A DNA stretch of 64,000 nt from Candidatus Spongiisociaceae bacterium (GTDB taxonomy: Bacteria > Actinomycetota > Acidimicrobiia > Spongiisociales > Spongiisociaceae): assembly GCA_965219685.1 (NCBI GenBank), contig CBDCOH010000002.1, positions 448,001 through 512,000 on the forward strand. Direction: 5' to 3'. Below are positions 1 through 64,000 of the stretch, in pieces; within the stretch, counting starts at the first letter, position 1; the number at the start of each line of letters is the position of its first letter. Under the pieces are notes generated by a model that was given only the letters and a program-made list of their open reading frames with translations, had not been told where the DNA came from and did not search any database. The translations under genes were made by a program, and so were the position numbers.

Positions 1-2279
1 ACCCCTACTCGCCTGCCGTCCATGAAGACCCCTTCCCCGCCCAGTGGATCCACATCCGCAACATCCACGTCCAGTAAAGCTAGCTTCCATCGGGGCCTGC
101 ACCTATTGGCAACGAGGGCCTCGTAGCCGATGTAGCTCTTCTTGGCCGGATCGACGAACCTCGCCAAACCGGCCTCGTAGGCGCTCACCTCCTGGGTCAT
201 GTCGCCGGAGACCCGGTACGCCTTCTCCATCCGCATGGAGTTGAGTGCGAGCGATCCGAATCCTCCCAAACCGTGCGCTGCACCCGACTCGACGACAGCA
301 TCGAAAACGGAGGGCAGGTCCTCCATCGCCATGTGGAGTTCCCATCCGAGTTCTCCGGTGAAGGACAGACGCAGGGCGAGCACCCGAGCGGCGGCGATGT
401 CGACCGGCCGCGCCGACAGCCGACCTCCGCCGGTGTTCGACAGGTCGGCGTCGGTGAGTGGTTGGAGCACTTCTCGGCTCCTGGGTCCCGCCACCGCCAG
501 TACCCCCAGATCGGACGAGCGATTGGCGATCCTCACCCGTTCCGGGCCGTCCGGGCCGATCTCCCGGCCTTCCCGGCCGTCGAGAACGTGGGACCGCATC
601 CAATCGAGAAACCGCAGTTCCCCGACCGCGGCTCCCACCAGGTAGAAGCGATCCTCGGCAAGGCGGGTGGCGGTGAACTCGGCCTCCACCATTCCCTGCT
701 CGGTGAGCATGTAGACCAAGCCGATCCGACCCGGTCGAGGTAGGCGGCCCGGCGTGAGACGGTCGAGGAATGAGGCGGCATCGGCGCCTGCCACCTCGAA
801 CTTGGAGAAGGCGGTCAGGTCGGCCACACCGACCCGTTGCCGCACCGCTCTGACCTCTCGTGCCACGGTGGCGAACCAGCGAGCCCTGCGGAACGAGTGG
901 TGATGTCGGGCGGCTTGGCCGTCGGCGGCGAACCAGCGCGGTCGCTCCCACCCGAAGACCTCCTCGAACACCGCACCGCGCCGGGCCATCCGGTGATGGA
1001 GGGCCGAGGTCTTGTGCGGGCGCCCGGCCGGACGGTCCAGGTCCGGAAACGGGACCTCGTGCCGAAGCAGGTAGTCCTCGTGGGCTTTGACCCGGTTGTA
1101 GTCGGGTGTTGCGAACTCGCCGAACCGCGAGGGATCGAAGGCGCGCAGGTTGAGGGTGGGGGCGCCCCGCACCATCCAGATGGCGAGCTGGCGCGTGGCG
1201 CCCGGACCCCACGAGATGCCGACTTGGCTTCCGGTGCAGTACCAGTAGTTGGAGAGGCCGGGCGCCGGGCCGAGCAGCATGTTGCCGTCGGGGGGATGGG
1301 TGATCGCCCCGTGGACCTCCTTCACGATGCCGGCGTCAGCCAGCACCGGCACCCGCTCGAAGGCGGCCTCCAGCCACGGCGCCACCCGGTCGTACTCGGG
1401 GGCGAACAGGTGATGGTCTGCATCCCACGGAGTGCCGTCCTCCCACACCGAGCGCGGATGCGCTTTCTCGTAGATGCCGATGAGACCCGCCCGCCTCTCC
1501 ATCCGGATATATCCCGACACGTGGGTGTCCTCGCGCAGGACGGGGAGTTCCCCGTCCAGATCGGCGAAGGCCGGGACCTCCTCCGTCACGAAGTACTGGT
1601 GGGTCATGGGGATGACCGGCAGGTCCACGGAGGGTACGGCCCACGCAGCCACCTGGCGGGCATACGTGCCGGCGGCGTTGACCACCTGGTCGCAGACGTA
1701 CGTTCCCGCCCCGGTTTCCACCCTCCAGCGACCGTCCGGCAAGGCCACCGTACCGGTGACCCTCGTGTTACGCCTGATGGCGGCGCCTCTCCGTCGGGCG
1801 CCCTCCGCGAAGGCGAACACGGCCCCGGCCGGATCCACATGACCGTCGTCCGGTGTGTGGAGGGCGCCGAGCACGCCATCGAGGTTGCAGAAGGGGTGGA
1901 GTTCCGCGATCCGTCGAGGACCGACCAGCTCCATACGGTTTCCCACCCCGCGGCCCACCGACAGCGTGTAGCGCAACCAGTCCATCTCGTCCTCGCGGAC
2001 GGCTAGGCGCAGCGAACCGGGTTGGTGCCAGCTCACCGACCGGCCGGTCTCCGCTTCCAACTCTGCGTACTTGCGGGTCCCGTATCCGGTCATCCACGCC
2101 AGGCCGTAACTCGACGTCGAATGGGTTATCTGGCCGGCGGCGTGCCAGGTGGATCCGGAGGCCAGCTCGCCCTTCTCCAGCAGGAGGCAGTCCTGCCAAC
2201 CCTCGACGGCCAGGTGGTACAGGAGCGACACGCCCATGATTCCCCCACCGATGATGATTACGCGGACGTCAGAGGTCAT
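1..2279 (-). CDS. GcvT-family FAD-dependent oxidoreductase (dimethylglycine dehydrogenase-like); 3' end runs off the window
   Basis: Absent from the ORF track because it has no stop in the window. Manual translation from ATG 2279 gives MTSDVRVIIIGGGIMGVSLLYHLA...GSTWHAAG (FAD motif), followed by a GcvT-like region. Paralogous to 6173-8683. Confidence 0.88.
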   Translation of the reverse strand, partial: MTSDVRVIIIGGGIMGVSLLYHLAVEGWQDCLLLEKGELASGSTWHAAGQITHSTSSYGLAWMTGYGTRKYAELEAETGRSVSWHQPGSLRLAVREDEMDWLRYTLSVGRGVGNRMELVGPRRIAELHPFCNLDGVLGALHTPDDGHVDPAGAVFAFAEGARRRGAAIRRNTRVTGTVALPDGRWRVETGAGTYVCDQVVNAAGTYARQVAAWAVPSVDLPVIPMTHQYFVTEEVPAFADLDGELPVLREDTHVSGYIRMERRAGLIGIYEKAHPRSVWEDGTPWDADHHLFAPEYDRVAPWLEAAFERVPVLADAGIVKEVHGAITHPPDGNMLLGPAPGLSNYWYCTGSQVGISWGPGATRQLAIWMVRGAPTLNLRAFDPSRFGEFATPDYNRVKAHEDYLLRHEVPFPDLDRPAGRPHKTSALHHRMARRGAVFEEVFGWERPRWFAADGQAARHHHSFRRARWFATVAREVRAVRQRVGVADLTAFSKFEVAGADAASFLDRLTPGRLPRPGRIGLVYMLTEQGMVEAEFTATRLAEDRFYLVGAAVGELRFLDWMRSHVLDGREGREIGPDGPERVRIANRSSDLGVLAVAGPRSREVLQPLTDADLSNTGGGRLSARPVDIAAARVLALRLSFTGELGWELHMAMEDLPSVFDAVVESGAAHGLGGFGSLALNSMRMEKAYRVSGDMTQEVSAYEAGLARFVDPAKKSYIGYEALVANRCRPRWKLALLDVDVADVDPLGGEGVFMDGRRVG

Positions 2280-2295
2280 GCTGCGGTCGCCTGTC

Positions 2296-2341
2296 TGGTA
2301 CACTTGTATGAGAACACACCATGGATCGTACAACTGTACCA
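2296..2341. promoter_or_regulatory. Paired palindromic operator (GTACA-N2-TGTAY x2) between divergent genes
   Basis: TGGTACACTTGTATGA (2296-2311) and TCGTACAACTGTACCA (2326-2341) form a 16-bp inverted repeat with 2 mismatches. Confidence 0.6.
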
Positions 2342-3229
2342 AATCGGGACTCCGGGTTCGACGTCCTCCTGGAACACATGGGTTCGGCGATCAGCGAGAT
2401 GGCTCCGCAGGTCCGTAAGGCGACCGCCTTCGTGCTCGACCATCCTGACGAGGTCGGATTCGCCACCGTGCGCGAACTGGCCGAACTGGCGGACGTGCAC
2501 CCCAACACCCTGGTCCGCATGGCCCGGCTGGTGGGTTTCGAGGGCTTCGACGACTTCCGCGAGAAGTTCCGCACCGAGTTGCGGGCCCGCAGCTCGTTCC
2601 ACGACCGGGCCTTGTCGCTGCAGTCGATGTCAGGCGAGAGGCTCCCTGCCCTGTACGGGGATATAGCAGCGGTCACGCTCCGGAACGTGGAACGGATGTT
2701 CAGCACCACCCCCGCCGCGGAGATGGAGGCGATCGCCGCTCGTATCGTCTGTTCCAGGCGCACCTACGTCATCGGAGTCGGCGCCAACTACGCCCTCGCT
2801 CACAACTTCGCCTACCTGGCGGGGATGGCTGTGGACAACGTGGTGGCGGTACCCGGTGACGGGAACGTGCCGATGGACGGTATCGTGAAAGCGGGACCCG
2901 ACGACGTCGTGGTGACCATGACCTTCGCCCCCTACCGGGCGGAAGTCGTGGAGGCGACCGACGCCGCCCGCCGGCAGGGCGCCCTGGTGGTGGCGATCAC
3001 CGACAGTCACGGTTCTCCCATCGCGCCGGGCGCCGACCACCTGATCCTCGCCCCGAGCGCCACCCCGCAGTTCTTCCCGTCCACCCTGGCGGCTGCCGCC
3101 GCGCTCGAGACCCTGGTGTCGTTCGTAGTGGCCGACGCTCCACCGGAGGTGGTGGCGGCCATCGACCTCATGCACCAACGCAGATACGATCTCGGTGTGT
3201 ACTGGAAACCGGACCGTGGAAACCGCTGA
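2321..3229 (+). CDS. MurR/RpiR-family transcriptional regulator
   Basis: N-terminal HTH (TVRELAELADVHPNTLVRMARLVGFEGF) and C-terminal SIS domain (AITDSHGSP). True start may be slightly downstream. Confidence 0.9.
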   Translation: MDRTTVPNRDSGFDVLLEHMGSAISEMAPQVRKATAFVLDHPDEVGFATVRELAELADVHPNTLVRMARLVGFEGFDDFREKFRTELRARSSFHDRALSLQSMSGERLPALYGDIAAVTLRNVERMFSTTPAAEMEAIAARIVCSRRTYVIGVGANYALAHNFAYLAGMAVDNVVAVPGDGNVPMDGIVKAGPDDVVVTMTFAPYRAEVVEATDAARRQGALVVAITDSHGSPIAPGADHLILAPSATPQFFPSTLAAAAALETLVSFVVADAPPEVVAAIDLMHQRRYDLGVYWKPDRGNR

Positions 3230-4325
3230 CTGTTCCGCCTACACGCGACCCCAGCGGGTCATGGATCCGTCCGTCTACCTGGACGCGGCACTGTTCGACC
3301 GCGAGCAGCGCAGCGTCCTGTCGTCCACCTGGCAGTACGCCTGCCATACGTCGGAACTCGACAGGCCGGGAAGCTACGTCACCTTCGAGATCGCCGGGGA
3401 GTCGCTCTTCACGCTGAGGGACCGCGATGGGACGATCCGCACCTTCTACAACGTCTGCATGCACCGTGGCCACCGCTTGCTCGAAGGCCGCGGCGCCCGC
3501 CCGAAGCTGGTCTGCCCGTACCACTCCTGGACCTACCGCCTGGACGGGCGCCTCGACCACGCGCCGTACGCGGAGGGCCGGCCCGGATTCGATCCCGATG
3601 GGATATGCCTTACCGAGGTCCTGATGGAGGATCTGTGGGGCTTCCTCTTCGTGAACCTGGACTGCGACGCGCCTCCCATGAGCGTGACCTATCCCGGTGT
3701 CCAGGAGGCGCTCCATGAGTTCCTCCCCTCCATCGAACGGATGCGGCCCCTCGAACGCCGCTGTTTCACGGCCGAGTCGAACTGGAAGGTGGCGATCGAG
3801 AACTACAACGAGTGCTACCACTGCCGGACCGCGCATCCCTCCTTCTCCAGGGGAGTGGTGCTCCCGGACACCTACACGATCCGGCCTGTCGGCCAATCCC
3901 TCCAGCACCGGGCCGAGAGCTCTCCCGAGCAGTACTACGAGATAGACCGCGAAGCCTCCCCCCACGCCGCCGACTACCGGTCCTTCTACCTGTGGCCGCT
4001 CTTCTCGTTCCAGATCTACCCCGGGCCGGTACTCAACACCTTCTGCTGGCGGCCCGAGTCGGTGGACCGGACGCCCTTCTTCCGCGAGTGGTTCAACCTC
4101 GGCGGGGAGGACTCACCCACAGTTCGCCGGGTAGCCGACGAAGACGCCCGCACCACGGTGGCGGAGGACCTGGCCCTGATGCGTTCGGTGCAGGGTGGCC
4201 TGTCCAGCCGGGGCTACCGCCCGGGACCCTTGGTCATCGACCCCGACATGGGACTCAACAGCGAACACACCGTGGCCGCGATCAAAGCCTGGTACCAGGA
4301 CGCGATGGGCCCGACCCCGGAGTAG
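3216..4325 (+). CDS. Rieske non-heme iron oxygenase alpha subunit (choline/betaine/carnitine monooxygenase-like)
   Basis: Rieske motifs CMHRG and CPYHSW; mononuclear iron motif ENYNECYHCRTAHP and a C-terminal ED. GTG 3216 chosen as start. Confidence 0.88.
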   Translation: METADCSAYTRPQRVMDPSVYLDAALFDREQRSVLSSTWQYACHTSELDRPGSYVTFEIAGESLFTLRDRDGTIRTFYNVCMHRGHRLLEGRGARPKLVCPYHSWTYRLDGRLDHAPYAEGRPGFDPDGICLTEVLMEDLWGFLFVNLDCDAPPMSVTYPGVQEALHEFLPSIERMRPLERRCFTAESNWKVAIENYNECYHCRTAHPSFSRGVVLPDTYTIRPVGQSLQHRAESSPEQYYEIDREASPHAADYRSFYLWPLFSFQIYPGPVLNTFCWRPESVDRTPFFREWFNLGGEDSPTVRRVADEDARTTVAEDLALMRSVQGGLSSRGYRPGPLVIDPDMGLNSEHTVAAIKAWYQDAMGPTPE

Positions 4326-4347
4326 TTGTTAGATATTATCTAATATA

Positions 4348-4403
4348 AACTAGCAACTAGCAACTAGCAACTAGCAACTAGCAACTAGCAACTAGCAACT
4401 AGC
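4348..4403. repeat. Heptamer tandem repeat (AACTAGC)x8
   Basis: Eight perfect copies between convergent genes; the last overlaps the etfA stop. Preceded by the palindrome TTAGATATTATCTAA (4329-4343). Confidence 0.97.
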
Positions 4404-5388
4404 CACCCTCTCTGGCCAGGCCGCGGCGGCGGGTTATCTCGGCTGAGATGGCGGGCACCACATCGTGGAGGTCGGCGATGACCGCCCAGTCGGCCTTCGT
4501 CACCATCGGGGCGTCGCGGTCGATGTTGATGGCGAGGATGTTCTTGGCGTTCATCATCCCGACCCAGTGCTGGATGGCGCCGGAGATCCCGCAGGCGATG
4601 TAGAGATCGGGCGCAACCACCGTTCCGGTCTGGCCCACCTGGAACTTGTGGTTCTTCCAACCGTTGTTGGTCACGACCCGCGAGCAGCCCACTGCACCCC
4701 CGAGGAGGTCGGCCAGTTCCTCGACTATGGCGAAGCCCTCGACGCTTCCCACCCCGCGGCCCCCGCTGACCACCACGGGCGCGGTGGCCAGGGTTATGCC
4801 CTCCGACACCGTCACCCGGTCCTTGACCATGGTTACCGCAGCCGAATCGTCCAGTTCCGGGACGAATTCCGCCACGCGTCCGGCACCCGGGGCACCGGCC
4901 GCCTCGGTGCTGTGCGGGGCGAGCGTCACCAGCTTGGTGGGCGCCGCGAGCCTGGCCCGTTCGTGGAGGCTTCCGCCCCATCGCACCCGGGTCATCAGCC
5001 AATCGTCACCTTCGGACTCGATCTCGAGGCAGTTGGCGACCATCGCCAGGTCCAACCGCGCTCCCACATGGGCCATGACCTCGTTGCCCCGGTCGGTCCC
5101 GGTGGCCATGATGGCTGCGGCGCCCACCGAGGTGGCCAGTTGCGCCAGGCTGTCGGCCCATGCGTCGGGTCCGTAGTCGGTGAGCAGTCCGTGGCGGACG
5201 AGATGGATCACCTCGGCGCCGTATGCGCCGACCTCCGCGGCCGGTTGGTCCGCCTTCGCGCCGATGACCGCAGTGTGGAGTTGCGCCCCCATCGTTTCGG
5301 CTAGCCGGCGTGCGCCCGTGAGGCCGCCCAGGGTGGTTTCCTCGGTTACGCCTCGATCATGCTCGACCAGGTACAGGAAGACGCTCAT
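4399..5388 (-). CDS. etfA: Electron transfer flavoprotein alpha subunit
   Basis: VVSGGRG, QVGQTG, LYIACGISGAIQH and INID..AP motifs. Confidence 0.95.
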   Translation of the reverse strand: MSVFLYLVEHDRGVTEETTLGGLTGARRLAETMGAQLHTAVIGAKADQPAAEVGAYGAEVIHLVRHGLLTDYGPDAWADSLAQLATSVGAAAIMATGTDRGNEVMAHVGARLDLAMVANCLEIESEGDDWLMTRVRWGGSLHERARLAAPTKLVTLAPHSTEAAGAPGAGRVAEFVPELDDSAAVTMVKDRVTVSEGITLATAPVVVSGGRGVGSVEGFAIVEELADLLGGAVGCSRVVTNNGWKNHKFQVGQTGTVVAPDLYIACGISGAIQHWVGMMNAKNILAINIDRDAPMVTKADWAVIADLHDVVPAISAEITRRRGLAREGG

Positions 5389-6152
5389 ACCAGACCCAAC
5401 TCCTCCAGGATGTCGACGATGGCCGGCGCCGCCTCCGCGCCCTCACCAAGGATGTCGACCGTCGTCCCGACCGCCGGGGGGGTTGCCAGCACCACCTTTG
5501 ACTGCCCGCTGGCGCCGGGGGTCGGCTCGATCCTCGACACCGGGGCCCGTCGAGCGGCCATCCGCCCTCTCAGCGTCGGGTACCGAGGCAGGTTGATGCC
5601 CTCCTTGACCCCCACCACGGCCGGCAGGGGGAGTTGGTAGACCTCCGAGCCGGAAGGTGTCTCCCGTCGAGCGGTGATCCGGTCGCCCTCGGTGTCGATC
5701 CCCTTGATGCCGGTGACCATCGGCCGGCCCAGCGCCCGGGCCGCACGGATCCCTACCTGGTAGCCACCCGAGTCGGCCGACTCGTTGCCGAACAGGATCA
5801 GGTCGAACGGTTCCCCCTGGCCGGACTCGGACTCGCGAATGGCGGCTACGAGGGCTTCTGAAGTCGAGACCGGGTCCCAGTCGGGGATGCCGGTCGGTAG
5901 CAACACCGCCGAGTCGGCGCCTACCGCGATGGCCGAGCGAAGCTGTTCCTCGGCTTCGGGAGGACCCAGGGTCATTACGGTCACAGACCCGCCCAGCCGC
6001 TCGACGATCTGCACTGCCTCCTCGACCGCGCACTCCTCGTGCGGGCTCACCGTGAATCCCAGCAACGTGGCGTCGATGTCCTGGCCGTCGGTGGTGAGGA
6101 CGATCTTGGCCCCCGGCGCCGGGACCCGCTTGACGCACACCAGGATCCGCAT
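5385..6152 (-). CDS. etfB: Electron transfer flavoprotein beta subunit
   Basis: MRILVCVKRVP, CAVEEA, G.ESADSG..QVG, INLPRYP; overlaps the etfA start. Confidence 0.95.
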   Translation of the reverse strand: MRILVCVKRVPAPGAKIVLTTDGQDIDATLLGFTVSPHEECAVEEAVQIVERLGGSVTVMTLGPPEAEEQLRSAIAVGADSAVLLPTGIPDWDPVSTSEALVAAIRESESGQGEPFDLILFGNESADSGGYQVGIRAARALGRPMVTGIKGIDTEGDRITARRETPSGSEVYQLPLPAVVGVKEGINLPRYPTLRGRMAARRAPVSRIEPTPGASGQSKVVLATPPAVGTTVDILGEGAEAAPAIVDILEELGLV

Positions 6153-6172
6153 CTTCTAGCCCGTGGCGCCCA

Positions 6173-8683
6173 TCAGCGCTTCATCCGGCTGTCGTCCGGG
6201 TCGAACAGGGGTCGCGATCCGACCCGGGCAACCGTGGCTGGGAACAACTCGTTCTGGTACATGACCCGTAGTTCCATCCCCTCCTCCGCCATGTGCGGTG
6301 GGAGGTACCCGAGCAGTATGTAGGTATCGAGAGATGGCGCGGCGCCGGCCGAGGTGACCCTGGAGACCCGGCCCTTGGCGTCCACGATCCGCTCTCCGTT
6401 CACGGTGAGGATCGGCTCGTTGCCGCCCATCGGGAACCGGGCTATACCCGAGGTGGACACGTGGCTCTCCATCGTCAGGGTGCAGCAGACCGCCGCGGGA
6501 CCCTTCTCCCGGGCGGCCAGATAGGCTTCCTTGCCGATGAAGTCGGCGGATTTGACCCTGGGCCGGGCCAGTCCGGCCTCGACCGGGTCGTACTCCGATT
6601 CCAGTTCGGCGCCCATGAGCCGGTAGCCCTTCTCCAACCGGGCGGTGGTTCCGTAGACGCCCGCTCCGACCGGGACGACCCCGAACTCCTGGCCTGCCGT
6701 CCAGAGGGCCTTCCACAGCATGGGGGCGTGTTCCATGCCCGTGTAAATCTCCCAACCGAGGTCGCCCACGTAGGAGATCCGGAACATGGTCACGGGTATC
6801 GAGTCGATGGTGGCGTGCTTGAAGGTTCCGTAGGGGAATCCTTCGTGGGAGATGTCGTCGGAGGTGATCTTTCGTACCAGGCTTCGAGCGGAGGGACCCC
6901 ATACCCCGATGGTGGACAAGGAGGAGGTTACGTCGGTGAACACCACGGATCCGTCCTCGGGGAGCCACTTGCGGAACCAGTACGCGTCCCGGCCACCGTC
7001 GAAGCCCCCGGTGACGACGCGGAAGTGGTCCGCGCCCATGCGCAGGACCGTCAGGTCGGAGCGGAAGCCGCCCTCCTCGGTCAGGAGGGGGGTGTAGACG
7101 CCTCTCCCCGGTCGGTAGTCGAGTTGGTTCACCGTCATGTGCTGCATGTAATCGAGGGCGCCGGGTCCCTGGACGTCGAAGATGGCGAACGCGCTCAGGT
7201 CGATCACTCCCACCCGGTCCCGGAGGGCCAGGTGCTCGGCGTTCTGGATCGGTGACCACCAACGGGAGTCCCACTCGTGGGGACGGTCGGGAATCCGGTC
7301 CCCGTACTCCTCGAGGAGGGGAGCGTTCGACTCGTACCAATGGGGCCGTTCCCAGCCGCCCGCCTCGAAGTACACGGCCCCGAGTGCCGACGTGGTGCTG
7401 TGCAGGGTGCTGACTCGGCTCTCCCGCCGGCTGTCCCATTGCTCCCGCGGGTGGACGATGCCGTAGGTCTTGTTGAAGTGCTCCGCGCAGCGGGAGAGGA
7501 TGTGGCTCTCCGTCTTCATGTAGGGGTAGAACCGGGCGATGTCGGAGGCGTGAGGGTCGATCTCCGGATATCCCTGGGTCATCCACTCGGCCAGCGCGCG
7601 CCCCGTTCCCGGTCCTTCCTTGATCCATATCGCCGCGCACGACCACAGGTTCTTGACCTCCGGGGTCTCACCGACCAGGGGCATCGCGTCGGGGGTGAGC
7701 GAGAGCAGCCCGTTGATCCCGTACTTGATCTCGGCGTCTCCGAGGAACGGCATCAGCTCCAAGGCCTCTTCGAGCTGGGGATCGAAGTCGTCCATGGTCA
7801 GGGGAAGTTCGGTCGGCGACAGGCGGGCCGCCTCGATCGAAGGGATGGTGTCCGGGTGGTGGAAGATCGGCCGGTGGGCATATGAACCGACCTCCATGGA
7901 GCCGCCCGTCTGGCGCTCGTAGCAGAAGGTGTCCATATCGCGGACTATCGGATAGCCGATCTCGCTGTTGGTGGCCGACAGGATCTCGAGCGGTCCCACG
8001 TCGATCATCTGGTGGACGGCGGGGGTCAGAGGGATGGACGCACCCGCCATCCGTGCCAGGCGAGGCGACCAGACGCCACAGGCGATCACGACGTACTCGC
8101 AGGCGATCCTTCCCTTGTCGGTGACGACCGCATCGATACGTCCCCGCTTCGTCTCGATGTCCAGCACCTCGGTCAGCGGGTGGACCGACAGGGCGCCCTT
8201 CTCCTGCGCGTACTCGCGCATGAGGGTACCGGCCCGTAGCGAGTCGACCACCGAAACGCTGGGGGAGTACCAGCCACCCACTATCACCGACTCGTCCAGG
8301 AAGGGGACCAGCTCCCTCGCTTCGGCCGGACTCACCAGCCAACTCTCGATGCCCCAAGCCTTGGCCGAGGTCATACGGCGGTTGAGTTCGTGGAGCCGCT
8401 CCGCGGTCCGCGCTACCTCGATCCCTCCCGAGGTGACGCTGACCTCCATCTCCTCGTACTGCTCCTGGCTGTCGAGAGTGAGGTGGGCCATCTCCTTGTT
8501 GTGGTCCACCGGAAAGATGAAGTTGGAGGCGTGGCCGGTCGATCCACCCGGGTTGGGGAGAGGTCCCTTGTCCAACTGGACGATGTCTCGCCACCCGAGC
8601 GCAGCGAGGTGTTTGACTACTGAATTACCGACGATGCCTGCGCCGATCACTACGACCCGGGCGCTGCTTGGCAGGTCGCTCAT
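6173..8683 (-). CDS. GcvT-family FAD-dependent oxidoreductase (dimethylglycine oxidase/dehydrogenase-like)
   Basis: 836 aa; GAGIVG, GGSTGHA, SYVGDLGWEI and RLEKGY motifs. Confidence 0.92.
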   Translation of the reverse strand: MSDLPSSARVVVIGAGIVGNSVVKHLAALGWRDIVQLDKGPLPNPGGSTGHASNFIFPVDHNKEMAHLTLDSQEQYEEMEVSVTSGGIEVARTAERLHELNRRMTSAKAWGIESWLVSPAEARELVPFLDESVIVGGWYSPSVSVVDSLRAGTLMREYAQEKGALSVHPLTEVLDIETKRGRIDAVVTDKGRIACEYVVIACGVWSPRLARMAGASIPLTPAVHQMIDVGPLEILSATNSEIGYPIVRDMDTFCYERQTGGSMEVGSYAHRPIFHHPDTIPSIEAARLSPTELPLTMDDFDPQLEEALELMPFLGDAEIKYGINGLLSLTPDAMPLVGETPEVKNLWSCAAIWIKEGPGTGRALAEWMTQGYPEIDPHASDIARFYPYMKTESHILSRCAEHFNKTYGIVHPREQWDSRRESRVSTLHSTTSALGAVYFEAGGWERPHWYESNAPLLEEYGDRIPDRPHEWDSRWWSPIQNAEHLALRDRVGVIDLSAFAIFDVQGPGALDYMQHMTVNQLDYRPGRGVYTPLLTEEGGFRSDLTVLRMGADHFRVVTGGFDGGRDAYWFRKWLPEDGSVVFTDVTSSLSTIGVWGPSARSLVRKITSDDISHEGFPYGTFKHATIDSIPVTMFRISYVGDLGWEIYTGMEHAPMLWKALWTAGQEFGVVPVGAGVYGTTARLEKGYRLMGAELESEYDPVEAGLARPRVKSADFIGKEAYLAAREKGPAAVCCTLTMESHVSTSGIARFPMGGNEPILTVNGERIVDAKGRVSRVTSAGAAPSLDTYILLGYLPPHMAEEGMELRVMYQNELFPATVARVGSRPLFDPDDSRMKR

Positions 8684-8705
8684 CCCCGGCTCCTCTTCCT
8701 ACCCA

Positions 8706-8905
8706 TGTTCCGCATCGCGGAACCTTCTTGCGATACGGAACAGCATACCTAGGGATCGGGGGGATTTCACCGCCTGACGGGAGGTTTGGTGCCGGGCGCG
8801 CGACCATCGGAAGGTGTAGGACACAAATCCGTTATTGTGTAGCCTGCCGCGGGCCGTTGAGGTATGCTGTTCCACGATGTAGGACTGTTCCGCATCATGA
8901 GACAC
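8706..8905. promoter_or_regulatory. Mirror-image divergent promoters, each with -10 TATGCT followed by two GTTCC-type operator boxes
   Basis: AGGTATGCTGTTCC occurs on both strands (8737-8750 minus, 8860-8873 plus). Perfect palindrome GTTCCGC-ATC-GCGGAAC at 8707-8723; central ACACAA-N8-TTGTGT at 8821-8840. Confidence 0.65.
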
Positions 8906-8951
8906 AAACATAAGGCTTCCCGCTGGCGGGGGAAGGGTTCTATCTGCTCTC

Positions 8952-9659
8952 ATGGACATGTTCGACGACGAACTCGACCTCCGAACGCTCCCCGACGATG
9001 AACTCGTCGAGCAGATGCACGACGATCTGTATGACGGCCTGGCCGAGGAAATCGACGATGGCACGCGCATCCTGCTGGAGAGGGGGTGGAGCGCCTCCGA
9101 AGTGCTGAACGACGCCCTGGTGGAGGGCATGCGGATCGTCGGTATAGACTTCCGCGACGGCATCCTCTTCGTTCCCGAGGTTCTCCTGGCGGCCAACGCG
9201 ATGAAGGCGGGCATGGCTGTCCTCCGTCCTCTCCTGGCGGAGACAGGCGCCGAGACGGTAGGGAAGGTGGTCATCGGGACCGTCAAGGGGGACATTCACG
9301 ACATCGGCAAGAACCTCGTGGCGATGATGATGGAGGGGGCCGGATTCGAAGTCCATGATCTGGGGATCAACACGGATGTGGACGAGTTCCTGGAAGCCAT
9401 CGAGTTGTACCAACCGGACATTCTCGGGATGTCCGCCCTGCTCACGACCACGATGCCCTACATGAAGGTGGTGGTCGACACGCTGATTGCCAAGGGGTTG
9501 CGGGATCGGTACATCGTGATGGTGGGTGGCGCGCCCCTCAACGAGGAGTTCGGGCGGGCGGTAGGTGCTGACGCCTACTGCCGGGACGCCGCGGTTGCTG
9601 CCGAGACCGCCAAGGACCTGGTCATGAAACAGCGCATCCTCATGAGCGAGCATGTCTGA
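8952..9659 (+). CDS. Cobalamin-binding (corrinoid) protein
   Basis: Cap domain (FVPEVLLAA) plus GTVKGDIHDIGKNLV (DxHxxG), MSALLTTTM and VGGAP. Confidence 0.95.
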   Translation: MDMFDDELDLRTLPDDELVEQMHDDLYDGLAEEIDDGTRILLERGWSASEVLNDALVEGMRIVGIDFRDGILFVPEVLLAANAMKAGMAVLRPLLAETGAETVGKVVIGTVKGDIHDIGKNLVAMMMEGAGFEVHDLGINTDVDEFLEAIELYQPDILGMSALLTTTMPYMKVVVDTLIAKGLRDRYIVMVGGAPLNEEFGRAVGADAYCRDAAVAAETAKDLVMKQRILMSEHV

Positions 9660-10269
9660 GCAGAGGGATGGGATGCCTCCCCTGCTCGTCCTGGCGTGTG
9701 GGGCGCTGGCGTCGGAGATCCGGCACATTATCCGGATCAACGGCTTGAGCCACATCACCCTGATGTGCCTACCCGCCCGTTTTCACAACACACCGGACCG
9801 TATCGTTCCCGAACTCGAGACCCGGCTCGAACGTTTGGCGCACATGTACGAGAGGATCCTCATCGGGTACGCCGACTGCGGTACCGGGGGCCGGCTCGAC
9901 TCGCTGGTCGACCGCTGGGAGAACGTCGAGCGCCTTCCGGGAGCCCACTGCTACGAGTTCTTCGCGACCTCGCCGAGGTTCATGGAACTCCACGAGGCGG
10001 AACTGGGGACCTTCTACCTGACCGACTTTCTTGCCCGGCACTTCGACCGCCTGGTCTGGGATACGCTCGGGCTGTCCCGCCACCCCCAGTTGCGCGACAT
10101 GTACTTCGGTAACTACCGCAAGCTCGTCTACCTATCGCAGTTCGACGATCCGGAACTCTACAAGATGGCCGAGGAGGCAGCCGACCGCCTGGGCCTCGAG
10201 TTCCATCATCATCCGGTCGGTCTGGGAGATCTTGGTATGAGCTTGGAGAGATTCGCGGCGGCGGGTTGA
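9652..10269 (+). CDS. DUF1638-like protein
   Basis: ACGAL, LPA.FHN.P, YADCGTGG, HCYEFF and FYLTDFL motifs; usual neighbour of corrinoid modules. Confidence 0.8.
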   Translation: MSEQRDGMPPLLVLACGALASEIRHIIRINGLSHITLMCLPARFHNTPDRIVPELETRLERLAHMYERILIGYADCGTGGRLDSLVDRWENVERLPGAHCYEFFATSPRFMELHEAELGTFYLTDFLARHFDRLVWDTLGLSRHPQLRDMYFGNYRKLVYLSQFDDPELYKMAEEAADRLGLEFHHHPVGLGDLGMSLERFAAAG

Positions 10270-10314
10270 TCCGTTCATGCCTGGCGAACGGCGATCGACG
10301 GATCCTCGCGGCTC

Positions 10315-10701
10315 ATGACCGGACGACGAACCAGCGCGCGCAACCAGAGAGCGCGCTCGGAGTTGATCACGATCCTTTGGCGCGACATACCTGCGCAGGT
10401 CACAGCGCGATCGGGAAGGAACAAGATGGCGGTCGAGCTACCGGGACGTTTCCAGACCGCCATAGACCGAGCGGCGATGGTGGCGGGTTGCCACACCTAT
10501 AGCGAGTACATCGAGGAATGGCGCCGGACCGCCACTCCTTGCAGCCAGGACGTGGAGGCAGAGGCGAAGGCGGCAGCCGCCCGGATCGAGCACGAATTTC
10601 CCAACGAGAGATTGTTCCGCATTGCCGCGAACGGGGGATTCGACGAATCCGCGGGGTCCCGGGAACCGCTGCCGGACCGGAGCAAGGACGGGGGGCCATG
10701 A
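10315..10701 (+). CDS. 'Virulence factor' domain small protein, associated with split methionine-synthase clusters
   Basis: WRDIPAQV, RFQTAIDRAAM and Y..EWRR motifs. Confidence 0.75.
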   Translation: MTGRRTSARNQRARSELITILWRDIPAQVTARSGRNKMAVELPGRFQTAIDRAAMVAGCHTYSEYIEEWRRTATPCSQDVEAEAKAAAARIEHEFPNERLFRIAANGGFDESAGSREPLPDRSKDGGP

Positions 10702-11606
10702 CGAGCACGGTCGTCAGTTCGGCAACCAGGGAAGTGGTCATCGGTCCGGATCGCCCCTTCGTGGTCATCGGGGAACGGATCAACCCGACCGGCCGTAAGC
10801 TGCTGGCGGCCGAGATGCGGGAGGGCGACTACCACCGTGTAGAGGCGGACGCCCGAGCCCAGGTGGCGGCCGGCGCCCACATGCTGGATGTGAACGCCGG
10901 TATACCGCTGGCCGACGAGCCGGCCATCCTGGCCGAGGCTATCCGACTGGTCCAGTCCCTCGTGGATGTTCCCCTGGCCATCGATTCGTCGATCGTCGAG
11001 GCGTTGGAAGCAGGTCTGGCCGTGTACGAGGGAAAGGCTCTGGTCAATTCGGTCACGGGCGAGGAGGAACGTCTGGAGCGAGTCCTTCCGCTGGTGGCCA
11101 GGTACGGGGCGGCGGTGGTGGCTATCTCCAACGATGAATCCGGCATTTCCGAGGACCCCGACGTGAGGTTCGAAGTCGCTGCCAAGATCGTGCGGCGGGC
11201 GGCCGACCACGGGATACCGGCAAGCGACGTGGTGGTCGATCCCCTGGTGATGCCGGTGGGAGCGATGCGGTTTGCGGGGGCTCAGGTCTTCCACATCCTG
11301 CGCCGGTTGCGCGAGGAACTCGGGGTCAACTCCACCTGCGGCGCCTCGAACATAAGTTTCGGTCTGCCGAACCGCCACGGGATCAACAGCGCCTTCCTTG
11401 CCATGGCGATCTCGAACGGCCTCACCTCGGCCATAACGAACCCGCTCGAGAGGGAGATCGTAACCGCGATCAAGGCTGCCGACGTGCTGACCGGCAATGA
11501 CCGAGACTGTGTCGCCTGGATCAGAACATTCCGTGAAACGGGAGCGGCGGCCGGCGGCCGGGGTCGCCGCCGCGGCGGCAGGCGACGGGCTGTCAGAGCC
11601 AGGTAG
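10698..11606 (+). CDS. Pterin-binding methyltetrahydrofolate:corrinoid methyltransferase
   Basis: IGERINPTGRK, LDVNAG, IDSS, NSVTGE, GASNISFGLP; ATG 10698 overlaps the upstream stop; Arg-rich C-terminal tail. Confidence 0.92.
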   Translation: MTSTVVSSATREVVIGPDRPFVVIGERINPTGRKLLAAEMREGDYHRVEADARAQVAAGAHMLDVNAGIPLADEPAILAEAIRLVQSLVDVPLAIDSSIVEALEAGLAVYEGKALVNSVTGEEERLERVLPLVARYGAAVVAISNDESGISEDPDVRFEVAAKIVRRAADHGIPASDVVVDPLVMPVGAMRFAGAQVFHILRRLREELGVNSTCGASNISFGLPNRHGINSAFLAMAISNGLTSAITNPLEREIVTAIKAADVLTGNDRDCVAWIRTFRETGAAAGGRGRRRGGRRRAVRAR

Positions 11607-11616
11607 GAGTCGATCC

Positions 11617-13650
11617 ATGGCCGCCCGCCCGGTTCAGGTCATCTTCACCCCCTCCGGAAGGAGGGGAACGGTCGACGCGGGGACAACCGTCCTCGAGGCT
11701 GCCCGCCACCTGGGTGTCGACATCGACTCGGTGTGCGGCGGGAGAGGCTTGTGCGGTCGCTGCCAGGTGACGCTCGGCTCGTCGGTGAGCATCCCCGGCA
11801 CCGAGGATCGCCTGTCGGCGCCGGATGCCGTCGAACTGCGTTTCAGGAACCGGCGCCGTCCCCTGCGCGAAGGTCATCGGCTCTCGTGCGCCGCCCGCCT
11901 GCGGGCCGACGCCGTAGTCGATGTCCCGCCATATAGCCAGGTGCGGAAGCAAGTGGTCCGGAAACGCGCCGAAGTGGTGGACATCCCGGTGGACCCCGTC
12001 GTGCGCCTGCACTACCTCGAGGTCGAGCCTCCCGACATGCACCGCCAAGCCTCGGATCTGGCCCGGGTGCTGCGGGCGCTGGAAGAGCAGTGGGACATCA
12101 TCGGGGTGGAGGTCGACCACCACGTTCTGGTAGTACTGCAGGACGCGCTGCGGGCCGGTGAGTGGACGATCACCCTCGCCGTGCACGATGGGGCCACAGT
12201 CACCGGAGTCTGGCCCGGTTTCCATGACGGGCCGGTGGGTGTGGCGATCGATGTGGGTTCGACGACGGTGGCGGGACATCTCTGCGACCTTTCGACCGGC
12301 TCGATCCTTGCATCAGCCGGGATGATGAATCCCCAGATCCGTTTCGGCGAGGACCTCATGAGCCGTGTCTCCTACGTGATGATGAACGACGGGGGCGAAC
12401 AGGAGTTGACGGGCGCCATCCGGGGCGCCCTGGACCAGTTGGTCGGCGAACTGGTGGAGGCGGCCGGGCTGCAACGGAGCGCGGTCCTTGAGGTGGCACT
12501 GGTCGGCAACCCCATCATGCATCACCTGGTTCTCGGAATCGATCCCCGGAGGCTGGGTGTGGCGCCCTTTGCCCTGGCCACCGACGGCCCGGTCAGGACG
12601 CCGGTCTCCACGATCGGAGTCCAGGCTCATCCGGGTGCCCGACTGTACGTCCTGCCCTGCGTGGCGGGTCACGTCGGCGCCGACGCGGCCGGCGCGGTGC
12701 TGTCGGAGGGTCCTCACCGCGGGCAGGACATCCAGTTGCTGGTCGACGTGGGCACCAACGCCGAGATCGTCCTGGGAAGCGCCGGACGTCTGCTCGCCGC
12801 CTCGAGTCCCACCGGTCCTGCCTTCGAGGGCGCTGAGATCAGTTCCGGTCAGCGAGCAACCCCGGGCGCGATCGAGAGGGTCCGGATCGATCGGACCAGC
12901 CTGGAGCCGCGTTTCAAAGTGATCGGTGCCACGATGTGGTCGGACGAGGAAGGCTTCGAGGAGGCCACGGCCAGCACCGGTGTCATCGGCATATGCGGCT
13001 CCGGGATCATCGAAGCGGTGGCGGAACTCGCCCTCGCCGGCGTGGTGTCATCGGACGGACTCATCGTCGATCCCGGGCGCACGGACCGGGTCACGTCGGA
13101 AGGCCGGTCTGCCACGTACCTGCTCCATGACGGGTCGTCCTCGGGCGGGACCCGCATCGCGATAACCCAGAACGACGTCAGGTCCATCCAGCTTGCCAAG
13201 GCCGCCCTCTACGCGGGTGTCCGGTTGCTCATGGACCACCTGGGAGTGGACCGGGTGGATGAGATCCGGCTGGCGGGTGCGTTCGGCAGCCACATCGATC
13301 CGGTCTACGCCATGGTCCTGGGCATGATTCCCGACTGCGACCTGGACCGTGTCTCGGCCGCAGGCAATGCCGCCGGTACCGGCGCCACGATGGCCCTGCT
13401 CAGCGGCACCGCGCGGCGTGAGATAGAGGGCCTTGTACGGAAGGTGGAGAAGATCGAGACCGCGGTGGCGCCGGGCTTCCAGCAGCACTTCGTGGCGGCG
13501 ATGGCCATTCCCCATGCCACGGCGGCCTTCGAGCAACTGGCCCGGCGGGTGGATCTGTCGGGTATCGCGTCGGGCGAGCCGACCGGCCACGGCCGGCATC
13601 GCCGCAGGACCGGACGCAGGAACCGCAGACGACGGGTAGGAAGGATTTGA
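11617..13650 (+). CDS. ASKHA-domain reductive activator of corrinoid proteins (RACo/DUF4445) with N-terminal 2Fe-2S domain
   Basis: CGGRGLCGRC...C ferredoxin motif; DVGSTT, NPQ..FGED, DVGTNAE, GPAFEG, GICGSG, LAGAFG. SD AGGAG precedes ATG 11617. Confidence 0.92.
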   Translation: MAARPVQVIFTPSGRRGTVDAGTTVLEAARHLGVDIDSVCGGRGLCGRCQVTLGSSVSIPGTEDRLSAPDAVELRFRNRRRPLREGHRLSCAARLRADAVVDVPPYSQVRKQVVRKRAEVVDIPVDPVVRLHYLEVEPPDMHRQASDLARVLRALEEQWDIIGVEVDHHVLVVLQDALRAGEWTITLAVHDGATVTGVWPGFHDGPVGVAIDVGSTTVAGHLCDLSTGSILASAGMMNPQIRFGEDLMSRVSYVMMNDGGEQELTGAIRGALDQLVGELVEAAGLQRSAVLEVALVGNPIMHHLVLGIDPRRLGVAPFALATDGPVRTPVSTIGVQAHPGARLYVLPCVAGHVGADAAGAVLSEGPHRGQDIQLLVDVGTNAEIVLGSAGRLLAASSPTGPAFEGAEISSGQRATPGAIERVRIDRTSLEPRFKVIGATMWSDEEGFEEATASTGVIGICGSGIIEAVAELALAGVVSSDGLIVDPGRTDRVTSEGRSATYLLHDGSSSGGTRIAITQNDVRSIQLAKAALYAGVRLLMDHLGVDRVDEIRLAGAFGSHIDPVYAMVLGMIPDCDLDRVSAAGNAAGTGATMALLSGTARREIEGLVRKVEKIETAVAPGFQQHFVAAMAIPHATAAFEQLARRVDLSGIASGEPTGHGRHRRRTGRRNRRRRVGRI

Positions 13651-13652
13651 AT

Positions 13653-15191
13653 ATGAGAACGCGGCGAAGACGGAGAACCGGGGGACGGGCAGCACGCCAG
13701 GCTATGCGGACAGCCCGGGTCATCGATCAGCAACCGTTCCTCACCCGCGCCCTCGGCCGCACCGAGGTGCTCTCCCAAGAGGGCATCGAGCTAATCGAGC
13801 ACAACGCCGACACGCTCCTCGAGGAGGTTGGCATCGAGATAATGAACTTCCCCGAGGCTCTCTCGATCTACGCGGACGCGGGCGCCGACGTCAGCGGTAC
13901 GCGGGTCCGGTTCCCTCGGGGAATGTGCCGGGAGATCATCACCCGCTCCGCGCCCGCCTCTTTCGTCCAGCACGCCCGGAACCCGGCCCGGTCGGTCACG
14001 ATCGGGGATCCGCACATAGTGTTCGCACCGGCTTACGGCTCCCCGTTCGTGCGCGATACCGACGCCGGTCGCCGCTACGCCACCATCGAGGACTTCAGGA
14101 ACTTCGCGAAGCTCGCCTACATGAGCCCGGCACTGCATCATGGTGGTGGAACCCTCTGCGAGCCGGTCGACCTACCGGTCAACAAGCGCCACTTCGACAT
14201 GCTCTACAGCCATGTCGTTTACCACGACAAGCCGTTCATGTCGTCGGTGACCAAGCCCGAAAGGGCCCAGGACTCGGTCGACGTCGTCAAGATCGTGTTC
14301 GGGGAGGACTTCGTGCGCGACAACACCGTGCTGATGGGCCTGTGCAATGCCAACTCCCCCCTTACATGGGACTACGCGATGCTGGGATCCGCCAAGGTCC
14401 TCGCGGAGAACAACCAGTGTTCCCTGATCACCCCGTTCATCATCGTCGGCGCCATGTCGCCGGTGACAGTGGCCGCGGCGGTGACCCAGACGCTTGCGGA
14501 AGCGCTGGCCGGCATAGCCTTCACCCAGATGGTCCGTCCGGGGGCGCCCGTCATCTTCGGCTCATTCGCCGCGTCGATGTCGATGCAGAGCGGGGCTCCC
14601 ACCTTCGGCACTCCGGAGCCGGCCCTCGTGCTCTACGCGGTTGGCCAACTTGCCTCGCGTCTCGGGATTCCGTTCCGATCGGGTGGCAACCTGACCGCCT
14701 CGAAGATCCCGGATGCCCAGGCTGCATACGAGAGCGCCACCACCTTCCTTCCCGCCCTCTCGGCAGGCGTGAACTTCGTTCTCCATACAGCCGGGTGGCT
14801 CGAGGGTGGCCTGACGATGGGGTACGAGAAGTTCGTGCTCGACGCCGACCAGGCCTCCATGATGGCGCGCCTCGTTGGGGGAGTGGACCTGACCGAGAAC
14901 GGCCAGGCCATGGAGCCGCTCCTGACCAACGGTCCCGGCCAGCATCACCTTGGCACTGCTCATACGATGGCCAATTTCGAAGAGGCCTTCTGGGTGTCGA
15001 GCCAGGCCGATATCGACAGTTTCGAACAGTGGGAGTTGAACGGGTCGTTGGACTCGGTGAGCAGGGCCAACGCGGAGTGGAAGCGCCTACTCTCGGAGTA
15101 CGAGCGGCCGCCCCTGGACGACGCGGTGCACGCCGAGTTGAGCGAGTGGATCGCAATGCGCAAGGCCTCCTTCCCGGACTCGGACGTTTGA
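13653..15191 (+). CDS. MttB-family (non-pyrrolysine) methyltransferase, MtgB-like
   Basis: CEPVD, NANSPL, GAMSPVT, MQSGAPTFG, K.PDAQA.YE and AGWLEGG motifs; no in-frame amber codon. Confidence 0.92.
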   Translation: MRTRRRRRTGGRAARQAMRTARVIDQQPFLTRALGRTEVLSQEGIELIEHNADTLLEEVGIEIMNFPEALSIYADAGADVSGTRVRFPRGMCREIITRSAPASFVQHARNPARSVTIGDPHIVFAPAYGSPFVRDTDAGRRYATIEDFRNFAKLAYMSPALHHGGGTLCEPVDLPVNKRHFDMLYSHVVYHDKPFMSSVTKPERAQDSVDVVKIVFGEDFVRDNTVLMGLCNANSPLTWDYAMLGSAKVLAENNQCSLITPFIIVGAMSPVTVAAAVTQTLAEALAGIAFTQMVRPGAPVIFGSFAASMSMQSGAPTFGTPEPALVLYAVGQLASRLGIPFRSGGNLTASKIPDAQAAYESATTFLPALSAGVNFVLHTAGWLEGGLTMGYEKFVLDADQASMMARLVGGVDLTENGQAMEPLLTNGPGQHHLGTAHTMANFEEAFWVSSQADIDSFEQWELNGSLDSVSRANAEWKRLLSEYERPPLDDAVHAELSEWIAMRKASFPDSDV

Positions 15192-15192
15192 G

Positions 15193-16056
15193 ATGACCGG
15201 TCCATCCAACTCTCGCTCCGGTCTTGACCCCGCCGCTAGGGCGGCGGTCAGACGGATCCTCGAACACCCTAAGTTCGAGGTCCTTCCCCTCAAGAACGTG
15301 CTCGACCAGGTGGGGTGGCTGCCGGAAGGCGCCACGGTGTCCATCACAGCCTCGCCCACCAAGACGCTCGAGGACACGATGAGCGTGGCCGCAGAACTCC
15401 GTCTGCGGGGCTTCGACGTGATACCTCACCTCTCGGCCCGCATGACCCACGACAAGACGCATCTAGCCGGGTTGTTGGGGCGAATGGAGCAGTTGGAGAT
15501 CTCGAGTGTCTTCCTGGTCGGCGGCGATGCGCCGCAGCGCGGGATCTTCCCTGACGCCTACTCCCTGCTGATGGCCATGGACGATCTCGGCCATCACCTC
15601 ACCGACATAGGGGTGACTTCCTACCCCGAGGGACATGCCGTGATCCCCGACCCGAAGCTGCGCCAGGCTCTTCACGACAAGCAGCCCCATGCGGCATACA
15701 TGACGACCCAGATGTGTTTCGACCCCGCAGCGATCGGCGCCTTCATATCCGGTTGCCGGGCCGACGGCATCGCTCTCCCTGTCCAGATCGGGATTCCCGG
15801 GGTGGCAGAACGGTTGAAGCTGATCCAGATCTCGACCCGGATCGGGGTAGGTCAGTCCGTGCGGTTCCTCTCCAAGCACCGGGGGCTGGTGAGCCGGTTC
15901 ATCAAACCCGGCGGGTACGCACCCGAGGACCTTCTCGAAGGCCTGGCGCCGGTGGTCGTAGATCCCGCCGCAGCCATCGTCGGAGTCCACATCTATACGT
16001 TCAACCAGTGCGAGACCACCGAGCGCTGGCGCCAGGAGTACCTGGCGAGCTTGTAG
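15193..16056 (+). CDS. metF: Methylenetetrahydrofolate reductase
   Basis: PHLSAR, GGD, YPEGH, TQMCFD and HIYTFN motifs. Confidence 0.85.
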   Translation: MTGPSNSRSGLDPAARAAVRRILEHPKFEVLPLKNVLDQVGWLPEGATVSITASPTKTLEDTMSVAAELRLRGFDVIPHLSARMTHDKTHLAGLLGRMEQLEISSVFLVGGDAPQRGIFPDAYSLLMAMDDLGHHLTDIGVTSYPEGHAVIPDPKLRQALHDKQPHAAYMTTQMCFDPAAIGAFISGCRADGIALPVQIGIPGVAERLKLIQISTRIGVGQSVRFLSKHRGLVSRFIKPGGYAPEDLLEGLAPVVVDPAAAIVGVHIYTFNQCETTERWRQEYLASL

Positions 16057-16127
16057 TTCTCCGTCGAGCCAATGGCGCGGTGCGGTCCGGGAGCCCCGAA
16101 GTGAAGCCCTCGCCAACGCCGGATCCC

Positions 16128-17879
16128 ATGGTTTCCGGGGGCGTCTCGGCTCGGTTCGATGACCTGGTTGACCGGCACCTATCGCTCAACCTGCACGATC
16201 CGTACCGGGTGTTGGCGACCAACCGCACCGAGGAGGTCCGCGATGTGATCGAGAGGGCGGAGGCGGAGTCGCTGGCCGGGGCGTGGGTGGCCGGTTTCGT
16301 GGCCTACGAGGCGGCGCCCGCCTTCGATGATGCGTTGGTTGTACGGGCGCCTCGGCCCGACCTCCCCCTTGCCTGGTTCGCAGCCTTCCGTTCCTCGGGC
16401 ACCGAGCCGGCTCGACGCGGAGGGGGGTACCGGATGGCTCCTTGGCGTCCGGAGATTTCCGCCGGCGAGTACGAGGCGGACGTGACCGCCATCCAGGAGT
16501 CGATCACCATCGGCGACACCTATCAGGCCAACTACACGTTGCGGCTACGGGGGAGCGTGGAGGGGGATCTGGGATCCGTATATGCCGACCTGCTCCAAGC
16601 GCAAAGGGGCGGTCATCACGCATTGATAAGAACCGGTCGCCACACGGTGGTGTCGGCTTCGCCGGAGCTGTTCTTCAGATGGGACGGTCGAAGGCTGGAG
16701 AGCAGGCCGATGAAGGGGACGATGGCGCGCGGCCGGTGGGAACAGGAGGATCGTCGCCACCGGGAACGTCTGCTTGCCTCGGGCAAGGACCGGGCGGAGA
16801 ACGTCATGATCGTCGACCTTCTGCGTAACGACCTGGGCAGGGTTGCCCGGTTCGGTACGGTGCAGGTCGAGAGGCTGTTCGAGATCGAGCGCTTCGAGAC
16901 GGTCTGGCAGATGACCTCGACGGTCGCCGCCGACACCCTGCCCGGCATAAGCCTGTTCGACATCTTCGCGGCCATGTTCCCGTGCGGCTCGGTGACCGGG
17001 GCGCCGAAGGCCAGGACCATGGAGATAGTCCGGTCGCTGGAGATCTCCCCGCGCGGGGTCTACTGCGGTGCGATCGGGTTGCTGGCGCCACCCGGGTCGG
17101 GGCGGCCCAGGGCCGAGTTCTCAGTGGCGATCCGCACTGTGGTGGTGGACGAGCGGGACGGTTCGGCCGAGTACGGCGTCGGCGGGGGTGTGGTACACGA
17201 GTCGACCGCCGCGGACGAGTACCGGGAGGCGATGGTGAAGGCAAGGGTGCTGGAGCGGCGGAGAGCACCCGTGACCCTGCTCGAGACCATGCGCTGGGAT
17301 CCAGGAGAAGGGATCTGGTTGCTCGAACGGCATCTGGACCGCCTCCGATCCTCGGCCCGATACTTCGGGATCACCCTTCCCGAGGTGGAGATCGCCGGGT
17401 TGCTGGAGAGGGTGGAAGGTGAGGCTCCGCTCCGGGTCCGCCTGCTGGTCCCCGAGCAGGGCCGACCGTGCGCCGAGATGGCGCCGCTGGTCCCAGGTTC
17501 CCCGATCGTGGGTCTCGCGATCGACAGCGTAGCGGTGGACCGATCCGACATCCTCCGGTACCACAAGACCACCTGCCGGGATCGCTACGAGGAGGCGTCT
17601 GCCAGGCACCCCGCGGCCGATGACGTGGTGCTGGTCAACGAACTCGGTCAACTGGTCGAGACGACGATCGCCAATCTCGCGGTACGGGTCGGGGATGAGT
17701 GGCTGACCCCACCCATCGAGGCCGGATGCCTTCCGGGAACCTACCGGCAGGAACTCGTCGATGCCGGTGTCCTCCGCGAGCGCCGCCTCGCGGTGGGCGA
17801 TCTGCTCTCATCCGACGAGATAGCCGTGATCAACTCGGTCCAGGGGTGGCGGCCTGCCAAGCTGCTCGATATCAAATAA
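16128..17879 (+). CDS. pabB: Aminodeoxychorismate synthase component I fused to a class IV aminotransferase/ADC-lyase domain
   Basis: SPELFF, PMKGT, KDRAENVMIVDL.RND, FPCGSVTGAPK, YCGAIG; C-terminal HLDRL, HKTT, GCLPG. Start approximate (16101-16128). Confidence 0.88.
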   Translation: MVSGGVSARFDDLVDRHLSLNLHDPYRVLATNRTEEVRDVIERAEAESLAGAWVAGFVAYEAAPAFDDALVVRAPRPDLPLAWFAAFRSSGTEPARRGGGYRMAPWRPEISAGEYEADVTAIQESITIGDTYQANYTLRLRGSVEGDLGSVYADLLQAQRGGHHALIRTGRHTVVSASPELFFRWDGRRLESRPMKGTMARGRWEQEDRRHRERLLASGKDRAENVMIVDLLRNDLGRVARFGTVQVERLFEIERFETVWQMTSTVAADTLPGISLFDIFAAMFPCGSVTGAPKARTMEIVRSLEISPRGVYCGAIGLLAPPGSGRPRAEFSVAIRTVVVDERDGSAEYGVGGGVVHESTAADEYREAMVKARVLERRRAPVTLLETMRWDPGEGIWLLERHLDRLRSSARYFGITLPEVEIAGLLERVEGEAPLRVRLLVPEQGRPCAEMAPLVPGSPIVGLAIDSVAVDRSDILRYHKTTCRDRYEEASARHPAADDVVLVNELGQLVETTIANLAVRVGDEWLTPPIEAGCLPGTYRQELVDAGVLRERRLAVGDLLSSDEIAVINSVQGWRPAKLLDIK

Positions 17880-17983
17880 TGTCTGGTGGGAGAAAAATTC
17901 TATAGAACAATAGATGTGTTAGGGGTATTAAGGGAAGCTCCAGTGGTATGGTGAGGCCTGACCGACGAAAGGAACCACCCCCC

Positions 17984-18289
17984 ATGAACTCCAGCGACCC
18001 GGTCACCGAACGCCATCTGGATACCAAGCTCGCCGAGTTCCGAGATTCGGTGGAGAGCCGTATCGATACGAAGATCGCGGAGTTGGGGTCCTCCTTGGAG
18101 GCCCGGTTCGATACGAAGATCGCGGAGTTGCGAGCATCCATCGAGACGCGGCTCAATGACCAGACCAGGTGGGTGATCGGCTGGATGACGGTGCTGGTGC
18201 TCGGTGCTACCCGGTCTGGTGATCAGCCTGGGCTAGTCTCCCGGATCGGTGAGGTGGGGGCGGTCAGCGCACAAGGGCCGCTACGGTGA
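17984..18289 (+). CDS. Small coiled-coil protein with C-terminal TM segment (DUF1640-like); possible frameshift near 18210
   Basis: Three 15-aa repeats DTK(L/I)AE followed by RWVIGWMTVLVLG. Removing one C at 18210-18212 would end the protein ...ATGLVISLG at TAG 18234-18236. Confidence 0.6.
   Translation: MNSSDPVTERHLDTKLAEFRDSVESRIDTKIAELGSSLEARFDTKIAELRASIETRLNDQTRWVIGWMTVLVLGATRSGDQPGLVSRIGEVGAVSAQGPLR
18020..18154 (+). repeat. Intragenic 45-bp tandem repeat x3
   Basis: Units begin at 18020, 18065 and 18110; units 2 and 3 share GATACGAAGATCGCGGAGTTG. Confidence 0.8.
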
Positions 18290-18950
18290 GCGTCAGCACC
18301 GCCACCGCGATCAGCAGTGTTCCTAGGCAGCCGCCGGAACGCGTCCTGCGCGCTTTCGCTGGACTCTTCCCGACGGCAGCCGCGCCTCCGGAAGCATCGG
18401 GCGCGTGCTCGCGAAGGACTGCGGCGGTCCGGTCCTCGAGTTCCCTTCTCTCCGCGACCGCCTGCCGGGTCTGATCCTGGAGTTGGGAGAGCTCCGAACG
18501 TTGTTCCTTTGTGAGCCAGCGGGCTTCCACCTTGTCCAACTCGCTTACGGCCTTGGCGGTATCGAGCAGCAGCAACGCTTGGGCGGCCGCCTTCATGTGC
18601 CGTTCGGCCGCCGCCCGGAACCGCGTCTGGCGGCGTACAGCGCCCTCGAGGTGAAGCGTGGCGCCGCGGCGAAGTTCGGCCGACAGGAGAGCGAGCAGGG
18701 TCTCGGTTGTAGGGTCGTCGGCCAGTGCGAGCAGGCCTTCGTAGTGATCGGCGCGGGCCAGGAACTGGATCCGGGCCGCCAGCTTCTCGGCGCGGTCAGT
18801 CGCCTCGGCGCGGCTGGTCCGGACCCGGTCGACCATTTCCTGCTTCACTGGCGGGTCCGCCCGGTTGGCGATGCTCAGTGCCCCATCGAAGTCGAGACCG
18901 TCGAGAGCCGCTTCGAATCCCGCGACCCGACCCGTGTCCTCTGCTGACAT
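18264..18950 (-). CDS. Hypothetical helical protein with C-terminal TM anchor
   Basis: Ala/Leu/Glu/Arg-rich ORF ending GGCLGTLLIAVAVLTLTVAALVR; start set at ATG 18950. Confidence 0.65.
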   Translation of the reverse strand: MSAEDTGRVAGFEAALDGLDFDGALSIANRADPPVKQEMVDRVRTSRAEATDRAEKLAARIQFLARADHYEGLLALADDPTTETLLALLSAELRRGATLHLEGAVRRQTRFRAAAERHMKAAAQALLLLDTAKAVSELDKVEARWLTKEQRSELSQLQDQTRQAVAERRELEDRTAAVLREHAPDASGGAAAVGKSPAKARRTRSGGCLGTLLIAVAVLTLTVAALVR

Positions 18951-19028
18951 GGGCCAGGAGGGTACTTCGATCCCCGGGCTGTCGTGTAGTCTCGACGGCA
19001 TCCCATCCGGCACCACCAAGGAGAGATC

Positions 19029-19526
19029 ATGGCGCTGACCGTCGGTTCTGCAGACTTCAACGATGGCGACTACCTGGGCGCCGACCACATCCTCGCCGAG
19101 GAGTACGGGTTCGGCTGCGCTGGCGGCAACCGGTCACCCCACCTTTCATGGTCCGGCGCTCCGGAGGGCACCGCTAGTTTTGCGGTTTCCTGCTACGACC
19201 CCGACGCTCCGACCGGTTCGGGCTTCTGGCACTGGGTGGTGGTGAACATTCCCGCAGACGTGAACGAACTTCCAACCGGCGCCGGAGGCGGATCCGGGAT
19301 GCCCGCCGGAGCCTTCCAGACCCGGACCGACTTCGGCCAGCCGGGTTACGGGGGCCCGTGCCCGCCCGAGGGAGACCATCCCCACCGGTACGTGTTCACG
19401 GTTCATGCGGTGGGAGTGGATGCTCTGCCGGTGAACGCCGACACCATGCCTGCGGTCGTCGGGTTCATGCTCCACTTCAACACCCTCGAGAAGGCAACCC
19501 TGATGGGGCTCTACAAGCGCGGCTAG
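19029..19526 (+). CDS. YbhB/YbcL-family PEBP (Raf kinase inhibitor-like) protein
   Basis: SPHLSW, YDPDAPTGSGFWHW, GYGGPCPP and HRY.F motifs. Confidence 0.95.
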   Translation: MALTVGSADFNDGDYLGADHILAEEYGFGCAGGNRSPHLSWSGAPEGTASFAVSCYDPDAPTGSGFWHWVVVNIPADVNELPTGAGGGSGMPAGAFQTRTDFGQPGYGGPCPPEGDHPHRYVFTVHAVGVDALPVNADTMPAVVGFMLHFNTLEKATLMGLYKRG

Positions 19527-19620
19527 GCGAACTCTATTCCGCAGCTCTTCTCGGGTGCGTGAGCGGTACGGGCGGGCGCCGGGTAGACGGCCGTCGGACG
19601 GCCGGTCAGGGTAGCCGACC

Positions 19621-20511
19621 ATGATCCGGGATGCGCTCTGGCTGTTCGCCGAGCTACTGGTGCTGTTCGTAGGTGTGTCGTTCGGACTCACGCTGGTGCG
19701 CCGCCGACTCGGTGATGCGCGTCTGCGGTCCCTGATGGGTGACTCGCCGGTCAAGGCGGCATTACGAGGAATAGGGATCGGCTTCATCACGCCCTTCTGC
19801 ACCTACTCGGCCATACCGGTACTGGTGTCTCTGCGCCAGGCAGGCGTGCCACCGGCCGGGTACGTGGCGTTCATCGTGGCCGCGCCGGTACTGGACCCGA
19901 TCCTGTTCGGTGCTCTGGCCATCATCGTGGGGCTGCCCGCGGCCGTCATCTACCTGGGTGTGACCTTCGCAGCAGCCCTGCTGCTAGCCCTTCTGGCTGA
20001 GAAGGTCGATCTCGACCGCTTTATGAGGCCTCTCGCAACCGGCGGAGGTGGCCGGCTCTCGGGTGCATCATCCGTGGAGCAGGCGCCGTGGGAGGGGTTG
20101 CGCCTCGAATGGAGACCCGCCATGAGAGCGTCGAGAGCACTGCTCCGTACCATGCTGCCCCTGCTGGTGGTGGGTGTCGCGATCGGCTTGGCGATTACCG
20201 CCTTCCTGCCGCCGGAGACCGTGGCCCGGGTACCCGGGTTGTCGTCCCAGGCGGCCATACCGGTGGCGGCCGCGGCGGGGACCTTCTTCTACATCAACAC
20301 TGAACTCTTCGTCCCCATCGCCGATGCCCTCGGATCTGCCGGCATAGGGGTCGGGGCCATCGTCGCGCTGACGATCGCCGGCGCCGGGGCCAACGTGCCG
20401 GAGTTCGTGATGCTGGCGCGGCTAACCACGCGGCGCGTCCTCGCTGCCTTCGGCACCTATGTGTTCGCGGTTGCCATCGCGGGCGGGGTACTGGTCCAGT
20501 TGCTTGTCTAA
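19621..20511 (+). CDS. Predicted permease (ArsP/DUF318 family)
   Basis: G..TPFC..S..P motif, GAGAN.PE and multiple TM helices. Confidence 0.8.
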   Translation: MIRDALWLFAELLVLFVGVSFGLTLVRRRLGDARLRSLMGDSPVKAALRGIGIGFITPFCTYSAIPVLVSLRQAGVPPAGYVAFIVAAPVLDPILFGALAIIVGLPAAVIYLGVTFAAALLLALLAEKVDLDRFMRPLATGGGGRLSGASSVEQAPWEGLRLEWRPAMRASRALLRTMLPLLVVGVAIGLAITAFLPPETVARVPGLSSQAAIPVAAAAGTFFYINTELFVPIADALGSAGIGVGAIVALTIAGAGANVPEFVMLARLTTRRVLAAFGTYVFAVAIAGGVLVQLLV

Positions 20512-20612
20512 CTGCTCCGCAGACCCTGTCGGCTTGGCGGGGTGAGTCCATCTACGAGAGCGTGAATAGGTTCCTTGTGGTTCTGGCTGTTGGGATGGGT
20601 TCGCGGTGTTTA

Positions 20613-20650
20613 TGTCACAGGCGGGTTGTACAATGAGAACATATGTTCGA
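20613..20650 (+). promoter_or_regulatory. DNA-damage-type promoter: TGTCAC-N10-TACAAT plus LexA SOS box GAAC-ATAT-GTTC over the start codon
   Basis: TGTCAC 20613-20618, TACAAT 20629-20634, GAACATATGTTC 20637-20648, ATG at 20643. Confidence 0.75.
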
Positions 20651-22001
20651 TTACCTACTCGACTATCCCGACCGGGAAACCGCCCGGCCCTCCACTGCCA
20701 ACAGTGGAGGGCCGGACGCTGATCTGTTCGCGAGCCCCTACCAGCGGGAACGGCAGCGGGTCTACGACCGGGCCCGGCACATGGCAGCCGATGGTGGCTA
20801 CACCCACGCCGTTGTGGAGGACGCCAAGGCCGAAGCCGCCCTGGTGCGTGAACAGGCCAAGGTCAGCCGGGCCCGGGGTGGGCAGATCGCATGGGTGCGG
20901 CACATGCTGCGGCGGGGCGCGGCGGCCCGGTTGGGGTACCGCAACCCCACTGAGATGGTCGCGTCCCGCCTCGACGTACGCCGCTCTGTTGCCCGGGAGT
21001 TGGTGTACCTGGCGGGGCGGTTGGCGGATCATCGGATCGAGGCGATCCGCGCAGGTGCTGTCTCCTACGAACGTGCACTAGCCGAGGAACACCTGGCCGA
21101 GGCGGGCGCCTCGATGGAGGTGATCGAAGCCAGCCGGGACCTGGACCTCGAAGCCGTCAAACGGGTATTGCAGTCCCATCGCAGGATGAGCCGCCACGAC
21201 GAGCGGGCAGTGTTCGAAGGCCAGTTTCTGATGTTGCAGCCGTCGTTGGACGGCAGCCACATGCAGGTGAACGGACGGCTCGGCGCCCTCGAAGCAGACA
21301 TATGCCGCCAAGGCTTGGACCGAAGAGGCGAAAAACTGGTACCCGCAGGCGAAACCCGTCCCGACGCCGGACAGAGACGAGCCTTGGCGCTCACCACCCT
21401 ATGCCAAGACGAACTAGACCGCACCCCCCAACCGCCCACAACGACCACCGAACGCTTCCGGGCGGCCCGCCGCAGACGCGAACCCGCGCTCATGATCGTC
21501 GCGAACCAGCCCCTCTCCGAGACGTCCGGCTACGAACAAGGGGTCGCCATCCTTGCCGGAGCCAGGGTAGGACCCGACAGCGTAGACCTCATCCAATGCG
21601 TCGGCACCACCGAGATCATCACCGTCTCAGGACAGAACATCCTCCACCACGGAACCACCACCTCGATGCGCCCATCCCTGCGCCGAGCCGTCCTCGCCCG
21701 CGACGACGGATGCACCATCGACGGATGCACCTCCACCTACCGCCTCGAAGCACACCACATCACCCCCAGATCCCAAGGCGGCACCAACACAGCCGAAAAC
21801 CTCACCACCCTCTGCTGGTGGCACCACCACATCGCCGTACACCGCCGAGGCATGCGCATAGACCCCCAAACACCACCCCGACGCCGACGGCTCACCCCAC
21901 CAAGGACACGAACCTGCGACCACCAGCCACCCGAACCCGACCCCCACACCCACGCAACCCTCCACCTCCCACGCACACCCACCAACCGCGCCCCACCCTG
22001 A
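20643..22001 (+). CDS. DUF222/REP13E12-like HNH endonuclease, copy 1
   Basis: RDDGCTIDGC...EAHHI..RSQGG.N..ENL.TLCWWHH (HNH with Cys pairs); ends in RAPP. Confidence 0.88.
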   Translation: MFDYLLDYPDRETARPSTANSGGPDADLFASPYQRERQRVYDRARHMAADGGYTHAVVEDAKAEAALVREQAKVSRARGGQIAWVRHMLRRGAAARLGYRNPTEMVASRLDVRRSVARELVYLAGRLADHRIEAIRAGAVSYERALAEEHLAEAGASMEVIEASRDLDLEAVKRVLQSHRRMSRHDERAVFEGQFLMLQPSLDGSHMQVNGRLGALEADICRQGLDRRGEKLVPAGETRPDAGQRRALALTTLCQDELDRTPQPPTTTTERFRAARRRREPALMIVANQPLSETSGYEQGVAILAGARVGPDSVDLIQCVGTTEIITVSGQNILHHGTTTSMRPSLRRAVLARDDGCTIDGCTSTYRLEAHHITPRSQGGTNTAENLTTLCWWHHHIAVHRRGMRIDPQTPPRRRRLTPPRTRTCDHQPPEPDPHTHATLHLPRTPTNRAPP

Positions 22002-22110
22002 CCCGGGCCTGCCCCCAGCCACTCCGCCCATCGCAACTCGGCAACCAGCTTGAGCCCCCGACCGGCTAGCTCCCGGTATGCTCGTTCTGAATCTAGGAGA
22101 GGGTGAGCCC

Positions 22111-22629
22111 ATGGAGTCAGGTCCATCTGAACCCGGCGGCGCCCCGGTCGCGATGACGGGCTGGGTGACGCTGGGGAACGGAGAGGTGCGCGAGTTGGCC
22201 AACCTGGGGAGCCGGTTGGGGGCGAGAATCCTCGACTGGATCCTCGTCGGGGTGGCCATCGCGATCCTGGCCGTGATCGGCATCGTCGGGGCCCTTGCGT
22301 CCGGGGACGAGGCAACCTTCATCACGGTGGTGTTCGGCATAGCTTTCTCGGTTCTGATGATCACGCTCCTCTACGAGATGACCATGATCGCTCTCCGGGG
22401 CCAGACCGTCGGCAAGATGATGGTCGGTGTCAAGGTGGTCCGCGCCGCGGACGGTGGCCTACCCGGCTGGGGCAAGTCGATCGGGCGCTGGCTCATCCTG
22501 GTAGCTCCGGGCCTGATCCCCGTCGGTGGCCTCCTGCTGACCCTCCTGGTGTACCTCTCGCCGACCTTCGACGACCGTCGCCAGGGCTGGCACGACAAAG
22601 CCGTCGCCACAGTGGTGGTCAAGGCGTAA
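22111..22629 (+). CDS. RDD-family membrane protein
   Basis: RLGARILD, GQTVGK, GWHDK motifs. Confidence 0.9.
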   Translation: MESGPSEPGGAPVAMTGWVTLGNGEVRELANLGSRLGARILDWILVGVAIAILAVIGIVGALASGDEATFITVVFGIAFSVLMITLLYEMTMIALRGQTVGKMMVGVKVVRAADGGLPGWGKSIGRWLILVAPGLIPVGGLLLTLLVYLSPTFDDRRQGWHDKAVATVVVKA

Positions 22630-22676
22630 GTGGGCAGTGGTCATGTCTCTCAGCGTGGAGGCAGGTCCGCTAGCCG

Positions 22677-24140
22677 CTATTCGCCTCGACGCCACAGATC
22701 CAAGGCTTGGAGGAGGTACTTGTCGAGCCAGGCCTCGAACCGCGCCTCCACGGCTTCGAGGGATTCCAGGTAATTGATCTGGAAGAGTTCCCTGCTCACC
22801 GTGTGCTGGTCCTCGATCATCGAGTGAGCCTCGTCTGTCTCGGTCTTCCGGTAGAAGCAGAGCGAGACGCCCACTAGACCCCGGTACTCCGGACCGATCC
22901 CATGGAACGAGAGGACGATTTCCGAACGTCCGGCCTCCGTCTCAAGTACCAGCCTGCGCCAAGCGCTGAACTCCCGGATGTTTGCGAAATAACCCATATC
23001 CCTGGCCGTCTTGATGATCTGGGCGCTGTGCCACCGCCGCCGGGAACTCGTTTCGTTCGGGGCACTGAAGTCATCGAACACCTTACGCTCGGACGGGCCG
23101 CGGATCGCATCGCTTAGCTGTCCCGATATCCTTGCAAATGTGGTCCCCGCCCGGTTCCAAAGGGCATCGGCGTGATCCTTGGCCCGTATCATGTTTCTGG
23201 CTAGGTCCTCGTCCCGTTTGCGGAAGTGCTCGCCGATAGCCGCCACCATCTGATCGAGGTGTTCGCTCGCCCGGAGCACTTCGCGTGCGACTCCGAGCGC
23301 ATCAACGAATGCCTTGCGTTGGGCGGAGGCGAACACCTCTATGAGCGGTCCGAGGTATCCCCGGTCGGCCGCTTCGAGGGAATCGATGTAGTCGGGCCGC
23401 TGGTCGCGATGGATGACCAGGGGAAACCAATCCTCCCTCATGAAGACAAGTGACGCGAGCGCCCGCGCCACCCGCCCGTTGCCGTCCTGGAAGGGATGGA
23501 TCTGCGCGAAACGGTGGTGGAGCCAGGCCGAGAACACCTCGGGCGCGATCCGTTCTTCCATGTAGCGGTCGTGGAACTCGATGAGACGTTCCATCTCGAC
23601 CGTGACCTGTTCCGGGGGACAGTATTCATGAACGGCACCGGCCCTCGTCGGATTGTTGGGCCACTTCTTGTACGCACCGTGTAGGAGAGGAACCTCCACT
23701 CTCTGGCCGAACATGTCGATTCCCGTTGCTGTCTTCTGGCTACGCGTGATCAGGGCATGGAGGTGCTTGATGAACGATTCAGAGAGCGGACGTTCGGTCT
23801 TGACGAAGTCGAACAACCAATCAACCGCCTCCTTCTGGTCGTGGATGTGGGCTGCAACTTCTGCGGGTGGGCGGTCTGTGGCATCGTGTGGGATGAGCGA
23901 CTCGTCGATTCCCCGCTCGATCAATAGCTGCGTGACGCCGCCGTCTAGGGTGTACAGGCGTTCCAGGATTCCGGTCTCGATCGCCCATTCACGGGCCAGC
24001 CGCTCGTTGAACTGCTTGAGGCTCTCCGTATCCGCCAGTGACTCGCGTTGTTCGAACCAGACACTCACCAGCGGAGGAAGTTCCTTGACGGCCAAGTCCT
24101 GCCGGTCCGCTCCCAGGCCGGTGATCGGTTCCCATGCCAT
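22677..24140 (-). CDS. Fic-domain protein
   Basis: Canonical Fic motif HPFQDGNGRVAR. Confidence 0.9.
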   Translation of the reverse strand: MAWEPITGLGADRQDLAVKELPPLVSVWFEQRESLADTESLKQFNERLAREWAIETGILERLYTLDGGVTQLLIERGIDESLIPHDATDRPPAEVAAHIHDQKEAVDWLFDFVKTERPLSESFIKHLHALITRSQKTATGIDMFGQRVEVPLLHGAYKKWPNNPTRAGAVHEYCPPEQVTVEMERLIEFHDRYMEERIAPEVFSAWLHHRFAQIHPFQDGNGRVARALASLVFMREDWFPLVIHRDQRPDYIDSLEAADRGYLGPLIEVFASAQRKAFVDALGVAREVLRASEHLDQMVAAIGEHFRKRDEDLARNMIRAKDHADALWNRAGTTFARISGQLSDAIRGPSERKVFDDFSAPNETSSRRRWHSAQIIKTARDMGYFANIREFSAWRRLVLETEAGRSEIVLSFHGIGPEYRGLVGVSLCFYRKTETDEAHSMIEDQHTVSRELFQINYLESLEAVEARFEAWLDKYLLQALDLWRRGE

Positions 24141-24231
24141 CCCGCATCGCCTCTCTGGATTGGATCAAGTGATCCGGAACGCAGCGGATGTTAGCGAGAC
24201 GGTGCGATTCCGATGTCACCGTTAGGCGGTG

Positions 24232-27636
<3,405 letters not shown>

Positions 27637-27718
27637 GATGTCCTCCCCGGCGCCGCATGCCGCGGTCTCCCCCGACGCCTCGTTTTCCCGGTCCCCTACC
27701 GGTTCAGTAGGACCAAAC

Positions 27719-27747
27719 AGCGTAATGACATCCTTGTAGTTTGTCAA
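27719..27747 (-). promoter_or_regulatory. Sigma-70/SigA-type promoter for nrdJ
   Basis: Minus strand TTGACA (27747-27742), 17-bp spacer, TACGCT (27724-27719). Confidence 0.75.
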
Positions 27748-27961
27748 GGTCTGATTCCCGTCTGCCGTTGTTCAGCGCTTCACCTGCGGCAACCGCTCGA
27801 GGCTCTGCGGGCCGCATGGGCGCGCCGAAGGAGCGGAGCCTTCGTCCAAGGGAAGAGGGACGGACCGTCCCGGGAAGTGCCGGGAAGCTTAGTCGCCCAC
27901 CGCGGCCGGAATAGCCTCCATTTGCCGTGGTCACTCCCGCGTTGGCCTCTTGGGCCTCCGC

Positions 27962-28729
27962 CTATCTCGGGTACAGGGTCTCGGTGTGGCCGTCAACCGC
28001 GATGACCTGGCCGCTGATCCGGGCGCCCCGTTCCGATGCCAGGAACACGACCAGGTCGGCCACCTGCTCCGGGGTGACGAAGGTGCCCATCGACGTGCCG
28101 CTCTCGTACATGGAGCGGATCTCCTCCTCGGATCGGTTCTCGGCCTTCGCATGGGCGGCCACCACACGATCCATGCGATCGCCGCTGATCGGTCCAGGGG
28201 CGATCGCGTTCACGCGGATGTTGCACGGGCCCAGTTCCATCGCCAGGGTCTTGGTGAGGCCGACCACGGCGAACTTCGCAGCCACGTAGGGAGCCCGGTG
28301 GGGCATGCCCATGATCCCTGCGGTAGAGGCAATGTTGATGATCACGCCGCGGCGGCGGGCCTTCATGGCCGGCACCACGTACCGCGTGCAGTGGAACTGG
28401 CCGTCGAGGCCCACGGCCAAGCAGCGCCGCCACTCGCCGGGGGCTATCCGCTCGATTGGTTTGGTCGGTCCGGCGATGCCCGCGTTGTTGACCAGGATGT
28501 CGATGCCTGAACGTGCGATCGGCTTCAGCCAGGCGCCGACCGCGCCGGGATCCGCCACGTCGACCCTGGCGCCCTCCAGTCCGTCCGGGAGATGTTCGAG
28601 AGCGGCTTCGTCCACGTCGCAGACCATGACGGTGGCGCCCTCGCCGGCCAGGGTCATGGCGATCACCAGGCCGAGTCCACCTGCGCCGGCGGTGACCGCG
28701 GCGCGCTGCCCGTCGAGTCGCGTGTTCAT
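27962..28729 (-). CDS. SDR-family oxidoreductase
   Basis: TAGAGGLG, NNAG, YVAAK, VNAIAPG. Confidence 0.93.
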   Translation of the reverse strand: MNTRLDGQRAAVTAGAGGLGLVIAMTLAGEGATVMVCDVDEAALEHLPDGLEGARVDVADPGAVGAWLKPIARSGIDILVNNAGIAGPTKPIERIAPGEWRRCLAVGLDGQFHCTRYVVPAMKARRRGVIINIASTAGIMGMPHRAPYVAAKFAVVGLTKTLAMELGPCNIRVNAIAPGPISGDRMDRVVAAHAKAENRSEEEIRSMYESGTSMGTFVTPEQVADLVVFLASERGARISGQVIAVDGHTETLYPR

Positions 28730-28831
28730 GTCCCCACGAGGCTATCCCGCTCTTCGTTCGGTTGTCGCCAAGGGAGCCGGAGACCGGCCGCGGGCACCAT
28801 CCATTCCCATGGCGTCGGGTAGTATCGACTC

Positions 28832-30076
28832 ATGGATCTCTACGCCCGGGTCAACATTCTCGAGGGTCGCGCGGTCCGTCTGGGTCGAGGAAGTCTCGAC
28901 GATGTCACGTCCCTCGACGCCGATCCCGTGAACCGGGCCAGGGGCTGGGTGGACAAGGGCGTCGACTACCTGCTGGTGGTCGACCTGGACGCAGCCGCCT
29001 ACCGCTCGTACCGCAACCGTCCCCTCATCGACCGGATGCTCGACGCCATGGACGTGCCCGTCGTCGTGGCCGGTGGGATCCGTTCAGAACGGGAGGCGGC
29101 CCGGTTGATCGAACGGGGCGCGTGGAAGGTGACGATGGGCACCGCGGCCATCGAGATGCCGACCATGGTCTGGGACCTGTGCCGCGACTATCCGGGCAGG
29201 ATGATGGTCTCCATAGACGTGCTCGAGAACGAGGAGTTGGTCACCCGCGGATGGACGTCCAACTCAGGCCGGTTCCTCGAGGAGGTGATGCTGGAGATGG
29301 CATCCTGCGGTGTGAGCGGCTTCTTCGTGGCCGATGCCAGGCGGGATGTCCTGACCGAGCCGCCCAACGTCGAGATCCTGCGGACGGCCCTCGAGTACGT
29401 GGACGAGCCGGTCATCGCCTCCGGTGGTGTGCGACATCTGGACGACCTCAGGGCACTCACCTCGATCGACGTCGGCGGCCGGGCGCTGGCCGGTGTCGTA
29501 GTCGGTCGCGAGGTGACCGAAGGGCGGTTCACGATCGGTCAGGCGAAGTCGGTGCTGAGCGGACCGCCGAGGGCGCCGTCGGCGGTGCGGCAGATGAGAG
29601 TGGTCCTGCCGTGCAGCGACATCGATCGGAGCATCGACTTCTACCAGGGAACTCTCGGCTTGCCGCGCCTTGACATGTTCGAGCGTGACGAGCTCAAGGA
29701 GACGAGCGTCGATCTGGGGGATGATGCCGCCGGTGACCTGAGGTTGGGAGATGGCCGGTTGACGCTCGGCATGTCGCGGTACCGGCGCCTCACGGACCGC
29801 GGGGTGCTGTTGGAGGTGGGGGACGGCCGCATGCTCGAACTCGTCTCGGCCGCTGATGATCCCGCCGGCTTGCCCACGGGGGACCGGTGCCGGCTCATCT
29901 TCGTGGTCGATGACATCGAGGTGTGGCGCGATCGCGTCGGGAGGCTCGGAGAGGTCCCCGTGCACGCCGCCGACGCTATGGCCGGAAGTATCGACATCAA
30001 GGGTCCGGACGGGGTCACCGTTACGATCTCGGAGGCGCGCGGTCTCCAGACTTCCCACGCCGGGCGGGTCTCGTAG
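28832..30076 (+). CDS. HisA/HisF-like TIM barrel fused to a VOC/glyoxalase domain
   Basis: VVDLDAA, AGGIRS, GTAA, IASGGV; C-terminal DIDRSIDFY..TLG and GPDG. Confidence 0.75.
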   Translation: MDLYARVNILEGRAVRLGRGSLDDVTSLDADPVNRARGWVDKGVDYLLVVDLDAAAYRSYRNRPLIDRMLDAMDVPVVVAGGIRSEREAARLIERGAWKVTMGTAAIEMPTMVWDLCRDYPGRMMVSIDVLENEELVTRGWTSNSGRFLEEVMLEMASCGVSGFFVADARRDVLTEPPNVEILRTALEYVDEPVIASGGVRHLDDLRALTSIDVGGRALAGVVVGREVTEGRFTIGQAKSVLSGPPRAPSAVRQMRVVLPCSDIDRSIDFYQGTLGLPRLDMFERDELKETSVDLGDDAAGDLRLGDGRLTLGMSRYRRLTDRGVLLEVGDGRMLELVSAADDPAGLPTGDRCRLIFVVDDIEVWRDRVGRLGEVPVHAADAMAGSIDIKGPDGVTVTISEARGLQTSHAGRVS

Positions 30077-30087
30077 AGGAGGGTTTC

Positions 30088-30870
30088 ATGCCTGGGACGG
30101 TGTCTGTGGCGAAGAGTCTGGGTCGATCGTGGCTGCTGGTCCTCGCGCTGGTCGGCATCCTGGTGCTGTCCGCCTGCGAGTTCCGGATCCGCGCCGATCT
30201 GGTGATCGAGGAGGACGAGAGCGGGACCCTCTCGGTCGAACTGGCGATGGACGAGGAACTGGCCGCCCTGGCCGGCAGCTTCGGAGGTGAATTGGTCGTG
30301 GGCGAGGAGATCGTTCCGGCCGGGTGGACCGCGCAGGTGGTGACCGACGAGGGCTACGAAGGTATCCGCGCCTCTACGGACTTCGGATCGCTGGGCGAAC
30401 TGGAGCAGCGCCTGGGTGAACTCGCCGAAGGGACCGGCACCGCCGACACGCCTCTCCTGGCCTTCCTCGCCGATATCTCCCCCACGCGTGAGGAGGACAC
30501 GTTCCGCTTCCACCTCCTGATCCCGGAGGAGGTCGAAGCCATGATCGGGGAGGAAATCCAGCAGAGCCCGATACCCCTCGACCTTGCAGTTCTCGATGAG
30601 GTGTTCGACATCCGTCTCAGCCTGGTCCTGCCCGGCGACCTCCTATCCAGCAACGCGGACGTGGTGACCGGCGAGACCCTCGTGTGGGATATCTCGCTGG
30701 CCGACAGCGGGCGCGTGCTGGAGGCCGAGTCACAACTCCCCGGGCCGGACCGCACCAGATTGGTCGTGTTGGGAGTTGTCGTGGTTGTGCTGCTGGTCAT
30801 CGTCTACTTCGTGGCCAGGTTGCGCGGGCGGCGCGCTGATCCGGATCCCGATCGGGCGGCCGGTGGCTAG
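30088..30870 (+). CDS. LppM-like lipoprotein with C-terminal TM helix
   Basis: Lipobox LSAC, LPG...SNAD...LVW, C-terminal hydrophobic helix. Confidence 0.7.
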   Translation: MPGTVSVAKSLGRSWLLVLALVGILVLSACEFRIRADLVIEEDESGTLSVELAMDEELAALAGSFGGELVVGEEIVPAGWTAQVVTDEGYEGIRASTDFGSLGELEQRLGELAEGTGTADTPLLAFLADISPTREEDTFRFHLLIPEEVEAMIGEEIQQSPIPLDLAVLDEVFDIRLSLVLPGDLLSSNADVVTGETLVWDISLADSGRVLEAESQLPGPDRTRLVVLGVVVVVLLVIVYFVARLRGRRADPDPDRAAGG

Positions 30871-30981
30871 TTGGTAGTTGAGGTCTACGTTTGTTGACGC
30901 CCGGCAGCTGACAAACGGCACCCGTGTCCCCGGCTTGTGAGATACTGAACCGTCCCTGAAGTGCTCCGGTAGGGAGGCCGT

Positions 30982-32421
30982 GTGAGATTCATCAACGATG
31001 TGACGCCCGGGCACGAGCAGACCTTCTCCGAAGTCTTCCTGGCCCCTTCATTCTCGGATGTCGCTTCGCGGTTGGACGTGGACTTCCGGACCCCGGACCG
31101 TGTGGGTACCAGCATTCCCATCGTCGTGGCCAACATGACCGCGGTCGCGGGACGCCGCATGGCCGAGACCGTGGCGCGGAGGGGCGGGGTGGCGGTTCTT
31201 CCCCAGGACGTGGAGATCGAGGCCATCGCCGACATGGTCGCTTCTGTCAAGAGCGCGCACCGGGTGGTCGACACCGCGCTCACCCTGACCCCGCAGGACA
31301 ATGTCAACACCGCTCGGGCCCTGATCTACAAGCGTTCCCACCGAGCCGTAATCGTGGTGGATGGCCGAAATCGCCCGGTCGGGATCTTCACCGAGATGGA
31401 CAAGGAGGGTGCAGACCCCTTCACCCCGCTGGCCGAGGTGATGTCGGAGGACCCGATCGTACTTCCGGTCAGCCTGGATCCGGAGGCGATGTTCAACGAG
31501 CTCGCGAACCGGCGGGTGCACCTTGCCCCGGTGGTTGACGGGTCTGGGGAACTGGTCGGCGTGATGACCGAGCAGGGCGCGATCCGGGCGACGCTCTATG
31601 AGCCCGCCACCGACGACAACGGTCGGTTGCTGGTGGCGGCCGCGGTGGGGATCAGCGGTGATGCCGGGACAAGGGCAGCCGAGATCGCAGGGGTCGGAGT
31701 GGACGTGCTGGTGGTCGATACCGCACACGGCCACCAGGGCCGGATGATGGAAGCGCTCAAGGAGGTGCGCGCCGCGGTTGACGACCGGCCGATAGTGGCA
31801 GGCAACGTGGTGACGGCCGCCGGGGTGAACGACCTCCTGGATGTCGGTGCTGACATCGTGAAGGTCGGTGTGGGTCCCGGGGCCATGTGCACCACCCGCA
31901 TGATGACCGGTGTCGGCCGTCCCCAGTTCTCGGCGGTTGTCGAGTGCGCGGCGGCCGCCCGCGCCCGGGGAGCCCACATCTGGGCCGACGGCGGTTTGCG
32001 CCATCCGCGGGATGTGGCGCTGGCGCTTGCGGGAGGGGCTGCAAGCGTGATGATCGGATCCTGGTTCGCGGGGACCTACGAGTCGGCTGCGGAAGCGATG
32101 CGAGACCCCCACGGGCGGGTCTACAAGGAGAACTACGGGATGGCATCGAGGCGCGCGGTCCGGCGCCGGACCCGGAACGACAGCCGCTACCAGAGGGCGG
32201 TGAAGGCCCTTTTCGAGGAAGGAATCTCAGAGTCCAAGATGTATCTCGATCCGGAGGCGCCCGGAGTGGAGGACCTCATAGACCGGATCGTTGCCGGTAT
32301 CCGGTCCGCCTTCACGTATGCCGGCGCCCGGACCATCGACGAGTTCCACGAGCGGGCCGTGATCGGAGTCCAATCGATGGCGGGTTATTCGGAGGGCCAA
32401 CCCGTCCGCGACGGTTGGTAG
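30982..32421 (+). CDS. guaB1: GuaB1-family IMPDH-related protein (GMP reductase-like) with CBS domains
   Basis: VVANMTAVAGRRMAET, DTAHGH, GVGPGAMCTTR, WADGG, YGMAS. Confidence 0.92.
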   Translation: MRFINDVTPGHEQTFSEVFLAPSFSDVASRLDVDFRTPDRVGTSIPIVVANMTAVAGRRMAETVARRGGVAVLPQDVEIEAIADMVASVKSAHRVVDTALTLTPQDNVNTARALIYKRSHRAVIVVDGRNRPVGIFTEMDKEGADPFTPLAEVMSEDPIVLPVSLDPEAMFNELANRRVHLAPVVDGSGELVGVMTEQGAIRATLYEPATDDNGRLLVAAAVGISGDAGTRAAEIAGVGVDVLVVDTAHGHQGRMMEALKEVRAAVDDRPIVAGNVVTAAGVNDLLDVGADIVKVGVGPGAMCTTRMMTGVGRPQFSAVVECAAAARARGAHIWADGGLRHPRDVALALAGGAASVMIGSWFAGTYESAAEAMRDPHGRVYKENYGMASRRAVRRRTRNDSRYQRAVKALFEEGISESKMYLDPEAPGVEDLIDRIVAGIRSAFTYAGARTIDEFHERAVIGVQSMAGYSEGQPVRDGW

Positions 32422-32436
32422 GACTCGCGGGATGCG

Positions 32437-32925
32437 GTGCATCTCCTCGTGAAACCGGTAGAGGTGACGGTCACCTGCGGAACCGCCGACGAGGCGCACC
32501 GGATAATGACGGCGATCGTGGAGCGACGCCTGGCGGCCTGCGGTCATACCTGGCCCATCCGGAGTTGCTACCGGTGGGAGGGAAGGGTGGTGAACGACGA
32601 GGAGCATGTGCTACTCCTCAAGTCCGTGGATGCGCACTTCGGCGCGGTGTGCGACGTGATCCGATCGATGCACAGTTACGACCTGCCGTCGATAGTGATG
32701 ATCCCGCTGGTGGGGCACGGACCGGGTTACGTGGAGTGGCTGTTCGAGGCGACGGACTGCCGGGCACCCGAGCCGGCCCCTGAAGCCGACCCCCGGAGGA
32801 GGGACTCGATATCGGCCGATTCCGGCCGGTTGAGCGACGGCGGCGCCCGCGCGGGCCCCGTCCGCCGCACCTCCGATCACGATGATGCCCCGAAATGGCG
32901 CGGGGCCAGAGAGAAATCCGAGTAG
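32437..32925 (+). CDS. cutA: Divalent-cation tolerance protein CutA
   Basis: RLAAC, S.YRWEG, HSYDLP motifs. Confidence 0.88.
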   Translation: MHLLVKPVEVTVTCGTADEAHRIMTAIVERRLAACGHTWPIRSCYRWEGRVVNDEEHVLLLKSVDAHFGAVCDVIRSMHSYDLPSIVMIPLVGHGPGYVEWLFEATDCRAPEPAPEADPRRRDSISADSGRLSDGGARAGPVRRTSDHDDAPKWRGAREKSE

Positions 32926-32936
32926 CCTCTCAGACG

Positions 32937-33929
32937 ATGGCACGGGTAAGACTGTTCGCGAACCTGCGGGAGATCGCAGGAGTTTCCCAACTCGACATAG
33001 CGGGCGATACCGTCGGCGAGGTCGTCTCCGCCCTCGTGGCGCGCTACGGGCGGGAGTTCGAGCGCCGTCTGGACACGGCGCGTATCTGGAAGAACGGAAG
33101 CGAGGGGGCCGACGACGACCCCGTAACCGACGGCGACGAGTTGGCGCTCATCCCCCCGGTGTCCGGAGGTGCAGAGCGGGGTATCGCAGGTGGGGGGCTC
33201 GAGAGCCTGCTTCTGGCCGGACTGACGCTGTTGCTGCTGGGTGCGAACGTAATGGGCATAGCCTTCCTCGTGGCGCTGTGGGTGGGTGTGGCGGCGCTAT
33301 GGGTCATAGACCTGGCGTCAGCGTCCTCCGACGCTGATTTCAAGATCGATTACCAACCCTTGCTGGCGGCGATCGTGGTGTCCATGGCGACCAGCAACAC
33401 GTTCGGGCTCTCAGGTCTTGGGATAGGCGTGGCACTCACGGTCGTCATAGTCATGGGATGGACGATCGTCAGTCCCGGGGCAAGGGACCTAACCACTATC
33501 GCGGCTTCCGGTCTGTGCGCCCTCATCGCGTCCCTGTCCGTCTCCTCGATTCTTCTCGCCAGGGCATCGGTTTCGGGCGCAGGCGAAGGGAATATTGCCG
33601 GCCTGCTGATTGTCGCCATCCTCGGGGCGATAGCGGGGCGACTGGCCGAACGCAGCCGTTCCCGGATGGCGGATCCCTACATGATGGCCTCTATCGTGAT
33701 GGTCCTCGCAGCCCTGGCGGTGGCCTATCTGGCGGACTTCTCCCGCCTCGGTTGGTTCTTCATCGGATTGGTGATGGCGGGCGCGGTGATCGCCGGCCGG
33801 GGGATCGGCTCGGCCTTCCGGACCGGAAGCATCCAGCTGACGGTGCGTCCTGACGGAATGCTGACCGCCCTGGACGGCCCCATGCTGGCCGTGGCCGTCT
33901 TCGTCCCGGTGATGTGGTTGATCCTCTGA
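32937..33929 (+). CDS. MoaD/ThiS ubiquitin-like domain fused to a multi-pass membrane domain (degenerate CdsA-like)
   Basis: MARVRLFANLREIAG...DELALIPPVSGG continues in frame into about 250 hydrophobic residues. Confidence 0.75.
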   Translation: MARVRLFANLREIAGVSQLDIAGDTVGEVVSALVARYGREFERRLDTARIWKNGSEGADDDPVTDGDELALIPPVSGGAERGIAGGGLESLLLAGLTLLLLGANVMGIAFLVALWVGVAALWVIDLASASSDADFKIDYQPLLAAIVVSMATSNTFGLSGLGIGVALTVVIVMGWTIVSPGARDLTTIAASGLCALIASLSVSSILLARASVSGAGEGNIAGLLIVAILGAIAGRLAERSRSRMADPYMMASIVMVLAALAVAYLADFSRLGWFFIGLVMAGAVIAGRGIGSAFRTGSIQLTVRPDGMLTALDGPMLAVAVFVPVMWLIL

Positions 33930-34013
33930 AACCTCTGCCTGCGGCGGCTGCGGTTCCGGCGGTGGGCGGCGCTGATGGCTCGTTGAAGTGCGACACGGCT
34001 AGCCTCCGCATCG

Positions 34014-35123
34014 ATGTTGAGGCAACTTCCCCGCGCCCTGCTGCCGTTCGTCCTGATCGCCTCGGTGGCGCTCGTCCCGCCCGCTCCCTCCTCCGCGGTT
34101 ACCAAGGCGCAGGTGGACGCGGCGTGCGCGGATTACCGAGACGCCAAGGCGCGCCTCGATGAAGCGATCGAGAGACGGGATACCGCCCAGGAGCGTTATG
34201 CCGAGCTCTACGCGGACCGCCTGGTCATGTCCGACCGGACTGACCGCTTGGCTGAGCAGATCGCCGAGCGGGAGCAGGAGGTCGAGGCGTTGCGCGACCA
34301 GGTTGTGGAGTGGGCTGTAGAGGCATACATGGCAGCCGACACGGAGATCAGCGGGATCGTGCTCAGGACCCGCTCGCTCGATCAATTGATCACGGGCCAG
34401 GAGTTCCTCAAGGTGATCACGAATGAACGCGTCGCGGCGGTGGACCGCTTGGTGGTCATCGTTGCCGAGACCGAGGTCATGCGGGAGGACCTGGAAGACG
34501 AGGCCACCGAACTGCTCCTCTTGGAGGCCGAGGCATTCGGCGTGGCGCAGGTACTGGCAGGCGCTACCGACGAGGCGCTTGGTGCGGCCAGGGAACTGAA
34601 GGGCGAGTGCAGGCGGCTGTACCAGCAGCGTCAGCAAGAACTGGCCCTGGCGGCGGCTCGCGAAGCAGCGCGCCGTTCGGGCGGCGCCGGGGGAGCTCCC
34701 GCATCGCTGACTCCCGGATTCCTGTGCCCGTTGGACCCCGGGGCGACGTCGTTCATCAACGATTGGGGCTTCCCTCGCTCCGGCGGGCGCAAGCACAGAG
34801 GCAATGACATGTTCGCCCCCATGCGCCAACCGGTCAGAGCCGTGGCGGACGGCTCGGTGCTGCTGAAGAGCGGGGGGTTGGGAGGTAGGGCGCTCTGGCT
34901 CTCGGCGGCCAACGGGGTCGACTACTACTATGCCCACCTCGACGGTTACGCCCGAGGGATCGTCACCGGCGCCAACGTGAGGAGGGGCCAGGTGATCGCG
35001 TACAACGGCAACACCGGAAATGCCCGCGGCGGGGCCCCGCACGTTCACTTTCAGCTCCATCCGAACGGCAGGACCAGCCGTCCGGTCAACCCTTACCCGA
35101 CCCTCGTCCGGGCGTGCCGTTGA
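34014..35123 (+). CDS. Secreted M23 peptidase with N-terminal coiled coil
   Basis: Signal peptide, coiled coil, HRGND, YAHL, GNTGN, HVHF. Confidence 0.9.
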   Translation: MLRQLPRALLPFVLIASVALVPPAPSSAVTKAQVDAACADYRDAKARLDEAIERRDTAQERYAELYADRLVMSDRTDRLAEQIAEREQEVEALRDQVVEWAVEAYMAADTEISGIVLRTRSLDQLITGQEFLKVITNERVAAVDRLVVIVAETEVMREDLEDEATELLLLEAEAFGVAQVLAGATDEALGAARELKGECRRLYQQRQQELALAAAREAARRSGGAGGAPASLTPGFLCPLDPGATSFINDWGFPRSGGRKHRGNDMFAPMRQPVRAVADGSVLLKSGGLGGRALWLSAANGVDYYYAHLDGYARGIVTGANVRRGQVIAYNGNTGNARGGAPHVHFQLHPNGRTSRPVNPYPTLVRACR

Positions 35124-36091
35124 CTGGAGACGCGATTCTCGCGGATGGCGGTTCCCATCCGGACGGAGGGGCCGGGCGGGTCGGCATCCATCCGCTGACC
35201 TTCACGACGCCTGATCGCCATCAGCCGGTCTCCCCGAAGGTCGGGCCGTTCGCGAAGCGGCACTTCCTCGACACCGTTTGGCGGCACACCGCGCTTCCCG
35301 GCCAAGTACCTGTGGTATTGGCCGGCGACGAGGGGGAGGTGGTCCTGGTCGAGGAACCCGGTGCGATCGGGTTGCTCGGACATGAGGACCTCGTCGACTA
35401 CCGGTCGCCCCTCGGGGACACCGTCGATCTGCTGGCCGACCGGTTCAGCCGGCTGGAACCGGGCCTCAGGTTCCGCTTCGACTCTCTCCCGGAAGGGTCG
35501 GCCCGAGTATTCGCTGCGGCGTTGGACCGGGCAGGGGTGATCCATCGTTCGGTCCGCCATACCGCAACCGCCCTCCTCGAATTACCCGGCTCCTTCGACG
35601 ACTACCTGATGTCCATCGGGAAGAAGGAACGGCACGAGACCCGGCGGAAGCGGCGGCGTTTCGAGGCAGCCCTGGGGCCGCCCCGGATCGTCACCTTCGA
35701 AGATTCCGGACCCGTCCTCGAAGACTTCTTCCGGCTACATCGGCGCTCGAGGGGAAGCAAGGGTTCGTTCATGACGGAACGGATGGCGGGTATGTTCGCC
35801 GACCTGCTGGGTGGCGCCGGATGGCGGCTCGACGCCCTGTACGGCGCCGAGCCCCGTCTCGTCGCCGCAGTGATCGGATACTCCGACGGCTCGGGTTACT
35901 ACCTATACAACTCCGCCTACGATCCCGAACTGTCTCATGCGTCCCCGGGAGTGGTCCTGCTGAGCGAGTTGATCCGGATGGCAATCGGTGGAGGCTTGGA
36001 GGTCTTCGACTTCCTGAAGGGTGAGGAGACCTACAAGTTACGGATGGGAGCTCGCCGCCGACCCCTCTTTGTGGTGGAGGGTCCGGGATGA
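35114..36091 (+). CDS. GNAT-family acetyltransferase (Acetyltransf_6-like)
   Basis: YNSAYD, SPGVVL, FDFLKG.E.YK...GA. Start uncertain. Confidence 0.8.
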   Translation: MPLTGDAILADGGSHPDGGAGRVGIHPLTFTTPDRHQPVSPKVGPFAKRHFLDTVWRHTALPGQVPVVLAGDEGEVVLVEEPGAIGLLGHEDLVDYRSPLGDTVDLLADRFSRLEPGLRFRFDSLPEGSARVFAAALDRAGVIHRSVRHTATALLELPGSFDDYLMSIGKKERHETRRKRRRFEAALGPPRIVTFEDSGPVLEDFFRLHRRSRGSKGSFMTERMAGMFADLLGGAGWRLDALYGAEPRLVAAVIGYSDGSGYYLYNSAYDPELSHASPGVVLLSELIRMAIGGGLEVFDFLKGEETYKLRMGARRRPLFVVEGPG

Positions 36092-37317
36092 TCCGCCGCG
36101 TGGCCTTCCTCTCGATGCACACGTCCCCGCTCGACCTCCCCGGATCGGGCGAGGCCGGGGGAATGAACGTCTATATCGACGAGTTGGCTGCCAGCCTCGT
36201 AGGCAGGGGAGTGGAGGTGACGGTCTTCACGAGGCGCACCGATCCGGGGCAACCCCGCGTGCTGACCACCCCGAGCGGGTACAGGGTGGCGCATGTGACC
36301 GCTGGGCCGGCAAGACCCATCCCGATCTCGGGGTTGGGGGTATGGGTGGGCGAATTCGCCAAGCGGGTCACCGACGCCATCGCCGGCCGTCGATCGGGTG
36401 CCACCGATCTGGTTCACAGCCACTACTGGCTGTCCGGCTGGGCGGGCCTGGCCGTCAAGCAAGCCGTCGGGCTCCCGCTGGCCAACTCGTTCCATACCCT
36501 GGGGAGGGTCAAGGATGCCACCAGACGCCCCGGGCAGCCACCTGAGCCCTTGCTGCGGATAGCGGCGGAGACCGAGGTCATCACTCTCTCGGATTGTGTT
36601 ATCGCATCCACCGAGTACGAGGCGATGGAGCTGATCGAGCAGTACGGCGCCGACCCGAGCCGGGTATGTGTCAACCCGCCAGGCGTTGATCTGGAACGGT
36701 TCAGGCCGGGAGATCGGATGGAGGCGCGCCGGCAGATCGGCATCGACCGCGCCCCCACGGTTCTGTTCGTGGGACGCATACAGGCGCTCAAGGGGCTCGA
36801 CGTGGCGGTCGAGGCCCTCTGCACGGTTAGGGACCGGCTCCCGGAAGCCCGCATGATGGTGGTCGGGGGACCGAGCGGTCCGTCGGGGGAGGAGGAGCAC
36901 CGATCGATCCAGAAGATGGCGGACCGTCTCGGACTGGGGGATGCGGTGACATGGTGCGGGGTGCAACCTCACGGACGGCTCCCGATCTTCTATCGCGCGG
37001 CCGATGTCCTCGTCGTGCCGTCGCGGAGCGAGTCATTCGGACTCGTGGCGGCCGAGGCGCAGGCGAGTGGACTTCCGGTGGTCGCTGCAAACGTCGGCGG
37101 TCTCCGGTACGTGATTCGCGACGGGACATCGGGCGTGCTGGTGGACGGCTGGGACCCCGCAGACTACGGGAAGGCGCTCCTGCGGGTCCTCGAGTCGCCG
37201 GCGGAGCGTCTCCACCTCGCCGCCGGGGCGCTGGAGGCGGGTCGCCGCTTCGGCTGGGACAGAGCAACCGAGCGGTTGCTGGAACTCTATCGTGGCGTGA
37301 CGGATGGAACGCGCTGA
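36088..37317 (+). CDS. mshA: D-inositol-3-phosphate glycosyltransferase (mycothiol synthesis)
   Basis: HTSPL..PG.G.AGGMNVY, HSHYWLSG, GRIQ.LKG, ESFGLVA.EA. Confidence 0.88.
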   Translation: MIRRVAFLSMHTSPLDLPGSGEAGGMNVYIDELAASLVGRGVEVTVFTRRTDPGQPRVLTTPSGYRVAHVTAGPARPIPISGLGVWVGEFAKRVTDAIAGRRSGATDLVHSHYWLSGWAGLAVKQAVGLPLANSFHTLGRVKDATRRPGQPPEPLLRIAAETEVITLSDCVIASTEYEAMELIEQYGADPSRVCVNPPGVDLERFRPGDRMEARRQIGIDRAPTVLFVGRIQALKGLDVAVEALCTVRDRLPEARMMVVGGPSGPSGEEEHRSIQKMADRLGLGDAVTWCGVQPHGRLPIFYRAADVLVVPSRSESFGLVAAEAQASGLPVVAANVGGLRYVIRDGTSGVLVDGWDPADYGKALLRVLESPAERLHLAAGALEAGRRFGWDRATERLLELYRGVTDGTR

Positions 37318-37726
37318 ACTGGCGCGACGCCTGGGAGACCTGTTCGCGGGGTGGGTGGACGATCCGGACTCCGACGTCGTGGCGGCCGAACTCGTCGAGG
37401 GCCGGTGGGCGGTGCGTATGGCGCAGCAGACCCGCGACTTCACCACGGTCTGGGTCACGCCAGGGGACCGGACCGTCGCCTTCGAGGTCTATGTCCTGCC
37501 TCCGCCACCCCGACGGTTGGCGGAGGTCTACCGGCAACTGCTGTTTCGCAACCGTGGGGCGTGGCGGGTCCACTTCGCGATCGATGGGGACGGCGAGATA
37601 TATCTCGTCGGCCGCGTCGATGTTGCGCAGGCTACCGAGGAGACCATTCAATACGTTTTCGCGGAGATCTACGGGCTCGTCGATCTGTCCTTCCGGCCGC
37701 TGCTCCGGGCCGGATTCATCAGGTGA
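37304..37726 (+). CDS. YbjN-domain protein
   Basis: YRQLL.RN and F.ID.DG.IYL.G motifs; typical position after mshA. Confidence 0.7.
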   Translation: MERAELARRLGDLFAGWVDDPDSDVVAAELVEGRWAVRMAQQTRDFTTVWVTPGDRTVAFEVYVLPPPPRRLAEVYRQLLFRNRGAWRVHFAIDGDGEIYLVGRVDVAQATEETIQYVFAEIYGLVDLSFRPLLRAGFIR

Positions 37727-37888
37727 CGCTCCATCCGACTCCGTCAAAAAAACTCTTGGACTCTTTTCGACAGTGCTTGTGCACAACCCCTTGGGGATTG
37801 TGTGGAAAACCAGCCTTTGAGGGATTCAGACACCATACATAATCGCTAACAACAAGTGTTAGTCATGTGGTAAAGGATGGTTGATGCA

Positions 37889-37995
37889 GGACGAGCTACG
37901 TCGTAACGTAGATCCCCGAAGGCCCGAGGTGCTGGAGCCGAGCGAATCCGTCAGGGGAAGTGCGGTGGAATTCGGCGAAGGTTCCTCGGGCTTTT
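37889..37995 (+). ncRNA. Candidate structured RNA or leader ending in a U-tract
   Basis: Hairpin CTACGT-CGTA-ACGTAG (37896-37911); GCCCGAGG/CCTCGGGC (37922-37929 with 37984-37991) enclosing GCCGAG/TTCGGC; then TTTT. No family recognised. Confidence 0.3.
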
Positions 37996-38120
37996 CTCCG
38001 TCCGCAGTCCCGTGCTCAGTGGCCTCGTCCAGCCAGTGGTCGCGAGGACGGGAGAACATCGAGCGGCACTCCGGTGCCCGCTGCCCACCGATCTCCCGCT
38101 GCTGATATCCTTCGCGTTTT

Positions 38121-41100
38121 ATGAAGAAGATCATGGCTGCAAACCGGGGCGAGATAGCCATCCGGATCATGAGGGCCGCGACCGAACTCGGCCTGCGGAC
38201 CGCCACCATCTACTCCAACGAGGACCGCCTCAGCCTGCACCGCTTCAAGGCCGACGAGGCCTACGAGATCGGCGGCGACAAGGGGCCCGTGGCGGCCTAC
38301 CTCGACATCGATGGCATCGTCGCCCTGGCCAAGGAGCGGGCGGTCGACGCCATCCATCCCGGCTACGGGTTCCTATCCGAGAACAGCACGTTCTCCAGAG
38401 CCTGCGCGGAGGCCGGTATCACCTTCGTCGGTCCGTCCCCTGAGTTGCTGGAGTCGCTGGGGGACAAGACAGCTGCACGCCGCCTGGCCGAACAGGCCGG
38501 GGTACCCACCGTTCCGGGTACCGGTCTGGCCCCGGATGAGCCCGGGGAGATCGTGGCCGTTGCGGAATCGGTGGGCTACCCGCTGATAGTCAAAGCGTCG
38601 TTCGGCGGCGGCGGCCGGGGCATGCGGGTGGTCAACAGTCCCGACGAGTTGCTGGGAAAGCTGGAGGAGGCCCGAGGTGAGGCCCAGCGCACGTTCGGGG
38701 ACGGCTCCGTCTTCTTGGAGCGTTACATTGCACGGGCCCGCCACGTCGAGGTACAGATCCTGGCCGACTCGCACGGTTCCGTGGTCCACCTCTGGGAGCG
38801 GGACTGCTCGGTCCAGCGGCGCCACCAGAAGGTGGTCGAGTTGGCGCCGGCGCCGAACCTGGCCGACGACCTGAGAGACGAGATCTGCGCGGCGGCAATC
38901 CGGGTGGCCCGGACGACCGGCTACGTCAACGCGGGCACCGTCGAGTTCCTGCTCGACGCACGTACGGGCGAGTGGTTCTTCATCGAGGTGAACCCTCGTA
39001 TCCAGGTCGAGCACACGGTGACGGAACTGATCACCGGCATCGACCTGGTCCGGTCCCAGATCCTGGTGGCACAGGGACACCGGCTCCATGAGGCGCCCAT
39101 CTCGATCCCCCCGCAGACCGAGATCTCCCGCCGGGGTACCGCTATCCAATGCCGCATTACCACCGAGGACCCGGAGAACGAGTTCTCACCTGACTACGGG
39201 CGACTCCAGACCTACAGGAGTCCCGGCGGGCTGGGGATACGACTCGACGGAACCGCCTACGGCGGAGCGGTCCTCAGTCCCTTCTACGACTCCTTGCTGG
39301 TGAAGCTCACCTCCTGGGACACGAACCTTCCCGATGCTTGTACACGGGCCGATCGGGCTCTGCAGGAGTTCCGGATCCGTGGTGTCCAGACCAACATCCA
39401 GTTCCTGCGCAATGTGATCAACCATCCCGACTTCCGCAACGGGGTGGCCACCACCCACTTCCTGGACGAGACGCCGGAACTCTTCAAGATCAAACCGTCC
39501 CGTGATCGGGCCAACCGGCTGCTCCGTTACATCGGCGACACGATTCTCAACGGCAATCCCACCGTGGCGGGTAAGGAACACCCCAAGAACCTGAAGGCCC
39601 CTCCGATGGTTCCGGTCGACATGAGTGTCCAACCACCGCCCGGCACGCGCGATCTGCTGCTGGAAATGGGACCCGACCGGTTCTCCGACTGGGTGTTCGA
39701 CCAGAGGCGACTCCTGGTAACCGACACCACCTTCCGGGATGCCCACCAGTCGCTGCTGGCGACCCGGGTACGGACGTACGACCTGTTGGGGACGGCCGGA
39801 GCGGTGGCGAGGCGTCTCCCGAACCTCTTCAGCCTCGAGATGTGGGGCGGCGCCACCTTCGACGCCGCGCTCCGCTTCCTGTACGAGGATCCGTGGGAGC
39901 GATTGCGGCTGATGCGCGAGGCGATCCCAAACATCTGTTTCCAGATGCTGCTGAGGGCTTCGAACGCGGTCGGTTACACCAGCTACCCGGACAACGTGGT
40001 GCGCGAGTTCACCATCGAGGCCGCCCGGCAGGGAATCGATATCTTCCGGGTCTTCGATTCCCTCAACGACGTGCGCAACATGGAGGTGGCCATCGAAGCC
40101 GTGCGCAGCACGCACGCCATCTGTGAGGCCGCCATCTGCTACACCGGCGACCTCCTGGATCCGGGGCGTCCCAAGTACAGCCTCGAGTACTACGTCGAAC
40201 TGGCGCGGCGTCTCAAGGAGATGGGAGCGCACCTGCTGTGCATCAAGGACATGGCCGGGCTGTGTCGCCCTTACGCCGCGGATCAACTGGTGAGGGTTCT
40301 GCGCGAGGAGGTGGGCATGCCCATCCACTTCCACACCCACGATGCCAGCGGGGTACAGGCGGCGACCCTGATCAAGGGCGGTGAAGCAGGAATCGATGTG
40401 ATCGACGCGGCCGTCGCTGCCGTGTCGGGCTCCACCAGCCAGCCCAACCTCAACACGATGGTCGGTTCCCTCAAGGGCACGGAGCGCGACACCGAACTCG
40501 ACTCGGAGGCACTGGGGGACTGCTCGCTGTACTGGGAGACGGTCCGGACCTATTACCAGCCTTTCGACAACTCGCCCAAGTCCGGGAGCGCCCGGCTCTA
40601 CGACCACGAGATCCCTGGGGGTCAGTTCACGAACCTCCAGCAGCAGGCGGAGGCGCTGGGCCTCGGCCGGCGTTGGCGGGAAGTCGAGGAGATGTACGCG
40701 GATGTCAACCAGATGCTGGGAGACATAGTGAAGGTCACGCCTTCGAGCAAGGTGGTGGGTGACCTGGCTCTGTTCCTCCTGTCCAAGGGGATGACATGTG
40801 ACGAGGTCCGGAGGCTTCCAGCCGATCACAACGTGGGCTTCCCCGAGTCGGTGGTCGACATGATGAGAGGGTCCCTCGGGGAACCACCCGGTGGTTGGCC
40901 CGAGGACATCCGGCGGATCCTGCTGTGCCGCAACGAACCGATCGAGGGCAGGGCGGGCGCCGAGTTGCCGAGTGCGGACATCGACGCAGCGGTCGATGCC
41001 GCGACGGAGTTGCTCGAGCGGGAGGCAGAGTGGGCCGACGGCCTCAGTTACCTGCTCTATCCGGTGGAGTTCACAAACTTCGCCGAGACCCGGCACAAGT

Positions 41101-41561
41101 ACGCCGATGTTGGTTTGCTACCCACCCCGGTCTTCTTCTACGGGCTTGAGGAGGGCGAGGAGTGCGTGTTCGACATCGAACCGGGGAAGCGCCTCATAGT
41201 GAAGTACCACACCATTGGCGAACCGCAGCCGGACGGTACTCGAGCCATCTTCTTCGAACTGAACGGGGCGCCCCGCGAGGTGCGCGTGCGCGACAGGTCC
41301 CTACAGACCGACCGACCGGTGGCCCGGAAAGCCGACAGCGGCAACTCTGGTCATGTCGGCGCTCCAACTCCTGGTGTGGTGACGGGTCTGTTCGTCGCGG
41401 TCGGCGACGAGGTGACGGCGAACAGCAAGCTGCTCACCCTCGAGGCGATGAAGATGCAGAGCACCATATACGCCCCGGACACCGGGCGGGTCAAGGAACT
41501 GCTGGTGCGAGCCGGAAGCCAGGTGGAGGCCAAGGACCTGCTGGTGATTGGTGATTGGTGA
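38121..41561 (+). CDS. pyc: Pyruvate carboxylase
   Basis: ANRGEIA, RDCSVQRRHQK, RDAHQS, WGGATFD, IKDMAG, HTHD, EAMKM biotin site; 1146 aa. Confidence 0.97.
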   Translation: MKKIMAANRGEIAIRIMRAATELGLRTATIYSNEDRLSLHRFKADEAYEIGGDKGPVAAYLDIDGIVALAKERAVDAIHPGYGFLSENSTFSRACAEAGITFVGPSPELLESLGDKTAARRLAEQAGVPTVPGTGLAPDEPGEIVAVAESVGYPLIVKASFGGGGRGMRVVNSPDELLGKLEEARGEAQRTFGDGSVFLERYIARARHVEVQILADSHGSVVHLWERDCSVQRRHQKVVELAPAPNLADDLRDEICAAAIRVARTTGYVNAGTVEFLLDARTGEWFFIEVNPRIQVEHTVTELITGIDLVRSQILVAQGHRLHEAPISIPPQTEISRRGTAIQCRITTEDPENEFSPDYGRLQTYRSPGGLGIRLDGTAYGGAVLSPFYDSLLVKLTSWDTNLPDACTRADRALQEFRIRGVQTNIQFLRNVINHPDFRNGVATTHFLDETPELFKIKPSRDRANRLLRYIGDTILNGNPTVAGKEHPKNLKAPPMVPVDMSVQPPPGTRDLLLEMGPDRFSDWVFDQRRLLVTDTTFRDAHQSLLATRVRTYDLLGTAGAVARRLPNLFSLEMWGGATFDAALRFLYEDPWERLRLMREAIPNICFQMLLRASNAVGYTSYPDNVVREFTIEAARQGIDIFRVFDSLNDVRNMEVAIEAVRSTHAICEAAICYTGDLLDPGRPKYSLEYYVELARRLKEMGAHLLCIKDMAGLCRPYAADQLVRVLREEVGMPIHFHTHDASGVQAATLIKGGEAGIDVIDAAVAAVSGSTSQPNLNTMVGSLKGTERDTELDSEALGDCSLYWETVRTYYQPFDNSPKSGSARLYDHEIPGGQFTNLQQQAEALGLGRRWREVEEMYADVNQMLGDIVKVTPSSKVVGDLALFLLSKGMTCDEVRRLPADHNVGFPESVVDMMRGSLGEPPGGWPEDIRRILLCRNEPIEGRAGAELPSADIDAAVDAATELLEREAEWADGLSYLLYPVEFTNFAETRHKYADVGLLPTPVFFYGLEEGEECVFDIEPGKRLIVKYHTIGEPQPDGTRAIFFELNGAPREVRVRDRSLQTDRPVARKADSGNSGHVGAPTPGVVTGLFVAVGDEVTANSKLLTLEAMKMQSTIYAPDTGRVKELLVRAGSQVEAKDLLVIGDW

Positions 41562-41600
41562 TTGGTGACGTGTAAGCCATTCACCATTCACCATTCACTA
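41542..41600. repeat. Opposed heptamer arrays (TGGTGAT)x~4 and (CCATTCA)x3 between convergent genes
   Basis: 41542-41568 and 41577-41597; near-complementary, and each overlaps or abuts a stop codon. Confidence 0.93.
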
Positions 41601-42485
41601 CTCCAGGCCGAACATGACCTCGCGCAGGTTGACCGTGGTGGTGTGGAACCGTTGCGGATCGAGCCTCGCCGAGCCTATGCGGAGGCCCGCCATCCCGTCC
41701 GCGAAGGAGGTGCGTACCCGGAGACCGCTCTCCTCGAACTCGAGGACCCCCAGACCCAGGCATCGGCCACTCCGGTCGTGAATCCCCACGATCAACCGAT
41801 CGAGTCGCGATAGGTCGAAACCGGCCGGAAGGCTGGGGGCGAATACGGTGGGGCGGACCCTCCACCGCTGCAAGGGCTCACTCAGGGCTGCTACGAACCT
41901 CGACGCCCGCAGTTCCATGCGTTCCTCCGGGTTCATGGGAATCAGACCCGCGGGAGCGGCGACCGTCAGGACCTGGGCGGAGAGGAAGCGACGCAGGAGT
42001 CCCACCAGTGGCTCCATCTCGGACCCCCTCTGGAATGCCACCACCACGTCGGGTCGCGTGAGTTCCACCTTGTGGTACTTAAGGGTCTGGCCGGTCACGC
42101 CGGAGATCGTCCCGCTGGTGTCCACGACGATGAGGTCGGCTTCGGCCCGGGCCGACTCCACGAGAGAGGCGACGGCCGCGACCTGAGGCAGCCGGAAGCG
42201 GTCCGGGGCGATTTCCCCTACGAACCGGAGATCGTCGGCTTGAGCAAGCGTCTCCAGGTCGTTGCCGGACCGGAGCCACTTAAGACCCACGCAGGTAGGG
42301 GGTCCCACCGTCGGGTGGGCGAGATCGCTGTCGACGTACGCGACGGTCTGCTCCAGCGAGAGAGCTCTCTCGATGAGTAGCCGGGAGAAGGTCGTCTTCC
42401 CGGTGTCAGGCGCGCCGATCATCATCACCACCCCACCGGTTTCGGCGAGGCGCGCGGCGAGGTCGCTGTGAATCAGATCGCCCAT
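41598..42485 (-). CDS. Clp1/Grc3-like polynucleotide 5'-kinase
   Basis: Walker A GAPDTGKTT, DSD....VGPP, VDTSG, LK..K; start set at ATG 42485. Confidence 0.75.
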   Translation of the reverse strand: MGDLIHSDLAARLAETGGVVMMIGAPDTGKTTFSRLLIERALSLEQTVAYVDSDLAHPTVGPPTCVGLKWLRSGNDLETLAQADDLRFVGEIAPDRFRLPQVAAVASLVESARAEADLIVVDTSGTISGVTGQTLKYHKVELTRPDVVVAFQRGSEMEPLVGLLRRFLSAQVLTVAAPAGLIPMNPEERMELRASRFVAALSEPLQRWRVRPTVFAPSLPAGFDLSRLDRLIVGIHDRSGRCLGLGVLEFEESGLRVRTSFADGMAGLRIGSARLDPQRFHTTTVNLREVMFGLE

Positions 42486-42700
42486 GGTCCAATGGTAAAC
42501 AAGACCGCGGGTGACCGGGTGGATGGGCGTCACCGTGAGAGCGTGTTGGTACGCATCGATAGCTGGTGTGCCCCTGTTTCTGGACTCGGACCCCGGGGCT
42601 GCCAATTCGTGACGAGCCACTCGCGTCGCAAGCGCGAGACCCGAACAGTGCCATGGAGGATGGCAAAGTGACTCGATCTAACGTTAGCCGTCGAGCACCA

Positions 42701-42742
42701 ACTAGAAACTACAGACTACCGACTAGGAACTATTCATCTAGG
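42701..42742. repeat. Degenerate ACTANNN heptamer run ending in a 22-bp motif shared with 50249-50270
   Basis: actagaa-actacag-actaccg-actagga-acta; GACTAGGAACTATTCATCTAGG at 42721-42742. Confidence 0.75.
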
Positions 42743-42777
42743 CTGGGGTCGGTCAGTCACCGGAGCGAGTGGGGACG

Positions 42778-43032
42778 ATGGAAGCAGAGATACTCATAAC
42801 CAATCCCGCGGGTCTTCACGCCCGACCAGCCGCCGAGTTCGTGAAACGCGCCAAAGCGTCTCCATCGACGATAAGGGTCACCGCCAACGGTAAGACTGTC
42901 AACGCCAAGAGCATGCTCGGGATACTCAAGCTCGGGGCCACCAAGGGCACTCTCGTCGTCGTCGAGGTGGACGGGGATGACGCTTCCGATCTCATCGCCG
43001 ACTTCACGGCCCTCCTGTCGGTAGAGGGCTGA
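42778..43032 (+). CDS. ptsH: Phosphocarrier protein HPr
   Basis: GLHARPAA (phospho-His) and NAKSMLGIL (regulatory Ser). Confidence 0.95.
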   Translation: MEAEILITNPAGLHARPAAEFVKRAKASPSTIRVTANGKTVNAKSMLGILKLGATKGTLVVVEVDGDDASDLIADFTALLSVEG

Positions 43033-43038
43033 TCCTTG

Positions 43039-43123
43039 TGGTGAGTGGTGAGTGGTGAGTGGTGAATGGTGAACTTAGGTTACTTAACTAACACTTAACA
43101 CCTAACGCCAAACACCTAAACCT
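43039..43123. repeat. Heptamer arrays (TGGTGAR)x5 and degenerate (TAACACY)x5 between convergent ptsH and ptsI
   Basis: 43039-43073 and 43089-43123; the second abuts the ptsI stop. Confidence 0.9.
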
Positions 43124-44818
43124 TCAGACTTCGCTCACGATCCGTCTTACCTCGGTCGCGTCGGCGGCGGCCAGGGACAGGTCGGCGAGCCGGCGGCACG
43201 TGCCAAGGTCAAGGGAGCGGACCCTGTCCTTGATGGTGGGAACGGCCGGAATCGCTACCGAGAGTTCCGTCACGCCCAAGCCGATCAGTATCGGGACGGC
43301 GAGGGGGTCACCGGCCATCGCTCCGCACACACCCACCCAGCAACCGGAGGAACGGGCCGCGGAAGTGGTCTCAGCGATGAGTCGGAGCACAGCCGGGTCG
43401 AATGAGTCGGCCCGATGGGCGACCTCCCGGTTGGTGCGGTCCACTGCCAGGGTGTATTGGGTGAGATCGTTCGTTCCGATCGAGAAGAAGTCGACGTCGG
43501 TCGCCAGCCGGGAGGCCACTAGGGCCGCCGAGGGAACCTCGATCATTATCCCCACCTGGTAGTCGGTGGCATACTCCAGGCCGTCGCGATCCAGCGACTC
43601 CTCGGCCTCCGCCAGGGCTGCACGGAAGTCCAACACATCGGCCCTTCCCGCCACCATGGGCGCCATGATCGCGAGCCGTCCCTCTGTGCCTGCCCTCAGC
43701 AGGGCCCTCAGCTGGTCTTGCATCAGGTGCGGGCGGGCCAAGGCCAGCCGGATGCCTCGCAGGCCTAGGAAGGGATTGAGTTCCTCTCCGATCTCGATAC
43801 CGGGAACCTGCTTGTCCCCGCCTACGTCGAGGGTGCGAACCACCACCAGCTCATTCCCGAAGGTGGAGAGAACCGTACGGTACGCCTCGTACTGCTCGTC
43901 CTCGTCGACCGGGCGGCTCCTGTCGAGGAACAGGAACTCGGTCCGGAACAGGCCGACACCCTCCGCGCCCAGGGAGATTGCACGCGCCGCGTCCTGATCG
44001 GATCCGATGTTGGCCGCGACCTCGATCCTGGTCCCGTCCGATGTCACCGCCGCTTCGCCTGCTCGGAGGGCAGCGCCCGCCTGCGCTTTCCGCTCCTTGG
44101 ACTGCCGCTTCCTCAACGACTCCAGCGCCTCGTCGGAGGGATCTATGTAGACCTTGCCGGTGGTCCCGTCGAAGGCCATCGTGGTACCCGGCTCGAGGTC
44201 CGGAAGATCGACTCCCACCACTGCGGGGAGGTCCATTCCCCGGGCGAACACGGCTATGTGGGAAGTGGCGCTTCCCTCCGCTGTGCACAGGCCGATCGCC
44301 ATGCCGGGAGGGATGGTGGCTGTCTCGGAAGGGAAGAAGTCCGATGCCACCAGTACCGATGGGACATCCAGGTTGTCCCAGGTGTCCAGAGGCAGCCCCA
44401 GCACCGATCTCAGCAGCTGGTTCCCGACATCGCGAACGTCTGCGGCTCGGGCGGCCAGGTACTCGTCGTCCAGGGACTCCAGCATCCCTGCTGACTCCTC
44501 GGTCACCTGGAGAACGGCCGCTTCGACGCACAAGGACTCGAACTCGATGCGCTCCCGGATCTCACCGGTGAACTCGGGATCCTCAAGAAGCAGGAGGTGA
44601 GCGCCGATGACAGCGGCCTCCTCAGACTCGTCGCCGTGTGCCTCCTGAAGCCCCTCAAGCCTGGTTCGGACGAGCGCCTCGCTGCTGGTCAGGGTATTCA
44701 CTTCGGCCTCCGGATCGTCTACCCGGCGCGGGGTGACATCGGGGAGGCTGGAGGTGTGCAGGTAGACGGGTCCGATCGCGATGCCGGGCGAGGCGCCGAT
44801 CCCGGTTCTCTCGATCAA
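43124..44818 (-). CDS. ptsI: PTS enzyme I
   Basis: TSHIAV.AR, GVGLFRTEF, RTLDVGGDK, NPFLG.RGIR, SIGTNDLTQY, GVCG. Confidence 0.96.
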   Translation of the reverse strand: MIERTGIGASPGIAIGPVYLHTSSLPDVTPRRVDDPEAEVNTLTSSEALVRTRLEGLQEAHGDESEEAAVIGAHLLLLEDPEFTGEIRERIEFESLCVEAAVLQVTEESAGMLESLDDEYLAARAADVRDVGNQLLRSVLGLPLDTWDNLDVPSVLVASDFFPSETATIPPGMAIGLCTAEGSATSHIAVFARGMDLPAVVGVDLPDLEPGTTMAFDGTTGKVYIDPSDEALESLRKRQSKERKAQAGAALRAGEAAVTSDGTRIEVAANIGSDQDAARAISLGAEGVGLFRTEFLFLDRSRPVDEDEQYEAYRTVLSTFGNELVVVRTLDVGGDKQVPGIEIGEELNPFLGLRGIRLALARPHLMQDQLRALLRAGTEGRLAIMAPMVAGRADVLDFRAALAEAEESLDRDGLEYATDYQVGIMIEVPSAALVASRLATDVDFFSIGTNDLTQYTLAVDRTNREVAHRADSFDPAVLRLIAETTSAARSSGCWVGVCGAMAGDPLAVPILIGLGVTELSVAIPAVPTIKDRVRSLDLGTCRRLADLSLAAADATEVRRIVSEV

Positions 44819-44912
44819 CGTGACCGCCCGGCGAGCGCTTCGGTAGTAGCGGCGAGCCGCTCGCTGGGCGCCTCATGGCGTTCGTCTCTCACTCCCGTTA
44901 GACGGTAGCGCA

Positions 44913-45755
44913 TCACGAGGCTCCGTTGTCGCGCAGTGTCTCGATGAAGCTGTGGTGGATGGACCCGTTGCTGGCCACCACGAACGGATCGGAGGGCCCG
45001 ACGGGATCGCCGAGCTGATTGGTGACCGTCCCGCCCGCCTCCATGACGAGGAGCGTGCCTGCGCCCATGTCCCAGGGGGAGAGGTCCTCCTCCCAATAGC
45101 CATCCATCTTTCCGCAGGCCACCATGCACATATCGAGGGATGCCGCACCCAGCCGCCGGATTCCCTGAGCTGCCGCCAGGACCCTGCGGAAGCGGGTATC
45201 GCAGATCTCGACCCGTTGCCCTCTGTCATACGGGAAGCCGGTGGTGACCAGCGCCTCGTCGAAGTTCTTGACGGTGCTGACCACGATGGGTGTGCCGTTC
45301 ACCCGGGCGCCGGCCCCGGCCACCGCCGTGTACTCGTCCCCGTTCATCGCGTCCACCACGACTCCCACGGTCGGGGCGTCATCGATCCAGAGAGCCACCG
45401 ACACACCCATCCAGGGGAACCCGTGGATGAAGTTGGTGGTGCCGTCCAAAGGGTCGACCAGCCATACCCTTCCCGAACCGGGTAGGCTGCCGCCCCACTC
45501 CTCGCTGACCACCGGGTCCCGCTCCCGATGCAGGGTCAGCAGGTCGAGGATGGCTCGCTCCGATCGGTGGTCCACTTCCGTGACCGGATCGGCGTCCGCC
45601 TTGAAGGCGACCTCGGTCGGTTGTTTCAATCCCGAAGCTACCGCGGCGGCGCCGGCGCGGGCCGCGATCAGCGCGACCTGCAGATCGGACGCAGCGCTCC
45701 GCGAAGACGTGTGATCGGCGCCGGGTCCCGAGCTGTCACCCGGCCGGCTAGGCAT
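44913..45755 (-). CDS. Inositol monophosphatase-family protein
   Basis: DPVTEVD, SEE, WLVDPLDGTTNF, GAASLD, PWD. Confidence 0.92.
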   Translation of the reverse strand: MPSRPGDSSGPGADHTSSRSAASDLQVALIAARAGAAAVASGLKQPTEVAFKADADPVTEVDHRSERAILDLLTLHRERDPVVSEEWGGSLPGSGRVWLVDPLDGTTNFIHGFPWMGVSVALWIDDAPTVGVVVDAMNGDEYTAVAGAGARVNGTPIVVSTVKNFDEALVTTGFPYDRGQRVEICDTRFRRVLAAAQGIRRLGAASLDMCMVACGKMDGYWEEDLSPWDMGAGTLLVMEAGGTVTNQLGDPVGPSDPFVVASNGSIHHSFIETLRDNGAS

Positions 45756-46054
45756 CAGCGCCGGCGGGGCAGGTCGGCCGCTTTCAGGAGGGAGCCGTTG
45801 GCGTCGAGAATGCCGATCTTGGTTCCGATGGTGGCGGGGCTGGCCGCGAACAGGTCGGCGCGGTTGATGATCAGGTATCGATAGCCTTCAAGCGGGCGGA
45901 GTCTCTTGACGGTCTTCTTGATCTGCTTGTGGTCGGCCGCGATACCGAGGGAACCTCTCGAGCAGATCAGATCGGCGTGCCCGCTCGGGTCCGGCTCGGC
46001 TGACAGCTTGTTCACCATGGCCTGGCGCAACTGGTCGTGGGTCATTCGGGACAT
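45755..46054 (-). CDS. Hypothetical protein, 99 aa
   Basis: ATG with upstream AGGTG; stop overlaps the next start (TGATG). Confidence 0.65.
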   Translation of the reverse strand: MSRMTHDQLRQAMVNKLSAEPDPSGHADLICSRGSLGIAADHKQIKKTVKRLRPLEGYRYLIINRADLFAASPATIGTKIGILDANGSLLKAADLPRRR

Positions 46055-46115
46055 TTTTTCACCTGGGAGACTGGGATTGCGTGCCCATCATATCGGGGGA
46101 AGGTCAGGGCGCAGG

Positions 46116-47222
46116 CTAGGGCATCCGCGATCGGAGCATCTCCGTCAGCTGTCCGTTCGGATCCGGTCCGAGGACAGACTCCCACCCTCCTGCGTCCAGG
46201 GCAAGCACCAGATCGTCCACACCGTCCACCCGGTCGTCGCTCAAGGTCAGGCCGGCCGCGATGGCGTCGCACAGGGCGTCGACAGGCAAACCCCTCCGAG
46301 CCGCTTCGCGTGCCGGGCCGACCAGGCGTTCGCCTGGCCCCAGCTTGATCAACGGGTTACGCGCCACCCGCCGGACGGGATCCACCAGGGCGGTGTTGGC
46401 GAATCTCTCCAGGTTGGAACGGCCGTAGTCCACGAGATCACCCGCGTTCCACTCTCCGGACCGGCCGGCGAGGACCGCGGCCATCGCCTCGAGCATCTCC
46501 TCCAGGCGGGTGCGGATGCCAGGATCGGAGACCGCTTGGGCGATCGTCTCATGACCTGCCTGCAAACCGAGAAAGGCCGACGCGGCGTGCAGTCCGTTGA
46601 CCAGCCACAGCTTTCTCGTCCGGTACACGCCCAGGTTGTGCACCAACTCCAGGCCGGCTACCCGGGGCGGGCGCCCGATCCATGCATCTGCGGCCACCTT
46701 GAACTCGAAGCTGGACTCCACCTCGACCGACAGGTCTGGGCCGGCCGAGCCCGGCACCACCCGGTCGACGAGGGTCTCCGGGAAACCCACCTCCGGCACC
46801 TGACCGATGAGGCTCTCCACGTGGTGCCGTAGCAGCGCCGTGTTGGGGTCGGCGTTCTCGCAGGCCAGAACGTTGCGGATCCGGCTGTCTCCCCTGCGGA
46901 GGGCTGCTGCGATGGTCGGGGCCACCCTTTCGAGTATCCGGGGTCCCACCGCGGTACACACCAGTTCTGCCGAGGCAGTGGCGGCCGCGGCCCTGTCGGT
47001 GTCAGTCCCGTCGACTCCGCTGACCCTCTCGATCAACTCCGAGGACCGGCCGCCGTGCTCCACCACGATCACCCGGTAGGACCTCCGGCGGTTCAGAAGA
47101 CCCACGAGTCCGGGCGCGACGTCCACGAATACCACTTCCCAACCGGCCCGGCCGAACAGCCATCCCAGCAGGCCCCTTCCTATGTTGCCGGCGCCGAAGA
47201 CGACGACACGTCGCCCGGTCAC
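46116..47222 (-). CDS. mtlD: Mannitol-1-phosphate 5-dehydrogenase
   Basis: FGAGNIGRG, TAVG, ACEN, VDRVVP, RKL..VN..H, RVARNP..KL...ERL; GTG 47222 overlaps the EIIA stop. Confidence 0.92.
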   Translation of the reverse strand: MTGRRVVVFGAGNIGRGLLGWLFGRAGWEVVFVDVAPGLVGLLNRRRSYRVIVVEHGGRSSELIERVSGVDGTDTDRAAAATASAELVCTAVGPRILERVAPTIAAALRRGDSRIRNVLACENADPNTALLRHHVESLIGQVPEVGFPETLVDRVVPGSAGPDLSVEVESSFEFKVAADAWIGRPPRVAGLELVHNLGVYRTRKLWLVNGLHAASAFLGLQAGHETIAQAVSDPGIRTRLEEMLEAMAAVLAGRSGEWNAGDLVDYGRSNLERFANTALVDPVRRVARNPLIKLGPGERLVGPAREAARRGLPVDALCDAIAAGLTLSDDRVDGVDDLVLALDAGGWESVLGPDPNGQLTEMLRSRMP

Positions 47223-47665
47223 TCCGCGGGGGAGGAGAGGACCTCCCGGACGTACCCGGCGTCGGTTGTGGCGGCCAGGCGGGCGCACAACTCCTCGTCG
47301 TCCAGGACGTCGGCCAGATGGGACATCACCGCCAGGTGTTCCTCGCCGATGGCAGCCAGCCCGAACACAAGGAATGCGACGTCGTCCTCGTCGCCCCATG
47401 GGACTCCGGCCGGATACTGGGCTAGGACCAGGGCTGTGCGCCTGATCAGGCCACGATCCTCGTATGTGCAGTGGGGGAGGGCGATCCCGTTGCCCAGATA
47501 GGTCGAGATAACCGCCTCCCTGGCAAGCATCGACTCCCCGTAGCCATCCTCCACGGCCCCCAGGTCGGACAACATTCCCGACACCCGAGCCACGGCCTCT
47601 TCCAGGGTCGAACCCTCCTCGCCCAGGGTGATGGCCTCGACCGCGGTAACGGATTCTGCAGTCAT
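47219..47665 (-). CDS. mtlF: PTS mannitol-type EIIA component
   Basis: STYLGNGIALPH, GV.W, EEHL. Confidence 0.88.
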   Translation of the reverse strand: MTAESVTAVEAITLGEEGSTLEEAVARVSGMLSDLGAVEDGYGESMLAREAVISTYLGNGIALPHCTYEDRGLIRRTALVLAQYPAGVPWGDEDDVAFLVFGLAAIGEEHLAVMSHLADVLDDEELCARLAATTDAGYVREVLSSPAE

Positions 47666-47678
47666 GTCCCGTTACCTC

Positions 47679-48002
47679 TCAGATTCCCTCGACGTCGGCG
47701 CCTGCGGACAGGTCGGCGACCAGTTTGACCAGGGACGGGTCGTTGAAGAAGATCTTGAACGGGACCACCGCCGCCTCGGGTGCGACCTGTTTCACCCGGG
47801 AAGCCAACCCTGCATGGGTGACCACCACATCGGCGCCTGCCGGTATGTCGTGAACCGGCGCGTGGCTGACCTTGATCTTGAGTTTGGCCTTCTTGAGCTT
47901 CTTCTTGAGGAAGTTCGTGACCATGAGGCTCGAGCCCATCCCTGCCTCGCACGCCAGGACGATCCAGCTGACATCCGAGGCCGCCTTCGTTACTGAACTC
48001 AT
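47679..48002 (-). CDS. PTS mannitol-type EIIB component
   Basis: ACEAGMGSS phospho-Cys loop; start at ATG 48002. Confidence 0.88.
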   Translation of the reverse strand: MSSVTKAASDVSWIVLACEAGMGSSLMVTNFLKKKLKKAKLKIKVSHAPVHDIPAGADVVVTHAGLASRVKQVAPEAAVVPFKIFFNDPSLVKLVADLSAGADVEGI

Positions 48003-48023
48003 GTTGATGATCCTTCTGTTCGC

Positions 48024-48062
48024 AAAGTGGAAGAGCCTCCCCGAGGGAGGCTCTTCCACTTT
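48024..48062. terminator. Perfect 18-bp stem-loop between EIIC and EIIB
   Basis: AAAGTGGAAGAGCCTCCC-CGA-GGGAGGCTCTTCCACTTT. Confidence 0.7.
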
Positions 48063-48081
48063 AGAGAGTTGCTTGTGGTGT

Positions 48082-49176
48082 TCAGCCCGTGGGGATGCTG
48101 GGCATGGTACCGATCATCTCGTCGGTTCCCTCCTGCTCCTTGACGGGAGATATCCGCAGCAACAGCGTTCCTACCACGAAGGCAGCGGCTGCTGCGGCCA
48201 GAACCCCTAAGAGGACCCCGAAGTGTTGTCCTCTCGGTATCACCGCGAGGTAGGCGAAGATCGAACCCGGTGAAGGCGTTGCGGTCAGCCCCGCATCGAA
48301 TATCACGAAGATGATGTCGGCGAGGATACCTCCGGCCCACACGGACAGGATCATGATGGGGTGCATGAGGATGTACGGGAAGTAGACCTCATGGATTCCA
48401 CCGAAGAAGTGGATCACGATCGCGCCGGGTGCCGACAGCTTGGCCAGGCCCTTGCCGGCGAACCAGTAGGCCAGCAGCAATCCCAGTCCGGGTCCCGGGT
48501 TGGTCTCGAGCAGGAAGTAGATCGAGCGCCCGGTCTCCGCGGTATCGGCGACGCCCAGCGGACCGAGCACCCCGTGATTGATGGCGTTGTTCAGGAACAA
48601 CACCTTCCCCACTTCGATCGGGATGTCCGCCAGCGGTAGCAGCCCGGCGTCGGTGATCCCCTCGACCAGGTTCCCGAAGAAGGTTGCGATCGCGGCCATG
48701 ATCGGACCGATGATCCACTTGCCGAGAATGGCCAGGATGAAGCCGAGGATTCCGGCCGAGAAGTTGTTGTACAGCATCTCGAACCCGACTGCGACCTTGT
48801 CCTCGAAGGCCTCGTCGATCTTCATGAGGATCCAGGCGGCCAGGGGACCGACCAGCATCGCGCCGAGGAACTGGGGCGGATCGCCCGTGGCGCCGCTTGC
48901 AAGTTCGAAATCGGCGCCCACGATGATTCCCATCGTGGCAATGGCGCCCATCACCCCTCCACGGTGCCCGTACACCATCTTGCCTCCTGTGAACCCGATC
49001 AGTACGGGCAGCAGGTATACGATGATCGGGCCGACCAACTCGGAGAGACTCTCGTTGGGTGTCCATCCGGTGGGAATGAAAAAGGCGGTGATCAGTCCCC
49101 AGGCGAGAATCGCGCCGATGTTGGGGATGACCATGCCCGCCATATACCCTCCGAACTTCTGCAGACGTGCAAGCAT
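48082..49176 (-). CDS. mtlA: PTS mannitol-specific EIIC component
   Basis: MV.PNIGA..AWG, GFEML.NNFS, FLNNAINHG, ETNPGPG, GGIHE; SD GGAGG supports ATG 49176. Confidence 0.93.
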   Translation of the reverse strand: MLARLQKFGGYMAGMVIPNIGAILAWGLITAFFIPTGWTPNESLSELVGPIIVYLLPVLIGFTGGKMVYGHRGGVMGAIATMGIIVGADFELASGATGDPPQFLGAMLVGPLAAWILMKIDEAFEDKVAVGFEMLYNNFSAGILGFILAILGKWIIGPIMAAIATFFGNLVEGITDAGLLPLADIPIEVGKVLFLNNAINHGVLGPLGVADTAETGRSIYFLLETNPGPGLGLLLAYWFAGKGLAKLSAPGAIVIHFFGGIHEVYFPYILMHPIMILSVWAGGILADIIFVIFDAGLTATPSPGSIFAYLAVIPRGQHFGVLLGVLAAAAAAFVVGTLLLRISPVKEQEGTDEMIGTMPSIPTG

Positions 49177-49277
49177 CCGACCTCCCTGATTGAGAATGCT
49201 TAATCCGATAAACACTAGGTGAGATCCGGCGGGGCTTGCAACTCTTTTCGCGACCTCCGATAGGTGGCTTCGGTCCT

Positions 49278-49934
49278 TCAGGTGCGTGTGATCGTCCGGT
49301 AGGCGGCGGCCCAGGTGGTCGATGCCAGGGCGAGCGCCGGTGTGCCCAGCACCAGCATGCCGATGACGCCCATCGGGGTCCTGCTCGACACGTAGAGCGC
49401 CGCTCCGGCCGGACCGAAGAGAAGCAAACAGATGAGGACGAGCCGAAGGAGCCGGACCCGGTTGCCGCGGGTCAGTTCGGAACTGAGCGCCAGCGCCTCG
49501 AATCCTGCTGCCTTGCGCTCGACTATGAGGAAGGCGTAGAGGCTGTAGATCATCAGCACCATGATCCCGGGCACGACCAGGAAAACGGTTCCGACCGCCA
49601 CCGTGAAGAGGAAAGCCACCGAGGCTCTGACGAACCCGTCGCGAGCCCACCAGTCATCCCCTGAGACCCCGGCCTGCCGGCCGGGCGAGACGGTGGACAG
49701 GGCGGTCCTCGCCAGCGGCCAGGCCGCGTAGCCGCCTAGAGCCAGTCCCAGAAGCCACACCACCAGGTGAGTCCAAAAGTTGTCCGTCGCCTGCCGGATC
49801 AGGAGAACCGCGGTCGGGACGGCCATCACAGAGGCGGAGCGCACCAGAAGGGAGAAGGGACTCCGGCCGAACCCGGCCAAGCCGTCGCCGAAAACGGTAC
49901 CGACGCGGAAAACCGGGGGTTCTCTTCTGGGCAT
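49278..49934 (-). CDS. Hypothetical integral membrane protein
   Basis: Several TM helices; AL..S.ELTRG pattern. Confidence 0.65.
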   Translation of the reverse strand: MPRREPPVFRVGTVFGDGLAGFGRSPFSLLVRSASVMAVPTAVLLIRQATDNFWTHLVVWLLGLALGGYAAWPLARTALSTVSPGRQAGVSGDDWWARDGFVRASVAFLFTVAVGTVFLVVPGIMVLMIYSLYAFLIVERKAAGFEALALSSELTRGNRVRLLRLVLICLLLFGPAGAALYVSSRTPMGVIGMLVLGTPALALASTTWAAAYRTITRT

Positions 49935-50233
49935 GTTGGACCTTCGAAGCGTGCAACCTAGGCTAGTTCGGCCGGGGCTAGGACCCGGCAGGCGCCTTGG
50001 AGCCTTGTGTCTATACGACTAGCTCCAGGGGATCCGACCGGGCGTCACCATACTCTGCGATCGCTACACAACGCTGTGTAACACATCTGTAGCTTGTGTG
50101 CATCTGTTCCTGGACTCAAACCCCTGACTGCCAGTTTTCGTGAAGAGCCGCCTCGGCGTAACCGCGTGACCGAACAGCGCTATAGAGAGCGGCAGATAAG
50201 TCGAGCTAACGCTAACTACCGACAACTATATAT

Positions 50234-50270
50234 CAACTAACGACTATAGACTAGGAACTAATCATCTAGG
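50234..50270. repeat. Degenerate NNACTAN heptamer run with a 22-bp motif shared with 42721-42742
   Basis: caactaa-cgactat-agactag-gaactaa; GACTAGGAACTAATCATCTAGG at 50249-50270. Confidence 0.7.
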
Positions 50271-50278
50271 AGGGTGGC

Positions 50279-51094
50279 ATGACCGGGAGACTTCCCCGAC
50301 CCATCACCTTCATGTCCGATTTCGGTTGGGATGACGAATTCGTCGGCGTGGTACACGGAGTGATCGCGACGCTGGCGCCGCCGTGCCGGGTGATCGACCT
50401 CAACCACCGGATCCCCAGGGGAGATGTCCGATCGGGTGCGCTGGCGTTGCTCCGGGCGGTCCAGTACATGCCGACCGGAGTGATCCTGGCGGTGGTGGAT
50501 CCCGGTGTGGGGACGGGACGGAGGGCCGTGGCGTTGGATACCCCCTGGGGGTACCTGGTCGGTCCTGACAACGGGCTCCTGTCGCCCGCCGCGGCTCTCT
50601 TGGGCGGGGTCACGTCGGCTTTCTCGATCGAGAACCCCGACGTGCTGCTCCCGTCGACCGGTCGGACCTTCGAAGGCCGGGACCGCTTCGCACCGGCCGC
50701 GGCGGTGCTGGCGTCGGGTGAGGCATCCCTCGCCGACCTGGGCCCGCAGGTCGATCCCCACACACTCACCCCTCTGTTGCTGCCGCTGTCCGAGGTGTCG
50801 GACGGGCAGGTCGCCGGCCAGGCCTGGTGGGTGGACACGTATGGCAACGTCCAGACCAACATCTCCCCCGAGGACCTGGGGGAAGCCGGGATGTCGCCGG
50901 GGGAGCGCCTGGTCGTGAGGGTGGGCCTGATGCGCTACAACGTTCCCTGGGCCCGGACCTACTCCGACGTCGGGGAGGGTCGACCGCTGCTATACGTCGA
51001 CTCGGCGGGCCTGATGGCGCTCGCCGTCCGTGGCGGCCGCGCCAGCGAGCATTTCACCCTGGGATTGGATACATCCTTAGTTATTAGCTGTTAG
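50279..51094 (+). CDS. SAM hydroxide adenosyltransferase / SAM-dependent halogenase family (DUF62)
   Basis: SDFG, VVDPGVG, VGPDNG, TFEGRD.FAP, D.YGN..TN. Confidence 0.9.
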   Translation: MTGRLPRPITFMSDFGWDDEFVGVVHGVIATLAPPCRVIDLNHRIPRGDVRSGALALLRAVQYMPTGVILAVVDPGVGTGRRAVALDTPWGYLVGPDNGLLSPAAALLGGVTSAFSIENPDVLLPSTGRTFEGRDRFAPAAAVLASGEASLADLGPQVDPHTLTPLLLPLSEVSDGQVAGQAWWVDTYGNVQTNISPEDLGEAGMSPGERLVVRVGLMRYNVPWARTYSDVGEGRPLLYVDSAGLMALAVRGGRASEHFTLGLDTSLVISC

Positions 51095-51212
51095 ATGTTG
51101 GGGAGCGTTATCCGGCGATCCCCCACAGTTGGATCAGGAAGACGATTCCCGCTAGGCCGATCACAGCCAGCAGAGCGAGTAGGGCGAAGGCTGTTCCCGG
51201 TCTCAACTCCTT

Positions 51213-51268
51213 TCACCACTCACCATTCACCATTCACCATTCACCATTCACTACTCACCATCCACTAC
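51213..51268. repeat. Heptamer array (TCACCAY)x~8
   Basis: Runs up to and overlaps the stop of the minus-strand cytochrome c gene. Confidence 0.92.
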
Positions 51269-52269
51269 TCGCCTTGGGCGAGCGAGTCGTCCCCCTGCCC
51301 GCCTTCCTCTTCCTCCGGTTCGGCGAAGCCGCAGTCGAACACGGCTTCCTCGACATCCTGGCCTCCGAGCACCACCCGCTCGTAGAAGACCACCGCGGCG
51401 ATCTCGTCGGGGCTGAGGGTGTCCTGGAAGGAAGGCATCTGCCCCCCGCTCCCGACCGCCTTTGCGGTATCCCCGTACGTAGCGCGGCCCTCGGACTGGA
51501 ATCCGGTGGTACCCAGTGCTACCCATTCGATGTGGTCGGTGCACATCGCGAAGGTTGAGAGAACCTCTCCCGCCAGAGCGGGTCCGGAGCCGCCCTCCCC
51601 GCCCGCGCCGTGGCATGAACTGCAACTGGAAGGCGCCGCGTACACCACGCTGGCTTCTCCGATGAGTGCCCGCACGTCCACTCCGCCCGCACCGCCGCCG
51701 GCGGCGAACTCCGACCCGTCGCAGTTCTCGACGGCTCCGGACAGGCGATCGACTGCGAGTTGGCCTCCCACCCCGCAGGTGGGGCCGTTGGCAAAGGTGA
51801 CCAGGTAGGTGAGGCCGATGAGGGGCACGGCGAAGAACAGCACCATGAGCCAGCGAGGTATCGCCGCGGCGATCCTCTCGGTGATCCCGGCGGTGGGGCC
51901 GGTGACGACAGCTTCGAAATCAAGGGCCTCCGCCACGCTGACCCGTTCGGGCGGCGGTGGGGCGCCGGTGAGCGTCGCGGCTTCGGTCACCGGCGCGGTC
52001 GGCACGGCGGCGGTCGGTTGAGCAACCGGTCCGGGAGCCGCCGGCGGTTCCGGCGGAGCCGGCTCAGGGGCCACCGGCGCGGGCGCGGCGGCAGGTGCCG
52101 CCTGGCGAGTTGCGCCTGCATCCGTGGGGGTGGGCGCGCCGCCGGCCCACGCGGCCAGCACATCCTCCACCGGGACACCGTCCGCGGCGGCTCGGGCTTC
52201 TGCCGACCGCTCGATCAGGTGCTCGGGGCTACCGAGCTTGGCCGCCGCCGCCGAGAGGAGGTCGCTCAT
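51265..52269 (-). CDS. Membrane-anchored monoheme cytochrome c with N-terminal PEHL module and Pro/Ala linker
   Basis: CSSCH, GP.L, MPSF (Met ligand), one TM helix. Confidence 0.85.
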   Translation of the reverse strand: MSDLLSAAAAKLGSPEHLIERSAEARAAADGVPVEDVLAAWAGGAPTPTDAGATRQAAPAAAPAPVAPEPAPPEPPAAPGPVAQPTAAVPTAPVTEAATLTGAPPPPERVSVAEALDFEAVVTGPTAGITERIAAAIPRWLMVLFFAVPLIGLTYLVTFANGPTCGVGGQLAVDRLSGAVENCDGSEFAAGGGAGGVDVRALIGEASVVYAAPSSCSSCHGAGGEGGSGPALAGEVLSTFAMCTDHIEWVALGTTGFQSEGRATYGDTAKAVGSGGQMPSFQDTLSPDEIAAVVFYERVVLGGQDVEEAVFDCGFAEPEEEEGGQGDDSLAQGE

Positions 52270-52384
52270 GCGGTCGCCTCGCTCTGCTCAGGTGTCGGGT
52301 GCCTGGTGCCTGGTGCGGTTGCGTGCAGGTTGCTCAGGTCGGACATCGGAAGTCGGGCATGGGACAAGAGCGCCACCGTCATCG

Positions 52385-53200
52385 TCACCTTGATTCCGCC
52401 AGGTAGGTGGCCAACGCCGTCAGGTCGGTGTCCGAAAGGTGGCTGTAAGAAGGATGCATGCCCTCAGGCAAGACCTGCCCTGGATGCGTCAAGAACGCGA
52501 TGAACTCGTCGGCCGTGGCCGGTCCATCCTCACCTCCGTAGGAGGGACGAGCGCCGACGTGGGCCAGGTCGGGGCCGATCCGCTGCACGCCGAACGTGGA
52601 GGTGCTCAGCGCGTCGGCGAAGGTCTCGGTGGCCGGGCCCAGTCCCACATCGGCCAAAACAGGTCGCACGAGTTGCGTATGGCAGTAGCCGCAGCCGTGG
52701 TTCAGGTAGACAGCCCGTCCCCGCTCGCCAAGATCGGTCAGTTGGGCGTCGGGAACCAGATGGCGGTAGTCGCCGCCGGCGTTGAACGGTCCGATCAATG
52801 TGATCAGCAGTCCGAGCAGGAAGAGACCCGCCATCATCAGCCAGGTGCGTGCCGGGTGGAAGCGTCGCCCTTCCAGGATGGGCGTGGCCTTGCTGCGCGC
52901 GGGGGCGACCGTCACCGCAGGGGCCGCCACCTCCGGCACGATCGTGGCGACGGCGGCAGGGGTGGGCGCGGTGGTCGCGGCCTGCGCGACGGGAGCGGGG
53001 GCCGGAGCCGCCGGCTCGGGTTGGGGCGGAGCGGTCTGTGTGGTGGGAGCGGGCGTCGGAGGGGGTGCTCCGCCCCCCCAGGCGCTGAGAACGGCCTCGT
53101 AGGTCGTGCCGTCGGCCTCGGCTCGCGCTTGGGCTGCACGCTCCACGAGGTGCTCGGGTGCTCCGAGGGCCGCCGCGGCCGCCGCTAGCAGGTCACTCAT
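52385..53200 (-). CDS. cbb3-type oxidase subunit II (CcoO)-like cytochrome c with N-terminal PEHL module
   Basis: GRAVY...GCGYCHTQ.VRP and RIGPDLAHVG.R motifs. Confidence 0.82.
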   Translation of the reverse strand: MSDLLAAAAAALGAPEHLVERAAQARAEADGTTYEAVLSAWGGGAPPPTPAPTTQTAPPQPEPAAPAPAPVAQAATTAPTPAAVATIVPEVAAPAVTVAPARSKATPILEGRRFHPARTWLMMAGLFLLGLLITLIGPFNAGGDYRHLVPDAQLTDLGERGRAVYLNHGCGYCHTQLVRPVLADVGLGPATETFADALSTSTFGVQRIGPDLAHVGARPSYGGEDGPATADEFIAFLTHPGQVLPEGMHPSYSHLSDTDLTALATYLAESR

Positions 53201-54653
53201 CGCCGGATCCCGGTCGCTCGGCGGCGCTAACCGGCATCAGCATCTCGACCGCGCGGGCCGGTCCCGCCACGTAGGTTCCTATGGCTGCCCAAGCCAGCAG
53301 GGCGATCCCGACCACGGCCATCACTGAGGCGAGGGCGGCCAGCGTGAACAGGACATCTACCGTGGCGAGCGTCTCGGAGAACCCGCTCCCGCTGTTGGCA
53401 CGGGCGCCCGAGGCGGTAGCCCAGTTCCAGGTGAGACCTGCAACCAGGCCGGCCAGTGCCATCGCGCCGGCGGCAACGCCGCCGCCCCAAAGCACCAGCC
53501 GGAGCCCGCGATTCACCGTTTCGATGCCGGAGAACTCCCGTCCGGTGGTGCGGGGGAACGCGTAGTAGACGAATCCCAGGCCGAGAACCGGTATCGCCAC
53601 CAGCATGAGGCCGGTGGCCAACCCGTCGTGCCAAGTGGTGAGACCCACCACTGCCGCTACAGAGCGAAAGCCGGATGCACCGATCAGGAAGGTGATCAGG
53701 CTGTACGCGATCGTTCCGACCAGCACCATGCGCGTGACCACGCTCTGGCGGGCGGTCTCCCACTCACCCGAAAGCGTCAGCCCGATGTTGGCCGCCACGG
53801 TCAGTGCCGACAGGGCCAGCCCCATGGAAGCGGCAACGGCGACCGTCTCGGTCCAGTCGGGGGCGGGACCGCCCAGGTACCGGGCGGGGGTGGCCAGCAG
53901 AGCGGTACCGGCGAGAGTCCAGAATCCTGCCCGGGCCAGCGGGCCGGAGAAGAGGGGCCGGCCACTTTCCTTGACGACGATGTAGTAGGCGCCCCCGATA
54001 GCAGCCGCCGGGAAGGCCAGCGTCAGCATCCCCCCCGCCACCACGCTTGTCTGGAGGAACGGGCCGATCCCTCCCAGGCCGGGGATGCTCCCCGTCACGT
54101 AGAGCGCCGGATACCACCACACCGCTCCTACGACGTACAGAAGGGAGACGTAGGTTCCCTGTTCGGTCCGCTCCCGAATCATCGAGGTCACGATCAGGGC
54201 GGGAACGAGCGAAGCCGCCGCGAGCGGCCAGTCCAGCAGCGGGGGGAACTCGGCCAGTTCCGATCCCGCCGGACCGCGGAACAGGACGACCAGCACTCCG
54301 ACCACGACCAGGCCGGCATGGGCGGTTCCCGACAGCAGAGCCACCGTCTGGCGGCGCAGGGGGACACCCACAAGCCGCGGCGTCAGGTAGTACACGACGG
54401 CATGGGTGAGGGTTCCGCCGAATCCGTAGACGAGCATGGACCACGCCGCCGGGCGGAGGCGCCCGAAGGAAAGGAAGGCCGTGTCCGCGAACAGGGTCGG
54501 TACGGCCAGCTTGATGAACATCACTGACAGCAGGCCTGCACCCGCCAGCGCCAGGAGGCAGGCGAGAAGCATGAGGCCGGACGCAGCGACCTCGCGCCTG
54601 TCCTCCCAGGTTCCGGTATCCGGAGAACCACCGTCGGTCTGCTCGTGCTCCAA
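53193..54653 (-). CDS. cbb3-type oxidase subunit I (CcoN)-like protein lacking metal-ligand histidines
   Basis: CcoN landmarks FGRLRP, E.AE, YY...K..GRP..S, PDW, TLSG.W are kept; the His ligand positions are substituted. Confidence 0.75.
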   Translation of the reverse strand: MEHEQTDGGSPDTGTWEDRREVAASGLMLLACLLALAGAGLLSVMFIKLAVPTLFADTAFLSFGRLRPAAWSMLVYGFGGTLTHAVVYYLTPRLVGVPLRRQTVALLSGTAHAGLVVVGVLVVLFRGPAGSELAEFPPLLDWPLAAASLVPALIVTSMIRERTEQGTYVSLLYVVGAVWWYPALYVTGSIPGLGGIGPFLQTSVVAGGMLTLAFPAAAIGGAYYIVVKESGRPLFSGPLARAGFWTLAGTALLATPARYLGGPAPDWTETVAVAASMGLALSALTVAANIGLTLSGEWETARQSVVTRMVLVGTIAYSLITFLIGASGFRSVAAVVGLTTWHDGLATGLMLVAIPVLGLGFVYYAFPRTTGREFSGIETVNRGLRLVLWGGGVAAGAMALAGLVAGLTWNWATASGARANSGSGFSETLATVDVLFTLAALASVMAVVGIALLAWAAIGTYVAGPARAVEMLMPVSAAERPGSGDE

Positions 54654-54984
54654 GCCCGATTACTCCTCGTGTCCCGTTGCTTGCCTCAGCGTAGATTAAC
54701 GTCGTGACGACGCCCGTCATCCGGCCCCGGAGGCCCACGTTCGTGGCGGTCCGCTCGGCTCACCCGTTCCCGCCCACCGGGCGGGACCCCTGGGCTTCCG
54801 AGGATACGCCGCCGACGGATGGGTTTAGCGAGCGACCACCTTTCTGCTTCAATGGGTTGGACTGATCGGAATGATTCCGAGCCCGTAGACGGTGGGTCCG
54901 CGCGGTCTCCGATGAGGGAGAGAAACCGGGCGGTCGGCAGGGCCGGGCGACCCGAGTCGAGGCGACACGGAGGCTAACTACCAG

Positions 54985-55758
54985 ATGGTGCAACGCAGGC
55001 TTCGGCAGATGAGCGGCAAGGAGCGAGCGCTCGTCGGCTGGGCGTTGTTTGTTCTGGGCCTGGGAGCCTTGGTCGTGGGCATCTGGTTCAACCACTACTC
55101 GAACTTCCCGTCGTTCGAGACCGTCACCATCGCCGTGGACGAGGCGTCGGGAGTCCGCGCCGGCGATCGCATCATGTACGAGCGCGAGATGCGGACAGTG
55201 GCCAGGACGCCGTCGGTGGACCCGTCCCTTCCGCAGGTTCCGGTGGACATGATGGTCGAAGTCGACAACTTCGGCTGGTTGCCGCGCGACTGCCTGATCC
55301 GGGGCGGCGACTGGTGCCTTCCGTGGTCCACCCTGGGCCACCTGGTCGCCTTCGGCGGAAGCCAGTTGATGCTCCTCGGAGTTGCCATCGCGGTGATTCT
55401 CGGCAGGCGAATGACCTGGTCGGTGGCTTCCCTGGCCGCTTTCCTCGCGATGCTCGAGCTGGTAATCCTGCTGGGAACGGTGGCGTCGGAGTGGCTCAAC
55501 CTGGCCCAAGGGCCCCTCAACTGGACCGAGCAGAACGACGCCTTCGGCATCTGGGCTCCACTCGTGCTCGGCAACCAGGTGGGGGTCAGTTGGGGCGCCA
55601 TCAAGGACTTCGTGTCGATCAACTACAACATGGGCGCCCTCACCTTTATCATTCTCTTCGCCCGTTGGATCCAGGGCTTCGGTGGTCCGATGCCCGAGGA
55701 GAAGCAGTCGCAGACGGTCTCGCCGTACGGGCGCCCGCTGGTCAAAGGAGCCGAGTAG
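54985..55758 (+). CDS. Hypothetical membrane protein, first gene of the bc-type operon
   Basis: About four TM helices; ends SPYGRPLVKG; stop abuts the ferredoxin start. Confidence 0.7.
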   Translation: MVQRRLRQMSGKERALVGWALFVLGLGALVVGIWFNHYSNFPSFETVTIAVDEASGVRAGDRIMYEREMRTVARTPSVDPSLPQVPVDMMVEVDNFGWLPRDCLIRGGDWCLPWSTLGHLVAFGGSQLMLLGVAIAVILGRRMTWSVASLAAFLAMLELVILLGTVASEWLNLAQGPLNWTEQNDAFGIWAPLVLGNQVGVSWGAIKDFVSINYNMGALTFIILFARWIQGFGGPMPEEKQSQTVSPYGRPLVKGAE

Positions 55759-56214
55759 ATGGCCAAGTCCGAGGTCTGGTTCGAGACGCCGCCGTTCCGT
55801 GATGACTACCAATTGGCGATGGTGGATAGCGATTACGTCCAGAGCCAGGTCCGGCCCAAGCAGTTCCTCCACATCAACCAGGCCGAGTGCATCCTGTGTG
55901 AGGGCTGTGTCGACATTTGCCCGTGGAAGTGCATCCACTACCTATCCCTCGACGCCATCGACGAGGCGCACGGTGTCGACCACCCGACTGACAGCTCGGA
56001 CAACCTGGGGTTCTTCGTAGTCGACGAGTACGAGTGCACCAGGTGCCAGCTCTGCATCGACCGGTGCCCCACGAACGTGATTTCGATCGGTAAGTTCGCG
56101 GGGTCGGTCACCGATACGGCGATGAACGCGGGGTTGATAGATCAGGCGCCCTGGGACCAGGACACCGGTGCCCGTGACTTCAAGAACGGCTACACCTACG
56201 GCATGCGCTGGTAG
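55759..56214 (+). CDS. 2x[4Fe-4S] ferredoxin
   Basis: CILCEGCVDICP and CTRCQLCIDRCP. Confidence 0.93.
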   Translation: MAKSEVWFETPPFRDDYQLAMVDSDYVQSQVRPKQFLHINQAECILCEGCVDICPWKCIHYLSLDAIDEAHGVDHPTDSSDNLGFFVVDEYECTRCQLCIDRCPTNVISIGKFAGSVTDTAMNAGLIDQAPWDQDTGARDFKNGYTYGMRW

Positions 56215-56229
56215 ACGGAGGCTCGAGTA

Positions 56230-57003
56230 ATGGTGCTGGGAGATGGTATGAAGCTAAAGGAGCGGGTGTCGGACGCCGCCGACTCCTTCCGTCGCAGCGC
56301 CTTCTGGGAGTCGATGTTCCGTCCGGGGTCTCCCTTCAAGCGAGGGTACAGCGACAGCCCACGTAACCGTTCTTACGTAATCATGAACAACGTCCTGTAT
56401 CACCTGCACCCGGTCAAGGTCAAACGGCACGCGGTCCGACTCTCCTACACGCTGTGCCTCGGTGGTACGAGCTTCTTCCTGTTCATCCTGCTCACGATCA
56501 CCGGCATCTTCCTCATGTTCTACTACCGACCCACCTCCCCTGCCGCATATATCGATGTCGAGGCGCTCTCGACCTCGGTCGCCTTCGGATCGCTGGTCCG
56601 CAACCTCCACCGGTGGGGCGCCCACCTGATGGTCCTGACGGTCTTCCTGCACATGTCGAGGGTGTTCTACCACGGCGCGTACAAGCCCCCGCGCGAGTTC
56701 AACTGGGTGGTGGGCGTGGTCCTCCTGCTGCTGACCCTTCTGCTCTCCTTCACCGGTTACCTGCTGCCGTGGGACCAGTTGGCGCTGTGGGCGGTGACGG
56801 TGGGCACCAACATGGCCGGCTTCACGCCCGTCTTCGGCAACCAGGTGAAGTTCGCCCTGCTGGGCGGGATCGAAGTGACCGGGAATACGCTGCTGCGTTT
56901 CTACGTCCTCCACGTCCTGTTCCTGCCTTTCGTGATCGTCATCTTCATGGCGGTTCACTTCTGGCGGGTGCGCAAGGACGGTGGGATATCAGGGCCGCTA
57001 TAG
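56230..57003 (+). CDS. Cytochrome b6-like subunit (N-terminal half of a split cytochrome b)
   Basis: CLGG, H.WGAH...[20 protein letters not shown]...HF. Confidence 0.93.
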
Positions 57004-57020
57004 GAGACGTCTGAGAACCG

Positions 57021-57926
57021 ATGGTGGAGATACCCGAACACCTGCTACGACGCTCAGCGGAGGCGAAGGCGAAGGCTCTCGGCGTTCCGGTGGACCAGGT
57101 GCTGGCCGAGATGCGAGGTGAGACCGCCCCGCAAGCAGCGGAGGCACCGGCCGCACCGCCGGTTCCACCACCCCTGTCGACCCCGGATCCCGCGGCTCCG
57201 GTCGTCCCGGCGCCGCCCGCTCCCGTTCCACCGGCGCCGGCGCCCCCGCCGGATCCGGTAGCCGAGACGCCTGCGCCGGTGGCGGTCGTCGAGGAGGCAC
57301 CTGTGGCGGCGGCCACCACGGTCACGCCGCCCGTGTCGGGCAACGGCGCCGCGACCACGGTCTCCCCACGTCCGGTGGCGCCACCGGAGGAGATACCGGA
57401 GGGAGTGAGACCCCAGCGCCTGCTCACGGTGGTGAAGGCGCGGGCCATCCAGCAGGTCAAGGCCACGCCCACCGACAAGGTCAACACCTGGCCTCACCTG
57501 ATGATCGCCGAGTTCACGGCGTTGATGGTGGTCACCGCGGCTCTGATCGTCCTGTCGGTGATCCTCCAGGCGCCACTACTGGAGTTGGCCAACTTCAACG
57601 AGACGCCGAACCCGTCGAAGGCGCCGTGGTACTTCCTCGGCTTGCAGGAACTGCTCTCCTACTACGACCCCCAGGTCGCAGGCGTGATCATCCCGACCAT
57701 CACCGGGCTGCTGGGTTTCATGGCAATTCCCTACGTGGACCGCAACCCCTCCACCAAGCCCTCGGACCGCAAGTTCGCAATCATGCTGTTCACGCTCTTC
57801 CTCGCCGGATCCGCGACGCTCACGCTGCTGGGGACCCTGTTCAGGGGTCCCGGCTTCAACTTCACGTACCCGTGGGCCGACGGGATCTGGTTCGATGACC
57901 TCAAGGACTGGGTGCACTTCGAATGA
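57021..57926 (+). CDS. Cytochrome b6 subunit IV-like protein with N-terminal PEHL module
   Basis: [19 protein letters not shown] (PEWY-equivalent), PYVD. Confidence 0.88.
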
Positions 57927-58834
57927 CCACCCTCCAGTTGCTGATCGTGGCGATCTCCGGAGTCGTGGTGGTAGGTGTGCTGGGGGCATTCGTGATCGCC
58001 TACCGCCGCACCGCCGGCCCGACCCGACCGTCGCGATCCTGGAGGTCGGAGGTGTCGCGCGAGACGCGTAAGGCGGATCGGTCGGCAATGCCGTCGAGAC
58101 TGGTCGTCCGGCGCCCGGAGCCCGCTCCCGAGCCAGAGCCCGAGGCCGACCCGACCGTCAGCGGCGTTCCCGACGAACCGGAGGTGTCACCGGCCCCGGT
58201 GGCTGTGCAGACGGTGGAAGTGCTGCGCGTCGAGGAACTCTCGCCCCAGGAGGCCGGCGTCAACCGCCGCCAGTTCTTCACCCGGGCGCTCGGCATCACG
58301 TTCGGTGCCTTCCTGGGCCTCAACGGCATCTCCTACCTGGCGTTCCTCTGGCCCCGCCTGTCCGGCGGGTTCGGGTCGGACATCGATGTCGGCGCCCTCG
58401 CCGATCTGCAGTCCGAGGTGATCCAGGACGATGGGTCGATACTCCCCAAGTTCGTGCCCGAGGCCCGGGCCTACATCATCCCCTTCGCCGAGTCCGACAT
58501 GTCCCGATCGCAGTTCGGGGGGATGCCGGTCGTGGCCGGCGGGCTCTCCGCTCTGTTCCAGCGGTGCGTCCACCTCGGTTGCCGGGTTCCGTGGTGCGAG
58601 ACCTCGCAGGGCTTCGAATGCCCCTGCCACGGCTCGAAGTACAACTACGCCGGGGAGTACGAGGCGGGTCCGGCGCCCCGCAACCTGGACAGGTTCGAAG
58701 TGTTAGACGTCAACGGCCGCATGATCGTCAAGACCGGCACGATCTTCCAGACTGCCCGGGCCATCGCCAAGACCGTGTCTTACCCCCAGGGCCCCTCGTG
58801 CATCGCCCTGACGACCACTGACGAGGAGGCCTAG
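57923..58834 (+). CDS. Rieske iron-sulfur subunit of a bc/b6-type complex
   Basis: Tat-like [25 protein letters not shown]. Confidence 0.93.
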
Positions 58835-58838
58835 GCCG

Positions 58839-60305
58839 GTGGCAACCCTGGTCGTGACCATCGTCGCCCTGGGCGCGATCGGTTGGTTCGCCTATCTCGT
58901 GGGCTCCGGTTCGCGGCGGGACCGCAAGGATCCTGTGCCGGCCAACCTGTCCGCCTCCCAGACCGACGACGAGATGGAGACCAGGCGTCTCGACCGGACG
59001 CTGGTCGGCGCGGTGCTCAGCGCGGCCTTCCTCACCCTGGCCATGCCCATCTACTACCTCGGGGAACTCGACCGGCAAGAGGGCTTCGTGGAGGAATTCG
59101 GCGATGCGTCCCTGGAGCGGGGGCACCATGTCTGGGAGGAGTTCGGTTGCGGCGACTGCCACGGGGTGGCGGCCGGAGGCGGCGTGGCGGCGTTCCTCGA
59201 GGAACGTTCCCAGGTCAACGTGGCGGGCTGGGCCGCTCCGGCACTCGACGACATCTTCTACCGGTACGACCGGGACGAGGTCGCGTTCTGGATCGTCTAC
59301 GGCCGGGCAAACTCTCCGATGCCTCCATGGGGCCTGGACGGCGGGGGCCCTCTGAACAGCCAGCAGATCGACGACTTGCTCAACTACATCCAGTCGATCC
59401 AGATCGACCAACCGGGCGCTCTGCTCAAGATCGAAGGCTCCGTGAACGGAGCGGTCAGCCGCCTGGACGGAGCGGCCGACGCGGTCGACGCCCAGATCTC
59501 CGAGCAACTGCGACTCATCGAGACCATAGAGACAGCCGGGCCGACCTCCGTGGTGATCTCCGATCTCGCGGAACGCGCCCGTGATCTGCTGGACGGGGCC
59601 GGATCCGGCATCGACACCGATGGCGACGGCCTCTCCGACGTGACCGAGATCGGCCTCACAGCTGTCCTGCAGGAGGCTCTCGCGGGTGGATTCGTCGCCA
59701 CCGAACTCACTTTCGACCCCCGCAACGCCGAGACGTTGATCGGTATCCGGGACGGCTCGTCGGCTGCCAGGGCCGTTGGAGACCTCGAGTCGAGCGCCAC
59801 CTCGCTCACCATAACCCTCCAGAACCAGGAGGTCCTCCTGGAGCAGGCCCGGTTCGGGCTGGGATTCCTGGAGGCTGCCGCTCGCAACGAACGCTGGACG
59901 GTGGACATGGACGCGGTGGCCCGGGCGACCTTCGACGGTGACGGAGAAGTGGCGGCCCGGGCAGTGAGTCTCTACAACGCCTACTGCGCCAGATGCCACA
60001 CCGCCGGGTACTCGGCCGGGCCCTCCTTCCAGCAGGCCCAGGCGTCCGGAGCTCTGGGTCCCTCCCTGCGCGACGGACGGGCGCTCACCCAGTTCCTCAC
60101 CCATGAGGACATGTACGACTTCATCTCGGTCGGTTCCGTGTCGGGACAGGGTTACGGCGTAAACGGGGTGGGCTCGGGACGGATGCCCGGATTCGGTATG
60201 GTGCTGTCCGCAGAGGATCTCGATCTGATCGTCCAGTACCTCCGCGGGGTGACCCTGGACGGCAATGACTACGTGGACGGAAGCGACCCGGGAGGAGGGG
60301 AGTAG
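58839..60305 (+). CDS. Membrane-anchored diheme cytochrome c
   Basis: CGDCH...MPPW and CARCH...MPGF; two N-terminal TM helices. Confidence 0.88.
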   Translation: MATLVVTIVALGAIGWFAYLVGSGSRRDRKDPVPANLSASQTDDEMETRRLDRTLVGAVLSAAFLTLAMPIYYLGELDRQEGFVEEFGDASLERGHHVWEEFGCGDCHGVAAGGGVAAFLEERSQVNVAGWAAPALDDIFYRYDRDEVAFWIVYGRANSPMPPWGLDGGGPLNSQQIDDLLNYIQSIQIDQPGALLKIEGSVNGAVSRLDGAADAVDAQISEQLRLIETIETAGPTSVVISDLAERARDLLDGAGSGIDTDGDGLSDVTEIGLTAVLQEALAGGFVATELTFDPRNAETLIGIRDGSSAARAVGDLESSATSLTITLQNQEVLLEQARFGLGFLEAAARNERWTVDMDAVARATFDGDGEVAARAVSLYNAYCARCHTAGYSAGPSFQQAQASGALGPSLRDGRALTQFLTHEDMYDFISVGSVSGQGYGVNGVGSGRMPGFGMVLSAEDLDLIVQYLRGVTLDGNDYVDGSDPGGGE

Positions 60306-60658
60306 TGCGCGAGCTGTTCCGGGCCCTGCTGTCGCAGAATCTCCTGTTCACGGGGATCGTGCTCACCCTCGCCGCCGTCCTGGTGTTCTTCGGCAGCGTC
60401 TACCTGCTGCAGTACACCAACCTCGGCAAGCGGCTGGCGATCCTCGTATCCGGGGCAGGCATCTTCGGATGGACCACGATCAACTCGATCCTGTTCGTCC
60501 TCTACGCACCCCGAGGACCCCGCCCGGTGGATTTCGAAGGCTTGAACGCATTCGAGATCAGGATCATCCCGGGCGCCTTCACGGCCGCCTCGGCGATCCT
60601 CTTCACGATGTTCCTGGTAGCACTCCACCGCTACGAGAGGGACCAGGAACGCGAATAG
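60305..60658 (+). CDS. Small hypothetical membrane protein (about 3 TM)
   Basis: Hydrophobic ORF coupled to the cytochrome c stop. Confidence 0.65.
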   Translation: MRELFRALLSQNLLFTGIVLTLAAVLVFFGSVYLLQYTNLGKRLAILVSGAGIFGWTTINSILFVLYAPRGPRPVDFEGLNAFEIRIIPGAFTAASAILFTMFLVALHRYERDQERE

Positions 60659-60708
60659 TGGCTGGTGGCTGGCCTGTATTGCGCTAGCGAACCACTAACT
60701 ATCAATAA

Positions 60709-61329
60709 CTAGCCACCAGATAAGTAGAAGCTGAGGATCTGGAGTTCGGTGGCGAGGTCGACCTGCCTGAGGTGGGTTCCGTCGGGAACGGTGAGGACGG
60801 CCGGAGCGAAGTTCAGGATCGAGGGTACGCCGGCTTCCGCTAGGAGGGTGGCCACTCCTTGGGCGACGCTGGCGGGGGTTGCGATGATGGCAACCGCGAT
60901 CTCGGTGGATTTGGCATCCTCGGAGAGGGCGGAGATGCACCGGACGCCGATCCCGCCCACCCGTCTCCCGATCTTGGCAGGGTCGGCGTCGTAGAGGCCG
61001 ACGATCCGGAAGCCCCGCTGGCCGAACCCGCCGTAGTTGGCCAGGGCCGAACCGAGGTTTCCCACGCCGACCACCACCACCGCCCGGTCTTCAGTGAGTC
61101 CGAGGGCCCGGCGGATGCGGGCGGACAGTTCGTCGACCTGATATCCGACGCCCCTGATCCCGAAGGACCCGAGGAACGAGAGGTCCTTCCTCACCCCGGC
61201 AGCGTTGAGGTTGCTGATGCGGGCCAGCTGCTTGGAGGAGATGGTCGTCTGGGACGGCGCGAGTTGTTCGAGGCACCGTAGGTAGCGGGGCAAACGCTCG
61301 ACGGTCGCAGCTGGCAGCGCCGGTTTCAT
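60709..61329 (-). CDS. rex: Redox-sensing transcriptional repressor Rex
   Basis: T.ERLP.Y.R, ISS..LA, VRKDLS..G.FG.RGVGY, GVGNLG.AL, ILNFAP; start at ATG 61329. Confidence 0.95.
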   Translation of the reverse strand: MKPALPAATVERLPRYLRCLEQLAPSQTTISSKQLARISNLNAAGVRKDLSFLGSFGIRGVGYQVDELSARIRRALGLTEDRAVVVVGVGNLGSALANYGGFGQRGFRIVGLYDADPAKIGRRVGGIGVRCISALSEDAKSTEIAVAIIATPASVAQGVATLLAEAGVPSILNFAPAVLTVPDGTHLRQVDLATELQILSFYLSGG

Positions 61330-61453
61330 CCGCGGGAGGTTAACGTTCCCGCGGAGGCCCCGAATCACACGTACGGGGCCACCCGGGCTACGGCCGTCGT
61401 CAGGCATCGGCCGTTGGATTCAGCGATGTTCCGATCTTCTATTATCGCTTCTT

Positions 61454-62734
61454 GTGACGGCACCACAGGGCCCTCGTTCCGGGGAGACTGCAGACATCGA
61501 CGCCGGAGAGGTCGCTCCCTGGCATAGGGAGTCGGGCAGAGTCGTTCCGGACGTCGACTTTCCGGGCGGGTTCGGTTCTCACACCGGCAACATCGGGATC
61601 AAGGACCGGACCAGGGACGTGATGATCCTCTCCGCTCCAGAAGGCACCACCGCGGCCGGGGTCTTCACCAAGAGCCGGTTCTCGGGACCCAGCGTCACCA
61701 TCAGCCGCGACCATCTGGCCGACGGCAGGGCGCGGTCCGTGGTGATCCTCTCGAAGAACTCGAACGTGGCCACCGGCGCGGTGGGCGCGGCGAACGCCGA
61801 GGAGTTGGCGCGTCTGACCGCACAGGTGGTCGGTTGCGATCCGAGCGAGGTGATAGTGGCGTCGACCGGGGTCATCGGAGTGCGTTACCCGATGGACCGG
61901 ATCCGCCGCTACATGACCCGTCTCGCAGCCGACGGGGAGGCCTTCGGCGTGCCGGGGTCGGCCACCGGGGCGGCCACGGCGATCATGACCACCGACACTC
62001 ATGCCAAGGTGGCTGCGGCGAGTGCCGGTCCGGCGCGGGTGGTGGGGATCGCCAAGGGAGTGGGGATGATCGAGCCCGATATGGCGACCATGCTGGCGGT
62101 GGTCACGACCGACGCGGCAGTGGCCGCGGATGTGCTGGACGAGATGTTCCGCAGGGTGGTCGATCACACCTTCAACGCCCTCAGCATCGACACCGACACG
62201 TCCACGAGCGACATGGCGGTGATCCTGGCCTCCGCGGCGGCCGGCCCGGTCGACGAGGCGGAACTGGAGGAGGCGATCGGCGAGGTCTGCCTTGACCTGA
62301 CCCGGCAACTGGCTGCGGACGGGGAGGGCGCCGAGACCCTGATCGTGGTCACCGTGGAGGGCGCCCGCGACGACGCGCAGGCCAAGCGGGTGGCCAAGTC
62401 GATCGTGAACTCCCCGCTGGTCAAGACCGCCGTTCACGGCCGCGACCCCAACTGGGGCCGGGTGGCCATGGCGGTGGGCAAGTGCAACGACTCCGATATC
62501 GACCAGGACCGGGTGGTGATTCGCTTCGGCCCCACCGAGGTGTACCCGACGCCGGCGACTCCGGAGATGCTCCGCGAACTGGAGCGTTACCTGGCCGAGC
62601 CGGAGATCCTCATCCACGTGAGCCTCGGAATCACGCCAGGGGGCTCGGGCGCCGACGGTGGCGGCAGTTTCACGGTTTACGGCTGCGACCTGACCGACGG
62701 CTACGTCCGCATCAACGCCGACTACACGACGTAG
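61454..62734 (+). CDS. argJ: Ornithine acetyltransferase / N-acetylglutamate synthase
   Basis: STGVIG, IMTTDT, AKGVGMIEPDMATML, DTSTSD, DGEGA, PNWGR, INADYTT. Start uncertain. Confidence 0.93.
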   Translation: MTAPQGPRSGETADIDAGEVAPWHRESGRVVPDVDFPGGFGSHTGNIGIKDRTRDVMILSAPEGTTAAGVFTKSRFSGPSVTISRDHLADGRARSVVILSKNSNVATGAVGAANAEELARLTAQVVGCDPSEVIVASTGVIGVRYPMDRIRRYMTRLAADGEAFGVPGSATGAATAIMTTDTHAKVAAASAGPARVVGIAKGVGMIEPDMATMLAVVTTDAAVAADVLDEMFRRVVDHTFNALSIDTDTSTSDMAVILASAAAGPVDEAELEEAIGEVCLDLTRQLAADGEGAETLIVVTVEGARDDAQAKRVAKSIVNSPLVKTAVHGRDPNWGRVAMAVGKCNDSDIDQDRVVIRFGPTEVYPTPATPEMLRELERYLAEPEILIHVSLGITPGGSGADGGGSFTVYGCDLTDGYVRINADYTT

Positions 62735-62773
62735 TTGGTAGTTGGTAGTTGGTAGTTGGTAGTTGGTAGTTGG
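62732..62773 (+). repeat. Heptamer tandem repeat (TAGTTGG)x6
   Basis: Six perfect copies; the first TAG is the argJ stop codon. Confidence 0.97.
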
Positions 62774-62858
62774 TCTCTGATAGTTGTAATAGATAGGTAG
62801 CGTTAGATTCAGGTCGTAAGCCGGTCTTGATAGCGCTGTGCAAGGGCAGCGTCGCGCC

Positions 62859-64000
62859 GGGGCTCGAGTGGGTTGCCGACCTGCGGAGGTCGATTGGTGC
62901 GGGCTGGCCCGGTTCAGGGTGGGGCGCGGTTGGTGGGTGTGTGTATCGCTTTGAGTACGGCGTGGATGTGGGGGTCGGGTTCGGGTGGCTGGTGGCTGCA
63001 GGTTCGTGTTCTTGGTGGGATGAGCCGTCGGCGTCGGGGTGGGGATTGGGGGTCTATGCGCATGCCGCGGCGGTGTACGGCGACGTGGTGGTGCCACCAG
63101 CACAGCGTGGTGAGGTTTTCGGCTGTGTTGGTGCCGCCTTGGGATCGGGGGGTGATGTGGTGTGCTTCGAGGCGGTAGGTGGAGGTGCATCCGTCGATGG
63201 TGCATCCGTCGTCGCGGGCGAGGACGGCTCGGCGCAGGGATGGGCGCATCGAGGTGGTGGTTCCGTGGTGGAGGATGTTCTGCCCGGCGACGGTGATGAT
63301 CTCGGTGGTGCCGACGCATTGGATGAGGTCTACGCTGTCGGGTCCTACCCTGGCTCCGGCAAGGATGGCTGCTCCTTGTTCGTTGCCGGACGTCTCGGAG
63401 AGGGGCTGGTTCGCGACGATCATGAGCGCGGGTTCGCGTCTGCGGCGGGCCGCCCGGAAGCGTTCCGCGGTGGTGGCGGGTTGGGGGGTGCGGTCTAGTT
63501 CGTCTTGGCATAGAGTGGTTAGAGCGAGGGCTCGTCTCTGTGCAGCGTTGGGACGGGTTTCGCCTGCGGGTACCAGATTCTCGCCTCTTCGGTCCAAGCC
63601 TTGGCGGCATATGTCTGCTTCGAGGGCGCCGAGCCGCCCGTTCACCTGCACGTGGCTGCCGTCCAAGGAAGGCTGCAACATCAGGTATTGGCCTTCGAAC
63701 ACTGCCCGTTCGTCGTGGCGGCTCATCTTGCGATGGGACTGGAGTACCCGTTTGACGGCTTCGAGGTCCAGGTCCCGGCTGGCTTCGATCACCTCCATCG
63801 AGGCGCCCGCCTCGGCCAGGCGCTCCTCGGCCAGTGCACGCTCGTAGGAGACAGCACCTGCGCGGATCGCCTCGATCTGGTGATCCGCCAACCGCCCGGC
63901 CAGATAGACCAGGTCGCGGGCTGTGGAGCGGCGCACATCGAGGCGGGAGGCGACCATCTCTGTGGGGTTGCGGTACCCCAACCGGGCCGCCGCGCCCCGC
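62859..64000 (-). mobile_element. Putative DUF222-HNH dispersed element, copy 2 (partial)
   Basis: Similarity to copy 1 extends past the stop codon to GAGCCCC. Confidence 0.55.
62914..64000 (-). CDS. DUF222/REP13E12-like HNH endonuclease, copy 2 (5' end outside the window)
   Basis: Protein nearly identical to 20643-22001 over the shared region, with the same HNH motif. Confidence 0.88.
   Translation of the reverse strand, partial: RGAAARLGYRNPTEMVASRLDVRRSTARDLVYLAGRLADHQIEAIRAGAVSYERALAEERLAEAGASMEVIEASRDLDLEAVKRVLQSHRKMSRHDERAVFEGQYLMLQPSLDGSHVQVNGRLGALEADICRQGLDRRGENLVPAGETRPNAAQRRALALTTLCQDELDRTPQPATTAERFRAARRRREPALMIVANQPLSETSGNEQGAAILAGARVGPDSVDLIQCVGTTEIITVAGQNILHHGTTTSMRPSLRRAVLARDDGCTIDGCTSTYRLEAHHITPRSQGGTNTAENLTTLCWWHHHVAVHRRGMRIDPQSPPRRRRLIPPRTRTCSHQPPEPDPHIHAVLKAIHTPTNRAPP

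Follow-up and report, generated by a model that had tools for sequence, protein, structure and literature searches.

Bacterial respiratory supercomplexes are understood in terms of rigid contacts within the membrane. In 2-oxoacid dehydrogenase complexes, the peripheral-subunit-binding domain (PSBD) of the E2 chains docks partners on a swinging arm. For mycobacteria, one report (PMC13456599) describes AscF/AscG, an adapter in the CIII-CIV supercomplex that consists of separate subunits forming a TPM domain and was proposed to link a TCA-cycle oxidoreductase/dehydrogenase to respiration.

The module analysed here resembles the PSBD in that both are helical mini-domains of roughly 35-45 residues with long Ala/Pro-rich flexible linkers, and in that the number of small domains varies between species (in the PSBD case, of the neighbouring domains); a docking role is a further likeness, although for the module it is only assumed. 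However, the module is modelled as a bundle of three helices, has a motif of its own and shows no sequence relation to the PSBD, and it occurs on respiratory membrane subunits rather than on an acyltransferase core. Like AscF/AscG (PMC13456599), it is an actinobacterial, lineage-specific accessory element tied to the respiratory chain. In contrast to this adapter, it is a 45-residue tag fused via flexible arms to core subunits, and sometimes to an oxidoreductase, and is known from sequence and models. The C-terminal parts of its carriers belong to the canonical CcoO/CcoP and PetD families, whereas module and linker are additions to these families, and the accompanying CcoN-like protein differs from that of canonical cbb3 oxidases in having no catalytic histidines.

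A module shared by respiratory subunits

The window, i.e. the whole stretch of DNA that was analysed, comprises 64,000 nucleotides from a Candidatus Spongiisociaceae bacterium. The original prediction placed one N-terminal module on three respiratory subunits of two operons, and the three ORFs and their N-termini (51265-52269(-), 52385-53200(-), 57021-57926(+)) agree with it. The features of the locus are as follows.

51265..52269, minus strand: cytochrome c gene, 334 aa, with module, linker, TM helix and mono-haem cytochrome c domain (PF13442, PF00034)
52135..52269, minus strand: first module copy, covering residues 1-45 of the cytochrome c (334 aa, membrane-anchored; alignment, AF2)
51874..52134, minus strand: linker between module and TM1 of the cytochrome c, Pro/Ala-rich, residues 46-132 (87 residues, 80% P/A/T/E/V)
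52385..53200, minus strand: CcoO-like gene, 271 aa, with module, linker, TM helix and FixO-type haem c domain (PF02433, NF011055)
53066..53200, minus strand: second module copy, covering residues 1-45 of the CcoO/FixO-like protein (271 aa; alignment, BLASTP)
52841..53065, minus strand: linker between module and TM1 of the CcoO-like protein, Pro/Ala-rich, residues 46-120 (75 residues, 79% P/A/T/E/V)
53193..54653, minus strand: CcoN-like 12-TM protein, heading the gene row with the cytochrome c and CcoO-like carriers (profile searches, alignment)
54985..55758, plus strand: membrane protein that matches no known family; its gene opens the b6-type operon (Pfam, NCBIfam)
55759..56214, plus strand: 2x[4Fe-4S] ferredoxin, the sole soluble cytoplasmic protein of the locus (Pfam, NCBIfam)
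56230..57003, plus strand: cytochrome b6-type subunit (Pfam, NCBIfam)
57021..57926, plus strand: subunit IV gene, 301 aa, with module, linker and three-TM PetD/ExtQ-type part (PF00032, NF040970)
57021..57119, plus strand: third module copy, at residues 1-33 of subunit IV, a short form made up of helices 2 and 3 (profile E 6e-10)
57120..57497, plus strand: Pro/Ala-rich linker of subunit IV, residues 34-159 (126 residues, 77% P/A/T/E/V)
57923..58834, plus strand: Rieske iron-sulfur subunit (Pfam, NCBIfam)
58839..60305, plus strand: di-haem cytochrome c subunit (Pfam, NCBIfam)
60305..60658, plus strand: small membrane protein, last gene of the operon, module-free here (ORF listing)

The cytochrome c, the CcoO-like protein and subunit IV have in common an N-terminal module of about 45 residues, which on subunit IV is a short form consisting of the last ~32 residues only (profile positions 14-45), without helix 1. 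BLASTP aligned the cytochrome c and CcoO-like modules with 37 of 55 residues identical (E 6e-14). Their DNA is 67% identical, and over 45 codons there are 17 synonymous and 13 non-synonymous differences; thus, the likeness is maintained at the protein level and does not reflect a recent DNA copy. Pairwise BLASTP missed the subunit IV copy; run with composition adjustment, it gave no alignment between subunit IV and the cytochrome c, which would fit a chance resemblance among Ala-rich, low-complexity N-termini. However, a non-circular profile, built from 30 modules with the subunit IV modules excluded and run against the 60,331 six-frame ORFs of the genome, recovered the subunit IV copy at E 6e-10, the next match having E 1.3. 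With E-values of 1e-10 to 1e-26, a clean gap to background and an AF2 pLDDT of 95, chance resemblance is refuted and its probability is negligible.

A profile search of the whole genome detected four copies (E 1e-11 to 1e-18; next match E 0.9) and no others. The fourth carrier, a 391-aa membrane protein encoded outside the window (G000:C2:2556251-2557519), adjoins caa3 oxidase genes. The original prediction of three subunits in two operons therefore holds for the window, but the genome has four carriers at three loci, including a caa3 operon. Ten module alignment columns are invariant among 14 diverse sequences, and the invariant residues are mainly Ala, Gly, Pro and Leu, together with one Arg. 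The net charge of the window's bundle modules is acidic or neutral.

In all three window carriers the module is followed by a long Pro/Ala linker and then a TM helix, as had been predicted. In these three carriers the linkers have 75-126 residues, 77-80% of them P/A/T/E/V; over all linkers measured between module and first membrane helix, the ranges are 73-126 residues and 73-80%. Basic residues precede TM1, e.g. three Arg and one His just before the TM helix of the CcoO-like protein. PetD has an N-in topology. A cytoplasm-facing module, also part of the prediction, is supported by this topology, by the basic residues before TM1 and by the haem c domains, which must be outside.

The carriers and their neighbours

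The CcoO-like protein matched PF02433 at residues 153-261 (44 bits, cut-off 29.6) and, below their cut-offs, NF011055 (residues 127-262) and TIGR00781; it contains a CxxCH haem c site and can be assigned to subunit II (CcoO/FixO). Subunit IV matched PF00032 at residues 190-274 (31.8 bits, cut-off 20.7) and NF040970 at residues 157-284 (57.7 bits, below the cut-off of 150). Its three hydrophobic helices and the separate b6 gene directly upstream identify it as PetD/ExtQ-type. The alignments to the CcoO and PetD/ExtQ profiles do not start before residues 126-157, so the extensions are not part of the canonical families, in agreement with the earlier statement that canonical CcoO and PetD have no such extension. 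The C-terminus of the 334-aa cytochrome c is CcoP/FixP-like. Its sole match to FixP_N, the CcoP N-terminal domain, was below cut-off (E 0.0052) and covered residues 135-159, which form the TM helix; the module itself had no FixP_N match in Pfam. No family in Pfam or NCBIfam matched the fourth carrier or the small membrane protein encoded at 60305..60658, and homologues of the latter in other lineages bear three or seven modules. The 11-gene locus is syntenic as a whole between a 66% GC genome and a 36% GC genome, and the membrane protein encoded at 54985..55758 is syntenic in genome G082.

When the CcoN-like protein was aligned with 9g6b_A, each canonical haem or copper His position was occupied by another residue or a gap, and the three canonical His positions examined were non-His in 10 of 10 CcoN-like homologues. 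The protein thus has none of the His ligands by which the CcoN of a functional cbb3-type oxidase binds haem b, haem b3 and CuB, and the set that the original prediction called "cbb3-like" does not constitute a working oxidase.

Fold and database searches

An AF2 model of the cytochrome c module is a three-helix bundle (helices 2-12, 16-30 and 34-41; pLDDT 95.2). A natural fragment with two modules was modelled as two confident bundles joined by a disordered linker (pTM 0.42) and without defined mutual placement, a weak test that leaves association between chains possible. Foldseek detected nothing in PDB at E<=1e-3, the best rows being designed toroid repeats. A wide VIA-align search gave best Z values of 6.0 (designed toroid), 5.2 (P. 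abyssi RPA N-terminus) and 4.9 (ANTAR), all below the caution mark of Z 8 for helical bundles. Because these are generic three-helix matches only, the fold is uninformative about function.

The module profile matched PDB sequences only over 11-residue helix-turns of designed toroids and TALE repeats, and ESM Atlas returned no usable match to module residues 1-45. With hmmscan against Pfam-A (E<=10), 14 modules yielded only HAAS (0.091) and MIF (0.15), each with one member, and when whole carriers were searched against Pfam and NCBIfam the module region had no match. The original prediction had also likened the module to a PSBD. The Ala/Pro-rich linkers of 73-126 residues bear out this comparison, but none of the 14 modules matched Pfam E3_binding at E<=10 (hmmscan). 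The PSBD is a compact fold of two helices (~35 residues); the AF2 model of the module shows three, and no PSBD chain was among the 50 VIA-align matches listed, although one further down is conceivable. No description of the module was found in the literature searched, which did not extend to paywalled papers and supplementary files. The claim that it had no known description therefore stands for Pfam, NCBIfam, PDB sequences and folds, and this literature.

Distribution and variants in Acidimicrobiia

The module is a genuine protein domain that is confined to the class Acidimicrobiia and absent from the catalogues searched. It is present in all 31 relatives, 21 of which have four matches, so that the conservation in orthologues on which the original prediction was staked is borne out. 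Within the class, the module occurs in 63 of 121 sampled genomes, and beyond the class it is essentially absent. In a separate count, all 41 genomes of a marine family with ~1 Mb genomes had it. According to record titles, Acidimicrobiia include the marine Candidatus Actinomarina group and sponge-associated, freshwater, soil and wastewater lineages.

Among 1.84 billion cluster representatives, 450 matched the module at E<=1e-3. The 150 best representatives included 24 cytochromes c, 12 subunits IV, 11 CcoO proteins, nine caa3-adjacent proteins and two small b6c-operon proteins; the best 120 longer module proteins contained only the Pfam families PF00032, PF00034, PF13442 and PF02433, plus PF01187 on two. 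Proteins carry from one to seven tandem copies. In G082, the fourth carrier is located within the caa3 operon, after CtaG.

The conserved core is one helix, starting P-E-(H)-L-(L/V/I)-x-R-S, which is the middle helix of the bundle in the window's lineage. In other Acidimicrobiia families the bundle is lost and the core helix motif alone survives. These single-helix forms are strongly basic, with a cluster of about five Arg/Lys, and start within three residues of Met1; a cultured Aquihabitans strain is among the organisms with this form. In related loci, which were gathered with the cytochrome b6 protein as query, the core motif was found in 72 of 77 subunit IV orthologues and in no Rieske (0/74), di-haem c (0/73), b6 (0/80) or ferredoxin (0/78) protein, against a background of 46 matches in 7.07 million residues.

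A soluble enzyme also bears the module. In two genomes (G104 and G132) it is present at both ends of the alpha subunit of 2-oxoacid:ferredoxin oxidoreductase (POR, POR_N, PFOR_II), and in the ~1 Mb marine family it occurs in an ORF of 665-920 aa in at least 11 of 41 genomes (two ORFs checked). The fusion is limited to one genus-level group, and the orthologue in the window genome (61% identical) has no module.

The operon ferredoxin was considered as a partner. The predicted complex of module and ferredoxin scored 0.01 against a mark of 0.32, in a run with an uncertain ferredoxin fold and no controls, and so speaks neither for nor against binding. An argument from co-distribution was rejected: the ferredoxin family is far more widespread than the module, with members in 111 of the 121 class genomes and in 124 of the 301 genomes from the phylum. 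Of the loci with both module and ferredoxin gene, 29 of 29 encode a ferredoxin with a ~20-residue insertion, compared with none of 49 other loci; this is no argument for partnership because it is confounded with phylogeny.

Possible role of the module

We consider the chances about even that the module is a cytoplasmic docking handle on a flexible arm, joining respiratory units to a shared partner or to each other. The module sits N-terminally on subunit IV of the b6-type menaquinol:cytochrome c reductase, on the ligand-less CcoN/O/P-like set through the CcoO-like protein and the cytochrome c, and on the caa3 oxidase locus through the 391-aa membrane protein. Docking might tie these complexes to one common cytoplasmic partner or to one another and, in some small-genome marine relatives, additionally tether 2-oxoacid:ferredoxin oxidoreductase to them. 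A precedent for such a link is the mycobacterial AscF/AscG adapter (PMC13456599). Flexible arms would provide reach, and tandem copies avidity. In lineages that lost the bundle, the core helix still keeps its conserved first two turns; these are therefore taken as the likely binding surface, and a separate common partner is favoured over pure self-association. One shared electrostatic interface is unlikely because net charge is not conserved between the acidic or neutral bundles and the strongly basic single-helix forms. The oxidoreductase fusion and the tandem arrays are not accounted for by a supercomplex joint that is fixed and one-to-one.

Other roles can be envisaged. The module might be a handle for biogenesis or quality control, i.e. 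an N-terminal element recognised by a chaperone, insertase or membrane protease (e.g. FtsH), which would retain the subunit, control when it is inserted or assembled, or flag unassembled subunits for turnover, and would not connect finished complexes. The element is at the extreme N-terminus in nearly all carriers, within three residues of Met1 in the single-helix forms, and every membrane carrier has to be built into a complex of several subunits with cofactors. In addition, an AAA+/peptidase-M41 (FtsH-like) gene is transcribed divergently at a distance of 1.1 kb from the fourth carrier of the window genome; however, no such gene is among the identified neighbours of this carrier in G082, where it follows CtaG. 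An N-terminal signal would also leave internal copies, arrays of up to seven and the C-terminal copy on the oxidoreductase unexplained, and we regard this role as rather unlikely. The restriction of the module to certain carriers is also compatible with a role in biogenesis.

More doubtful still is a helix through which the respiratory complexes would attach to RNA, to DNA or to the head groups of acidic lipids. The five or so clustered Arg/Lys of the single-helix forms in other families would suit such a nucleic-acid or anionic-surface binder, and so would the superposition with the ANTAR RNA-binding domains of Rv1626, EutV, NasR and AmiR, whose three helices are of similar length (44-45 residues, rmsd 1.8-2.4), although the Z values of 4.5-4.9 are under the level meaningful for helical bundles (caution mark Z 8). 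Sequence identity to ANTAR is 2-13%, the two occur in altogether different contexts, and ANTAR was not among the Pfam matches up to E 10. The net charge of the window's bundles is acidic or neutral, and among the invariant residues Ala, Gly, Pro and Leu predominate, with one Arg. We give slightly less credence, and very little in all, to a partner-less cap, in which the bundle merely ends a long disordered arm in the cytoplasm, the arm itself serving as an entropic spacer or complex separator. The long, low-complexity linkers, the two modules modelled by AF2 as beads on a string and the fact that no partner was found are in line with a cap, but it would not be expected to keep ten invariant columns over 14 diverse sequences, to retain its motif in 72 of 77 subunit IV orthologues or to spread to a soluble enzyme as well as to five different membrane proteins.

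The docking handle could also be part of a larger design, which we think improbable as a whole: a multivalent tether that builds a respiratory megacomplex and docks ferredoxin-linked TCA-cycle enzymes, feeding electrons into the b6-type complex. Such an assembly would comprise the b6-type reductase, the metal-less CcoN scaffold with its cytochromes c, and the caa3 oxidase. Enzyme docking would be direct in the ~1 Mb marine relatives, with the oxidoreductase tagged at both ends, and low-potential electrons would pass to the operon's own ferredoxin and then to the b6-type complex. If this were true, it would represent a new respirasome design, with docking domains on flexible arms in place of rigid membrane contacts.

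Genes annotated as "cbb3 oxidase" in Acidimicrobiia should be re-read. As a confidently folding unit of ~45 residues, the module may serve as bait for partners of these complexes on the cytoplasmic side. The occurrence of one soluble domain on subunits of three respiratory units points to a tether-based organisation of electron transport.

Organization of the locus

The locus consists of two divergent gene rows, which are separated by the intergenic stretch 54653-54985:

51265-52269 (-), membrane-anchored mono-haem cytochrome c (334 aa), minus-strand row
52385-53200 (-), FixO/CcoO-like haem c protein (271 aa), minus-strand row
53193-54653 (-), CcoN-like protein, minus-strand row
54985-60658 (+), plus-strand row: in order, a membrane protein of no family, ferredoxin, cytochrome b6, subunit IV, Rieske protein, di-haem cytochrome c and a small membrane protein
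55759-56214 (+), 2x[4Fe-4S] ferredoxin
56230-57003 (+), cytochrome b6
57021-57926 (+), subunit IV (301 aa)
60305-60658 (+), small membrane protein, last gene of the b6-type operon, of no family and lacking the module here

All eleven genes of this locus were found in unchanged order in G082, a ~1 Mb genome from another order. The di-haem cytochrome c gene ends in an overlap with the start of the small membrane protein gene, and homologues of the small membrane protein elsewhere carry seven modules (P0001) or three (P0021). Cytochrome b6 scored 306.8 bits against a cut-off of 290 with the NCBIfam model 'ExtP, selenite/tellurite reduction operon b-type cytochrome', a name derived, according to the accessible part of PMC5877670, from a Geobacter gene cluster. 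It is possible that automatic annotation mislabels this respiratory b6 as ExtP.

The CcoN-like protein aligned over its full length to solved cbb3 CcoN chains (E 2e-18). In comparison with the solved chain, every canonical His ligand of haem b, haem b3 and CuB is replaced by another residue or a gap. Three of these positions were examined in 10 homologues from the class, and none of the 10 has His there. The absence of these ligands indicates, as judged from sequence, that the 'cbb3-like' set is not a working oxidase; these genes probably encode a metal-less scaffold with two cytochromes c.

A module shared by respiratory subunits

The original prediction was that cytochrome c, the CcoO-like protein and subunit IV share a short N-terminal module. 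The N-termini it quoted match the window ORFs exactly, and the sharing was confirmed and proved broader than first noted. The modules of cytochrome c and the CcoO-like protein are identical at 37 of 55 residues (BLASTP, E 6e-14). At the DNA level they are no more than 67% identical, and 45 codons hold 17 synonymous and 13 non-synonymous differences, so the likeness is maintained by selection on the protein and does not reflect recent duplication. In G082 (L031:6110-8124), the neighbouring genes for cytochrome c and the CcoO-like protein share 169 consecutive identical nucleotides at their 5' ends, which fits gene conversion; the window shows no such identity between the corresponding stretches.

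Subunit IV carries a copy without the first helix, which pairwise BLASTP did not detect, and a chance likeness was considered as an alternative. A profile of 30 modules from other carriers, containing no subunit IV sequence, recovered window subunit IV from the 60,331 six-frame ORFs of the genome at E 6e-10; the following match had E 1.3. When a profile was built from the three window segments, as the prediction had proposed, and searched against the genome, one additional copy was found (E 1.4e-11) and nothing else better than E 0.9. This fourth carrier has 391 residues, spans the membrane several times and belongs to no known family; its gene is located ~2.4 kb from caa3 genes (COX2-cytochrome c, COX1, COX3 and CtaG). 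In G082, it immediately follows CtaG in the caa3 operon. Thus, the tag marks three respiratory units.

An FtsH-like gene (AAA and peptidase M41, 774 aa; L001:10541-12865 (+), at about 2.558-2.561 Mb of G000:C2, in the window genome) is divergent from the fourth carrier, and the two are separated by an ORF of 214 aa that belongs to no family. It was absent among the genes identified next to the fourth carrier in G082.

Structure and topology of the module

An AlphaFold2 model of the 45-residue module, based on a 14-sequence alignment, showed helices at 2-12, 16-30 and 34-41 (mean pLDDT 95.2). Invariant columns are P15, L18, R21, A23, A25, A27, A29, G31, V37 and G43; by helical periodicity, the two Ala stripes of helix 2 would suit a central helix with neighbours packed against both faces. 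In a model of a two-module fragment (pTM 0.42), the modules resemble beads on a string. A linker of 73-126 residues (73-80% P/A/T/E/V) connects each module to the first hydrophobic helix. Family profiles of CcoO and PetD/ExtQ align only from residues 126-157; the canonical proteins therefore lack both module and linker, as the original prediction stated.

Haem c domains are necessarily outside the cell, and PetD-type subunits begin on the cytoplasmic side. Together with basic residues just N-terminal to TM1 of the carriers, this places the modules in the cytoplasm, as predicted.

The domain is uncatalogued. Neither Pfam nor NCBIfam matched the module, Foldseek with its model gave no match at E<=1e-3, and no usable match was found in the ESM Atlas. 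A profile search of PDB sequences yielded only 11-residue helix-turn matches. With VIA-align, the top Z was 6.0 (a designed toroid repeat), followed by ANTAR domains (4.5-4.9), every Z being below the tool's caution level. No description was found in the literature searched, supplements and paywalled papers being outside its reach. The peripheral-subunit-binding domain of E2 chains is a helical mini-domain between Ala/Pro linkers. It is the nearest in architecture, and the predicted likeness holds in this respect, whereas membership by sequence was not found.

Distribution and carriers

Among relatives from 12 families of the window's order (the unpublished genome G022 included), the module was present in 31/31 genomes, with two to seven matches per genome and four in 21 of them. 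It was found in all sampled members of a family of ~1 Mb, 36% GC genomes (27/27, then 41/41 in a larger sample). When the class was sampled evenly, the module turned up in 63 of 121 genomes, including all but one of those from the window's order, and several other families lacked it. In the phylum sample (11/301), only two matches fell outside the class, each near E 5e-4, and these were taken as chance. Loci retrieved with the cytochrome b6 protein all belonged to Acidimicrobiia (Ilumatobacteraceae, Microthrix, Iamia, Aquihabitans, Candidatus Actinomarina and sponge-associated lineages).

A search of 1.84 billion cluster representatives gave 450 matches at E<=1e-3, of which 267 reached E<=1e-10; a single protein can hold as many as seven modules. 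When the best 150 of these 450 were compared with window proteins, 24 corresponded to cytochrome c, 12 to subunit IV, 11 to the CcoO-like protein, 9 to the caa3-adjacent protein and 2 to the small membrane protein. The other 92 corresponded to none of these five; 82 of the 92 are under 250 residues and look like contig-end fragments comprising modules plus linker. In the best 120 longer proteins of the 5.8-billion set, the only Pfam domains were PF00032, PF00034, PF13442 or PF02433, with PF01187 additionally on two. These proteins were named 'cytochrome c', 'menaquinol-cytochrome c reductase cytochrome b/c subunit', 'cbb3-type cytochrome oxidase cytochrome c subunit' or 'hypothetical', and none of the sources named the module.

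In two genomes, G104 (L027:3875-6586 (-)) and G132 (L028:145-2835 (+)), the module occurs at both termini of a ~900-residue protein with Glu/Val/Pro-rich linkers. Its POR, POR_N and PFOR_II domains identify a 2-oxoacid:ferredoxin oxidoreductase alpha subunit. In the genome family of G104 and G132, an ORF of 665-920 residues contains the module in at least 11 of 41 members (two of these were checked). The window genome's own orthologue (61% identical) lacks it.

The profile recovers no module in many other families of the class, where subunit IV and the upstream cytochrome c nevertheless start with a lone core helix, often doubled on subunit IV. The motif P-[EA]-x-L-[LIVRM]-x-R-[SA] was present in 72 of 77 subunit IV orthologues (once in 36, twice in 36) and in none of 74 Rieske, 73 di-haem c, 80 b6 and 78 ferredoxin proteins; the background was 46 matches in 7.07 million six-frame genome residues. 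Thus, the start of helix 2 is the universally kept part. The ferredoxin-b6-subunit IV-Rieske-di-haem c operon also exists elsewhere in the phylum, at four loci of other classes (L117-L120, in G413, G150, G157 and G209). Subunit IV there likewise has N-terminal helical segments and a linker rich in Ala/Pro, but the sequence differs and the core motif is missing. The cytoplasmic arm therefore seems to predate the module and may be ancient in this operon type.

Possible function of the module

The original prediction interpreted the module as a docking tag. Its cytoplasmic position, conservation and uncatalogued nature stand; docking itself is suggested by features of the carriers and of the module. 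The arms are long and flexible, the number of tandem copies varies, carriers are confined to subunits of respiratory units between which electrons must pass, the module has spread onto a soluble oxidoreductase, and a short helical surface is strongly conserved. On this evidence, we favour a putative docking handle, at about even odds; it would provide protein-protein recognition with reach and avidity. Alternatively, the N-terminal element might be a biogenesis or quality-control handle, might bind nucleic acid or anionic surfaces, or might be a spacer cap without a partner.

For the docking handle, we lean towards a separate class-wide partner over pure module-module association, since the motif outlasts the bundle. 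The ferredoxin gene lies directly upstream of cytochrome b6 across the class (111/121 genomes) and also in other classes of the phylum (33-46% identity), a distribution far wider than that of the module (the phylum count takes in ten unpublished genomes). A ferredoxin insertion of ~20 residues, located before the conserved Gly/Tyr-rich C-terminal end (alignment A4), was present in 29/29 module-bearing loci having the gene and in 0/49 others, a difference confounded with phylogeny.

The nearest concept is the AscF/AscG adapter, which, according to the accessible part of PMC13456599, couples malate oxidation to the mycobacterial CIII-CIV supercomplex. The domain is biologically suggestive, with a putative function.
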